Assembly: GCA_010909165.1 (NCBI GenBank)
Contig: MU008164.1
Location: forward strand, 682,001 to 746,000
Direction: 5' to 3'
Length of the DNA: 64,000 nt
Source of the DNA: Anthoceros angustus
Taxonomy: Eukaryota > Plantae > Anthocerotophyta
Positions 1 through 64,000 of this stretch are shown in pieces; the first letter of the stretch is position 1; each line of letters opens with the position of its first letter. The notes under the pieces are model-generated. The model did not search any database. It worked only from the letters and a program-made list of their open reading frames with translations, and was not told the DNA's origin. The position numbers and the translations under genes are program-made.

Positions 1-3000
1 GAGCTGGTGGAGATGGGGAGGACATGACGGAAACTTTATTTCTTACTATGGTGAGCAGAGCACCTTACTTGTTTTCCCACTCTTGTTGTGGTGTGGTCCT
101 GCCACATCTTGACCCAAGTACTGTGATGTCCGAGCAAGGATGGCGAGAGGTGTGTCGGATGGGACGGATGATGGCGAGACCCGATGTGAAGGGCGGACAA
201 TGATCCTAATTTTGTTGAAGCTGCAGGCGGGAAATGGCAAGTCTAAGTTTCTGTCTCCTTCTACCTCTGAAGACGAAGGATCATCATAGTCTGGTTACCA
301 TAGGTAGGACTTAGTAGGCAGGGTTAATTCCTGTACTTGGTGCCTACCGCTATAGCCTCTCAGACAGACTCCTTACTAGATGCTGGACTTGTTTGACGTG
401 TGAAGTGGGTGTAACACCCCCAAAGCCTCTTTGAACTGATGGTGTTTCAGACGAGGTAAAGCTTTGGTAAGTATGTCTGCTGCATTTTGTTCTCTCGGAA
501 TATACTCTAACCTCACTTGCTTAGTCTCTCTGACATGCCTTACAGTGGTGATGCACTTCTATGTGTTTGGTTCGGGCATGAAAGACCGGGTTTTGTGCTA
601 GAGCCAAAGCAGTTATCACAAAAGATGAGTTGGAGTATATCTTGCTCTTGGCCCATCAGCTAGGAGTCGTCGCAACCATATGGCCTCTTTTGCTGCTTGT
701 GTAAGGGCTGAGTACTCTGCTTCGGTGGAGGAAAGAGCATTGTCGCCTCTTTGGCGACCACGTGCCTCCACCTAACAAGAAGGCGTGGCGGAATCTTGAC
801 CTTCTGGTATCTTGATCGGCCGCCCAATCTGCGTCGCAGTAGCCAACCAAGGTAAGTTCTTCTCCATTATATGCTCTCTTTGTATAGTGGATGCCGTGCC
901 TCGTCCCCTTGGATACCTAAGTATTCTGGCTTTCGACTGGGCTCTTCCCGGCTCTTCGGATCGAGAAACCATACTCCGGTAAAGAAACATCCTGACGAGT
1001 ATGATTCGGCGAATATGAGGGAGCCATTGCATATGGGGGGACCTCCATATCAAGCCTCTTGGTCCGTCATGGAGGAAGGCGACAACTTGCATCCGACTTC
1101 AAGGGGTCTTAGCCTCATAACTATTTATGAAGCATGTCATAGATGTACTTTTCACGATGCGGACAAAGTTCCACTGGCAGGATCTCTTTGAAGCTGGGTT
1201 CCCAAACAATAGGAAAGTTCACCCACATCTACCATGTCGAACCTGCCCGACAGCAGACCCTTTACTCGGGTAATCCCTTCCAAGTGTGTGCCTAGTAGAA
1301 TACAATCATCTACATAAAGTGCCAAAATGACAAAACCACCTTTCTCTTGCAGCAGGTAAACATTGGTATCGGCAGAGCTTTTCACGAAACTAACCTATCG
1401 AAACTCATCTATGCACTCATACCAAGCACGAGGGCTCGCTTAAGGCCGTAAATGGTTTTCAGCAGTTTACATACCCACTCCTCACGCAGTAGCTCAAACC
1501 CCTCAGTGTGCATGAAAATCTCCTCCTCTAGTTTCGTGTAGAAAGCGGTTTAAAATCCATGCAGCTGCTACCGCTATGCTACGCCTTGTATTTCAATTTG
1601 AAGACCCACTTTGAGGTCACAATCTTCCTCCCAGTGGGCATAGCTCCCATGTCTTGTTCGTATGAGGGAGTCATATTACATTGTATTCGCTTTCCAATGC
1701 TTGGCATGGTCGAGAGATAGCTTCGATATGTGGTGGTTCATGTCCGGGATTGATGATGATATTCACCATGTCCACCACAACTTCATCGGCGAGACCCATG
1801 TGGCCCGGGTACCTTCCTAAAATCTTCACTGCGATAAGGAGGTTCGCCATGGTCGAGGTCTTCTCGATCGGGTAGAGCACGAGGTAACTGTTGGTGTAAC
1901 ATACTCCCTTTGGATCGTTAACTAGCCAGTCATCAGGAAGATCAGGATATCTTGGAACAGATGCTTGGTGATCGTCCTCATTGTCAATGTGACCACGGCC
2001 GGGTGGAGGAGGATCGGTGGGAAATCGGCGGAGGCGTGTCGATCCTTCATGGAGCTGGTGGGGAGACCGGGATCCGGGTCATCGAGGAACAGGATGTAAT
2101 GGCAATGCGGGATCGGGACCTATATGCCGGATCGGAGGATCGATGTCAGGAAACTAACGATGTCGATGGGATCCTCCCTCGCGGATCAAGGTGCTCAAGT
2201 TCAAGCATGTCTTGGTCAAGAAAATCATCAAAGGAATGAGTGGGAGGCAAAAGGACAAGACGTCGTCAAAGGCTACAGTTCTAGAATGAACGACCTCCTA
2301 GAAAGCAGTTCAAACAATTTATACCCGTGAATGCCCGCAGATACCCAATGAAAATGTGTCTCTTGGACTTGAACGAGAACTTCGACGCTGATCGGGATAT
2401 GAGCATCTGCTTACCAAACACTCTAAGATGAGACAGTCCGGGTTTAATACCTCTCCATAACTCAAAGGGTGTATTGTCACTCGGGGAGGAAATCACGACC
2501 TATTCGAGGTATGTAGCAACTGCAGAGGCGTATAGATAACCTCCTTGGTAGAGTAGTGATCTTGCAAGATCTTGTATGGTCCTATGCGCCTTTCGCACGA
2601 CCATTCATATCGAATGGTATGGGATTGTGAGTCATTCTGGTTATCCCCTCTTGACAATATTCTAAACGCTAGAAAGGTATCCTTTCCTATCTCGATCCGA
2701 TGCATTTAAGCTTATGTCCCTTTGCCTCTCAAAGATAGGCTAAATAGCTGAACCGCCAAACACTTGACTTTTCTCGACGCAGACGCGGATGTGAAGTGGG
2801 ACTTATCATCTTCAAATACAACAAAGTATCGAGCACCTCCCCATGAGCTCACGACATAGGCCCACGAGCAGGGACGAGGTCCAAGGATCAGCCGCCGTGA
2901 TTTCCACTCCCAAAGTGGGACTTGAACTGCTTTTCCATGCACACATGCCACGCACAAGTCAAGGTCGTAATTCACTGAAAAACCGCCTTTCATTTCAGCC

Positions 3001-5036
3001 TCATGGCCTTAATATTAGGATGGATAAGTCTACAATGCCATTTGAAGGCATTGGAAGATTGCCGAGTAACATCTTTTAGCCGGCCTTTGCATTGAGCCGA
3101 GGCAGATCCAAACGAAGTCCATAAGATAGAGATCAAACTGGGGCTTTCCACGAGCTATGGGCAAAGTTGGTGCGGAGAGTCTGGAAATTGTGCATTCAAC
3201 TCCTTCAAAGGTAATCCGATACTGATTTGTCTTCCCAAGCGCCATTGTGCTAACCAAGTTCTTAGCAATTGCTGGAACATGAAGTGCATTCTCCAGCAGC
3301 AGGAAACTACCATCCTGCAGGGTAACCTGAATGGTGCCCGAACCCTTAATTGGTATAGTTGAATTGTCGCCTAACACTACTGTTGTTTGATGACAAGTAG
3401 AAGATGGCACATAAGAGATAAAAGATTTTCTTCTGGAACACATATGATTCGAGGCACCGCTGTCCAGATACCACTTCTGGCAGTCCTTCTTCGAAGAGGT
3501 CAGGCATGCAACCAACAGCCCCGGGGTAGATGACCTTGCATTATGGACTTCAGCATTAATATGCTTTCCTTTAGAGTTGTCATCCTTAATCCTCTTACGA
3601 CAATCTTTAATCCGATTGCAGCTTGCCTTGAGTTACAATTTCCTGGTTTAGATTGAGGAAGAGTTTGTGTTAGGTCGAACCGGAGGACGATGACCTCTAC
3701 CTCTGCCGAAACTTCTCTACCTCTACCTGACCCCTACCTCTCCCAAAACCCCTCTACCTCTATTGGTGTAAAGGGTCTATCACTCTGTTTGTGAAACATA
3801 TGTATGGTAGAACCTCCTTCATTTGTTTTCGATTGGCTTCAAGAAGGGCTCACAACTTTCTCGACTTAGGTTTGATGAGGCAGGAGTAGTGGTATGGCGT
3901 GTATGGATGTTTGATGTCTAAGCTAGAGCTAAAGTGTTCATAGTCGGATGGAAGAGAGAGCACATTGGATTCGCCCTAGATTACGAAATGATCACTCCGC
4001 AGGATGCAAGCTTGGCTCTACAGGCTCGAAACTTGGCTACATGACTCTCAATAGAGTCAGACTCCTTCATGCGTAATGTCTGATATTGCAGGGTTGCAGC
4101 TGCCTCGGCTACCATATCCTTTGAGTCATAGGTTTCAGATAGCAATGACCAGACCTCGTTTGAGGACTGCGTCAATCTTATATGAGGTATCATCTCCTGC
4201 GAGACAGAGGCAACGAGAATGGTACGTGCCTTCCTGTCCTTATACTTCCATTCTAGCTCATCTTTCATCGTCCAGGGTACATAATTTACCTCGTTTGGTG
4301 TACGTGTTCCGTATGGGTACACCCTCTTGATGCAGGACCCATCAGCGACCTCCATAAGGAGCTTTTCCTCTAGGATGCACCGCACCCTGAAACTCCAGGC
4401 ATCAAAATTATTTGGATTCAAACGGTCCTTCTCTTGCAACCTATAAACTCGTGTCGATTAGGAGAGCGACATGATGCCTGCTGGTTAAGAAGCCGATCAA
4501 TTAGGTGTCGTGATCGGTGCCACCTGATCCTTGAGGTGGCAATCGCCTCCTGCCGCCATAGTCATCAGTCGAAATCAGCTTTTCTAGCCTCGCCTGTCAC
4601 GGACGGTATCAATTCTTGATGTGTATTCCAAAAGCTATGCTTTTAATGTTCGTAATTGAATTAAGAATTGCACGATGTTTTGTGAAAGCCTCGGATGTTT
4701 GGGCTTTGTTGATGTGAAGCATCGCGTGTTTTAAATAACCGCTCAGGATCATTTGATGATCATTGCTTGTCGCAGACGTCGAGAATAGAAACGCCAAGAA
4801 ACCGAGCTCTGTCCTCTATATCAGCAGCCGATGCTGCTTTCTTATAGTAGAGTTTCTCAAAATCTGGCTCTGTGTTTTGATGCGACTTCCCTTTCTCAAA
4901 CTCTATCAAAATGCTCAGAAGACTGCTCACAGGTGTCTAGTAACTAGGGTAATGGCAGTCTGCCATTGTAGTTGCTAGCAGGGGGTGGAAAGCAAACTGC
5001 CGATTCATGGCAAAGATCAAACGATCGAGCCACAGG

Positions 5037-5048
5037 GCTCTGATACCA
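5037..5048 (-). promoter_or_regulatory. Primer-binding site (tRNA-Met-i)
   Basis: GCTCTGATACCA is the reverse complement of TGGTATCAGAGC. Confidence 0.9.
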
Positions 5049-5247
5049 TGTTCCGTTTATAGGTTCACAGTAGATCGTAGGACAAGTGTCATCGAAAGCA
5101 ATTGTGTGTATTAGCAAAAGGGAAAAACAAGAGACATATGCATGTCCCGTGAAAACGGTTGCCATAACTAACTAACCTCTAGGGTTTACCCAAGAGTGCC
5201 CTAGGTATATTCAATGTAGTTTTACTAACGATTATAATTATTCAACA
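5049..5247 (-). repeat. 5' LTR (about 199 bp, TG...CA) of the copia element
   Basis: Bounded by TG/CA and directly abuts the PBS on the minus strand. The outer boundary is inferred from the terminal TTCAACA only. Confidence 0.65.
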
Positions 5248-8200
5248 GGATGGGTGACTCGCCAACTCGTGGTTCCAAGGCACTGTGGGATTAGCCAAGT
5301 GGATTTTGTGTTTCGAACCTGGAAGTTGGATCATATGGCGCACCACTCGGTCTTTCTTCATGAGGTGGTTAAAGGTACACAAATCGATTGGGCGGATGAT
5401 CTTTGAAAGAGCCTGAGGAGAGGGCGAATTTGCTCTTCCCTCCCCTCCTTGATTTCACCTTTTCTAATTCATGTATTCGCGATTCCGTGTCTAACGAGTT
5501 GAAGTCGTGGTTCCGCCTTCATAGCCTGGAAACCGGGAACTCAAGGTAGAGGAGGAGGAGTAAGGAAGATTCCGGAAGGATTCCAGCTTGGGAATGCGCC
5601 TCCTAGAAGATCTTGATGAAGGTGGGGAGGTTTCCAAGGGCAAGAAGCGAGGGCGACGAGAACGGGGTCGGCAAGAAGGGAAGGACACAGCAGAAGAGGA
5701 ACCCCACCCACACCTAGGGTCACTGTGTCGAAATCAGCAGAACGCGAGTGAAGAGGAGAAAATAAAAGGGAACGACAAGTTGTTCCCTCTGTGCAGGGGA
5801 GGAGTCGCCGCTAGGAGAGATTGGAGCGGATGAGGAAGTAGTGGCAAACCAACCCCTAGAAGAAGAGGGGTTAGTTTCGATAGCCAAGTCCGCGACGGAG
5901 CTGAACATTTTGGCGACATTTCACCGACCCGTCCTAGGCGGAGAGACACCGTCAAGGCGAGAATTGTTGTGGAGGGGAATGGGCCCAGCCCAATTGAATG
6001 GCTCGACGGCCATGGCTCGACGCAGTGATCTCCTCGACTGTGCAGCCATGGCTCTCACCGGCCGAGTGTGCACAGAAAAGTTGCTCAAGGAGAAGTTGGA
6101 GAGCCCGAAGGCGAGAACAAGGTGGCAGAGGAGCGCAGACGGAATGCGAGGCGGCCCTATGCAAGGCATGTGAGCAAAGGGCCATGTCCACCCAACAGAG
6201 GCCTTAGTGAATCAGTCAAGGGGCGATGCCACAATTGAGGAGCTCAAGATGAGGTCTCATGAGCCTGTGAACAAATGGAAACAATGGCGCCCGAGAAATT
6301 CAAGAAGTCATGAGATACAAGCGAGAGAGAGATGAAGCTAGCCGAGTCAAGAGAGAGGTGGCCAAACCAAGAAGGGCAGAGCCACAAAGAACCGCAGAGT
6401 CAAGCCACCACCGGGGAAACTACCACCACGGTGGCTAAACCGCCACCGCCGCATGAAGGAGGAACCGAGGTGGGGAAGTCACCGATGAGCGCCGCAGTGG
6501 GATACGATCCTCGATTCCGGCAACCGCCTGTGATTGTCCACGGAGGAGAGGTAAGAACCTCATGGCGAAGGCGTATTGTGCTCTGCGTCGGATGAGGATG
6601 CTCATGTCCCCTGCTTCGCCGCATGGTGAGCGGGTGCTCACCTAAATGTGTATGTGGTTGTTGGGACAGAGGGGCGTAAACTATTGGTCGACATCTTGAC
6701 CGCCACCACTGGTTCTTCCGAACGGGAGCGGGGCCTACCCCAAGTGGTGATCGAGGAATGAGCAAGTGAGGCCGTGCGTGGAGGGAGGAGCACACGTGGC
6801 AGTCCAAATGATGAGAGCGGAATAACAGCATAGGGCCTATAGACGCACGACGCCCATGGAAGACGCCAAGAAACCGCAGCAGTCGAGGTGGAGGTTTTGG
6901 GGAGAATCGCCGGATCGAGGCGCAAGGTGAGAGCGAGAGCGACGGAACCCCACCCGCAGTTAGGCATGCGACGCCGCGCTGATTTTAGGGAGCGACATCA
7001 TAGGCCGAGGCTTTTTGGGGTAGGGGATAGGATGTTTTGAGGACCCGTGGAGTCAGAAGTTACTCGAATTGGTAGGAGCGCCGTGGTAGTGGGCCATATT
7101 TTCTAGACACGTAGGAGTGAGTGGAAATCCACAAATGAATGTATAAGAGACCCTTGAGAGTCTCTCAATGCATAAGTGTGAACTTCCGTGTGAAGCTATG
7201 CGCGAGGTTGGTTGAGACGCCCGATCAAGATCAAACTCGCTCGATGCACCGCCTCCACAAGAAGGCCGGAAGATCCTCGGATGGTCGAGAGAGTGGCCAA
7301 GCTCCACGCCTGGGTGACGAAGGACACGCACGCCGAAAAGAGGTAGGAAGGCTGGAAGGTTGAGGCGGATCGCCAAAGGCACCGCCAAGAATCGACCGTG
7401 TTTTCTTCCCGATCTCTTCCCAACTGCCACCGTGTGTTTCATTCCAAGAGGGGTCTGTGGCCTGGAGGGGTCTGTGGTGGCCCAAGGTGGGGTCTGTGGG
7501 GCCCAAGAGGGGTCCGTGGCCCAAGAGGGTGGGGTGGAGTGAGGAGAGGAGAGAAGATTTATTAGAAGGGAAGGTCCCCAAAGGGTGGGTGAGTGCGGCC
7601 GTAAGGGATTGTGTGCGTGGAAAATCGGAAATGGTTAGGAGAGAGTGGTGGAATCGGGAATCGGGCGAGTGAGGCGCCGACTCGAGGTCGTGGTGCATAG
7701 CTCCCGGAAGGATCCGCGGAAATTCGGAAGTGAAGTGAGGGGCATGTATGCGTATGCCCATAACCCAAGGTACGAGAAGCGGTGACAAATAGTCACCCAT
7801 GTATAGGCGGTGGGACCCGCATTGGTTGAACCACCATCATGCGGTGGCCGAGTCTTCCACGGTGGGTTGGGGTATGGAGAGGGGTAGTGATCGACGGGTA
7901 AGTCTAGAATCCATAGTTTTAGAACATCTTGACACAAAACCATTCCCTTGGGATCGAATCCTAGGACTACAACGACATAGAGGGTAAATGTGGCCTCTTT
8001 GCGTCTTCGGATGCAAAAACCCATTCCACAACTCCCCAATCCACAACCCCACACTCGTTCAGCTACCGCCCACTTGGTTGACTCCAAACCTATAGACCAT
8101 CACCCCTACTTATACCAATCCTCTACCTCACATATATAGACCTTCTTGTGGACATCCCAAGTCCATGGGCCAAGGAACATTGAGTTCCCGGACCCTTTAT

Positions 8201-8809
8201 TATCTAATCTAATAAAACAACAAAAAATCATAGGCCAAGGACGTTTCTTTTATAAATACCTTTGCCTACTGTCAACCTGACTTATTTTCACACCACACTT
8301 GACCCAAAAACAAAAAAAAACTACTTCAAGCACATTTCAACAGGGGGTTTCCGAGTCTAAAGCGTTTACACTTGCTCCTCCCTTCCAGTACTGCTTCCTC
8401 ACCACCTTCTGCGCAATTGCAGTGCTTCCCGGTGTTGCGCTGGTGCAGAGGCTGCACATTGCTGCGCGGGAGGGTCATGGCGCTGTGCACCTAGCGGGTT
8501 TGTTGCGGCTTGGCGACACTGACCCAGCCTTGCGGTGTTCCTTTCACTTCACCGCATCGGCATGGTGTAGCCTTCCTGCACCTCGGGAGGGTGCGAGCGG
8601 GTGCACCCAGCCCTGCATCTGTGCGGCTTTGCGGGTACACAGCGACCTATGGGGGCAAGGTGGCAGTTGGACTGCGGCCGTCACCTTGGTGCCGCCATCC
8701 ACCTCCTCTGTCGCTTGCTGCTACATGCCAGGAGCATCCCCCACGCACAGCGCGTGTGCGGCGGGTTGTGCCGAGGGTTACTGCTCCTCACCGGTGCTAC
8801 TGCCCCCGG

Positions 8810-9964
8810 TGTGATTGCGCTTGCAACAACAAGACCAGAGGTAGGTCCTTCGCACCCAACGTTGGGAAGGGAAGAGAGAGCTCCGGAGCAGAACACAGAA
8901 GGGGAACTCCCGAAGGCGAGGCTAGGGGACCTAGTGCAGGAGGAGATGAGGCAAGGGAATGAAGGCGGGGGTTCGGTAAGAGAAGACGGACCCTTGGGGG
9001 AAACTTCGAACTTGGACGTCCGGAGATCAGAGAGGACGGACCCCGAGGTCCGGACTCAGGAGGTGAGGACGGACCCCGAGGTCCGAACTTAGGGGGTGAG
9101 GACGGACCCCGAGGTCCGACCTCAGGAGGGGGGAGCAAGTCCAGTAGCTCTAACCCGGGGAGTGGAAGTAGGGGTGGTTGAGAGTCAGTCTCAACCCACC
9201 TAGGAAGAACGGGCTCCGGACGGACCCGCAGAGCAGGGACCCACCAGCGCGCCAATGGACAGTGAGGAGGAAGACTTGGTGGTCACCGCCAGCTCTACAT
9301 GCCCTCTCGGAGTCTAGCTACTCGCGTCCGCTCCGGCCCGTCGGTCGTCGTACCTCTGTCCGGGAGGAGCAGGGGTCCGGAGTCCTCCGCACCTGTACAC
9401 ACACCACCACGCATTAGGGTCCGTCACTAGGATCTGGATCAGTCTCTTTGGAGTAGTCTTGCCCACTCAGTGACTCGGGACTCGCGTTATCAAGGGACAC
9501 ACAAGGACCTGCAAAGATAACGTGGTATCAACCCTAAAAGAAAGATCCCTTTACTTGAGTGGCAATCGCCCTCTTATACTACGTCCTGAGGGAGCGCATT
9601 TACAACACCCCTAATTCAAGCTAGTGTCCAGCTCACTATGCCTCAGCAAGTGGCTCTCCTTCCCCCTATTTTCTCTACCTACGTCTACGGCGGTGGGGTT
9701 CCTTGAGACCTAGGCCTCGGATGGACTCGGGCGGGGTCCCCATGAGAGCGCGCGCTTAAATAGAGCTTATGGCTGTCGTTGACCATGGTTCCTCCCTGGC
9801 GCTGGCAGCCCAATCCCCAGCTTTGGCATCTGCGGAGCACCCAATCGGATGATCCGCGACCCCCGGATTCCCGCGGAGGCTCTTCCCCCACCTCTAATTT
9901 TGTCAGGCTGTGCCCTGGAGGTAGATAGCGGAGACACAGTGGGCCCGGAGGTGCAGCCTACACA
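8810..9964. mobile_element. Possible solo LTR or LTR remnant
   Basis: Non-coding block bounded by TGTG...CACA, with an internal 33-bp tandem repeat and a TATA-like TTAAATAG. No TSD found. Confidence 0.3.
9032..9130 (+). repeat. 33-bp tandem repeat x3 (GAGGACGGACCCCGAGGTCCG...)
   Basis: Units start at 9032, 9065 and 9098. Confidence 0.9.
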
Positions 9965-11219
9965 AGCCCGATCGTGAACTCAACTGGCATATTGAGTGCA
10001 AGTAAGAACGGTAGGGGAAACTAAGTGAGGGAGGGGGTAAGTGAAGATAGGTAGATTTCGGACGCGAACGTTTCCTTTAACATTTGGCCATCCCGGGCCT
10101 GTACAGTGAACGAATGGAGTGACGTAGAGAAGGGTAGGCTAACCATAGCCCGGGGAGGAAACGAACGCGTTGAGGTGGGTAACCTCAGGTAAGCCATCGT
10201 CCCTTAACGGCGTAGAGTGTGTGGCCACGAACGTGTATAAACGAAACAAGACATTCCCTTGGGAACGGACCCCATATTGCAACGACACGGGACTCGTGCG
10301 TGCCCGGCTGGCCGTCAGCAAAAGTAGCGCCACAAGCTCGCAATGCGTCTGCAGTGCAACCACTGTTGCACTGGAGACAATCTGCAAGCATGGTGACCAA
10401 AGGCAGCCTCCCATGGCCGTATGAGCTTGCAGCCACGAATCCGCAACACGGAAACAAGCACCGCAACATGGTGGTGTGCATCACTGCCCGCGACCGCGAT
10501 AACCACCGTTCCGTCATGTGCAGCCTTCCATTGAAGGCTGCAGCCATGGCCATGATGGAGGGATAGGGAGCATAGGCCCCTTCTTGCACACACAGCATGT
10601 GAAAGCCCCCTTTCTGTGTGGGGAAGCCCCAAGTTGTTTGCACACAATTTGAAGGGGCACGAAGTGCTCACCAGGATTTTGAAGAGGGAGCTGGCCGTGG
10701 AAGAGGTGCAACTGGCAATTGAACTGGGAGGTAACCGCAGGGGCTGCAATTTCCATTGAAGCCGACGGACTGCAGTGTGTGCAGTGTTTAGCCCACGCCG
10801 TACCTGTCACCCAGAAGCAAGCTTGATGAATGACACTAGGGCTGCAGTCGCAATCCACACTGCAGGCCCGACCACAAGGCAACCATACGACCACCTAGCA
10901 CGCTAGTGGTGTGCGAGGTGTGCAGGCCAACGAGGCTGCTGCTTGGCCATCCACAGGGCAAACCCGCAATTGTGAAGGATGCCGATGGCAGCGGTGGGTG
11001 GCTCACCCCAGTGGCAGGCGGAAGAAGGGTGGCTTGGGGGCCTGCATGGGCCGTACGAGCAGGACTGGACCAATGGCGACAAAGGGCTGTAGGAAGACTA
11101 GTGGATGCACTCCGCAGAGGGGTTGGAGGAGGGGGAAGAGGCGCTGCAAGCGGGAGATGAGCAGCATGAAGGCGAGGAGGATGGGCTGCATGGGAGAGGA
11201 GGCTTCTAGTCCACGGCAC

Positions 11220-12423
11220 TCACGCCGGAAGCGGTGTACGGGCTGGCGGTGCAGCACTTGCAATTAGGGCGGCCACTGAAAGAGCTGCCAGTGGAGCTTG
11301 GTTGCAGCTTGAGCACGGTGACGAGGCTCCCGCAATGGCTCTCGGCATCGTGCGGTGTGTATGGGAGGCTGTCCGTGGTGGAGGTGTGCACGCTGATCGC
11401 AACGCATATGCCCATCACGGGCACGGCGTCAACGCTGGAATACGCTTTGTGTAGGCAGATCTGCAAGTGGATGGAATCGACATCCTAAGGAGAAAGGTGA
11501 CGGAGGCACTGTGCTTGATGTAGCCGGAGGACATGGCCCGCCGCTCGACGGTCCGCATCTGCCACGTGCAGTACACCAATGCAACGCCCATGTTCATGTG
11601 GCACACAGATTGTGAGTGGTTGCAGCAGTTTGCAGCTGTGTGTGATGTTTGCAAGATTGCAATGGGAGCGATTGCTCCAGTAGTCACCGCAATGGATGTG
11701 GTTGGTTTGTCTGTAGCCTATGACAAGCTATACCAATTCTACTTCAGAGTCCATGGGGCAATAGATGGGGCCACCCATTACGTCCCATGGTTGGTGCTGG
11801 AAGATAACAAGCAGGGGACAACCAGTTTTAATGCCTGTGTGAATGCAGTGAGGAGGTTTGGCCATCCACAGCGAATTCGGTCATACCATGCAGCAGAGCA
11901 CAACCTGATATAGGCGGACATGAACCGTACGAGGCCAAGGGCACATGGCAGCAACTTCATCCTACATCAAGCAGACAGAACAAACGGCAAGATTTATGTC
12001 AGGAATCTTTACATGAGCATTCTAAGCTGGACGCAGCGGCTAGGCCGCAGAGGATTGAGCATTTTTGGCTGTCATTGGGGGAGAAGTGGGCGTTCGTGTA
12101 CAAGGGTGTATATGATGGATTTGGTGAGGAGTAGGGAATTGGATATGACTAATCCTTGGCATATCCATTCCCTGCATGTCACCTTCATGCCCACGATGAG
12201 GGTAGAGCTTGAACATTGGAGGCAGGTGTGGAACAGGCACAACGTGCGTAGGATAAGGGCTGCGGACTGGGACATCCCCGGCCATGTGCCTGCAATAGCG
12301 TTCCAGGAAGAGGCTCGGCTACAAGGGTGGGTGCAGCCACCCGCATATGGGACTGAGGAGGATGATGGCGAGGAGTTCGATGTGGGTGGCCCTCAGTATG
12401 CACAGAACGTAGCCCACCGCTAG
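11220..12423 (+). pseudogene. IS3EU-type (eukaryotic IS3-like / integrase-core) DDE transposase pseudogene with a spliceosomal intron
   Basis: N-terminal HTH-like ELGCSLSTVTR. Removing the GTGAGT...TGTAG intron 11612-11716 gives WHTDSYDKL, followed by HGAIDG, RFGHPQRIRSYH, QRIEHFW and WRQVWNRHNVR. These match the WHIDGxxKL / HGxIDG / PxRVRSD / QRIERxW / WNxH motif series of this family. In-frame stops at 11486, 11521 and 11911; the second catalytic D is changed to Y. Confidence 0.75.
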
Positions 12424-13380
12424 GCGTGATTGAGTTGTTGTCCGGGGTGAGTCCTCAGTTGCAGCCCACATATCTTTCTATGTGTGGGTTGCAGCTGTTT
12501 TTGGTAATGTAAGGTTCCATCCCCTGAGCATTGCAGCTGCAGGAAACTCAAATGCGTGTGGCACTGCTGTGGGCTGTGCATGAACTGCATGTCGCGAGGG
12601 ACAAGGGCTTGGAGAGCATGGACGTCCTCCCCGATATGTACCGCCTGCATCTGGTGTTGACGACATTGTGCCAGGAGTGCAGGAGTAGGGGGGAGGCACT
12701 GCCCGAGTACCTGCAGCAGTAGACGCAGGCTGAAGCCACATAGTGGGTGTGGACAGGGATCAACTTGCTCCGTTATGTGGTGCAGTAGGCCCTTTGAACT
12801 TTTCACTTATGCATTGCAGGCCTTTTTGAGTGCCTTGTATATGTGTGATTGTTTTCATGGAAGCCCTTCTTGTATTGGTCCTTGTAGTACAAGCTTGTTT
12901 GATGCCAGTGCTATGTGAACCGCACCCCATAGCCAGCGATGTCGTTACTGACCATGTGTGATGCCAAACTAAACCTACAGTTCAAAGAGCGACTCGCCAA
13001 TAAAATGACAAACCTGGTTTGTGGGGCAGGAGCCTAGAAAATCTGCAGTTAAACTGCAAATGCGACCTCCGCGAGAGGTATAAATGTGCAGCTCATGCGC
13101 AGTGAAATCCCTACACCAGCATAATTGTCACCAAACCCAGTGAGCCACCCGGAAAATTGAGGAAAAAATGTGGCTCAAAAGAGAGTGAGCAGAGTCGGCA
13201 GACGTCACATCAAGGCGTCACATATGGCAGATGTATTCCGATGGAGACCCCACCGGAAGAATCGAGGCAAAAGAAAGAAAGAAATGCCCGCCTTGCAGCC
13301 ATCATTCCTTGCCTAGATCGAAGAACCAATCCTTACAGACGACTTGCGACCACGACACACGATATCTGCGGATATGTAGA

Positions 13381-13634
13381 GAAGAAGAAGAAGAATTTTA
13401 TTTAAGTCCACTAAGGACGGATTTCCGTCATGGGACTTGGTACTTAACAACTTGTACCATGGTTGCCTAAGCTACTTGCACCAAGGGCATCCATTCCCTT
13501 TAGGCACCCCATCTAAGTACCGATCCAAGCTCAGGATGCTTAATCACGGCGTTCTTATAAATGTGTGTCCATTTGGCTTAGGCCATTTGGACACGAGGCC
13601 CCTCCCCGATAGATTGGCCACACCCGCCTACACT
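13381..13634 (-). mobile_element. Candidate 5S-rRNA-derived SINE (SINE3-like) with RTEX-LINE 3' tail
   Basis: The reverse complement of 13503-13558 aligns ungapped with the local 5S sequence at 35110-35165 (35/56 identical; TTAAGC, GGATC.GTA and GATGGG blocks kept). It is followed by a short body, then the stem-loop + AATAAAA + (TTC)5 tail also found at LINE ends 29908-29959 and 35048-35100. The 5' boundary is uncertain. Confidence 0.65.
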
Positions 13635-14098
13635 TGGAGATGTACAAAGCAGGAATTCCAGGCTGAGAAATGGAGGGAAATGCCCGCCAAGTCTGCAGAG
13701 ATAACCGCCTGGGGACGGCACCAGCCTGGACCACGTCGTGCGGTCCACCATGATTTTTTACACTCACCAAGCCCCCGCACATACATGTCGGCAATCCGAC
13801 AGCCTGCCCCCCGAGCGGTGATGGAGGGGGTCTTCTTCTTCGCCTTGTGACGGCGAGTTTGTGTCGTTTAGTGTGCATGGATGCCCGAAATTATTTAAGT
13901 TTGTGATTATTTCGACCAGCTCAGCTTTAATTAATAGTTAGGATGCCTGTTTCTCTTTTTCCCCGCCAAAGGGAGCCTAGGACGGATTTAGGGTCTATCT
14001 CCACTGTGCTCCAAAGAATCTCGGAATACTTCCTGGAAGCAAGCAGGTTTCTACACCGCAAGGAGTATGTATGTTATGGAGGATTGGATTTCTGTGAA

Positions 14099-15723
14099 CA
14101 GGGAAGGAGAACATCCTTGACCTAAAGGCAACAGTTTAGTGGGTTTGTACATCACACTCGTGTCATGATCTTAGAAACTGAGAGCATGAGTACAAACACG
14201 CCAGATTCTTACTAACCACAGCAAAACCTCCGTCTTTCTTGAATCTCAGCCGTTCGGCTCGTACAACTGGCGAGTTGATGAGATACGATCTTCAGGCATC
14301 CTGCAACACCAAAATTGTTACATCTGTGTGCAGATGTATCAAGCAACAGATTCTGCTCATACCAACATGCAAGAAGTGACAAAGCGTAGCACCACACGGC
14401 TGAAGCGCATGCAAACAAGACGATGCGTCAAAATAATCTCACAGCTCCAAATTTGTTGACAACGTCCATTGTTGGTGGATAGTTCTTCAAGTGCTTGCTC
14501 ATCTTCTTCCCATCTTTTGCTAGGACCAAACCATTACAGACAAGGTTCAGAAATGCTGGTTTGTCAAAGAGCGCTGTTGACAACACCATGAGAGTGTAGA
14601 ATCTGTAAAAACGGACACAAATGTGCGACTCTCAACTGAACAAGGGATCGAGACTCTGGACTGCATGAGTGTGAACAGCCATACCAGTCTCTGCGACAAC
14701 ATGGGAATTGCAGGGTTTCAGCAAAAATGAAGTACAACACTGAGATAGGCACACACCATCCACGAGTTTGATCCAGGCCCTCATTGACAAAATGTCCAGG
14801 GAAAGATCTTGATTCTCAATGGGATAGTGGATCTAAGCATATGAATTTGTTAGAATCGTCACCAAGAGGAGCAGCATTTCAGCTGGAAGCCCCCAGCGTT
14901 CGGTGCAGTGGCAAACCTTGCAGTTTCGAGCGGCTTCGAAATTGGATAAGGGGGTGCTGCACCCTGTGCTGTATGGCATAACCTGCAGAAAAAAAATAAG
15001 ACAGAGAAAAGTCAAGTGCCCATCCCACTCCAATACCAGGATTCAAGTGGGCATCCCCCTCTGATCCCAAGATTTGCGTTCACTCGCGGATTAGCCAGTC
15101 CGAAATAGACAGAAACCCCCAAGATGAATACCTTAAACGCCCGGTAGACAAGTCCCTTCTCATGCAGCTGCTTGAAAACCCACCAGACACTTACCATAAA
15201 TTGGAGATCAAGCGTCTTGCAGTCATTCTTGAAGTCGACCCATCTCCCAACTCTGGTGATGATTTTCTCCCATTCCGAGCCAAACCTCATCACGATACTC
15301 CTGCACTCATCATTGTACTTGTCCATACCCATCGCAAGCACCTGTTCAAAGGCCAGAGCACTGTCAGCAATGCAATCTCCTGCCACTCGAGCGAAATCCA
15401 TCTAAACTTGAATCCCGCACCTGCTCCTTGTTTTCAATTCCCAGCTTCTGCTCAATCTCGTACTCGACAGGCAGGCCATGGCAATCCCACCCAAACCGTC
15501 TCCTGACATGAAACCCTCGAGCTGACTTGTAACCCGTCACAACGTCTTTAATGCTGCCGGCTAGAAAGGATATGGCCGTAATGACTAATGAGGCAGTCCT
15601 GTTGCGAAAGAGGGACAGTCATAAAAAATATTATCCGGCTTGCCTTCACTGCGCTTGAGCTGGGTGTGGAGCGCGTCGAAGGACTCCTACACTGTGGTTC
15701 TTCCCCTCGAGGACTTCCTCCAT
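14099..15723 (-). pseudogene. Cytosolic isoleucyl-tRNA synthetase pseudogene (intron-containing, internally deleted)
   Basis: Exon remnants: MEEVLEGK; FATGLPH; RRFGWDCHGLPVEYEI; YNDECRSIVMR...WWVFKQLHEKGLVYRAFK; VMPYSTGCSTPLSNFEA; FPGHFVNEGLDQTRGW; [14 protein letters not shown]; YLINSPVVRAE; VKDVLLP. GT-AG introns present (e.g. 15342-15420). Stops, frameshifts, and the CP1/editing region is missing. Confidence 0.9.
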
Positions 15724-16897
15724 TGCAAGGTTAAATTTTGAGAATGCACGAGACGGACACACTGCGCTGCCACCAAACATGGACAGCCGCTTTCGATGAG
15801 CTGAACGCAAATGCTGAGACCAGCCATGCCCACTGAATTGAAGTTCGTAAAACGTTTTCGCATCGACGTTTTTTGGAAGTGACATTTGCATGGGTAGACA
15901 CTTTGGGTTTGAGTAGGCAGTACATGATAGGTCCTCATGCAGGCTTGGTGGCCGGGGGTGCTGTGGTATTAGAAGCTGCTCTGGTTTCTGCTAGGAATCA
16001 ACGGCAGATTAGAGAGACATGCTACTAAATCAGCAGTTTCTGGATTCCGTGTTGAGGGCTGAAGAACCTGATCCTTCTTCAGAGACTGCAGAGCTGACAC
16101 AAATTCACAGCCGGTTCTAGCGCTAAACACGCTATTCATTGCGAGCTCAAATAAGCAGCTGCAGCGGGCACCTCAAACACTGAATCCGGTATGGCCTTAT
16201 ATAAGCGCGCCTGTTCCTGCAAGATCCTGCCCACGCTCGTAACACCAACACGAGTATGCAGTATGTACAGTTTCCATAGGTCGTGTGGCCCATTGCGTGT
16301 TTCCACTGGTCTGTCGACGGATGTACATCGTAGATCCGTTTTTCTTCGTCGCACTTCGCTTTTGGGGCTTTGAGTGCTCTGTTATTGTCGTCGTTATGCC
16401 AGGCCACAGTGGCTGATGAGCAACAGCAACGGCAACCTCCTGACGGTACTAGACAAACGGAATTCAATACGGCATAGCAGACGGGGGCAGACGACTGTGC
16501 AATTGGAACCCACAGATCTGAGTTGGCATTTAAAAGTGGAATCAGGTCCTGAAACCGTCTGCTGTTTCAGATTATGAACAACGATATAAATGAAATGTGA
16601 CGACTCACAACCGCGACGAGGGTGTCAGCCCTTCTAAACAGGCAACAAAGTATTGTAGCATCAAAATTTCCAAGAATTGCTGGACAAAAACAGAATTCTG
16701 CAATCCAGATACTGTACAGAGGGTTCAAATGTGTCCAACCTAATGAGCTAGGCTGCTGCACAAGACAATGTCTGAATTAGCACTGTGACAAGCTAGGCTG
16801 CATGCAGACACGTTGTGGTGGCAAGAAGGAGAAGACAGAGCACACCAGTTAGTGTCGTCTCTCTAGGCTCACGAACCAAGGTGACAAACCTGGCCAA

Positions 16898-19800
16898 CTA
16901 TGTCTCACCCAAAAGACCAGCACATAGCTGGGCCCGTTCATTCCTCAGCATAGCAATCTCCATCCTTATGCCCTCATCGCCTTGTCCAGCTCCCTCAGCA
17001 ATTGTTTGCTCCAGAGTTGCGATAATCCGTTCAATACTTTTTATCTGCTAATGTCTTGAGATCAGGAATGAGTAGCATGTACCAGGCTGTTCTGAATTAC
17101 CACAGGAACGCAATAGGTCCATGCAACAAAGATACGTAACAACCTTTCGGTGTGGCCATCGTCTCATGCCATTCCGTCGACAGATCTTTTTCAGCACAGT
17201 TGGGCAAATTCCTAACTCCTTTGCTGCAGCGTTAATAGGCAGATGAAAATGCTGTGCTAGATCGGTCATCTTCAGCTTGCCTGTCCTCTCCCTCTGCAGT
17301 AAATCATAGCTATGCAAGCTTCATCTTCTGCAGAGATCAGCCATTCAAGGATCCTCCTGCTTCAGAAGGTTGCACAGCAAGCCAGAAAAGAGAAGAAAGC
17401 AACCTGTGCTGCAGCATTGCTCTTGACAGGTTTTGCTGATATCATCGCAGATTTAACATGATCTGTGCTATCCATGCTGTTGCTCCGCTGAAGCTTGAGC
17501 TGCCCAGAACCCGCCTTGGTGTATCCACAATTCGAAAAATCTGACACTGGATAAGATGGCAAACAAGTCACATCAGTTAAAGGCTAGGGAGCTGATCTAT
17601 ATATACTAACTACGGGTGAATGACAGGTAGCCCTGAAGCTAGGAATTGGTACTGAAGTGTACAACAGAGCTAGACTCCAAACAACCACCGATGCCTCTAA
17701 CTTACACTCGAGAAAATCGTCAAGAGCCTTGTGAACAAGGTTTGTCACTCATGAAGATCAACGAAATCACCAACGGTGAATGACACGAAACAGACATAGA
17801 GGCACAGCAGCCAAAGTCAGCCAAAACATTTAAATTCACACCACTCACGGTGAGAGCACAGGGAGGAATACCCCTTGTGATTCTGTAAACAATTCCTCAT
17901 GGAAAGTCGACCGACCATAGATTGGCAAGATGCTTAAATGCTGTCGAATTCTGTCATAGCAGCCCCTTCCACGCCTGTATAACTGCGCCCTTCCAAAGGT
18001 TGGGCTCTCCTGTTTCTCAACAACATCCCCATGTATGGTACTGAATACTTTTTCTGTGCAGACATATCTGAAAGAATAAGATCTGAGATGCATAGTCTGG
18101 TGCTAGCTAGGTGCCAAGTAAAGGTGAATGGGAACAAAACCGCCATGATTCTGAGCCGCAGTAACAATGCCCAACGGCATGACAAGTCCTCTTCTAAAAC
18201 CAAGGTCAGATTGCTGTAAAGATGTGAGGAAAGTTAGTGCAAACGCTTAAGACTGCTGTAGACACGACCAGATGAGTAGCGAGCAACAAAACAAATCTGA
18301 TCTGATATGTTCCTGAACTCATTTGTCATGACCATATCACATTGCCACAACCAGGCCATGATACTTTACACTAGACTGACATTGGTGAAGCAATCTGACC
18401 TATGAACAACAAGTGCATCTCTCAGAAACCACTCAATATTGCCTCCTTGTTCTTGTCTGGTGAAATCTCTCACTGTAGCTTCACAAGTTCAAGTGAACAA
18501 CCTTCTACATGGTCGAAAATATGCATACCACCATGTATGATAGATATGCTAGTAGATCTGCCTGATCACACCAACCGGCAAATCCCACCGCGAAACTCGA
18601 ATGCATATTATGCCCAAGATTCTCACTCCTAAGTGGGGATAGTGTAAGCGTGTAAAGACTGCTTTGCAGATGACACCTTTCATCAGAGATTGTGGCAAAA
18701 TGTCCTTTCCCAAGCTCAGCAACAGATAGAGGGAGACTCCTATAAGCACAAGACACCCAAACTTAGCAAGCTCTTAAGATGGACTCAGCCATTCCTATGT
18801 AGACCGATGCACAAAAAGAAGTGGCATCTCACAGACGAAATTAAAAAGAAAACATAGGTCAAACAGCACATTATACACCAGGAAATTGTCCCATCAAATC
18901 AAAAGGCAGTGGCTAGGACACAGCAGGCCAGTTTACCCGAGGATGTACATAAAAGGTCAGGAAGAGCATTGTGACCCATCTGCTTAGGAAGACGGCTGCC
19001 AGAGGCATTCACGACACCATCTGAATCAATGCTGAGACCAGATCCAGCATCTGAGCTGGTCGAAAGAGAGTCATGTCTCAGCAGAAAGCCTTCCTTCCTG
19101 CGAAGAAGACTGTATTGCAGCAGGAACTGCTTGACATACTCTGCATTTCCGACGGGAAACCTGATGTAGATCCAGAAAAGTCGCATTCAGAATCCAGAAA
19201 CATTCAGCGGCACAAGCGAGATAGATGATTTCAGACTTGAAAGCTCAAAGGCAGTGGGGAACTGGGGAAGAAGAAGTAATTTGGGCCCCCTTTCAGTAGA
19301 CAGCTGGGGCAAAGTAGGTACCAGAAACGTTGCTCAGATACCAGCAACAAGAGTTGTGAACATTGTAAGGAAACTTACTCCACCATCTGCTGTTCAAAGC
19401 TGGCAGGAAATCCATCATCGATGCAAAACCGAGTCTGCAAAACCGCATGATAGCTTTGACCATCACACCCATGAATCTCAAGTTTTGTATCTTGCACCCC
19501 TGTTTACATGTGAACAGTAAAAGGCCTGTAAACACATGATCTCTCTGCTCCTTTGCAAGTGTGTCTAGATGCAAGACAATAACAGACTGCAACATCAGTA
19601 TCAGCATGTAGCACTACACACGTCGGGCCTTAAAAGTGTCAGCGGCAGAGAACACATGAACATAAAATTAATTATCCGCAAGCCCACAAGATGCATTAAG
19701 ATGGCGGTCCTGGCATTGAGCCCTAACCACGCAACGTTGCAACGGCCTTCACCAAAGTGGGTGGTGATGCATCTCATAGTTTTTCCTAGGACTTCCACAA

Positions 19801-20471
19801 CATTGAAAGGTTCAAAATCGCCAACCGTTGGAATGTATAATGCGACGCAGAATTTGACACGAGTCGCAGTTGAGCTGGCTAGTGGAACTTGGATCCCGGG
19901 GCAAGCTTCTGTCGATTAAACTGCCTGCAATCCCCCACCAGAAGAAACGCTCAAGACACCACTGGCATGCAATCGATGTTCCCTGGCAGCACGCGGAACC
20001 ACGCAAAGACTCGCTACCTGTGGACGCACATGGGGAATTGGTCCTCAAAGCTGGAGAGTAATTCACAAGATTATCGTGACCACTGCCACCAAACAGGGCA
20101 AATGAATCTTTGGCAATGTCCGCATCAATCTCATCAAAGGCAATTAGTTCTCCATTAAGAGTGTCCTCAATGCAGGCGCCCCCTTCGTCCACTCCTTTAC
20201 TGTCAAACAACAAGGAACTGAAATCGGGCTCTCCTCCCCCCACTTCAATCCTCGGAGTTCTCCGCGGCGGGAAGGAAGGCAGCGGCGTGAGCAGGTTGAA
20301 CGGGGGAGGAGGGACGTTGAATCCCGTCAAACTGAAGAAAGGCTCCTCGGACACACACTCTTTGGGGGTTTTCAGGAAATCAGAGATGTCAAAGCGGGGA
20401 CTGTTGAGGCTGTTGAGGATGAGGCTGTCGAAATTGGGGGAGCCCCCAGTCATCTTCTTCTCTTCACACAT
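16898..20471 (-). CDS. RWP-RK transcription factor, MID/RKD-like (C-terminal RWP-RK, no PB1), multi-exon
   Basis: Exon about 17143-17330: LKMTDLAQHFHLPINAAAKELGICPTVLKKICRRNGMRRWPHRK|gt. Last exon IKSIERIIATLEQ...LLGET* ends at 16898. Upstream exons carry CDSCQILRRIIHSN, TKLEIHG..YHAVL and EYVKQFLLQY. The first exon is ORF 20471 (MCEEKK). Not all internal splice sites were resolved. Confidence 0.85.
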
Positions 20472-21261
20472 GGTGCAACCAAAGAGAGGCTGTTACCGGA
20501 TCACACAAGACAATGAAACAGCGGCCAAACATGAGCCATCCGGCCCTGGGGAATCACAGGGCACAGATGGCAGGGAGAGGTGCAATGATCCCGGGGCTGG
20601 ACTGCCATGGATCACATGCTCAGGCAGCGGCGCGTGAGAAATGGCAGCACATTGCAAAGATAGAGGAGAAACCGGACTTGGTAGAAAAGGTGTATGAGAG
20701 ATGTCGAGGGAGACATGAGGCAGGGTTGAGCAAGATGGAAAGTCACGCACGCCAGAGTAGCAAGGGTAGTCAGCCTACCACACGCAAGCAAATTGTGACC
20801 CAAGCCGATGGCGTTCAAGAGGCCCTCCACGGGCTCCTGATGCTCCGCACTCAAACAAAGCCTCTCAAATCTCAGCTCATTTAGGTGTATCCTACCGTCT
20901 GAATTCGCTCTCTCGGCAAACAACTACCTTGCGTTCGTGAGTCCCAATAATAACCTAAATAAAAAGTCCCGGAACAAACCTGCACGGGGCAACCGCTGAT
21001 GAGATGGCGATAGTGTACTCCTCCAAGCCAGGACCCAGTGCTTTGATGCACAATCTCGGCCAGGAAGTACAGACACTGCCAGATAGTGCATCAAAGCCCT
21101 GGCTGGACAGGATCAACACACAAGCACAGCAGTACAGCACCACCGTTGCACTCAAAGCTCGCACTGTTGAGTCAATCTGAGTGCAAGAGAGGTGCTGCTA
21201 ATGCATGCCAAGGCCTCGTCCAAAGCTCTTCCGCTAAGCCTGCTTCCCTCCCTTGACGCAA

Positions 21262-21813
21262 TCAATCTCTCTTCCTCCGCTTCTTCTTCTTCCTTTTCGT
21301 CTCCGCAGGCTCTTCCTCCTCGTCTTCCTCTTCCGCGTCTTCATCCCTCCTTCTATCTGCAGTCTTCGGTTGCAAGTCCTCCGGCAAATCATCATCCAAA
21401 ACTGGCCTGAGCTTGGGATTCTTGAGCTGCTGCGTCCTGGAGGGGCGAGACATGTACACCCTCTCATTCTTACACTCGTAAGTCCAGTGGCCCGGTTGGC
21501 AGCACTTCTGGCACACCATCCTGTGCTGTCCCCCGCCGTCCCCTGCCTTCACAGACTTAAGATCCTTCCGCACCCCGAGCTTCACGGCCTTCTCTGTGCT
21601 CATGAGATACATCTGCCGCTTGGCTTCCTTCCGCTCCTGCCATCAGCTGGGGCCTTCCTCCTTCTGCCCGTACGCGTTCACATTCCGAGCTGCCGCAGCA
21701 GCAGCCCGCTCCGCCTGCGCCCTGCTCAGGCCCTTGGCCGCGCTCAGAGCTGCTGCCTTGATCCTGTCCGCCGCTGCAGCCGCTGCATCCGCGTTCTCCT
21801 TCTTCGTCGCCAT
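21262..21813 (-). pseudogene. ZCCHC10-like zinc-knuckle gene, copy 1 (premature TGA)
   Basis: Same sequence as 25209-25760, but CGA is changed to TGA at about 21642-21644. Confidence 0.8.
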
Positions 21814-21991
21814 CGAGGATGCTGTCTCGCGACGACTGTCGAAGGATGAGCGTCTTCAGGGGAGACCCCGTCCGGGCAGAATCGTCACACGATTTAGGGT
21901 TTCAACAACTCGGGATTCATAAATACGAGCACGACATCACACCCGAGCATGAAGTAAAGAAAGCACTGAGTATGCTCGGGTGCAGAGCGGC

Positions 21992-23019
21992 ATGGCTCAG
22001 GACCACAATGACGTCTACGCGCGGGAAGAGTCGCAGAAGCGGTCGGAGATCTACACCTACGATGCGCCCTGGCTGATCTATGGCATGAACTGGAGCGTGC
22101 GCAAGGACAAGAAATTCCGGCTCGCAATCGGCAGTTTCCTCGAGGAGATCAACAACAAGGTGGAAATCGTGCAACTGGATGATGAGACCGGGGATTTCAA
22201 AGCGGACCCCAAGCTGTCTTTCGACCATCCTTACCCGACGACGAAGATCATGTTCATCCCGGACAAGGAGTGCCAGAAGCCTGACCTGCTTGCCACCACG
22301 GGGGATTATCTGCGGATTTGGCAGGTGCACGACGAGCAAGTGGAGTCCAAGAGCCTGCTGAACAACAACAAGCACAGCGAGTTCTGTGCCCCTCTCACCT
22401 CCTTCGACTGGAACGAGGCGGAGCCGAAGCGGGTGGGCACCTCCAGCATAGATACCACTTGTACTATTTGGGACATTGAGAAGGAGGTGGTGGACACGCA
22501 GCTCATTGCTCATGACAAGGAGGTTTATGACATTGCATGGGGGGGAGCTGGAGTGTTTGCTTCCGTGTCTGCAGACGGTTCGGTGCGGGTTTTCGATTTG
22601 CGGGACAAGGAGCACTCCACCATCATCTACGAGAGTCCTCAGCCTGACACCCCCCACCCAGGCTGGGGTGGAACAAGCAGGATCCCGCTACATGGCTACA
22701 ATTCTCATGGACAACTCAAGGTTGTGGTTTTGGATATCAGGTTTCCGACTTTGCCTGTGGCTGAGCTTCAACGGCATCAGGCATGCGTGAACTTGTGGCC
22801 TGGGCTCCTCACAGCTCGTGCCACATATGCACGGCAGGAGATGACTCCCAGGCACTCATCTGGGACCTGTCTACCATGAGCCAGCCGGTGGACGGTGGCT
22901 TGGACCCCATTCTGGCCTACACTGCTGGAGCCGAGATTTACCAGCTGCAGTGGTCCTCTACTCAGCCGGACTGGGTTGCCATAGCCTTCTCCAAGAAGCT
23001 GCAGATCTTACGGGTCTGA
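21992..23019 (+). CDS. LWD: WD40 protein of the LWD1/AN11/DCAF7 family, copy 1 (frameshifts in 3' half)
   Basis: [31 protein letters not shown]...[10 protein letters not shown]...[15 protein letters not shown]...[15 protein letters not shown]. Intronless. Small deletions near 22650-22795, possibly consensus errors. Confidence 0.9.
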
Positions 23020-23691
23020 ATGTTGCATCCAGTTTTGGGACGAACACACTTCGGTATGGCTGTTTTCAGAGGGTTTACGGGGACCTCGACTTTTATCTGT
23101 CGGCAACACAGGGTGTAGGCCAGTATTCATTTGAAACATCAGGACGATTCTCCTGCTCCGCAACGTCAGACCGTCACAGTCTTCCTGGCAGCCGTTCTCT
23201 TGAGTTGGTGCATATGGTTGCCATGCCATCTATTCTGCCCATTTGAACCCCATGGGCGATGGAGGTTCGATGGTACGTTTCACGTTACCACCGAGTTGCC
23301 ATTGTCCTCCCTGTAGATGGATGTTTGTTGCTGCCCTTCGTCTCATTATCTGGTGCTTGTTCAACAGATGTGCTGGTGGGCTCAAGGCTGACTGGTGGAA
23401 GCGCTGGTGGGGTGGGAGCAACTTGAAGCGTGCGCAAAGAATGAAAGGACTTCGTCTTTGTCTGCGCTGACGTGATTTCTCTGGACCCATTCAATTGACC
23501 ACTTGGCAAACAGTGAATGCCTGACTTGTTGAAACACGTTTTCCGGCATTTAGCTGAGCAATCGTTGACGACTTCTTGCATGACACTGTGCTTGTCCCCA
23601 TGTAGCTTGTCCTTTCTGGTTGTCAGACTATAAACACACCAAGGAACGTTGGGTGAATGTTCTCGATACCTCAAGTTCGTCGTGGGCCGTG

Positions 23692-24526
23692 GCTTTGATG
23701 CACAATCTCGGCCAGGAAGTACAGACACTGCCAGATAGTGCATCAAAGCCCTGGCTGGACAGGATCAACACACAAGCACAGCAGTACAGCACCACCGTTG
23801 CACTCAAAGCTCGCACTGTTGAGTCAATCTGAGTGCAAGAGAGGTGCTGCTAATGCATGCCAAGGCCTCGTCCAAAGCTCTTCCGCTAAGCCTGCTTCCT
23901 CCCTTGACGCAATCAATCTCTTCCTCCGCTTCTTCTTCTTCCTTTTCGTCTCCGCAGGCTCTTCCTCCTCGTCTTCCTCTTCCGCGTCTTCATCCCTCCT
24001 TCTATCTGCAGTCTTCGGTTGCAAGTCCTCCGGCAAATCATCATCCAAAACTGGCCTGAGCTTGGGATTCTTGAGCTGCTGCGTCCTGGAGGGCGAGACA
24101 TGTACACCCTCTCATTCTTACACTCGTAAGTCCAGTGGCCCGGTTGGCAGCACTTCTGGCACACCATCCTGTGCTGTCCCCGCCGTCCCCTGCCTTCACA
24201 GACTTAAGATCCTTCCGCACCCTGAGCTTCACGGCCTTCTCTGTGCTCATGAGATACATCTGCCGCTTGGCTTCCTTCCGCTCCTGCCATCAGCTGGGGC
24301 CTTCCTCCTTCTGCCCGTACGCGTTCACATTCCGAGCTGCCGCAGCAGCAGCCCGCTCCGCCTGCGCCCTGCTCAGGCCCTTGGCCGCGCTCAGAGCTGC
24401 TGCCTTGATCCTGTCCGCCGCTGCAGCCGCTGCATCCGCGTTCTCCTTCTTCGTCGCCATCGAGGATGCTGTCTCGCGACGACTGTCGAAGGATGAGCGT
24501 CTTCAGGGAGACCCGTCCGGGCAGAA
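23692..24526 (-). pseudogene. Partial tandem duplicate carrying zinc-knuckle copy 2 (same TGA plus frameshifts)
   Basis: Near-identical to 21040-21880, with the TGA at about 24289-24291. Confidence 0.85.
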
Positions 24527-24769
24527 TGTACAGAAGCTTACGATGAGAACCAGTTTTAATCTGATCAGGTAGAAAGATAGCTAAGCCATCCGAGAATAAG
24601 GCTGGAAATCCCTTGTTTTTCGCGAGGAAAACAGGCTGATTAAAAAACGGCAACTAGGCCGAAAAGGTTACCGAGATGGACTTAAGATTCCATCCGAATG
24701 CTAGTTGGGCGTGGAGGAAGAAAGTCTTCCATAGATCCATGCACCAATATCGAGTGTGCCCTAAGGGCT

Positions 24770-24963
24770 TGTTAAATATATAAGTTTTACTTAGGGTACG
24801 TTGCTACCGCTTAGGTTTAGCAGTCAGTTTTAATTATTATTTTAGGTTTAGTTCATAAACTCCTTTGTTTCTCATTGAACTTATTGCACGTTCTTCTATG
24901 TTATCAATCGTCTTGATCCGTGCTCACATGTAATAATCACGAAAGTGAACATGGTATCAGAGC
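24770..24963 (+). mobile_element. Truncated LTR retrotransposon 5' end (LTR ending AACA + PBS)
   Basis: TGGTATCAGAGC at 24952-24963 lies right after ...GTGAACA. The LTR start (TGTTAAA at 24770) is tentative. Confidence 0.6.
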
Positions 24964-25208
24964 AGTACATATTATGACCTGTATATCCTTGTCTAATTTG
25001 TGATCCAATTGTGATCACATTTTTCCTCGGAATTATAGAAAATCAAGAAGCTCCACATTTTTCCTCGGAATTATGGAAAATCAAGAAGCTCCATTTTCTT
25101 ATTTCGGGTTCTTTATTTAGTCTCTGATGTGCAAGAGAGGTGCTGCTAATGCATGCCAAGGCCTCGTCCAAAGCTCTTCCGCTAAGCCTGCTTCCTCCCT
25201 TGACGCAA

Positions 25209-25760
25209 TCAATCTCTCTTCCTCCGCTTCTTCTTCTTCCTTTTCGTCTCCGCAGGCTCTTCCTCCTCGTCTTCCTCTTCCGCGTCTTCATCCCTCCTTC
25301 TATCTGCAGTCTTCGGTTGCAAGTCCTCCGGCAAATCATCATCCAAAACTGGCCTGAGCTTGGGATTCTTGAGCTGCTGCGTCCTGGAGGGGCGAGACAT
25401 GTACACCCTCTCATTCTTACACTCGTAAGTCCAGTGGCCCGGTTGGCAGCACTTCTGGCACACCATCCTGTGCTGTCCCCCGCCGTCCCCTGCCTTCACA
25501 GACTTAAGATCCTTCCGCACCCCGAGCTTCACGGCCTTCTCTGTGCTCATGAGATACATCTGCCGCTTGGCTTCCTTCCGCTCCTGCCATCGGCTAGGGC
25601 CTTCCTCCTTCTGCCCGTACGCGTTCACATTCCGAGCTGCCGCAGCAGCAGCCCGCTCCGCCTGCGCCCTGCTCAGGCCCTTGGCCGCGCTCAGAGCTGC
25701 TGCCTTGATCCTGTCCGCCGCTGCAGCCGCTGCATCCGCGTTCTCCTTCTTCGTCGCCAT
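25209..25760 (-). CDS. ZCCHC10-like CCHC zinc-knuckle protein, copy 3 (open)
   Basis: 183-aa ORF with NVNAYGQKEEGPSRWQERKEAKRQMYLMSTE and CQKCCQPGHWTYECKNERVYMSRPSRTQQLKNPKL. The true C-terminus is uncertain. Confidence 0.85.
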   Translation of the reverse strand: MATKKENADAAAAAADRIKAAALSAAKGLSRAQAERAAAAAARNVNAYGQKEEGPSRWQERKEAKRQMYLMSTEKAVKLGVRKDLKSVKAGDGGGQHRMVCQKCCQPGHWTYECKNERVYMSRPSRTQQLKNPKLRPVLDDDLPEDLQPKTADRRRDEDAEEEDEEEEPAETKRKKKKRRKRD

Positions 25761-25940
25761 CGAGGATGCTGTCTCGCGACGACTGTCGAAGGATGAGCGT
25801 CTTCAGGGGAGACCCCGTCCGGGCAGAATCGTCACACGATTTAGGGTTTCAACAACTCGGGATTCATAAATACGAGCACGACATCACACCCGAGAGCATG
25901 AAGTAAAGAAAGCACTGAGTATGCTCGGGTGCAGAGCGGC

Positions 25941-26969
25941 ATGGCTCAGGACCACAATGACGTCTACGCGCGGGAAGAGTCGCAGAAGCGGTCGGAGATC
26001 TACACCTACGATGCGCCCTGGCTGATCTATGGCATGAACTGGAGCGTGCGCAAGGACAAGAAATTCCGGCTCGCAATCGGCAGTTTCCTCGAGGAGATCA
26101 ACAACAAGGTGGAAAATCGTGCAACTGGATGATGAGACCGGGGATTTCAAAGCGGACCCCAAGCTGTCTTTCGACCATCCTTACCCGACGACGAAGATCA
26201 TGTTCATCCCGGACAAGGGTGCCAGAAGCCTGACCTGCTTGCCACCACGGGGATTATCTGCGGATTTGGCAGGTGCACGACGAGCAAGTGGAGTCCAAGA
26301 GCCTGCTGAACAACAACAAGCACAGCGAGTTCTGTGCCCTCTCACCTCCTTCGACTGGAACGAGGCGGAGCCGAAGCGGTGGGCACCTCCAGCATAGATA
26401 CCACTTGTACTATTTGGGACATTGAGAAGGAGGTGGTGGACACGCAGCTCATTGCTCATGACAAGGAGGTTTATGACATTGCATGGGGGGGAGCTGGAGT
26501 GTTTGCTTCCGTGTCTGCAGACGGTTCGGTGCGGGTTTTCGATTTGCGGGACAAGGAGCACTCCACCATCATCTACGAGAGTCCTCAGCCTGACACCCCA
26601 CTCTTGAGGCTGGGGTGGAACAAGCAGGATCCCCGCTACATGGCTACAATTCTCATGGACAACTCCAAGGTTGTGGTTTTGGATATCAGGTTTCCGACTT
26701 TGCCTGTGGCTGAGCTTCAACGGCATCAGGCATGCGTGAACGCTGTGGCCTGGGCTCCTCACAGCTCGTGCCACATATGCACGGCAGGAGATGACTCCCA
26801 GGCACTCATCTGGGACCTGTCTACCATGAGCCAGCCGGTGGACGGTGGCTTGGACCCCATTCTGGCCTACACTGCTGGAGCCGAGATTTACCAGCTGCAG
26901 TGGTCCTCTACTCAGCCGGACTGGGTTGCCATAGCCTTCTCCAAGAAGCTGCAGATCTTACGGGTCTGA
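25941..26969 (+). CDS. LWD: WD40 protein of the LWD1/AN11/DCAF7 family, copy 2 (frameshifts in 5' half)
   Basis: Near-identical to 21992-23019. 1-nt indels at about 26113-26380; the 3' 200 codons are intact. Confidence 0.88.
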
Positions 26970-27249
26970 ATGTTGCATCCAGTTTTAGGACGAACACACT
27001 TCGGTATGGCTGTTTTCAGAGGGTTTACGGGGACCTCGACTTTTATCTGTCGGCAACACAGGGTGTAGGCCAGTATTCATTTGAAACATCAGGACGATTC
27101 TCCTGCTCCGCAACGTCAGACCGTCACAGTCTTCCTGGCAGCCGTTCTCTTGAGTTGGTGCATATGGTTGCCATGCCATCTATTCTGCCCATTTGAACCC
27201 CATGGGCGATGGAGGTTCGATGGTACGTTTCACGTTACCACCGAGTTGC

Positions 27250-29959
27250 CATTGTCCTTTTGTCTCACTCTCCTCGGGGCCTTTAACAACAATTGAACAT
27301 ATTGTCCCGCCGAGGCAAGAGATTTGGAAGTGAACATATGAAGACCAAGGTCATGTTTTCAACCGGTAGGACCCGAGTTGATCGATGTTGAAGTTCTTCT
27401 ATGTTATCAATCGCCTTGATCCGTGCTCACATGTAATAATCACGAAGTGAACATATGAAGACCAAGGTCATGTTTTCAACCGGTAGGACCCGAGTTGATC
27501 GATGTTGAAGTTCTTCTATGATGGTGAGCATATGGAGATTATTCGATCTTATGTACAGGCGGCCTCTCTATGGCCCAACACTCTAATGGAAGCTCTGCCT
27601 CCATCGCATTGTCAAGGGGTGGCATCGGGCGTGGGGTTTGGAGCAGTGCTCTAGGATGCACATCAAGGACATCCCCACTCGCAATGGGCATTCCACAATT
27701 GTCATTCCCTTTGCATGTGATTTGGGGACCCTATCTCTCCTTTGGTACTACAAGGTGGAAGGTCCAAACATCTTTCTTCAGCCCCACATTGCATGTAAAG
27801 TCTGTCCCCCTTGCCATCTTTCGCGAGAATTTGCCACCTTCCGAGACTTGGCTATTCGCCCAACCAACTTCTTCTACCTCCTCTATTCTTTAGAAGAAGC
27901 TCAGTCTAATCACCCCACATCCACCCCCTCTTATCTCCTCCTTGTCTTTCAGTCCTCCCGGAAGTTAGCCTCTTCAGGTAACAAGACTTGCTGGTATGCC
28001 CAGTCTTCCTCCTGGCTCGAGAAGTTTGGATATAGTCTTGAGAGTCTTCAATCTTCAAAACCTATTCATCATTCACATAGGTTAGATAGAAATTTATATT
28101 TTGCAAATAAGGCTTTTGAAGCCACATCCTACACATCCCATTTATCTCATCATGAGCTTGAAAATTTTGATGCCGTTCTAAATTCTCTTTTGATTGTCAA
28201 GAATTCTGTGCTTGAGTTCTCTAGTAGTCTTACATCTCGCTTGGATAGGTTTGAGAAACAAAGAGAATCTGACCTCGTGTTAGTAGTTGACATAGAGCTC
28301 GACATAAAGAAACATTGCGAGGAACTTTAAAATGCTGACTGAGCAGATTGCTCACTCGATCTTTCCCTCCAACTCTTTTCTTCCTCCTCTCCGAATCGCT
28401 AACCTTTCGAGTCCTTCATATTCTCATTGCTAATTCTCCCGCTCCATCTTATATGCAAATGACATTGTCCTTTTGTCTCACTCTCCTCAGGGCCTTTAAC
28501 AACAATTGAACATATTGTCCCGCTTCTGCGAGGCAAGAGATTTGGAAGTGAACATGAAGAAGACCAAGGTCATGTTTTTCAACCGGCGGGACCCAGTTGA
28601 TCAGATGTTGAAGTTCTTCTATGATGGTGAGCATATGGAGATTGTTCGATCTTATGTACCTGGGCGGCACTCTCTATGGCCCAACACTCTAATGGAAGCT
28701 CTCTGCCTCCGCTCGCATTGTCCAAGGGGTGGCATCGGCGTGGGGTTTGGAGACAGTGCTCTAGGATGCACATCAAGGACATCCCCACTCGCAATGGGCA
28801 TTCCACAATTGTCATTCCCTTTGCATGTGATTTGGGGACCCTATCTCTCCTTTGGTACTACAAGGTGGAAGAGGTCCAAACATCTTTTCTTCAGCCCCAC
28901 ATTGCATGTAAGAAGTCTGTCCCCCTTGCCATCTTTCGTGCAGAATTTGCCACCTTCCCGCTTGAACTTGACGCTATTTCGCCCAACCAACTTCTTCTAC
29001 CTCCTCTATTCTTTAGAAGAAGCTCAGTCTAATCACCCCACATCCACCCCCTCTTATCTCCTCCTTGTCTTTCAGTCCTCCCGGAAGTTAGCCTCTTCAG
29101 GTAACAAGACTTGCTGGTATGCCCAGTCTTCCCGCTCGAGAAGTTTGGATATAGTCTTGAGAGTCATGTGGCAAAGTTCGAGCTACAAGGGCTAAATCGG
29201 CCTCATGTGGGGTCATAATTCTAGAGTCGAGGCGGCCATACGGATGTTAGCCTCTTGGGTAACAAGACTTCTTGGTATGCCCGATCTTCCTCACAGCTCG
29301 AGAAGTTTGGATATAGTCTTGAGAGTCTTCAAGCCCACACCCTCTTCCGTTCCCCCCCTCCACAGATAAGTCCATCCGCCTTGAGTTGCAAACTACATAT
29401 TTGTCTTATGCCTAGTCTCCTATCTTTCCCTTACCCACTAAGCTCGATACCTATAAACAACATTTTTGCACCCTTTCCAACTTTGGGAAACCAGAGTATT
29501 TCCTCTCTATCTTCACCCATGTGTCTTTCAAGCTTAGGATGATTCTGAGGTCATCTTAGGTGTCACATCGTCTCGATTGGGACCCGTGGATGGCTATGTC
29601 CAAATCCACTAAAAGAGTCGAATTGCGGGTTATGCAACAAGGGTGTTGAGATTGAAGAACACTTTGTGTTCCTGTCCCATTATGAAGATGTCGGGCATAC
29701 TTTTATGAAATCTATTTACTGACTTGATCTTCACTCGGGGTTTTCTCTTTTCCTAACCATTATTACGTGTTTGCTTGAAAAAATGTGGGAAGTGACCATA
29801 TTCAACTTTTCAACACGATGGTAATTATGTACAACAACACTAGTTTCAAGGCCGGACTCTAAATAGCAGTTAATTCTCATTATGCCCTTTGTGTAACTCA
29901 TCAATTCGGTCCATGGCGGAAATCCATCCTAGTGGACTTAAATAAAATTCTTCTTCTTC
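27250..29959 (+). mobile_element. RTEX/L2-like non-LTR retrotransposon fragments (RT and 3' end), internally duplicated
   Basis: ILYANDIVLLSHSPQGL*QQLNILSRFCEARDLEVNMKKTKVMFFN (RT motif region). The 3' end has AATAAAA(TTC)n at about 29941-29959. Confidence 0.85.
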
Positions 29960-30032
29960 CCGAATATTATCGAACTCAGCAGTTAAGCGCCCTTGGGCGG
30001 ATCGATTGGGATGGGTGACCTCCGGGAAGTCC
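29960..30032 (+). rRNA. 5S rRNA 3' fragment (pseudogene), copy A
   Basis: AGTTAAGCGCCCTTGGGCGG...GGGATGGGTGACCTCCGGGAAGTCC, followed by a T-rich terminator-like tract. Confidence 0.85.
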
Positions 30033-30555
30033 AGTCTTCCTCTCTCCATTTTCATTTTCTTTCCTTTTTTCACATCGGTAGAATAAATAAAACCCAACTC
30101 CTTTTTCCTTCATTACATCACACATTATATGACATGCTCATTTTAGAATTCAATACTTTTCTCATTCTTAGAGAATTCAATAGCCATTCGCTGATTCCTA
30201 GATGATTCAATCGCCATTTACTCATTCCTAGAGAATTCAATCACCATTTGCTCATTCCTAGAATTCAATCGCCATTTGCTCTTCCTAGAATTCAATCACC
30301 ATTTGCTGCCTACGTTATTCAATCACCCATTTGTTGCCCTGCCCTGCCTGCCGTCCACTTTAATCACCCTTTATTAAAGGTTGAACAAAATGACACATAC
30401 ACGCCGTCACAAACACTGCTCGGGGGGCTGCCGGCGACCAAGGCAGGCACGGGAATATGGAATGAACTGGCGGATGTGAGTGGGGCGGGGTGTTGTGCAA
30501 TGTGGACAACCTTGGTGCACTAGGTGTGCTCATACCAAGTTCCGATTGACTACAA

Positions 30556-31820
30556 GCCTCTTGGGTAACAAGACTTCTTGGTATGCCCGATCTTCCTCAC
30601 AGCTCGAGAAGTTTGGATATAGTCTTGAGAGTCTTCAAGCCCACACCCTCTTCCGTTCCCCCCCTCCACAGATAAGTCCATCCGCCTTGAGTTGCAAACT
30701 ACATATTTGTCTTATGCCTAGTCTCCTATCTTTCCCTTACCCACTAAGCTCGATACCTATAAACAACATTTTTGCACCCTTTCCAACTTTGGGAAACCAG
30801 AGTATTTCCTCTCTATCTTCACCCATGTGTCTTTCAAGCTTAGGATGATTCTGAGGTCATCTTAGGTGTCACATCGTCTCGATTGGGACCCGTGGATGGC
30901 TATGTCCAAATCCACTAAAAGAGTCGAATTGCGGGTTATGCAACAAGGGTGTTGAGATTGAAGAACACTTTGTGTTCCTGTCCCATTATGAAGATGTCGG
31001 GCATACTTTTATGAAATCTATTTACTGACTTGATCTTCACTCGGGGTTTTCTCTTTTCCTAACCATTATTACGTGTTTGCTTGAAAAAATGTGGGAAGTG
31101 ACCATATTCAACTTTTCAACACGATGGTAATTATGTACAACAACACTAGTTTCAAGGCCGGACTCTAAATAGCAGTTAATTCTCATTATGCCCTTTGTGT
31201 AACTCATCAATTCGGTCCATGGCGGAAATCCATCCTAGTGGACTTAAATAAAATTCTTCTTCTTCCCGAATATTATCGAACTCAGCAGTTAAGCGCCCTT
31301 GGGCGGATCGATTGGGATGGGTGACCTCCGGGAAGTCCAGTCTTCCTCTCTCCATTTTCATTTTCTTTCCTTTTTTCACATCGGTAGAATAAATAAAACC
31401 CAACTCCTTTTTCCTTCATTACATCACACATTATATGACATGCTCATTTTAGAATTCAATACTTTTCTCATTCTTAGAGAATTCAATAGCCATTCGCTGA
31501 TTCCTAGATGATTCAATCGCCATTTACTCATTCCTAGAGAATTCAATCACCATTTGCTCATTCCTAGAATTCAATCGCCATTTGCTCTTCCTAGAATTCA
31601 ATCACCATTTGCTGCCTACGTTATTCAATCACCCATTTGTTGCCCTGCCCTGCCTGCCGTCCACTTTAATCACCCTTTATTAAAGGTTGAACAAAATGAC
31701 ACATACACGCCGTCACAAACACTGCTCGGGGGGCTGCCGGCGACCAAGGCAGGCACGGGAATATGGAATGAACTGGCGGATGTGAGTGGGGCGGGGTGTT
31801 GTGCAATGTGGACAACCTTG
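30556..31820 (+). repeat. Apparently exact tandem copy (period 1306 bp) of 29250-30514: LINE 3' end + 5S 3' fragment (31266-31338) + spacer
   Basis: Identical ORF translations offset by 1306 (29870/31176, 29993/31299, 30248/31554). Confidence 0.9.
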
Positions 31821-31827
31821 TTGCACG

Positions 31828-31855
31828 TGGTGCGGTCATACAGGGCCACCACCCG
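31828..31855 (+). rRNA. 5S rRNA 5' fragment (about 28 nt)
   Basis: TGGTGCGGTCATACAGGGCCACCACCCG; GGTGCGG is complementary to the CTGCACC 3' end of the 5S fragment at 35184-35190. Confidence 0.75.
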
Positions 31856-32118
31856 CCCCTTGCCTGATGTTGGGCTGGGAGATGATGACCTCAAATAGGA
31901 AGTGGACCAGTGCCTCAGGACACGGCATCCTAAGTCTTTAGTACCCTGAAGCTGAAGCAACAGCTCATGTTTCTGAGGATGAGGTGAGGAAAGCATGCAG
32001 TACAATGTGCCTTGCTCTAGTTCGTCATGTGGGCATTGAGGCGATCAAGATTCTGCAATCACCAACTCAGGATTCGCAAAGTGAAACAGATTGGCAAGAA
32101 TGCTCCCATGCTATCTTC

Positions 32119-32968
32119 AGCTCATCGCCTTTCCTCCCAAGATGTCAGAAACTCTCCGACACTATCGTCATCCCTGGTTTGATAATGAATGCAAACGCCT
32201 TCGTTTCCTCACTCATCAGCATCTCCGTGCCCTCAATGTCCCATCCAAGTCTCATCATACTCAACTATACAAGGAGGTTGTCAAGCCTTACAAAGCCCTC
32301 ATTGTCGCCAAGAAGTCTGCTTTCTTTTTATTCCAACGCGATCGCTTGACGAGCCTTCTTGGGGCCGAGCTTATCAACTATGTGCAAACTCTTTTCTTCC
32401 TCCTCTCCGAATCTGCTAACCTTTCCAGGAGTCCTTCATATTCTCATTGCTAATTCTCCCGCTCCATCTTATATGCAAATGACATTGTCCTTTTGTCTCA
32501 CTCTCCTCAGGGCCTTTAACAACAATTGAACATATTGTCCCGCTTCTGCGAGGCAAGAGATTTGGAAGTGAACATGAAGAAGACCAAGGTCATGTTTTTC
32601 AACCGGTAGGACCCGAGTTGATCGGATGTTGAAGTTCTTCTATGATGGTGAGCATATGGAGATTGTTCGATCTTATGTACCTGGGCGGCACTCTCTATGG
32701 CCCAACACTCTAATGGAAGCTCTCTGCCTCCGCTCGCATTGTCCAAGGGGTGGCATCGGCGTGGGGTTTGGAGACAGTGCTCTAGGATGCACATCAAGGA
32801 CATCCCCACTCAGCAATGGCTGTTCAACACAATTGTCATTCCTTCCGTTATGTATGCATGCCGAGATTTGGGGACCCTATCTCTCACTGGACGACTGGTA
32901 CAAGGTGGAAGAGGTCCAAACATCTTTTCTTCAGCCCCACATTGCATGTAAGAAGTCTCATCCCCTTG
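32119..32968 (+). mobile_element. RTEX-like LINE ORF2 fragment
   Basis: HPWFDNECKRLR linker motif followed by the RT segment LYANDIVLLS...NMKKTKVM. Confidence 0.8.
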
Positions 32969-33389
32969 CCTGATGTTGGGCTAGGAGATGATGACCTCAA
33001 ATAGGAAGTGGACCAGTGCCTCAGGACACGGCATCCTAAGTCTTTGAGTACCCTGAAGCTGAAGCAACAGCTCATGTTTCTGAGGATGAGGTGAGGAAAG
33101 CATGCACGCAGTACAATGTACCCTTGCTCTAGTTCGTCATGTGGGCATTGAGGCGATCAAGATTCTGCAATCACCAACTCAGGATTCGCAAAGTGAAACA
33201 GATTGGCAAGAATGCTCCCATGCTATCTTCCACTCCTTGATCATGGTGGAACTGGACAGGGAAGGGCGGCATTTCTTTTGCAGCGCTGTGGCGGATCAGT
33301 TGAGTTACCCAAACAGCCACACACACTACTTCTCATGTGTGCTGTTGTATCTGCAATTGCCAAGTTCAAGGACGAGATATGGAATTTCA

Positions 33390-33880
33390 CAGTTCACTAT
33401 TGAAACAAGACAGCTCTAAATGTGTGAACACTTTGTGATTGAAACTGGATAGCTCTAAATGAATGAACACTTTGTTACTAAAACTGGACAGCTCTAAGTG
33501 TGTGTCCAAAGTGGATGGATGCCCTTGGCACACCATGGTGCAAGGCTGCCTCGAGGGAGTAGATGCCATGAGACTTGTAGATGAGTGGATGCCTTCTCGA
33601 AATCTCTTTAGAATTCACTCCATATCCGACTCCTACTTGACACCATCAATCAGGATCACAAGAATTCACAGTTCACTACTGAAATTGGACAGCGACATCT
33701 CTAAATGTGAGGACACTTTGTTATTGAAATTGGACAGCTCTAAATGTATCATGAACACTTAGTTACTGAAATTGGACAGCTCTAAATGTGTGTGCAAAGT
33801 GGATGGATGCCCTGGGCACACCATGGTGCAAGGCTGCCTGCAGGGAGTGGATAACATGGGACTTGTAGATGAGTGGATGC
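33390..33880 (+). repeat. Degenerate array of about 38-bp units (…ACTGGACAGCTCTAAATG…) inside a larger duplication; second copy at 36829-37330
   Basis: Recurrent LLLKLDSSKC translation units in the ORF track. Confidence 0.8.
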
Positions 33881-34391
33881 CTTTGGCAAGTCCTATTATG
33901 ATAGGAAAAATTCCGTCCTTCTTTTCTACGCTCGATGTCCTCGAGAACAGAGACAGCCCTTTGCTGCTGTTAGGGTGAAGGTTGGAACGCTTACCAGCAG
34001 CCCGCCTACGGATAGATCACAGCCTTGCCGGCTGCCGTTTGGGTTGGCGGCTCACAGCTCCGGCAAGACAATGCACCAGTATAGGAAACCCTGCTTTGGG
34101 ACGAGGCGCTGGCCAATTCTGCACACCCCGGTCGGCCCAAACCCCTCCGAGCAAAATCTCCTTCTACCTTGTCCTCCCTTCAAGGAGTGACATCCAATCC
34201 ATACATGAGTTCATTGGAATTCCCCAATTAAACGTCATTGGGACGGATTAGTGCTCGGATGGGGTGCCACCCATCTCCTTCAGGAGGATTGGGGCTGTGA
34301 TTGGGGCTGTGCATACAGCATTGAGACAACCGTGGAGGAATGGACACTATTTACTTTGTGGAGTTTGATGAAATCTTGGGAACAGGTGTGT

Positions 34392-34605
34392 TCACCTGTA
34401 AGTGGTCACCATGGTGGATGAAGATGAGGGCTTCTTTTGCTACCTCGTTTCCCAGACAGTGTGAGCCTCCCAGAATGGCATGAAGGTGTACTGCCTGGGG
34501 TTATGGAGAAACCAATCCAGGTTGAACTTGGTGGGGTTGGGGTACAGCTCGGGATCCATGTGTACGTTTCTGTAGTTGCAAAATTTCTTCCTGTCTTTGG
34601 GAAAC
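34392..34605 (-). pseudogene. Cytochrome P450 C-terminal exon fragment (degraded copy)
   Basis: Duplicate of 37851-38072 with indels. Confidence 0.75.
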
Positions 34606-35100
34606 CAGTATTTCCTCTCTATCTTCACACCCATGTGTCTTTCAAGCTTAGGATGATTACAGGTCATCTTCGTGTCACATCGTCTCAGGATTGGGACTGA
34701 TAGATGGCTATGTCCAAATCCACTAAAAGAGTCCAGAATTTGCAGGTTATGCAACAAGGGTGTTGAGATTGAAGAACACTTTGTGTTCCTCTGTCCCATT
34801 TATGAAGATGTCAGGCATACTTTTATAAATCTATTTACGACAGCTTGATCTTCACTCAGGGGTTTTTTCTCTTTTCCTAACCATTATTGCAAGTGTTTGC
34901 TTGAAAAAAATGTGGGAAATGAAAACGCAACATATTCAACTTTTCAACCTGCCAGATAATTAATTATGCTTCACAACACTAGTTTCAAGGCCAGACTCTA
35001 AATAGCAGTTAATTCTCATTATGCCCTTTGTGTAACTCTGTCAATTCAGTCCCATGACGGAAATCCATCCTAGTGGACTTAAATAAAATTCTTCTTCTTC
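34596..35100 (+). mobile_element. RTEX-like LINE 3' end with CCHC zinc finger and (TTC)4 tail
   Basis: SHRLRIGTDRW...RICRLCNKGVEIEEHFVFLCPIYEDVR, then a 3' UTR with stem-loop, AATAAAA and TTC x4. Confidence 0.85.
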
Positions 35101-35190
35101 CCGAATGTTATCAGAACTCAACAGTTAAGCGCCCTTGGGCCGGATCAGTATTGGGATGGGTGACCTCCCGGGAAGTCCCGGTGCTGCACC
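35101..35190 (+). rRNA. 5S rRNA 3' fragment (about 90 nt), best-preserved copy
   Basis: ATCAGAACTC..CAGTTAAGCGCCCTTGGGCCGGATCAGTATTGGGATGGGTGACCTCCCGGGAAGTCCCGGTGCTGCACC plus downstream oligo-T. Resembles bryophyte-type 5S as I recall it. Confidence 0.9.
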
Positions 35191-35289
35191 CTCTCTCTCC
35201 ATTTTCATTTTCTTTCCTTTTTCCTGTCGGTATGAATAAAATAAAACCCAACTCCTTTTTTCCTTCTACGTACATCACACATTATATGA

Positions 35290-35500
35290 CATGCTCATTT
35301 TTAGAGAATTCAATCGCCATTTGCTCATTCTTAGAGAATTCAATCGCCATTCGCTGATTCCTAGATGATTCAATCGCCATTTACTCATTCCTAGAGAATT
35401 CAATCACCATTTGCTCATTCCTAGAGAATTCAATCGCCATTTGCTCTTCCTAGAGAATTCAATCACCATTTGCTGCCTACGTTATTCAATCACCCATTTG
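35290..35500 (+). repeat. 5S spacer sub-repeats (about 30 bp, TTGCTCATTCCTAGAGAATTCAATCGCCAT, about 6 copies)
   Basis: Direct tandem units, also present at about 30135-30330 and 31441-31636. Confidence 0.85.
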
Positions 35501-35694
35501 TTGCCCTGCCCCCTGCCTGCCGTCCACTTTAATCACCCTTTATTAAAGGTTGAACAAAATGACACATACACGCCGTCACAAACACTGCTCGGGGGCCCGG
35601 GCTGCCGGCGACCAAGGCAGGCACGGGAATATGGAATGAACTGGCGGATGTAGTGGGGCGGGGTGTTGTGCAATGTGGACAACCTTGTTGCACG

Positions 35695-35723
35695 TGGTGC
35701 GGTCATACAGGGGCCACCACCCG
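35695..35723 (+). rRNA. 5S rRNA 5' fragment
   Basis: TGGTGCGGTCATACAGGGGCCACCACCCG, one spacer downstream of the 35101 fragment. Confidence 0.75.
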
Positions 35724-37850
35724 CCCCTTGCCTGATGTTGGGCTAGGAGATGATGACCTCAAATAGGAAGTGGACCAGTGCCTCAGGACACGGCATCCTA
35801 AGTCTTTGAGTACCCTGAAGCTGAAGCAACAGCTCATGTTTCTGAGGATGAGGTGAGGAAAGCATGCACGCAGTACAATGTACCCTTGCTCTAGTTCGTC
35901 ATGTGGGCATTGAGGCGATCAAGATTCTGCAATCAGCGCCTGACTTAGTTCCCTCACAGTACTTACGTACAGGGAGATTCACAGAATTCACATGTTCTCT
36001 GACATGAGAAGAGGGTACATCCGTCTTAGCTGTCTCCAGTTTAAACAAGGTTGGAGCAAAGCAACCATATTCCCCTCAGAAGCTCAGAAGAAGAAAGCAG
36101 TACACGATAGACAGCTAGTTCGTCTTCATTCTCACGGTCGACCCTTACAACTGCAACAACCAGCTGCAATTGAATGCACACGGTACCCATCCTCACAACA
36201 ATGTCTCTTTCTTCGACCCTTGACATGATCTCCGTGGAACTGGATTGCCAAGACGGAGGCTCTCCGGAAGCACCTGCAGTCGTGAATTAAGCAGGCAGAA
36301 GGGAGTCAGAAAGCAGAATCTTGGATGTGCAATACATGCTGGATCAATGTGATGTCCCTAGAGGAGAGTTACATACACGATAGGTGATGAAATCAATGGG
36401 ACGGTAATGGCGTCAGTCTGAAATCAGTGCTACGGGACTGGCTACCCAAGACCATCGCACGACCGACTTCTGCAGACGCTGCACCTTCCCTCTCCCTCCC
36501 TCCCCCCTGCAGGCCTTCAGGGGTTGCAAGTGGTGATGGCTGCAGTTTCCCCTGCAATCAGCGCCTGACTTAGTTCCCTCACAGTACTTACGTACAGGAG
36601 GAGATTCACAGAATTCACATGTTCTCTGACATGAGAAGAGGGTACATCCGTCTTAGCTGTCTCCAGTTTAAACAAGGTTGGAGCAAAGCAACCATATTCC
36701 CCTCAGAAGCTCAGAAGAAGAAAGCAGTACACGATAGACAGCTAGTTCGTCTTCATTCTCACGGTCGACCCTTACAACTGCAACAACCAGCTGCAATTGC
36801 CAAGTTCAAGGACGAGATATGGAATTCACAGTTCACTATTGAAACAAGACAGCTCTAAATGTGTGAACACTTTGTGATTGAAACTGGATAGCTCTAAATG
36901 AATGAACACTTTGTTACTAAAACTGGACAGCTCTAAGTGTGTGTCCAAAGTGGATGGATGCCCTTGGCACACCATGGTGCAAGGCTGCCTCGAGGGAGTA
37001 GATGCCATGAGACTTGTAGATGAGTGGATGCCCTTCTCTAGCCGAAATCTCTTTAGAATTCACTCGGCCATATCCGACTCCTACTTGACACCATCCAATC
37101 GGGATCACAAGAATTCACAGTTCACTACTGAAATTGGACAGCGACATCTCTAAATGTGAGGACACTTTGTTATTGAAATTGGACAGCTCTAAATGTATCA
37201 TGAACACTTAGTTACTGAAATTGGACAGCTCTAAATGTGTGTGCAAAGTGGATGGATGCCCTGGGCACACCATGGTGCAAGGCTGCCTGCAGGGAGTGGA
37301 TAACATGGGACTTGTAGATGAGTGGATGCCTTTGGCAAGTCCTATTATGATAGGAAAAATTCCGTCCTTCTTTTCTACGCTCGATGTCCTCGAGAACAGA
37401 GACGGCCCTTTTGCTGCTGTTAGGGTGAAGGTTGGAACGCTTTACCAGCAGCCCGCCTACGGATAGATCACAGCCTTGCCGGCTGCCGTTTGGGTTGGCG
37501 GCTCACAGGAGCTCCGGCAAGACAATGCACCAGTATAGGAAACCCTGCTTTGGGACGAGGCGCTGGCCAATTCTGCACACCCCCCGGTCCGGCCCAAACC
37601 CCTCCGAGCAAAATCTCCTTCTACCTTGTCCTCCCTTCAAGGAGTGACATCCAATCCATACATGAGTTCATTGGAATTCCCCAATTAAACGTCATTGGGA
37701 CGGATTAGTGCTCGGATGGGGTGCCACCCATCTCCTTCAGGAGGATTGGGGCTGTGATTGGGGCTGTGCATACACAGCATTGAGACAACCGTGGAGGAAT
37801 GGACACTATTTACTTTGTGGAGTTTGATGAAATCTTGGGAACGAGTGTGT

Positions 37851-38072
37851 TCACCTGTAAGTGGTCACCATGTAGTGGATGAAGATGAGGGCTTCCAGCT
37901 TTGCTACCTCGTTTCCCAGACAGTAGCGTGAGCCTCCCCCGAATGGCATGAAGGTGTACTGCCTGGGGTTATGGAGAAACCAATCCGGGTTGAACTTGGT
38001 GGGGTTGGGGTACAGCTCGGGATCCATGTGTACGTTTCTGTAGTTGCAAAATTTCTTCCTGTCTTTGGGAAA
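37851..38072 (-). pseudogene. Cytochrome P450 exon (PERF-like and heme-binding motifs), isolated fragment
   Basis: HMDPELYPNPTKFNPDWF...FMPFGGGSRYCLGNEVAKLE (FxxGxRxCxG). No upstream P450 exons recognised. Confidence 0.85.
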
Positions 38073-38090
38073 CACTTGTCCTGCACATCG

Positions 38091-38217
38091 CAAATTTGCT
38101 TAGAGTTGAATTAGATGAGCAAGAGTGGAAGACAAATTTGCTTAGAGTTGAATTAGATGAGCAAGAGTGGAAGACAAATTTGCTTAGAGTTGAATTAGAT
38201 GAGCAAGAGTGGAAGAC
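38091..38217 (+). repeat. 42-bp tandem repeat x3
   Basis: CAAATTTGCTTAGAGTTGAATTAGATGAGCAAGAGTGGAAGA repeated; only one unit in the duplicate at 40043. Confidence 0.9.
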
Positions 38218-38836
38218 GCATGAAACTTGACAAGCTGTGATAGCATGGATGGCAGGTGCAGCATTGCTTACCCTTGTACTCAATGTCGTGGAGAGCGACC
38301 CTAGGAGAGAGGGGAACTGGATTGCCAAGACGGAGGCTCTCCGGAAGCACCTGCAGTCGTGAATTAAGCAGGCAGAAGGGAGTCAGAAAGCAGAATCTTG
38401 GATGTGCAATACATGCTGGATCAATGTGATGTCCCTAGAGGAGAGTTACATACACGATAGGTGATGAAATCAATGGGACGGTAATGGCGTCAGTCTGAAA
38501 TCAGTGCTACGGGACTGGCTACCCAAGACCATCGCACGACCGACTTCTGCAGACGCTGCACCTTCCCTCTCCCTCCCTCCCCCCTGCAGGCCTTCAGGGG
38601 TTGCAAGTGGTGATGGCTGCAGTTTCCCCTGCAATCAGCGCCTGACTTAGTTCCCTCACAGTACTTACGTACAGGAGGAGATTCACAGAATTCACATGTT
38701 CTCTGACATGAGAAGAGGGGTACATCCGTCTTAGCTGTCTCAGTTTAAACAAGGTTGGAGCAAAGCAACCATATTCCCCCTCAGAAGCTCAGAAGAAGAA
38801 AGCAGTACACGATAGACAGCTAGTTCGTCTTCATTC

Positions 38837-39565
38837 TCACGGTCGACCCTTACAACTGCAACAACCAGCTGCAATTGAATGCACACGGTACCCATCCCTC
38901 ACAACAATGTCTCTTTCTTCGACCCTTGACATGATCTCCGTGGAACTGTGACAGTCACTGCACATGCGCAGATTCTTTGTTACCTCCAGAGGGGTGCCGC
39001 TTGGCGTGTTCAACAGACCAAACGCTAGAGCTAGCTTCTCAGCATGCCCACAAAGCATGGTTTCCTTTTCCTTCTCAGCCAATGGCTTCAACACCAAATT
39101 TGTGTGAGGTACGTGGCCTCCTTCCTGCTTCAGACGTGCATTCGTGCTCTCTACCTTAAGCGCGATATCCTCTCCCCTTTCTCCCACCAGGAATCTATGT
39201 GCCTGCTTATTCACCTCAATGCTCCCCACGGCAGGCTTCTTGTGAGCTCCTGCTACAATTCTCTGTGTTTCAATCCTGTCTACATCTGCCCACATACCTG
39301 CATCTGCGTAGGCATTGGCTGGGAGTCCAGCCTAACAATGCTTTTCCCTGCCTCATCTAAATGGCCTGCACGCCCAAGAAGATCAATCATGCAATTGTAG
39401 TGCTCAATATTAGGTTAGATGCCACACTGGTCAGCCATGGAATCAGTGCTTGCGACCCTCGTGGACCAGTCCCTCATGACTGCATGCTACTAGAAGGCAA
39501 GTAAAAAGTAACACCATCAGGCTGAATACCTTCAGTTAACATCTCCTCAAACAGGCTAGTGCTCT
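38837..39565 (-). pseudogene. PLS-PPR RNA-editing factor 3' portion with DYW:KP (GRP-ending) deaminase-like domain
   Basis: LFEEMLTEGIQPDGVTF, EHYNCMIDLLGRAGHLDEA, then KKPAVGSIEV...LCGHAEKLALAFGLLNTP...KNLRMCSDCH...CCSCKGRP*. 5'-truncated, with a frameshift and a stop in the PPR part. Confidence 0.9.
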
Positions 39566-40042
39566 GTGACCATCGCGCTGTGGGAAGATGACGCGCGCAA
39601 CGAACTACATGTGGCAGGACGTCTAGGTAGATACTTGTCGGACACGTACGTGATACCAGTAGCCTAAACAAACTTAATGTGTTGTCCATTTGAAAAGAGA
39701 AGGAGAAGTCTATTATAGACTGAGCCATTTGGACACAAGAGCCACCGGCTACTTGAGTTACGTCGGGCAACTCGAAGTTCCCGTGTAAACCTCAAAATGT
39801 CTCCTTTGTATGTACTTGCACTTCATCGCTTGAGGGCCGGAGGCAAAGTGAGTCTGTCATCGCCAGCCATTTATGGTCTAAAATTTGCGGGCATTGTTCG
39901 TGTTGGGGCCACTGTTGCCCAGCTAGTAGGTATCGTCTTGGCCATTATCATTACCATGATAATGGCGCTTTCCAGCTTGCTTGAAGAAGTTGCGCATGCT
40001 CAAGAAAGTGGGACGAGTTAAAAGGATATAAAGAAAGGAAGA

Positions 40043-41879
40043 CAAATTTGCTTAGAGTTGAATTAGATGAGCAAGAGTGGAAGACGCATGAAACTTGACA
40101 AGCTGTGATAGCATGGATGGCAGGTGCAGCATTGCTTACCCTTGTACTCAATGTCGTGGAGAGCGACCCTAGGAGAGAGGGAACTGGATTGCCAAGACGG
40201 AGGCTCTCCGGAAGCACCTGCAGTCGTGAATTAAGCAGGCAGAAGGAGTCAGAAGCAGAATCTTGGATGTGCAATACATGCTGGATCAATGTGATGTCCC
40301 TAGAGGAGAGTTACATACACGATAGGTGATGAAATCAATGGGACGGTAATGGCGTCAGTCTGAAATCAGTGCTACGGGACTGGCTACCCAAGACCATCGC
40401 ACGACCGACTTCTGCAGACGCTGCACCTTCCTCTCCCTCCCTCCCCTGCAGGCCTTCAGGGGTTGCAAGTGGTGATGGCTGCAGTTTCCCCTGCAATCAG
40501 CGCCTGACTTAGTTCCCTCACAGTACTTACGTACAGGAGGAGATTCACAGAATTCACATGTTCTCTGACATGAGAAGAGGGTACATCCGTCTTAGCTGTC
40601 TCAGTTTAAACAAGGTTGGAGCAAAGCAACCATATTCCCCTCAGAAGCTCAGAAGAAGAAAGCAGTACACGATAGACAGCTAGTTCGTCTTCATTCTCAC
40701 GGTCGACCCTTACAACTGCAACAACCAGCTGCAATTGAATGCACACGGTACCCATCCCTCACAACAATGTCTCTTTCTTCGACCCTTGACATGATCTCCG
40801 TGGAACTGTGACAGTCACTGCACATGCGCAGATTCTTTGTTACCTCCAGAGGGTGCCGCTTGGCGTGTTCAACAGACCAAACGCTAGAGCTAGCTTCTCA
40901 GCATGCCCACAAAGCATGGTTTCCTTTTCCTTCTCAGCCAATGGCTTCAACACCAAATTTGTGTGAGGTACGTGGCCTCCTTCCTGCTTCAGACGTGCAT
41001 TCGTGCTCTCTACCTTAAGCGCGATATCCTCTCCCTTTCTCCCACCAGGAATCTATGTGCCTGCTTATTCACCTCAATGCTCCCCACGGCAGGCTTCTTG
41101 TGAGCTCCTGCTACAATTCTCTGTGTTTCAATCCTGTCTACATCTGCCCACATACCTGCATCTGCGTAGGCATTGGCTGGGAGTCCAGCCTAACAATGCT
41201 TTTCCCTGCCTCATCTAAATGGCCTGCACGCCCAAGAAGATCAATCATGCAATTGTAGTGCTCAATATTAGGTTAGATGCCACACTGGTCAGCCATGGAA
41301 TCAGTGCTTGCGACCCTCGTGGACCAGTCCCTCATGACTGCATGCTACTAGAAGGCAAGTAAAAAGTAACACCATCAGGCTGAATACCTTCAGTTAACAT
41401 CTCCTCAAACAGGCTAGTGCTCTGTGACCATCGCGCTGTGGGAAGATGACGCGCGCAACGAACTACATGTGGCAGGACGTCTAGGTAGATACTTGTCGGA
41501 CACGTACGTGATACCAGTAGCCTAAACAAACTTAATGTGTTGTCCATTTGAAAAAGAGAAGGAGAAGTCTATTATAGACTGAGCCATTTGGACACAAGAG
41601 CCACCGGCTACTTGGAGTTACGTCGGGCAACTCGAAGTTCCCGTGTAAACCTCAAAATGTCTCCTTTGTATGTACTTGCACTTCATCGCTTGAGGGCCGG
41701 AGGCAAAGTGAGTCTGTCATCGCCAGCCATTTATGGTCTAAAATTTGCGGGCATTGTTCGTGTTGGGGCCACCGTTGCCCAGCTAGTAGGTATCGTCTTG
41801 GCCATTATCATTACCATGATAATGGCGCTTTCCAGCTTGCTTGAAGAAGTTGCGCATGCTCAAGAAAGTGGGACGAGTT
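40043..41879 (-). repeat. Tandem duplicate (period about 1860 bp) of 38175-40020, including a second DYW:KP fragment (40697-41425)
   Basis: Near-identical sequence differing by 1-nt indels. Confidence 0.9.
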
Positions 41880-42102
41880 AAAAAGGATATAAAGAAAGGA
41901 TAGGGTCCCTTAGCTTCACAAGACATGAACCTGAAGCAAGGGACAAAGTCTCGGAAACAAGACACACTATAAGTTCCAAGTTCTAATTTTCTAGTATTTT
42001 GTAAGCGGGTAAAGGGTTGGGTCCTTCAACTGACACCAATTGTCTTACTTAGTGTGCGTAGTCAGTTGTGCGTAGACTGTCTTACAGAAATCAGTGGGAA
42101 GA

Positions 42103-42255
42103 ATGCTTGGTGAGGACGAGAAAGTTTCAGGCTTTCTCACGACTGCCACGAAATGCTTGGTGAGGATGACGAGAAATTTTCAGGCTTTCTCACGATTACA
42201 ACGAAATGCTTGGTGAGGATGATGAGAAAGTTTCAGGCTTTCTCAAGACTGCAAC
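42103..42255 (+). repeat. About 45-bp tandem repeat x3 (AATGCTTGGTGAGGATGACGAGAAA…CAGGCTTTCTC); duplicate at 44459-44610
   Basis: Direct inspection. Confidence 0.85.
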
Positions 42256-42831
42256 GATGGAACAGTGATTTGTCCTACTACTGCAGGCTACATCAAAATG
42301 ATGGGGGGGTTGTTCTGCAAGCTTCGTGATGACACCTTGGTGGTAGTCAGGCCTCTCGTCTGACCTGAAGTTGGAGTAATGGAATTGCAGGTAACACTTG
42401 TGGGCACGCCTGGTGAGTGATGGGATTTGTGCCAGACAACATTTTCCTGAAATGACCATTTATGTGAGAGTCAGATCGTGCTGGTACTTTGTTTTTTGTT
42501 TGACTGGACTGTGGCGTGATATGGGGGATTTGAGTTGTCCTCCTAGATCTGGAGCTAAGACACTATACATATTCTATTCTCTAGTCTCTCCAACAATTGA
42601 GGTCTATTGTCCAGGACTTCAAGTCAAATAATTAATAAGAAATAGATTCCATCAAGTATTTCCTACTCCTTTAAATTTGCTTTGCCTTTACAGTACCGGT
42701 ACACTAAATCTGAAGTTCCCACCAAAGTGGGTACATACTCAGTTATCACTCACCGAGGACGTGGTTACAACTTACCGCCCACTCACCCTTTCAGTGCGCC
42801 ACAAACTTTCTGTGAACTCACTTTTCACAAT

Positions 42832-43292
42832 TCAGGTAGCCCCACTGTCTCGTGCACTTGCCACAGCCAGAAATACCACACTCGCAATCACCGGGCTCCA
42901 AATCAGGAGTAGGGCCAGGCTGAAGTTGGGAGTGGTGAAATTCGGAAACAGCACGCTCCCGTATTGAATAAGCGCAGCCCCAGCCAAGGATGGTGCACCG
43001 AACTCGAGTAGGTAGAAGAGATCTTGCTGCCAGAACGGCAGAGCATTCATTCTCTCGTTCAGGAAACGTGCATCAGAGACGGCTGTCACAAGGGCAGAAC
43101 GCTCATTTGCACTCACTCACCTGAGAGCAAGGAAGGGCTTTCAGAAGCCGCCCGGATGCACAATGCAGGACAGGCAGTTGTTCTCGCCCTTGCCTTGGTC
43201 GGCAACGGCCGTCCTCGCAAGCCAGAAGCAGCTGGAACAGCGGGCAGCCAGGACGCAGTTGCGCAAATGCAAGGGTGTGGAATGCAGGCCAT
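42832..43292 (-). CDS. Small predicted plastid-targeted protein with two hydrophobic helices (uncharacterised); frameshifted duplicate at about 45172-45641
   Basis: Transit-peptide-like first part (MACIPH...CIRAASES), then LPFWQQDLFYLLEFGAPSLAGAALIQYGSVLFPNFTTPNFSLALLLIWSPVIASVVFLAV. Joining the two parts needs a 38-nt GT-AG intron or a frameshift. Confidence 0.55.
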
Positions 43293-46246
43293 CTTCACAG
43301 AATAGGGCCTGGGCCACAGGGCAGTGGAGAGAGAGAGCTGTGGAGATGTTAACGGATTAGGAACGAAAAGTTAAGAAGTAAACTTGTGATCTTAGTCTGG
43401 ATTTGCAAACCCTCGCCATGGTGTGGAGCGCACTGCATCCCGTCAGGCATCACATTGTCTAATCACACAAACACACACAAGGTGGAGGAAGGTGGAGCCT
43501 GGAACACAACTAAGCCAGGATCTGCCCAAGCAGCAAAACACAGGAGCAAGGATGCGTTCAAAGCTACTGCAGAAGGGGTATGCGCAAAAAAGCGCAGAAA
43601 GATTGGTGCACAACACCAGTATATGGATCTGTGCAAACATCATGGGAGGACAGTCCCACCAAGGCATGGGGGCCCGAAGCCCTACCACTCTGCAGTGCTA
43701 TGGAAGACGGTAGAGGTGACACACACATGCCTCTTGCCGGCATGTGCAAGTGTGGGCACCACCTAGCATTGGAGAAACGGAAGCAGCTGCAGCGGCTTTT
43801 CAAAGCAGCGGAAGACGAAGCTTTTCGGTACATTGAAGGAAAAACGTATTCAGCGCAGCACAGGAAATTCCTGCTCTCCATCCACTTACCCATCACAACA
43901 TCACTGAGGACTTATATAGAGGCCATGTTTCATTATGTAATGCTCAGGCTCTCGTCGGTAACGTCCGGTGAAGCATATCATACTCCTTATTCGTTTTGTG
44001 GCAAATATCCATGTGATTGTCGCAAAGAAACCCACGGTGAAACCGATCTCACAGGCTACCTTTGAAATGACTGGATGCGCTTCATCCCATTCATCTACTG
44101 AACTTGGGCTATCCCCTCCACCTGGCGGCTGGTTAGGAACTGAGCAAGGCCGCAGTGGAGCACCACAGAGCCCTGGATTTCCTGGGAGATAAGACGAGTT
44201 ATCCAATGTGCTGAATTGCTCCAGTCGGAATGGGACCAGAAAGATTATAAAGAAAGGATAGGGTCCCTTAGCTTCACAAGACATGAACCTGAAGCAAGGG
44301 ACAAAGTCTCGAAACAAGACACACTATAAGTTCCAAGTTCTAATTTTCTAGTATTTTGTAAGCGGGTAAAGGGTTGGGTCCTTCAACTGACACCAATTGT
44401 CTTACTTAGTGTGCGTAGTCAGTTGTGCGTAGACTGTCTTACAGAAATCAGTGGGAAGAATGCTTGGTGAGGACGAGAAAGTTTCAGGCTTTCTCACGAC
44501 TGCCACGAAATGCTTGGTGAGGATGACGAGAAATTTTCAGGCTTTCTCACGATTACAACGAAATGCTTGGTGAGGATGATGAGAAAGTTTCAGGCTTTCT
44601 CAAGACTGCAACGATGGAACAGTGATTTGTCCTACTACTGCAGGCTACATCAAAATGATGGGGGTTGTTCTGCAAGCTTCGTGATGACACCTTGGTGGTA
44701 GTCAGGCCTCTCGTCTGACCTGAAGTTGGAGTAATGGAATTGCAGGTAACACTTGTGGGCACGCCTGGTGAGTGATGGGATTTGTGCCAGACAACATTTT
44801 CCTGAAATGACCATTTATGTGAGAGTCAGATCGTGCTGGTACTTTGTTTTTGTTTGACTGGACTGTGGCGTGATATGGGATTTGAGTTGTCCTCCTAGAT
44901 CTGGAGCTAAGACACTATACATATTCTATTCTCTAGTCTCTCCAACAATTGAGGTCTATTGTCCAGGACTTCAAGTCAAATAATTAATAAGAAATAGATT
45001 CCATCAAGTATTTCCTACTCCTTTAAATTTGCTTTGCCTTTACAGTACCGGTACACTAAATCTGAAGTTCCCACTCAAAGTGGGTACATACTCAGTTATC
45101 ACTCACCGAGGACGTGGTTACAACTTACCGCCCACTCACCCTTTCAGTGCGCCACAAACTTTCTGTGAACTCACTTTTCACAATTCAGGTAGCCCCACTG
45201 TCTCGTGCACTTGCCACAGCCAAATACCACACTCGCAATCACCGGGCTCCAAATCAGGAGTAGGGCCAGGCTGAAGTTGGGAGTGGTGAAATTCGGAAAC
45301 AGCACGCTCCCGTATTGAATAAGCGCAGCCCCAGCCAAGGATGGTGCACCGAACTCAGTAGGTAGAAGAGATCTTGCTGCCAGAACGGCAGAGCATTCAT
45401 TCTCTCGTTCAGGAAACGTGCATCAGAGACGGCTGTCACAAGGCAGAACGCTCATTTGCACTCACTCACCTGAGAGCAAGGAAGGGCTTTCAGAAGCCGC
45501 CCGGATGCACAATGCAGGACAGGCAGTTGTTCTCGCCCTTGCCTTGGTCGGCAACGGCCGTCCTCGCAAGCCAGAAGCAGCTGGAACAGCGGGCAGCCAG
45601 GACGCAGTTGCGCAAATGCAAGGGTGTGGAATGCAGGCCATCTTCACAGAATAGGGCCTGGGCCACAGGGCAGTGGAGAGAGAGAGCTGTGGAGATGTTA
45701 ACGGATTAGGAACGAAAAGTTAAGAAGTAAACTTGTGATCTTAGTCTGGATTTGCAAACCCTCGCCATGGTGTGGAGCGCACTGCATCCCGTCAGGCATC
45801 ACATTGTCTAATCACACAAACACACACAAGGTGGAGGAAGGTGGAGCCTGGAACACAACTAAGCCAGGATCTGCCCAAGCAGCAAAACACAGGAGCAAGG
45901 ATGCGTTCAAAGCTACTGCAGAAGGTATGCGCAAAAGCGCAGAAAGATTGGTGCACAACACCAGTATATGGATCTGTGCAAACATCATGGGAGGACAGTC
46001 CCACCAAGGCATGGGGGCCCGAAGCCCTACCACTCTGCAGTGCTATGGAAGACGGTGGTATGTGACACACACATGCCTCTTGCCGGCATGTGCAAGTGTG
46101 GGCACCACCTAGCATTGGAGAAACGGAAGCAGCTGCAGCGGCTTTTCAAAGCAGCGGAAGACGAAGCTTTTCGGTACATTGAAGGAAAAACGTATTCAGC
46201 GCAGCACAGGAAATTCCTGCTCTCCATCCACTTACCCATCACAACA

Positions 46247-49200
46247 TCACTGAGGACTTATATAGAGGCCATGTTTCATTATGTAATGCTCAGGCTCTCG
46301 TCGGTAACGTCCGGTGAAGCATATCATACTCCTTATTCGTTTTGTGGCAAATATCCATGTGATTGTCGCAAAGAAACCCACGGTGAAACCGATCTCACAG
46401 GCTACCTTTGAAATGACTGGATGCGCTTCATCCCATTCATCTACTGAACTTGGGCTATCCCCTCCACCTGGCGGCTGGTTAGGAACTGAGCAAGGCCGCA
46501 GTGGAGCACCACAGAGCCCTGGATTTCCTGGGAGATAAGACGAGTTATCCAATGTGCTGAATTGCTCTCCAGTCGGAATGGGACCAGAAAGATTATTCGC
46601 GGCAACGCTGAAATGACTCAAGAAACTCAGACTTGAAAGATCACTGGGAATGTTACCAGACAGCAGGTTGTAGCTGATATCCAGGTACTCTATGGACTGC
46701 AGCTGGCGAAAACTGTCTGGAATGGACCCTTCAAGCTCATTGTGGGAAAGGTTGAGCATTCTCAAACCAACAAGGGCACCAAAATCTGGTGAGATGCTGC
46801 CCTCGATGTGGTTAGATGACAAATCAAACACAGTGTTCGCCTGGAGAATATAGTCGAATTTCAGCGTTCGACCAGCAGCATCAATAGGAACTTCTTCATA
46901 CACAGTAACTTGTCCATTGTTTTGTGCACTCCCGTTCCGAAACCCGGTCAGGCCACTGAAGATCTCTGTGGGAATTGTTCCGGTCAAAGAGTTGTCCGAG
47001 AGCACGACTGCCTGTAGGTGGGACAAGTTTCCCAACCAGTCGGGAATGTTCCCGGTGAAGTTGTTCCTTGCCAGGCTCAAAACGCGCAGCCCCGCAATCC
47101 CTTCAAGCTCAGGAATGCTTCCTGACAATTGGTTGTCTTGCAGGTCGATAAGACTGAGGCTGGTACAGTTGCGCAAACTAGCTGGTATAGAACCGTTCAA
47201 TGCGTTCCCTCGCAAGATCAAGGATACCAGACTGATAGCGTTCCCAATGCTCTCTGGAATCGGGCCTGGCATTACGATGACAGGACAAGGTGCTGCGTTA
47301 GAACTCCTAACAAAGCTGGAAAGTTTGCTGGTAGTCAGTACCTGGCCTGCATACACAATTGATATGGTGTGGCAATCATAAAGTACGTGCAAGGGAAATG
47401 GGCACCTGTCAATTGGTTGTCATTGAGAACAAGCCTCTGCAGAAGTGTCATATTTTCAAACAAGTCGTTTGGTATGATACCCGTCATCCGAGTATGCGCG
47501 ATTTCCAGAAGCTGTAGCTGTGATAAACGTGCAAATGACGCAGGAATACTCCCCTCCACGTTGGTTCCATTCAGTTGTAGTACCTGCAACTTGTAGAGAG
47601 AGCTAATGGAAGCGGGAAGTGTGCCGTTGAAGCCGTTGTTGTCCAAGCCGAGTTCCACCAGCTCCGTCATGTTCATGAACACATCCGGGATATGTCCTGA
47701 CATATTATTTGTCCCTACACCAAGTACCTGCAGCTTAACAAGCTGCTGAAAGCTGTCGGGGATGCTCCCGGTGAACTGGTTCGTTCCAAGATCCAAGTAC
47801 TCCAGTGGCAATTCTCCCAGAAAGGAGGGAATCGTACCCGACAAACAATTGCTTTTAAGGTCCAGGTGGGATAGGCTCCGGGGCTGTGACACAGATGCAG
47901 GCATTTGCCCTGTGACGGTCATGTTCCCTCTGAAGTCTGGCAGAGGGCCCGTGAGGTTATTCCTGACAGACGGAGTTCCTTCAGGTTGACGAGTCCCAGA
48001 ATGCTGGCGGGGATGCTGCCTGTCAGGCCACTGTTGGTGAATTCCAAGTACGTTAGGTCGGTGAATCTGCTGAAGAACTGCAGGACGGATCCGGAGTCGG
48101 TGAAACGGCTTGCCCTCAGTGACAAGGTGGACAAACGTGAAAGGCGAGAGAGGAATGTCGGGATTGGCCCAGTCAGCGAATGCCCCCCCAGATCCAGCCA
48201 TTCAAGGCTTGTGCAGTTTCCAATCTCGCTGGGTAACTCTACGTTCAATCCAGGGGTAAAATACCAGCCGGTGTACCACTGTATAGCTCGAAGCTGCTTC
48301 AACTGGCCAATGCTTCGTGGGATCTGGCCCACGAGGTTCCCATTTCCTCCCAAGCCAAGAAGTACCAAGCTGGAACAGTTCCCGAAGGTTGCAGGGAGAC
48401 TTCCGCTGAGCATGTTGTAGTATAGACCAAGTTCCTGCAGTTTTTGTAGATTCCCCAGCTCGGCAGGAATGGAGCCCGCAAGATTGTTGTGGCTTAGCCA
48501 GAGGCTAACAAGGTCGGTGCAGTTTGCAAGCTCCCGTGGAATGGAGCCGTTGAGCTGGGTGTTCTGCAAAGCCAGATTCTGCAGACGATAAAGGTTCCCA
48601 ATCTCCGGTGGGATACTACCCGTGATCTGCGTTTGGGCGTATTCGTCACCAGATGATGTGAGACCGATGCTCAGAGTGGTCAAGCTGGAGCAGTTCCACA
48701 CATCAGGTGGAATCGCACCGGACAGATCATTCTCCATGAGATTGAGTACTTCGAGGCCTGACAGAGCACCCAGGCCAGGTGGGATGGGGCCTGTCAACAA
48801 GTTGGCGGAGAGGTCCAAAATCTGCAGGTTACTGCATTGGCTTAACTCACCAGGAATGGAGCCCATAAGATTGTTGTGGCTTAGCCAGAGGACAACAAGG
48901 TCGGCGCAGTTTCCAAGCTCCCGTGGAATGGAGCCGTTGAGCTGGGTGTTCACCAGAGCCAGCTTCTGCAGACGATAAAGGTTCCCAATCTCCGGTGGGA
49001 TACTACCCGTGATCTGCGTTCGGGAGTTTTGGTCACCAGATGATGTGATACCGATGCCCAGAATGGTCAAGCTGGAGCAGTTCCACACATCGGGTGGAAT
49101 CGCACCGGACAGATCATTCTCCATGAGATTGAGAACTTCGAGGCTTGACAGAGCGCCAAGGCCAGGTGGGATGGGGCCAGTCAACAGGTTGGAGGAGAGG

Positions 49201-50138
49201 TCCAAAACCTGCAGGTTACTGCACTGGCTTAACTCACCAGGAATGGAGCCCGTAAGATTGTTGTGGCTTAGCCAGAGGACAACAAGGTCGGCGCAGTTTG
49301 CAAGCTCCCGTGGAATGGAACCGATGAGCTGGGTTTTCACCAGAGCGAGCTGCCGCAGACGATAAAGGTTCCCAATCTCCGGTGGGATACTACCCGTGAT
49401 CTGCGTTTGAGAGTATTCGTCACCAGAGGATGTGACACCGATGCCCAGAAAGGTCAAGCTGGAGCAGTTCCACACATCGGGTGGAATCGCACCGGACAGA
49501 TCATTGTCCATGAGATGGAGAACTTCGAGGCTTGACAGAGCACCCAGGCCAGGTGGGATGGGGCCTGTCAACACGTTGGAGGAGAGGTCCAAAACCTGCA
49601 GGTTGCTGCACTGCCCCAGCTCCCCAGGAATGCTGCCGTAGAAGAAGTTGAGAGACAAATTTAGGACAGCCAAATACTTCAAACCCCCAATCGCAGGATG
49701 GATGGAGCCCCTGAGGTTTAGGACCGTCAAAGTCACCTCGGACACTCGTCTTGTCTGCATGACATCCTTGCACGTAATGCCTGGCCAGGTGCAAGGGGCT
49801 CCCGGCTCGCTCTCTCTCCAGCCCGCGAGTGCGTTCGAAGGGTCTTCCACGATGCTTTGCCGGAATTGAAGCAAAATGGCCACCTCTGTAGCATTGGAGG
49901 GAAAGCTCAGGGTGCTAGTGCCTCCTTCGCTGGTGATTCCCTGCAGGGTGGTGTGGCGAGCAGAACTAGTTACAGCACTAGTGCAACAGGAGGAGTGGGG
50001 AGCAAGGCCCACATGTGTAACGTGGGTGGGATTCCGATGGAATGGCTGAAGATGGGATGCTGCTCCAAAGCGGACACTGACATGCACATACAGCAGGCTG
50101 AAAAGAAGAAAGGGCAGCGAAACCTCCATCCCGCCCAT
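46247..50138 (-). CDS. Leucine-rich-repeat receptor-like protein (signal peptide, LRRNT, about 30 plant LRRs, island, TM, short tail, no kinase)
   Basis: ORFs 47919-50138, 47335-48201 and 46247-47392. PCTWPGITC cap, LxLxxNxLsGxIP repeats, GNPGLCGAPL, and TM VACEIGFTVGFFATITWIFA. One frameshift at about 47962 and a GT-AG intron at 47266-47405. Confidence 0.92.
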
Positions 50139-50671
50139 ACATATGAGTCACTTGCAAGGACACTCCGCGTTGGAGAAGGGAAACGTCGTCACATACGAGT
50201 GGGCGAGGGACGCTGATCCTCAGGCACCCTAAACCTCTCCTGTGGGAAACGCAGAAACAGAGTCGATTGAGGAAGCCAGAGTATGGACAAGACGTTGTTG
50301 TGGGTGCTAGAATTGGTCGAAAAGGATGTGGTGACTGATGTACGTCACCGCGTGAACCACGTAATCGCGTGTGTACTACGTTACCGCGTGAAATGAAGGA
50401 CAGATGACCCGACGCATGCTTGGTGGGAGGACCCTGCTATGGAATGCTGTCCTGAAGGAGAGAGGCCGAGTGAGTCAGTCAGTCAGTCCACTTTGGGATT
50501 TCCCCAAAGAATGTGATAGCTCTTGTACGACAGTGTTCAGTCCGTCCGCGGTTTTCTTGCCTCTGTGGCAGAAAGTCACACAACCAGCATAGCAAACCTT
50601 TAGAAAATATTAAATGGGGCAGTTGCGCAAGCACCCTGCGTATCAAATGGGGCAAGTGCGCATCTTGCGGC

Positions 50672-53600
50672 TGTTAGAAGTGATTTATTACAACATATCA
50701 AAATATGTTATGAAGAGTGCCCTAAAAGCAGGTTATGAAGAGTGCCCCAAAATAACATACTTGAAAGTCATGCATCTTCTAGAAAGTATCTTCTAGAAAG
50801 TATCTTCTAGAAAGTCCAAAAGTAAAGGGCAAGGTCAAGTAACCAATAGGATTCAAGGTCAAGTGACCAGTAGGATCAAGGCTAGGACTATATAAGGCCA
50901 AGCCCACCTACTTGTAAGGTGTGTGGTGTGTGTGTTCTTGTGTGCTTGTGTGCTAGTATCTAGTGTGCCTAGTGCATATAACCCATATTGTATGGGAGTG
51001 TTGTGTTCCTCTCTATAAAGGCTCAGCTCTTTTCCTAACATGGTATCGAGCCATGTTCAAGAGCCTTGTAGAATGCTCCTTGCATTGATACTTGAGTCAA
51101 GTCCTATTGCATAGTTCTTAGCCTAGAGCTTGTGAGAACTTGTGCGATTGGAAAGGTCTTGATACTAATCTTAGAGAGGTGCTTTGGTCTTCAAGATCAA
51201 TTGTAGGAAAACTAGCATGGCGTCAACAAGCATGGAGACGCCTAGTGAGAAGTTTGAGGCACATCAGTAAGTTGCTGAAGATGCATGTGAGTGAGGTGCT
51301 TTGGTCTTCAAGATCAATTGTAGGAAAACTAGGCATGGCGTCAACAAGCATGGAGACACGCCTAGTGGAGAAGTTTGAGGCACAAACTTCACATTGTGTT
51401 GAAGCAAGATGCTTCAGAAAGTGTCGACAATGTCAGATACCTTCTCAGAGAAGACTGAAGCGGAGAGGACTATGGAAGTTTGTCGACAATGGCCTCGAGA
51501 AACACCCACCAAAAGATGGACAATTGAGAAAGATGGACGAGCGGGCGACGATTCTCCTCAATGTGTCCGATGACATACTCTCTCAATTGAGTGAGTGTGC
51601 AACATCAAAGCGGCGTGACGACCCTCCAACACGATGAGAAGAAGAGCTTGGTGAATGAGATGTTGTTGGAGCAACACCGCCAACTTCAAGATGGTCGAGG
51701 TGACACCATTCAACAACACGCCAAGTTGAAGAACTTGGTGGATCAAATGAAGGCGGGACGCCAAACCTTCGAAAGAAAGGTTATCGTGGTGTTGCCGAGT
51801 AGCTTACCATCCGCATACAAGCAATTTGTGTTGGCCTTTAGAACGCTAGCGACAAGGGCCTGCACCAACCACCAACGTTGGATGAGGTGGTTGGGTTGCT
51901 ACAAGAGGAGCTGGAGAATTCCTTCAAGAAGAAGAGAATGGAGACGGTGCTCTTCTCAAAGAAGGGAACAACACGTGGAAGACTTCACAAGCCAACTCAA
52001 GAAGGATCAAGGAGAAAGGTGCGAAGAAAAGGTGTGGGTACTTGCCATTATTGCAAAAAGCCTAATCACTATGCCAAGGATTGTAGGACAAGGTTGGTCG
52101 ACTTGAAGAAGAAGGGAAAGGAGTCACAAGCAATCAAGTGAGTGAGAAGGAAGAACATCTTTTCATTGTCTCAACCGTAGAAAGAGTACGCCCATCAAAG
52201 AAGGATGAGAGTTTGTACCGACTGGAGCATCTCAACACTTCACCTACAACCGCCTTGGTTCTCAAGTTATGAAGAAACGGGCATAAAGTGGCGCTTGGAG
52301 ACAATAGGTCACACGAGATCAAAGGAAGAGGTGTGATTAAAGTTCAACTCTGGAGGACCATCCAAAGGTACAATCAAGGATGTACACCATGTGCCCGGTC
52401 TTGCAAGAATCTTCTTTCAGCAAGAATCAATCGACCGGAATGAGATTGTGTTCAACTCGAGGATGTCGATCCAACCCGAGCAACCGTAATCACCTAATGT
52501 CAAGGTGATAGCTCGAGGTGTTCGGAAGGCAATCTCTATAAGTTGTGTGCTTCCATAGGTGATCAACAAGCTTGCACATTTGTGTCAAGCCTAAGAGCAC
52601 CGGGTCAATAGATTTGTGGCATCAACGCTAGCACACTGAGTGGACAACATCAAGATGATGAAGAATCAACAAATGGTGACCGCTTGGATTTGAGATTGGT
52701 GACAGTAAGGGGGTGCATAATGGGAAAGCTTCACCAAACCAAGTTCCCAAGGATTGAGGAGCGCAAGAAAAAGGCGTTGAACTTGTACACACACCAATGA
52801 AGAACCCTACCCACGGAGGAGCCCGCTACATTCTAGTGTTTGTGGATGACTTCACAAGGAGGAGTTGGACATACCAAGAAAAGGAGAAGGTCCAGAATGC
52901 CTCAAGACTCGAGGAGTGACAATGGAGGAGAATACATCTCTTCTCAATTCAAAAGCTTTTGCAAGGAGCATGGCATTCTGAGGCAACTAATTCCTCACAC
53001 ACCGGAGCAAAATGGATGGAGCGCAAGCGGAGCCAGTGGAGGCGGCCAAGCATGCTCCATCAAAGTGGGTTGGAGGTACGCTTTTGGGAGAGGTACACAA
53101 CTCATGTTTTGAATAGAGTTCCAACCAAGTAACTGGAATGAGAGGAGGCATGGTCCGTGTCAAACCTAACGGAGTCATTTTAGGATCTTTGGTTCGAGGT
53201 TTATGCTCATGTTCCAAAGCAAAACCGAACCAAGTGGGATCCTAAAGGCATCCAAGGCATCATGCTTGGGTAAAGGGTATAGATTATACAACCCTACAAC
53301 CAAGAAAATCATTTTCGAGGGATGTTGTTTTCATGAGGTTGTGGAACCTAACAAAGGAGGAGCAACGCAAGTTGTCATCAAAGGAAGGAAGTGAAGAAGC
53401 ACAAGACTTGGTTCTTGAGCAACCTACTCTGAGCATGCTCAACCTGCTCTCGAGCATGAGCAACCTCTACCACAAGGTGATATAGAAGGTGAGAAGCCCG
53501 GATATCGAGGATGATGAAGAGGAGCGAGATCAAGAATCCAAGAGGAGCCGAGACGCATCGAGATCATCAAGGCGATGGAAACCTTCGTAAAATTTTGGAG

Positions 53601-56600
53601 TCCATGAATGTGCACGAAGAGAGGCTATGTTGGCAGACGATGAGCCGAAAGCTTGAAGGAAGCCTTGGAAGGCCAAAGGCGAGTGGAAAGAAGCTGATAG
53701 TGAGTATAACTCACTTATCAAGAACAAGACTTGGGAAATCACCTCTACCCCAAGGTGCATAGGATCCAAATGGGTGTTCAAGATCAAGCACAACGATGGG
53801 AGCATAGACACAAAGCAAGACTGGGAAGGGATATACACAAGTGCCGTATTGACTACACCGACACTTTCTCCCCGTTGCTAAGATAACATCCATTCGTATA
53901 CTCTTAGCAATAGTACCATGGATCCGGAGATACATCACATGGATGTCCAAATCAAGGCTTCTCAATGGAGATTGGAAGAAGAGATCTACATGAACCAACC
54001 GGGGTATGAAGTGCTGTAGGTGAGGTATGTAAATTGCTAAAGGCACTCTATGGTCTTAACTGTGACTTACCGGTATGTTAAGATTGACAAGTTCTTCCAA
54101 GCTAGAGGTTTTAAGAAAACCAATGGAGATTGGAACATCTATGTGAAGAGAGGGAGAGTCCATGATGATCATTGCTCATGTGGATGATCTAACCTTGTTT
54201 GCAATGATTTGGAAGCTCTTAGAGCACGAAGAGTCTTAATGATAGTTTTGATATGAGGGATCTAGGTGAACTTCATTACTTTCTAGGATAGAAGTAATGA
54301 GAGAGGGCTAACAAGAAGATCTCTTTGAGCCAAAGGACATGTTGAGAATGTCCTCAAGCGCTTTGAATGCAAGAGTAAGAAGACACCAATGGTGCTTAAT
54401 GAGAAGCTCTCAAAGGAGATGAGTCCTACAACAAGAAGGAGAAGGTAGATAAAACTCTCTATCAAGCAGGTTGGATGCCTCACCTATTTATCTACAGGAC
54501 AAGGCCATTGCAGGCAAGGGAGTTGCAAGTCAATTTATGGCTAACCTGACAAAGTAGCTTTCAAGCCGTGAAGAGGATAATGAGGTACTTGAGTGGTACA
54601 AAGCATTGGAATTTGGTGTATCAAGAGCATAAGAAGTCCGGTAGGATATTGTGATTCGATCGGGTGAGATGTTGATAGTCGCAAGTCTACGACGGATATG
54701 CGGCTTATGCCGAATGGGGAGCCATTTCATGGAATAGTAGGAGACAACCCATCGTGGCTCTATCCTCTACGAGCGAATATAGGCAACATGCTCGCGGTCA
54801 TGGAGGCGATATATGGTAACTTGTTAGAGGAGATGGGATCTGCCAAGGAAGCTAATGAAATAGTTAAGTCATCTAAAGTTAGGTTGACTATATGCTAGTG
54901 GTTTTACAATGCTTATAACCACTTACACAACTGTATATATGCTTGATTTTCCCATGAACTAAATAACTGCTTTTCATTTTTCCGCTCATGTTTTCGCACC
55001 CCCCTTGAATGATCCACACCGCGCTTTATGGTATCGAGCCACTAGGCAATCGGCACGAGCGCCCATGTGTGACGAGGCACGATGCCCAAGAGAGGGATTG
55101 CCTCACGTGCGCCTAAGGTCAACATAGAAGTTGATCACTTTCCCTCACCGAACCGGGTTTTTCCGCACAACTTGCCGGAGAATAATCATCATTCCGTGTC
55201 CGGCAATCTTCACCAAGGCTTCCCGTGCAACCGTTCTAGGCGCGTGAGCCCATCACCCTCCGTAGAATCAAGGCGTGTCACCACCACGGCATCTCGCTCG
55301 AGGCGGCGACAAACAGAAAAGGAAAGTGAAGTCCTTTCATGCCGTGCTAAGCGTGAACTTGTGATTTGGTTGAGAGCCTCACCGCCGTATCACGCAACTC
55401 TACCTCCGATGTCGACCCATCGAACTCCAAGCACATGCGTTTGTGGAGCTCGACCGCTTGTTGCAGCAAGCGACCCCCCCACCGATGTCTGCTTGAGTTG
55501 ATGGATGCCGCCTAGGACACGCCCGGATCCTCCTCAAGAAGAGGACTTGACTTAGATTCGGCATCGAGCGATCGTGATCGATCCATCACAGGTGAAGAAC
55601 GCTATAGGCCCTGATTTCAATTTTGAGTTCGCATCCTAGAGAACCAAGGTGCTCGTGAAGGGCCACGAGGAGGTTTTGGTTATACCCCGTGGTTCCTTTG
55701 GGGAGCAGACACCTGATCTCGAGCGAATGAACACCCAACCACAACTGGAGGGACCCGCTCCGCTACATAACCACACTCCGCGACGACTTCCACATCAGCC
55801 TCGACGGAGGCATCCACCTCAACTATGGCCGTTGCTCTTCCTCAACCTGCCTTGAAGATCGATTTCAGGGACAAGGATCGTTTCAATGGAAACGACTACA
55901 ACACCTGGTCATTGAGATTGACCCAGATATTTGAGGAAAATGAGTTGATGTCGGTGGTAGATGGAAGTGAAGTATGTCCAGCAGCAACAGGTACAAATGC
56001 AGCAGACGTTCTCGACTGGAAACGAAGGGACAGGAGAGCACGTTCAATCCTCATAGCTTCTCTTGACAGAAACATGATGCCTCACACCTTGGGTGCTACC
56101 ACCTGTGGCATAGTTTCACCGACGATAAGGATAAGAGTAATGCGTGTTTGCACACAGTGACTTCTTTGGCATGAGGATGAGGGACAACGAATGTTGAATC
56201 CTATATTAACCGCTGTGATGCACGAGCTACCTTGGCATCGTGGGCACAACCCTACAGGAACAAGTGGGACCACTGTTAGCTTCACTTCCGCAGAGCTACA
56301 CCATTTTATGAGTTCATTAGCTCATCGGCATCCTCACGTAGCTGCTCCCCGCCTTACAATCGGACCAACTGATAGGGGCTTTGAATAAGAGCGCACTAAG
56401 GGTTTTCATAAGGGAAAGGAGACTTCCCAACAACATTTTAGTTCGAGAGTTCTATTTTCCGGCCGAGGCAGGGAGCTTTCGTGACGTGGTCGTGGAGGAC
56501 AAGGTCAAGGGGCTATTCCACGCCCCAAATCTCCAAAGGAAGACTTTTACTTGAATCGTGTAAGATCCCGTGACATTTTGAGAAGGATCAGGAAGACCGG

Positions 56601-59600
56601 AGAGCCACGCAAGGATGGATCGCTCCTAATCCAACCTAGCCAAGCCATCAACAACGCTAAGTCACCTTCCATTCTTTGTTGTTTAGCTTTCGATTATGAC
56701 ATGTGGTTTTGGACTCTACTAGTCACATTTGTTACGATAGGCGTGCTTTCCATGAGTTCTTACCACTGATAGTCAGCCTGCCTTATTAGGTGATGATAGT
56801 GGTCCATCCATTAAAGGTTCAGCTCACCACCCGACCGCCTAATTCCATCACGATGATTCTGTGTGTCCTGCTTTGTCCCAGCCACTAAAAATCTAATGTC
56901 ATTAAGCTTTCGAGGAACACTCAGAGTTTGTTTTGATCATTCTGTTGTTCCATTTCTAACATGATCGGGATGAAATTTTCTCCGAACTCCTTTTAATGAC
57001 TTGTATCTCTTGAATGTCGTGACTTTTCCCAAGCACCCACCTCAGTCACCCGCCCATCACTATCTCCCACACTGGCATTGTCGTTGGGACACGTCAACTT
57101 GTTGTCTTTGTTGGTGAATAACACGCTTTTAGAGATTCCTGTCATTCTCTCATTTGATAACCATGCTTTTGCGATTCACAAAGCCATTTCCCAGCCATTT
57201 AGAGATCGAACTTATCCGAGCACCGGTCTTCCACACAGGTGACCTTTGTGGCCCCATGTCCATGCCTCCTTTGGGGTGCCCAATATTTCGACCTTCATTG
57301 ACGAATGGAGCGATATTGTGCATAGCAAAAAGTGACACTTTCACTTGTTTCCAAGATTTCACTATGGCCCAACGATGCATGTGCAAACTCAAGATTTTGA
57401 GGTCGACAATGGTGGAGAATACATTAGTCATGCCTTTTCACTTTTGTGCAGAGGAGTTCTTCATTTTACTATATACACCGCCTGCACGCGCTTGTCAACT
57501 AAAAAATCGATTTACAAGAGGCCACTCTTTCTAGTTTGTCTTTTCCGGATCGACTGTGCTACGGCTCGCTGCAGCCTACTTATGTGCGTAATCGTCCCTA
57601 CCAAAGAACTTGGGCTCATTACACCATATGAACGTTGGATGTGCAAGAAGCCACGATCACTCACTTATGGATTTTTGGCACCGATATGCCCTTGTACCTT
57701 CTCACCGAGAAAGCTCGAATTCTGGTCGTCGAATCTTTGTTGGCTATGCCGAGGAAGTGAAGGGTTATGTCGCTTGATCCCGACTAAGTTACTTATTCAC
57801 GCAGGTGATTTTCCATGAGAATGCTTTACTTCGACATGACTTGTTATCACCTTCTTATGTGTTGCCTCGCCACTATCCATGGTGTTGATGATGACCGATT
57901 TTGTCATGATAACAGATAATTGTCGTTTTGATTTTGAGGATACAACTCTTCAACTTCACGGGCACATCAACCAGCCAGTCACCTCGCCCATCACAACAGG
58001 TCATCTTCGATGAGTCTACTTTACCCGCTGAGTTTGCTCCTTGATGAATCAGAGCTTGATCCTCCGGCTCCCGATTTACCTTTAGTGCCCCGATCCTCCT
58101 TCCGCCGGCCACACCATCCTCACCGCCCTTCGCCGGGTCTACTAGGTCTAGACCCCTCGCCATGAGTGGATGTAACCACCATTTGTTGTCTGTAGCTTCC
58201 AAAACTCTTGTTCCAAACTTTAACACTTATGAGCCAACTAGTTACCTTGAAGCCATCACAGCCCCGAGGCACTGGAAGGAGTCCATACAAATTGAATACA
58301 ATTCTTTAATGGAAAATGGTACTTGGAAACTTGTAGACTTACCAAGGTCGAAACCAAGAGCTTGTAAATGGGTTTTTTAAAAGAAACTCAACACGATGTG
58401 GCGCTACAAATCTAGGTTAGTAGCTAAAGGATATAGCCAAGTTGTGGGTTAGACTATAATGAGACATTTGCTGTGGTGAAGTCTACTTCAGAATATTGCT
58501 ATCTCTAGCAGCCCATTTTGGTCTTCACGCTCACCAACTAGACGTTAAGACAAAGATTTCTTAATGGTACATTAGAAGAAGAGATTTACATGCATCACCA
58601 AGGTTTTGTTATAGACGAGGAGAAGTTTGCCTATTGCTCAAGACACTTTATGGCTGAAACAATTGAGCTTGAATGAAACGTTTCATGCTCACGACGATAG
58701 AATTGGGTTTTACCGCTTGATTGATAGTCTGCTACATATTGTGGGATGGAGATGACTTTCTTATTATATCCGCTTATGTGACGACAACTTCCTTTTCAAG
58801 ATTTCTTTGGTGTTGATGGCCGTAATCAAAAGTGTTCTTTATCTCGCTTTGACATGACCGACCTTGGGCAACTTTGTTTTCTCTTGGTGTTCAGTTCCCA
58901 GCTTTTCAAGATAGGCATACAGATTGAGTTGCATCAAGAGCACTTCGTCACTCGGCTACTTCAAGTTCAACATGGCCGAGGCACGCCTGTGTCAACACCT
59001 ATGTCAACAAGTGAGAAGCTATCCGGAACATTGCCCAACTACACGGGAAGAGAAGGACTTGATGGCCACTCGCCCATACAAAGGCGTTGGTAGTCTTCTA
59101 TATCTAGCATCTTGGACAAGGTTGGATATGTATCGAAGCAATGTTTCTCAATTTTTAGAGAACCCGGAGAGGTACATGGCAGCTTAAGAGAATATTCCGT
59201 TATCTTAAGGGAACTCCTCGCTTAGGCTCAAGTATACCAAGCAAGCTTTGGATTGGAGCTAGTTGGATTTTGCGATGGATTGGGCTGGAGATGATTCAAG
59301 AAGGAGCATAGTAGCTTATTGTAACTGTTGGGTGGCTCGGTATGGTCAGCAAGAAGCTTACGACCATTTGTCTATCATCCATCAAGCTTGGCACGGAGCA
59401 CCGCCTCAAGCTGCCGTGAAGTCATTTGGTTACGTTCCTTTCTACGTGGTCTTCAACAGTTGCCACCGAGCTACAAGGTTGTGGTGTGACAACCAATCGG
59501 CTATAGCACTCACGAAGAACCCGGTTTTCACGCTCCAAGCATATCGAAATCACACATCATTTCATTAGACAAGCTTATGACAAAGGAGAGGTAGATGTTC

Positions 59601-61488
59601 GATATATTCCAACATGTGAGAATGTTGTCGATGTCCCGACAAAAGCACTTCCAAAATTGTCGCCGAAGCATGTGGCTAGGATCACCAAATATCACCGCGC
59701 TTGGAAAAGGGATAGCCCACTAGTCTACTCCTCCTTGCAAGATGCTCCTAGATTTATGTGATAGCCCTTCTCTCCGATTTTTGCCTTGGTTTGCGAGCCG
59801 GTCGCTTTTCTTGCTTCATCCAGAGACCGCAGCAATGTCAGGTAAACAAGGTGAGTTGAGCATGCCGGGGAGGTAGGTTAGCAGAAGTGGTGGATGAAGC
59901 TCACACGCATTGTAAGCGCGACCTTCATCCGGGTCATACTTTCTTTTCTTCCTGCTTTTCTCGAGGAGTCTTATCACGCCTGACCTTATCCACCATCAAG
60001 ATCCTGGTCTTCTTTGTTGAGTGCCTTCCGCCCTCGATGTGATTCTATATGCATAGTAGTACTCAAGCTCTTCTTCCTCTTTGGCATTGCTTTCAAAGAT
60101 AGCATCCCGGTATTGCTCCTTGGTCACCTTCCTTCAAAGGACACTACACTTGAGAGTGTCATAAGGTGAGCCTTTTCACCAGTGTCCGTGTCTCGACATA
60201 CCTTGTTGTAATCCTTCGCTTGCTCATTGCTTTTTGGGCGAAGTCTGAGGAGGATGTTCGACATAGAGTGTAGAATCCACCGCCGAGGTGAGAACTTTGA
60301 GGTGTATCCACTCCCTTCCACGAATGCACTCAACGCCATTGGGAACCTTCGCCATAGGATCCTCGTGGTTAGCGGTTTACAACCCATATACCTACCATAT
60401 AGTGAACCAAGTGAGGAGCGAAGATTAGATTGCAAATCTCAAGGCGGAGATTTGGAGCGCCATGGTATTTGTATCTGGATTTAGAGCGCAGCAGGTGGTG
60501 AGGAGCTAGGAGCGTAAGTGGTGAGAGGCGTAACCGCTGGTCACGGAGCGCGGTCAAGTCCACAATCGCAAATCATTTTGATTCTTTTTCGCTTTATCGA
60601 ACCCAAATCAAGGTTCTAAGTTTAAGACAATATTTTATTGCTTAAATACTTCCTCTTGAGCTGTTCATTGCAACCAAGAGGGAGTAATGAAATAGTTAAG
60701 TCATCTAAAGTTAGGTTGACTCTATGCTAGTGGTTTTATGAAGAGTTATAACCACTTACACAACTTTTGTATATATGCTTGATTTTCCCATGAACTAAAT
60801 AACGTTTTCATTTTTCCGCGCCATGTGCTGCACACCGCTCGTGCCCCTTGAATGATCCACACGCTGAAGCAACAACAATCTTCAACGACAATCAAGGTTG
60901 CATCTTCTTAGCCAAGAATGCAACTTTTCATGCTAGAACCAAGCATCAAGTGAAACATCACTTTATAAGAGAGAAGGTAAAGTCAAAAGAGGTAAAGCTA
61001 GAGTATTGTCCAACGGAGACATGCCGTGATATTTTGACCAAAGCCTTGACTTTAGAAAAACATGCTAGGTTTAGCAAGATGCTAGGCCTAAGGGAATAAT
61101 TTTGATATGTTGAGTGGGAGTGTTAAGTGATTTATTACAACATATCAAAATATGTTATGAAGAGTGCCCTAAAAGCAGGTTATGAAGAGTGCCCTAAAAA
61201 TAACATACTTGAAAGTCATGCATCTTCTAGAAAGTATCTTCTAGAAAGTATCTTCTAGAAAGTCCAAAAGTAAAGGGCAAGGTCAAGTAACCAATAGGAT
61301 TCAAGGTCAAGTAACCATGGGATCAAGGCTAGGACTATATAGGCCAAGCCCACCTACTTGTAAGGTGTGGTGTGTGCAAGTGTTCTTGTGTGCTTGTGTG
61401 CTAGTATCTAGTGTGCCTAGTGCATATAACCCATATTGTATGGGAGTGTTGTGTTCCCTCTCTATAAAGGCTCACTCTTTTCCTAACA
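50672..61488 (+). mobile_element. Ty1/copia LTR retrotransposon A (degenerate), interrupted by nested copia B
   Basis: LTRs 50672-51040 and 61121-61488 (TG...CA, near-identical), PBS TGGTATCGAGCC at 51041, PPT TGAGTGGGAG at 61111. gag knuckle CHYCKKPNHYAKDC, integrase RSDNGGEY, RNase H DNQGCIFLAKNATFHARTKH. No clean TSD (GCGGC vs TGCAC). Confidence 0.95.
54853..60865 (+). mobile_element. Nested Ty1/copia element B inserted in the RNase H of element A
   Basis: LTRs 54853-55028 and 60685-60865, PBS at 55029, PPT AAGAGGGAG at 60676-60684, 5-bp TSD GAAGC (54848-54852 and 60866-60870). gag DRFNGNDYNTWSLRL, RT EPTSYLEAI...NGTWKLVDLP, RH LWCDNQSAIALTKNPVF. Confidence 0.93.
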
Positions 61489-61583
61489 TGCACTAATTTG
61501 TGTGATCATTTAACCAAGTTGGTCAAGACCAAGGTGCCCAAATGCTTGTCTCCTAGGCTCGGTGACACGGAAAATCGTTTTTA

Positions 61584-62062
61584 ATGGTGACGCGTGATTA
61601 TCAAGGATACCTTATGAATCAAGGATGGGTTTCTGGAATTGCAATGGATCTTTTATGGACAAAACCAGGTGGTATGCTACACCTTATAGCGGGCCACAAC
61701 CTGATCTTTCTCACGGAAACTCACGAACACCAGGTCAGGAATCTCCTTATTTTTCCCAATTTCCTTTCCTTCTCTTTATTTAGGGATTATGTTTCTTCCA
61801 AGACACCGGGTGGTGTGGCTTGCTTTTTTCGCTCTTCTCTCTCACAATTCATCACTGTGGCAAGGGAGGACTCTCTGGCGAGGGTTTTGTGAATTAGGGT
61901 TTCGGCAATGATTTCCATCTAATAATCATTTATTCATAGCAGTTGCTATTTTCTCCTCGATTCTCCCTATGCTTAAGGCCACTCGTATGACATTTGAAAG
62001 ACCTATCAAAAGATCTCATGTATTTTATGCCTGCAGGATATCTTGTTGGTTGGAGACTTGAT
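61584..62062 (+). mobile_element. LINE apurinic-endonuclease (APE) fragment
   Basis: LIFLTETH...GGVACFFR...; a degraded continuation reaches a GDL-type motif near 62050. Confidence 0.7.
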
Positions 62063-63478
62063 TAATACCAAAATGCATAAATACTCGAATTTTATTGATA
62101 TTTGTTTAGGGAGGGCAAATTACAGGCAATGAACTCGGAAATCTAGGCGGAGATGTAGGTTCACTTTTTTGAGAATATTACCATTCATATTAATTTTAAA
62201 ATTGAAATGAATGGTAATATTCGTTACAACGCACTTGTAGCAACGGGCACAACGTAATTTACAATGCTACTTGGTCAAGTAACTCAGTCGGGGTGATCTT
62301 GATTAATACACTTTGTTACCCTAACTCGGGTTTATTAATTGTAGTTTAATGCTAGTTACTTAACCTTGGGTTACAGGAACCCATGGTTACCTTAACGAGG
62401 TAAATCTTCCTAAAACCCGATGTTAAATCAGTTGCATGGCTTTGTTGTAACTTAAAACCCTAAACCCCGACCTACCGACGCACACGATGACATGGCAAGA
62501 TGACATGGCATGCACAATGACGTGATATGTTAGCATGTTCCAAACCTATCACCGAACCTTATTCACAATGGCATTTCTCTTTACAACCAAAGGGTAATTC
62601 AGCTTTAATTAATTAAAATTAGTAAAAGTTGAAAATCTAGAAATTATTATACCTAAACGCCAATATGTAAAAATTTACAAATTTAAGATGCGAAAACAAA
62701 GAAACGAGAGTTTATGTGGAAAATTAGGGCCTATTTAGGGGATGTCTATACTTATCTATTAATTCTATATAGATACCTATGTATTCTAATCAATGGTAAA
62801 ATTTGATAAAATTGTTTTTCATAAATTTTGAAATTTTAAAAAATATAAATATTTATGTTGAACCTTTGGTTGTAAAGAGAAATGCCTATTGTGAATAAGG
62901 TTCGGTGATAGGTTTGGAACATGCTAACATATCACGTCATTGTGCATGCCATGTCATCTTGCCATGTCATCGTGTGCGTCGGTAGGTCGGGGTTTAGGGT
63001 TTTAAGTTACAACAAAGCCATGCAACTGATTTAACATCGGGTTTTAGGAAGATTTACCTCGTTAAGGTAACCATGGGTTCCTGTAACCCAAGGTTAAGTA
63101 ACTAGCATTAAACTACAATTAATAAACCCGAGTTAGGGTAACAAAGTGTATTAATCAAGATCACCCCGACTGAGTTACTTGACCAAGTAGCATTGTAAAT
63201 TACGTTGTGCCCGTTGCTACAAGTGCGTTGTAACGAATATTACCATTCATTTCAATTTTAAAATTAATATGAATGGTAATATTCTCAAAAAAGTGAACCT
63301 ACATCTCCGCCTAGATTTCCGAGTTCATTGCCTGTAATTTGCCCTCCCTAAACAAATATCAATAAAATTCGAGTATTTATGCATTTTGGTATTAATCAAG
63401 TCTCCAACCAACAAGATATCCTGCAGGCATAAAATACATGAGATCTTTTGATAGGTCTTTCAAATGTCATACGAGTGG
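61979..63478. repeat. Large inverted repeat / foldback: arms 61979-62593 and 62863-63478, with a 269-bp AT-rich spacer
   Basis: The arms are reverse complements; I found only one 1-nt indel. They contain TGACATGGCA repeats and AAACCCTAAACCC, typical of TIR-element subtermini. Confidence 0.95.
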
Positions 63479-63973
63479 GCGAGGACGCTGATCCTCAGGC
63501 ACCCTAAACCTCTCCTGTGGGAAACGCAGAAACAGAGTCGATTGAGGAAGCCAGAGTATGGACAAGACGTTGTTGTGGGTGCTAGAATTGGTCGAAAAGG
63601 ATGTGGTGACTGATGTACGTCACCGCGTGAACCACGTAATCGCGTGTGTACTACGTTACCGCGTGAAATGAAGGACAGATGACCCGACGCATGCTTGGTG
63701 GGAGGACCCTGCTATGGAATGCTGTCCTGAAGGAGAGGCCGAGTGAGTCAGTCAGTCAGTCCACTTTGGGATTTCCCCAAAGAATGTGATAGCTCTTGTA
63801 CGACAGTGTTCAGTCCGTCCGCGGTTTTCTTGCCTCTGTGGCAGAAAGTCACACAACCAGCATAGCAAACCTTTAGAAAATATTAAATGGGGCAGTTGCG
63901 CAAGCACCCTGCGTATCAAATGGGGCAAGTGCGCATCTTGCGGCTGTTAGTGATTTATTACAACATATCAAAA
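63468..63973 (+). repeat. Duplicate of 50192-50703 (RLP upstream region and start of copia A LTR)
   Basis: Near-identical sequence. Confidence 0.95.
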
Positions 63974-64000
63974 TTATTCCCTTAGGCCTAGCATCTTGCT

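Follow-up and report, generated by a model that had tools for sequence, protein, structure and literature searches.

A high-copy SINE, probably of SINE3 type, with a 5S control-region-like head and a LINE-shared tail in the hornwort Anthoceros angustus

Results

Repeats and genes in the window

The window, a 64-kb stretch of Anthoceros angustus contig MU008164.1, carries on its minus strand a 214-nt repeat at 13381-13594, which is the subject of this report. Between 20000 and 46600 the window is a nest of dense segmental and tandem duplications of 97-99.6% identity (for example 21176-23308/25123-27258, 38163-40039/40031-41900 and 41882-44248/44240-46596) that encloses WD40-like ORF fragments. 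An LRR ORF of the receptor-like-protein type (739 aa, LRRNT_2 and many LRRs; best database relatives 42-45% identical) lies at 46247-50138 on the minus strand and is followed by more LRR ORFs.

A LINE is represented in the window by approximately 480 bp of its 3' end, plus duplicates. The 3' end of the 5'-truncated copy that extends from about 34620 to 35100 was placed at 35048-35100 (plus strand) by tail similarity and nhmmer, and its 5' break is adjoined by a cytochrome P450-like pseudogene fragment at 34473-34616 on the minus strand (a Pfam p450 match to profile positions 354-404 that, at 22 bits, falls just short of the 22.8 cutoff). Directly after the LINE tail stands a 5S rRNA sequence at 35100-35182 (plus strand; Rfam RF00001, model positions 14-109), the tail abutting 5S position ~27 at 35100. 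The preliminary description of the locus had taken this stretch as the 5S sequence of the window; it is indeed 5S-like, but it is a 5'-truncated pseudogene fragment that scores 29 bits, below the gathering score of 38. The LINE 3' end with its (TTC)n abuts the 5'-truncated 5S at the same nucleotide in three places on the plus strand (29911-30040, 31217-31346 and 35048-35182). As each of these junctions sits within a copy of one and the same ~1.3-kb duplicated unit (29249-30535 versus 30555-31841, 99.6% identity; 34595-35708, 89-91%), the three represent a single insertion event.

Copy number and boundaries of the element

Repeat content was surveyed by mapping Logan contigs from four public runs onto 13250-13750 at a likeness of at least 80%. 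Run X1 is a DNA run of the source organism, and one of its contigs (915 nt) matches 13564-13750 with 0 mismatches; X2 derives from the same sample as X1 and is possibly RNA (none of the runs is registered as such), while X3 and X5 represent two further related organisms, so that the four runs cover three organisms (A, B and C, organism B being run X3). Contig pieces confined to 13380/81-13594 numbered 2,827 in X1, 140 in X2, 983 in X3 and 582 in X5. Depth was zero in all four runs over 13250-13368, and 13607-13750 was covered at single-copy depth and in X1 only. Loose contig ends at 13380 and 13594 showed a consensus agreement of only 0.37-0.43, hence the flanks differ between copies. The ends of the pile-up, seen in all four runs and three organisms, together with the unique flanks thus define an element of 214 nt at 13381-13594 (minus strand). 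The 5' end had previously been set at 13634; the pile-up stops at 13594, and the 40 nt from 13595 to 13634 are unique flank.

This revision of the 5' end also bears on the degenerate target site duplication that had been proposed. The two strings, GGATATGTAGA and GGAGATGTACA, are present and match at 9/11 positions, but they do not constitute a target site duplication because the upstream one lies 42 nt beyond the true end of the element. Direct repeats of at least 6 nt flanking the true ends at 13381 and 13594 were not found. Zebrafish SINE3 is likewise devoid of target site duplications (PMC7315354), and their absence therefore does not disqualify the element as a SINE.

Multiplicity was evident from the thousands of contig pieces in the source run and the hundreds in the two related organisms, and no second copy was detected within the 64-kb window by similarity searches and nhmmer. 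The element is short (214 nt), non-coding, dispersed and high-copy according to the contig survey, with defined ends, as is characteristic of SINEs. For comparison between organisms we used majority sequences (A, B and C), each being the window copy with the majority substitutions from the contig survey introduced and not a consensus of individual copies. The window copy differs from the organism A majority at two sites only, 13494 and 13526, and 719 contig pieces of X1 are at least 99% alike, which indicates that the family has been active recently and that the window copy is young.

An extra G after 13463, present in approximately 38% of the family depth of organism A, accounts for many loose ends at 13463/13464 and marks a subfamily. 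In organism B (X3), a few contigs join 13542, 13543 or 13560 to 13380-13383, such that a 5'-truncated SINE copy begins right after the (TTC)n of another copy. These joints may reflect insertion into (TTC)n tails or short arrays in head-to-tail order; they are consistent with frequent premature arrest of reverse transcription and possibly point to a liking for (TTC)n targets.

Anatomy of the 214-nt element

Positions within the element are numbered on the minus strand, position p corresponding to window coordinate 13595-p. Positions 1-30 (13565-13594) form a predicted hairpin, composed of a 7-bp stem, an internal loop and a 4-bp stem in both MFE and centroid folds; its sequence is not 5S-like, positions 1-34 as a whole being unrelated to 5S. 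The 5' 43 nt (13552-13594) showed no variant at a frequency of at least 10% in any run. Positions 35-101 (13494-13560) resemble the 5S internal control region and comprise a first 5S-like block, TTATAAGAACG (positions 35-45), an A-box-like block, ATTAAGCATCC (positions 51-61, 13534-13544, with TTAAGC at 52-57), an intermediate element (IE), GATCGGTAC (positions 70-78), which together with the C-box-like block TTAGATGGGGTGCC (positions 79-92) occupies 13503-13525, and GGGAA at positions 97-101. The body or linker that follows (positions 102-158, 13437-13493), delimited by the point of contig divergence and by the fold, is unlike 5S or LINE and contains a predicted hairpin, GGTAC-N10-GTACC, at 13439-13458. 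Positions 159-199 (13396-13436) constitute a tail that matches the LINE end and carries a stem-loop and AATAAA; in the predicted fold the stem-loop reads GACGG-AAAT-CCGUC within GUCC...GGAC. The element terminates in a (TTC)5 microsatellite (positions 200-214, 13381-13395), read directly from the sequence.

TTTT is absent from the window copy and from all majority sequences, which is compatible with the predicted transcription by Pol III. Compensatory changes in the tail stem-loop numbered zero among the SINE and three LINE tails, sequences that are too similar to reveal covariation. A helix-I-like pairing of GCCTAAGC with GCTTAGGC was dropped since its arms (positions 12-20 and 123-130) are out of 5S register. 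Viral contigs searched with the 30-nt 5' hairpin yielded no match. A search of metagenome contigs with the 19-nt C-box block returned two matches, both of which were chance 21-nt matches in bacterial-looking coding sequence.

The head resembles the 5S internal control region in register

The minus-strand string on which the proposal of a 5S origin was built is found at 13558-13503, and its gapless alignment to 35110-35165 gives exactly the 35/56 identities reported. The match continues through GGGAA, as had been noted, to 43/67 (64% identity; 13560-13494 versus 35108-35174), the 5S reference in these comparisons being the pseudogene fragment at 35100-35182 and not an intact 5S gene of the organism. 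To obtain a null distribution, the 67-nt 5S segment was placed without gaps at all ~128,000 positions on both strands of the 64-kb window (mean 16.7, sd 3.5). The placement on the element lies 7.5 sd above this mean. Scores of at least 38 were reached by the 5S fragment, the element, and a second 5S-like sequence at 34211 that is duplicated at 37668, and by no other placement; the best unrelated placements scored 33-35. Placements at 29966 and 31272 also scored 35, but these are decayed copies of the 35100-35182 fragment. A local alignment score of 38, against a mean of 16.4 (sd 2.8) for the window controls, and an nhmmer match of positions 34-101 to 35107-35174 with the element as sole query (E = 0.022 for the 64-kb window) gave the same picture. 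By these measures the resemblance of the head to the 5S control region is real and not due to chance.

The likeness is moreover in register. In the Rfam 5S model UUAAGC occupies positions 53-58 and GGGAA positions 98-102; in the element they are found at 52-57 and 97-101, which places the mapped 5' end within 1 nt of 5S +1. The control region has no net indel relative to 5S, so that the spacing from promoter to start is kept, and the A-box, IE and C-box-like blocks fall within 1 nt of their 5S positions, in agreement with their earlier assignment to the type-1 promoter region. The three majority sequences differ from each other at 13 sites; positions 35-45, 51-61 and 70-94 are unchanged in all of them. 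Each majority sequence matches 5S at 41/67 positions, and the family majority carries GGGAG in place of the GGGAA of the window copy. The C-box reads AGATGGGGTG, compared with the canonical plant C-box AGGATGGGTG (PMC10853983).

Outside these 67 nt the element is not 5S-like (positions 1-34 and 102-120), and it is not recognisable as 5S across most of its length or structure. A search with the Rfam 5S model, by which the 5S assignment was to be checked, gave no RF00001 match on the element at E≤10 with either 601 nt or 151 nt of sequence, which argues that the 5S secondary structure is not retained and led us to reject a 5S gene or pseudogene as the identity of the element. Rfam over the whole window at gathering score likewise placed no family on it. 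The proposal of a 5S-derived SINE thus holds for a multicopy element with a 5S-promoter-like head and a LINE tail, but not for descent from a whole 5S RNA, the likeness being confined to ~67 nt. In our reading, what the element keeps is the internal control region of 5S, diverged but correctly spaced, and not the whole 5S RNA.

The same data bear on the most serious alternative, namely that the element is a genuine LINE-dependent SINE whose head is of unknown origin, or stems from a different Pol III gene, and matches 5S by chance or by convergence on TFIIIA/TFIIIC-binding motifs. The lack of an Rfam 5S match and the non-5S-like positions 1-34 would be expected of such a head, the matches are short blocks (TTAAGC, GGTAC, GATGGG, GGGA) with mismatches between them, and the majority sequences reach only 41/67. 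We nevertheless consider this origin unlikely, given that 43/67 without gaps stands 7.5 sd above a null in which unrelated placements do not exceed 35, and that the blocks match 5S in order, in spacing and in distance from the 5' end to within 1 nt. Furthermore, no other source of the head came to light among tRNA, 7SL and snRNA: Rfam with all families at E≤10 gave no match on 601 and 151 nt, tRNA included, and ARAGORN found no tRNA in 13300-13700, on which grounds a tRNA-derived SINE (SINE2) was also rejected.

A second 5S-like relic argues in the same direction. It was detected by gapless 5S score and nhmmer at 34203-34277, with a duplicate at 37660-37734 (both plus strand). Its portion at 34211-34277 (duplicate 37668-37734) likewise reaches 43/67 against 5S and has the derived GGGGTGCC in common with the SINE; between them the two retain 56/67 of the 5S positions, suggesting a common ancestor that was more 5S-like than either. 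About 77 nt downstream of the relic the SINE tail is weakly matched in collinear order (shuffling p about 0.025), and Rfam found no 5S match in the region 34150-34330. The relic may belong to the SINE lineage as one of its old members. Tandem repeats of ~280 bp were noticed on the plus strand at 33497-33543 and 33766-33920 (duplicates 36936-36982 and 37215-37369), stretches of which were aligned by nhmmer with SINE positions 61-182 at E values of about 0.02-0.03. They include GGATGGATGCCCT...TGGTGCAAG and the tail-like GCAAGTCC...TCCGTCCTT, and may represent either a related element or a satellite that arose from the SINE.

The tail is shared with a LINE and linked to the head in other copies

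The last 54 nt of the element are 96.3% identical to the LINE 3' end at 35048-35100, confirming the shared tail of the preliminary description, and 94% identical to 29911-29959 and 31217-31265; the LINE ends carry (TTC)n, as the element does. A second population of contigs, present in each of the four runs, has only 13381-13436 in common with the element and diverges at 13436/13437, and the loose ends seen behind 13435/13437 in each run correspond to this LINE divergence point. The diverging sequence in X3 and X5 resembles the upstream sequence of the LINE in the window itself. This second population bears the signature of LINE copies that have their tail in common with the SINE.

A CX2C...HX4C knuckle is typical of the C-termini of L1-type ORF2 proteins and is not known from RTE. 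Such a knuckle is present in a coding remnant of the LINE at 34657-34845, which gives a weak match to Pfam zf-RVT (20 bits; cutoff 27.5). The ~480 bp of the LINE seen here include no RT domain by which it could be placed. These features leave the earlier label of the LINE as RTEX-like without support, and on account of the zf-RVT-like knuckle we regard the partner LINE as probably L1-like.

Head and tail are linked in other copies, since single contigs join the tail to the 5S-like part: 13380-13523 in X3, 13383-13514 in X5, 13380-13493 and 13427-13593 in X2, and 13427-13586 in X1. Linkage across the whole element is drawn from such overlapping contig pieces. Multiplicity and head-tail joins together identify the element as a SINE and not as a chance chimera; the conditions under which the preliminary description was to be given up, a single copy or a head and tail unlinked elsewhere, do not apply.

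It could still be argued that the element is a LINE-derived or Pol II-dependent retroposon devoid of a Pol III promoter of its own, such as a LINE with an internal deletion or a processed fragment, that owes its spread solely to the LINE tail it carries. Of all parts of the element the tail alone is demonstrably functional-looking, and copies are found within longer contigs of the possible RNA run X2. We hold this to be improbable, however, as the sequence upstream of 13436 is unlike the LINE 3' regions of both window and reads, the promoter-like blocks show conservation, and the sharp common 5' end at 13594 with its invariant 5' 43 nt suggests a defined start and not random truncation. Finally, a Cassandra-type TRIM LTR, the sole 5S-promoter-bearing element so far described in plants (PMC10946416), or a 5S pseudogene next to which a truncated LINE tail landed independently, can be dismissed with near certainty, given that thousands of contig pieces from three organisms repeat the same junctions between head, body and tail, that the window holds no second LTR-like copy, and that the element ends in a LINE tail plus (TTC)n instead of TG...CA with PBS and PPT.

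Discussion

The repeat at 13381-13594 (minus strand) is multicopy, has mapped boundaries, joins head to tail in other copies and species, and shares its tail with a LINE. Its head bears a significant, in-register likeness to the 5S control region, as judged from the alignments, and the box-like blocks are conserved. Taking these properties together, we consider it probable that the locus is a SINE of SINE3 type, namely a young copy belonging to a non-autonomous retroposon family of high copy number. The element would presumably depend on Pol III and TFIIIA, an L1-like LINE of the kind found in the window is its putative partner, and its head may well descend from 5S instead of having converged on it.

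We propose that the internal type-1 promoter (A-box, IE and C-box) descended from a 5S rRNA gene with its spacing to the start site kept, and that recognition of these boxes by TFIIIA/TFIIIC-type factors would position Pol III at element position 1. The transcript would then pass through the ~57-nt body into the 56-nt 3' module copied from a LINE, with its stem-loop, AATAAA and (UUC)n; transcription could reach this tail because the 5S terminator has been lost and no TTTT occurs within the 214 nt. A reverse transcriptase supplied by the partner LINE, which is probably L1-like, would recognise the tail and copy the RNA into further sites through target-primed reverse transcription. In run X2, possibly RNA, copies sit inside longer contigs, and these are uninformative on a discrete SINE RNA.

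5S rRNA-derived SINEs include zebrafish SINE3, AmnSINE1/OS-SINE, bat MEG, springhare Ped-1 and lizard 5S-Sauria, as well as the lepidopteran HaSE3 and the fungal AfuSINE3. To our knowledge, the plant SINEs described so far are tRNA-derived. In their 2024 review, Garcia and colleagues name SINEs of 5S origin from fish, mammals, reptiles and insects and know of none in plants (PMC10946416). The suggestion that the element is possibly undescribed agrees with this literature (PMC10946416), and our literature search for reports of SINE3 in hornworts or plants found none.

Like SINE3 elements, the hornwort element is a short non-coding dispersed repeat whose 3' end was apparently copied from a partner LINE, and whose head has blocks resembling the A-box, IE and C-box of 5S, spaced from the 5' end much as they are in 5S. 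Its promoter blocks are more strongly conserved than the sequence ahead of them, as has been reported for lepidopteran SINE3 (Kojima 2024, PMC10886601). It differs from SINE3 in its host, a land plant, and its origin would necessarily be independent of known SINE3 because the review knows none in plants (PMC10946416). Further differences are that the first 34 nt have been replaced by, or have diverged into, a hairpin, that the tail ends in (TTC)n and not in poly(A) or a CR1-type repeat, and that the 5S covariance model does not recognise the hornwort element. A diverged 5S control region at correct spacing, in place of a whole 5S, has been described for Ajax and for many SINE3 families (PMC10886601).

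The head also invites comparison with the Cassandra TRIMs of plants and Ajax of nemerteans, which similarly captured a core of ~70 nt of the 5S internal control region. The Cassandra 5S core tolerates variation between the boxes with spacing kept (Maiwald et al. 2024, PMC10853983), and the hornwort element varies at the same place. However, Cassandra and Ajax are LTR elements with paired LTRs, PBS, PPT and the LTR retrotransposon machinery, whereas the hornwort element is a single unit with a LINE tail. With the tRNA-derived SINEs of plants (Au, TS, p-SINE, SB) it has in common a presumed dependence on a LINE whose 3' end it shares; unlike them it has no tRNA-like head, and a type-1-like arrangement replaces the type-2 A and B boxes.

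The vicinity of LINE tail and 5S in the window allows a more far-reaching scenario, speculative and in our estimation unlikely, in which the element would be the first SINE3-type family of land plants and would have arisen from 5S rDNA, the target of its own LINE. If the LINE lineage habitually inserts into 5S rDNA, chimeric 5S-LINE transcripts of Pol III would arise recurrently, and one of these could have become the master SINE. Were this true, a target-specific LINE would have recruited the promoter of its target gene for its own parasite.

The locus at 13381-13594 is one ordinary copy of the family. What it contributes is the register argument, a cross-organism map of box conservation, a second 5S-like relic and a hint of an L1-like LINE. 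If our reading of a SINE3-type element is correct, a recently active 5S-headed SINE with thousands of copies would be common to at least three related non-seed plants, and LINE-dependent elements would have captured the type-1 Pol III promoter in plants too, independently of animals and fungi. The family would then offer a natural system for determining what share of the 5S control region is required by TFIIIA in a plant, as well as a new marker family for phylogenetic and population work in hornworts.
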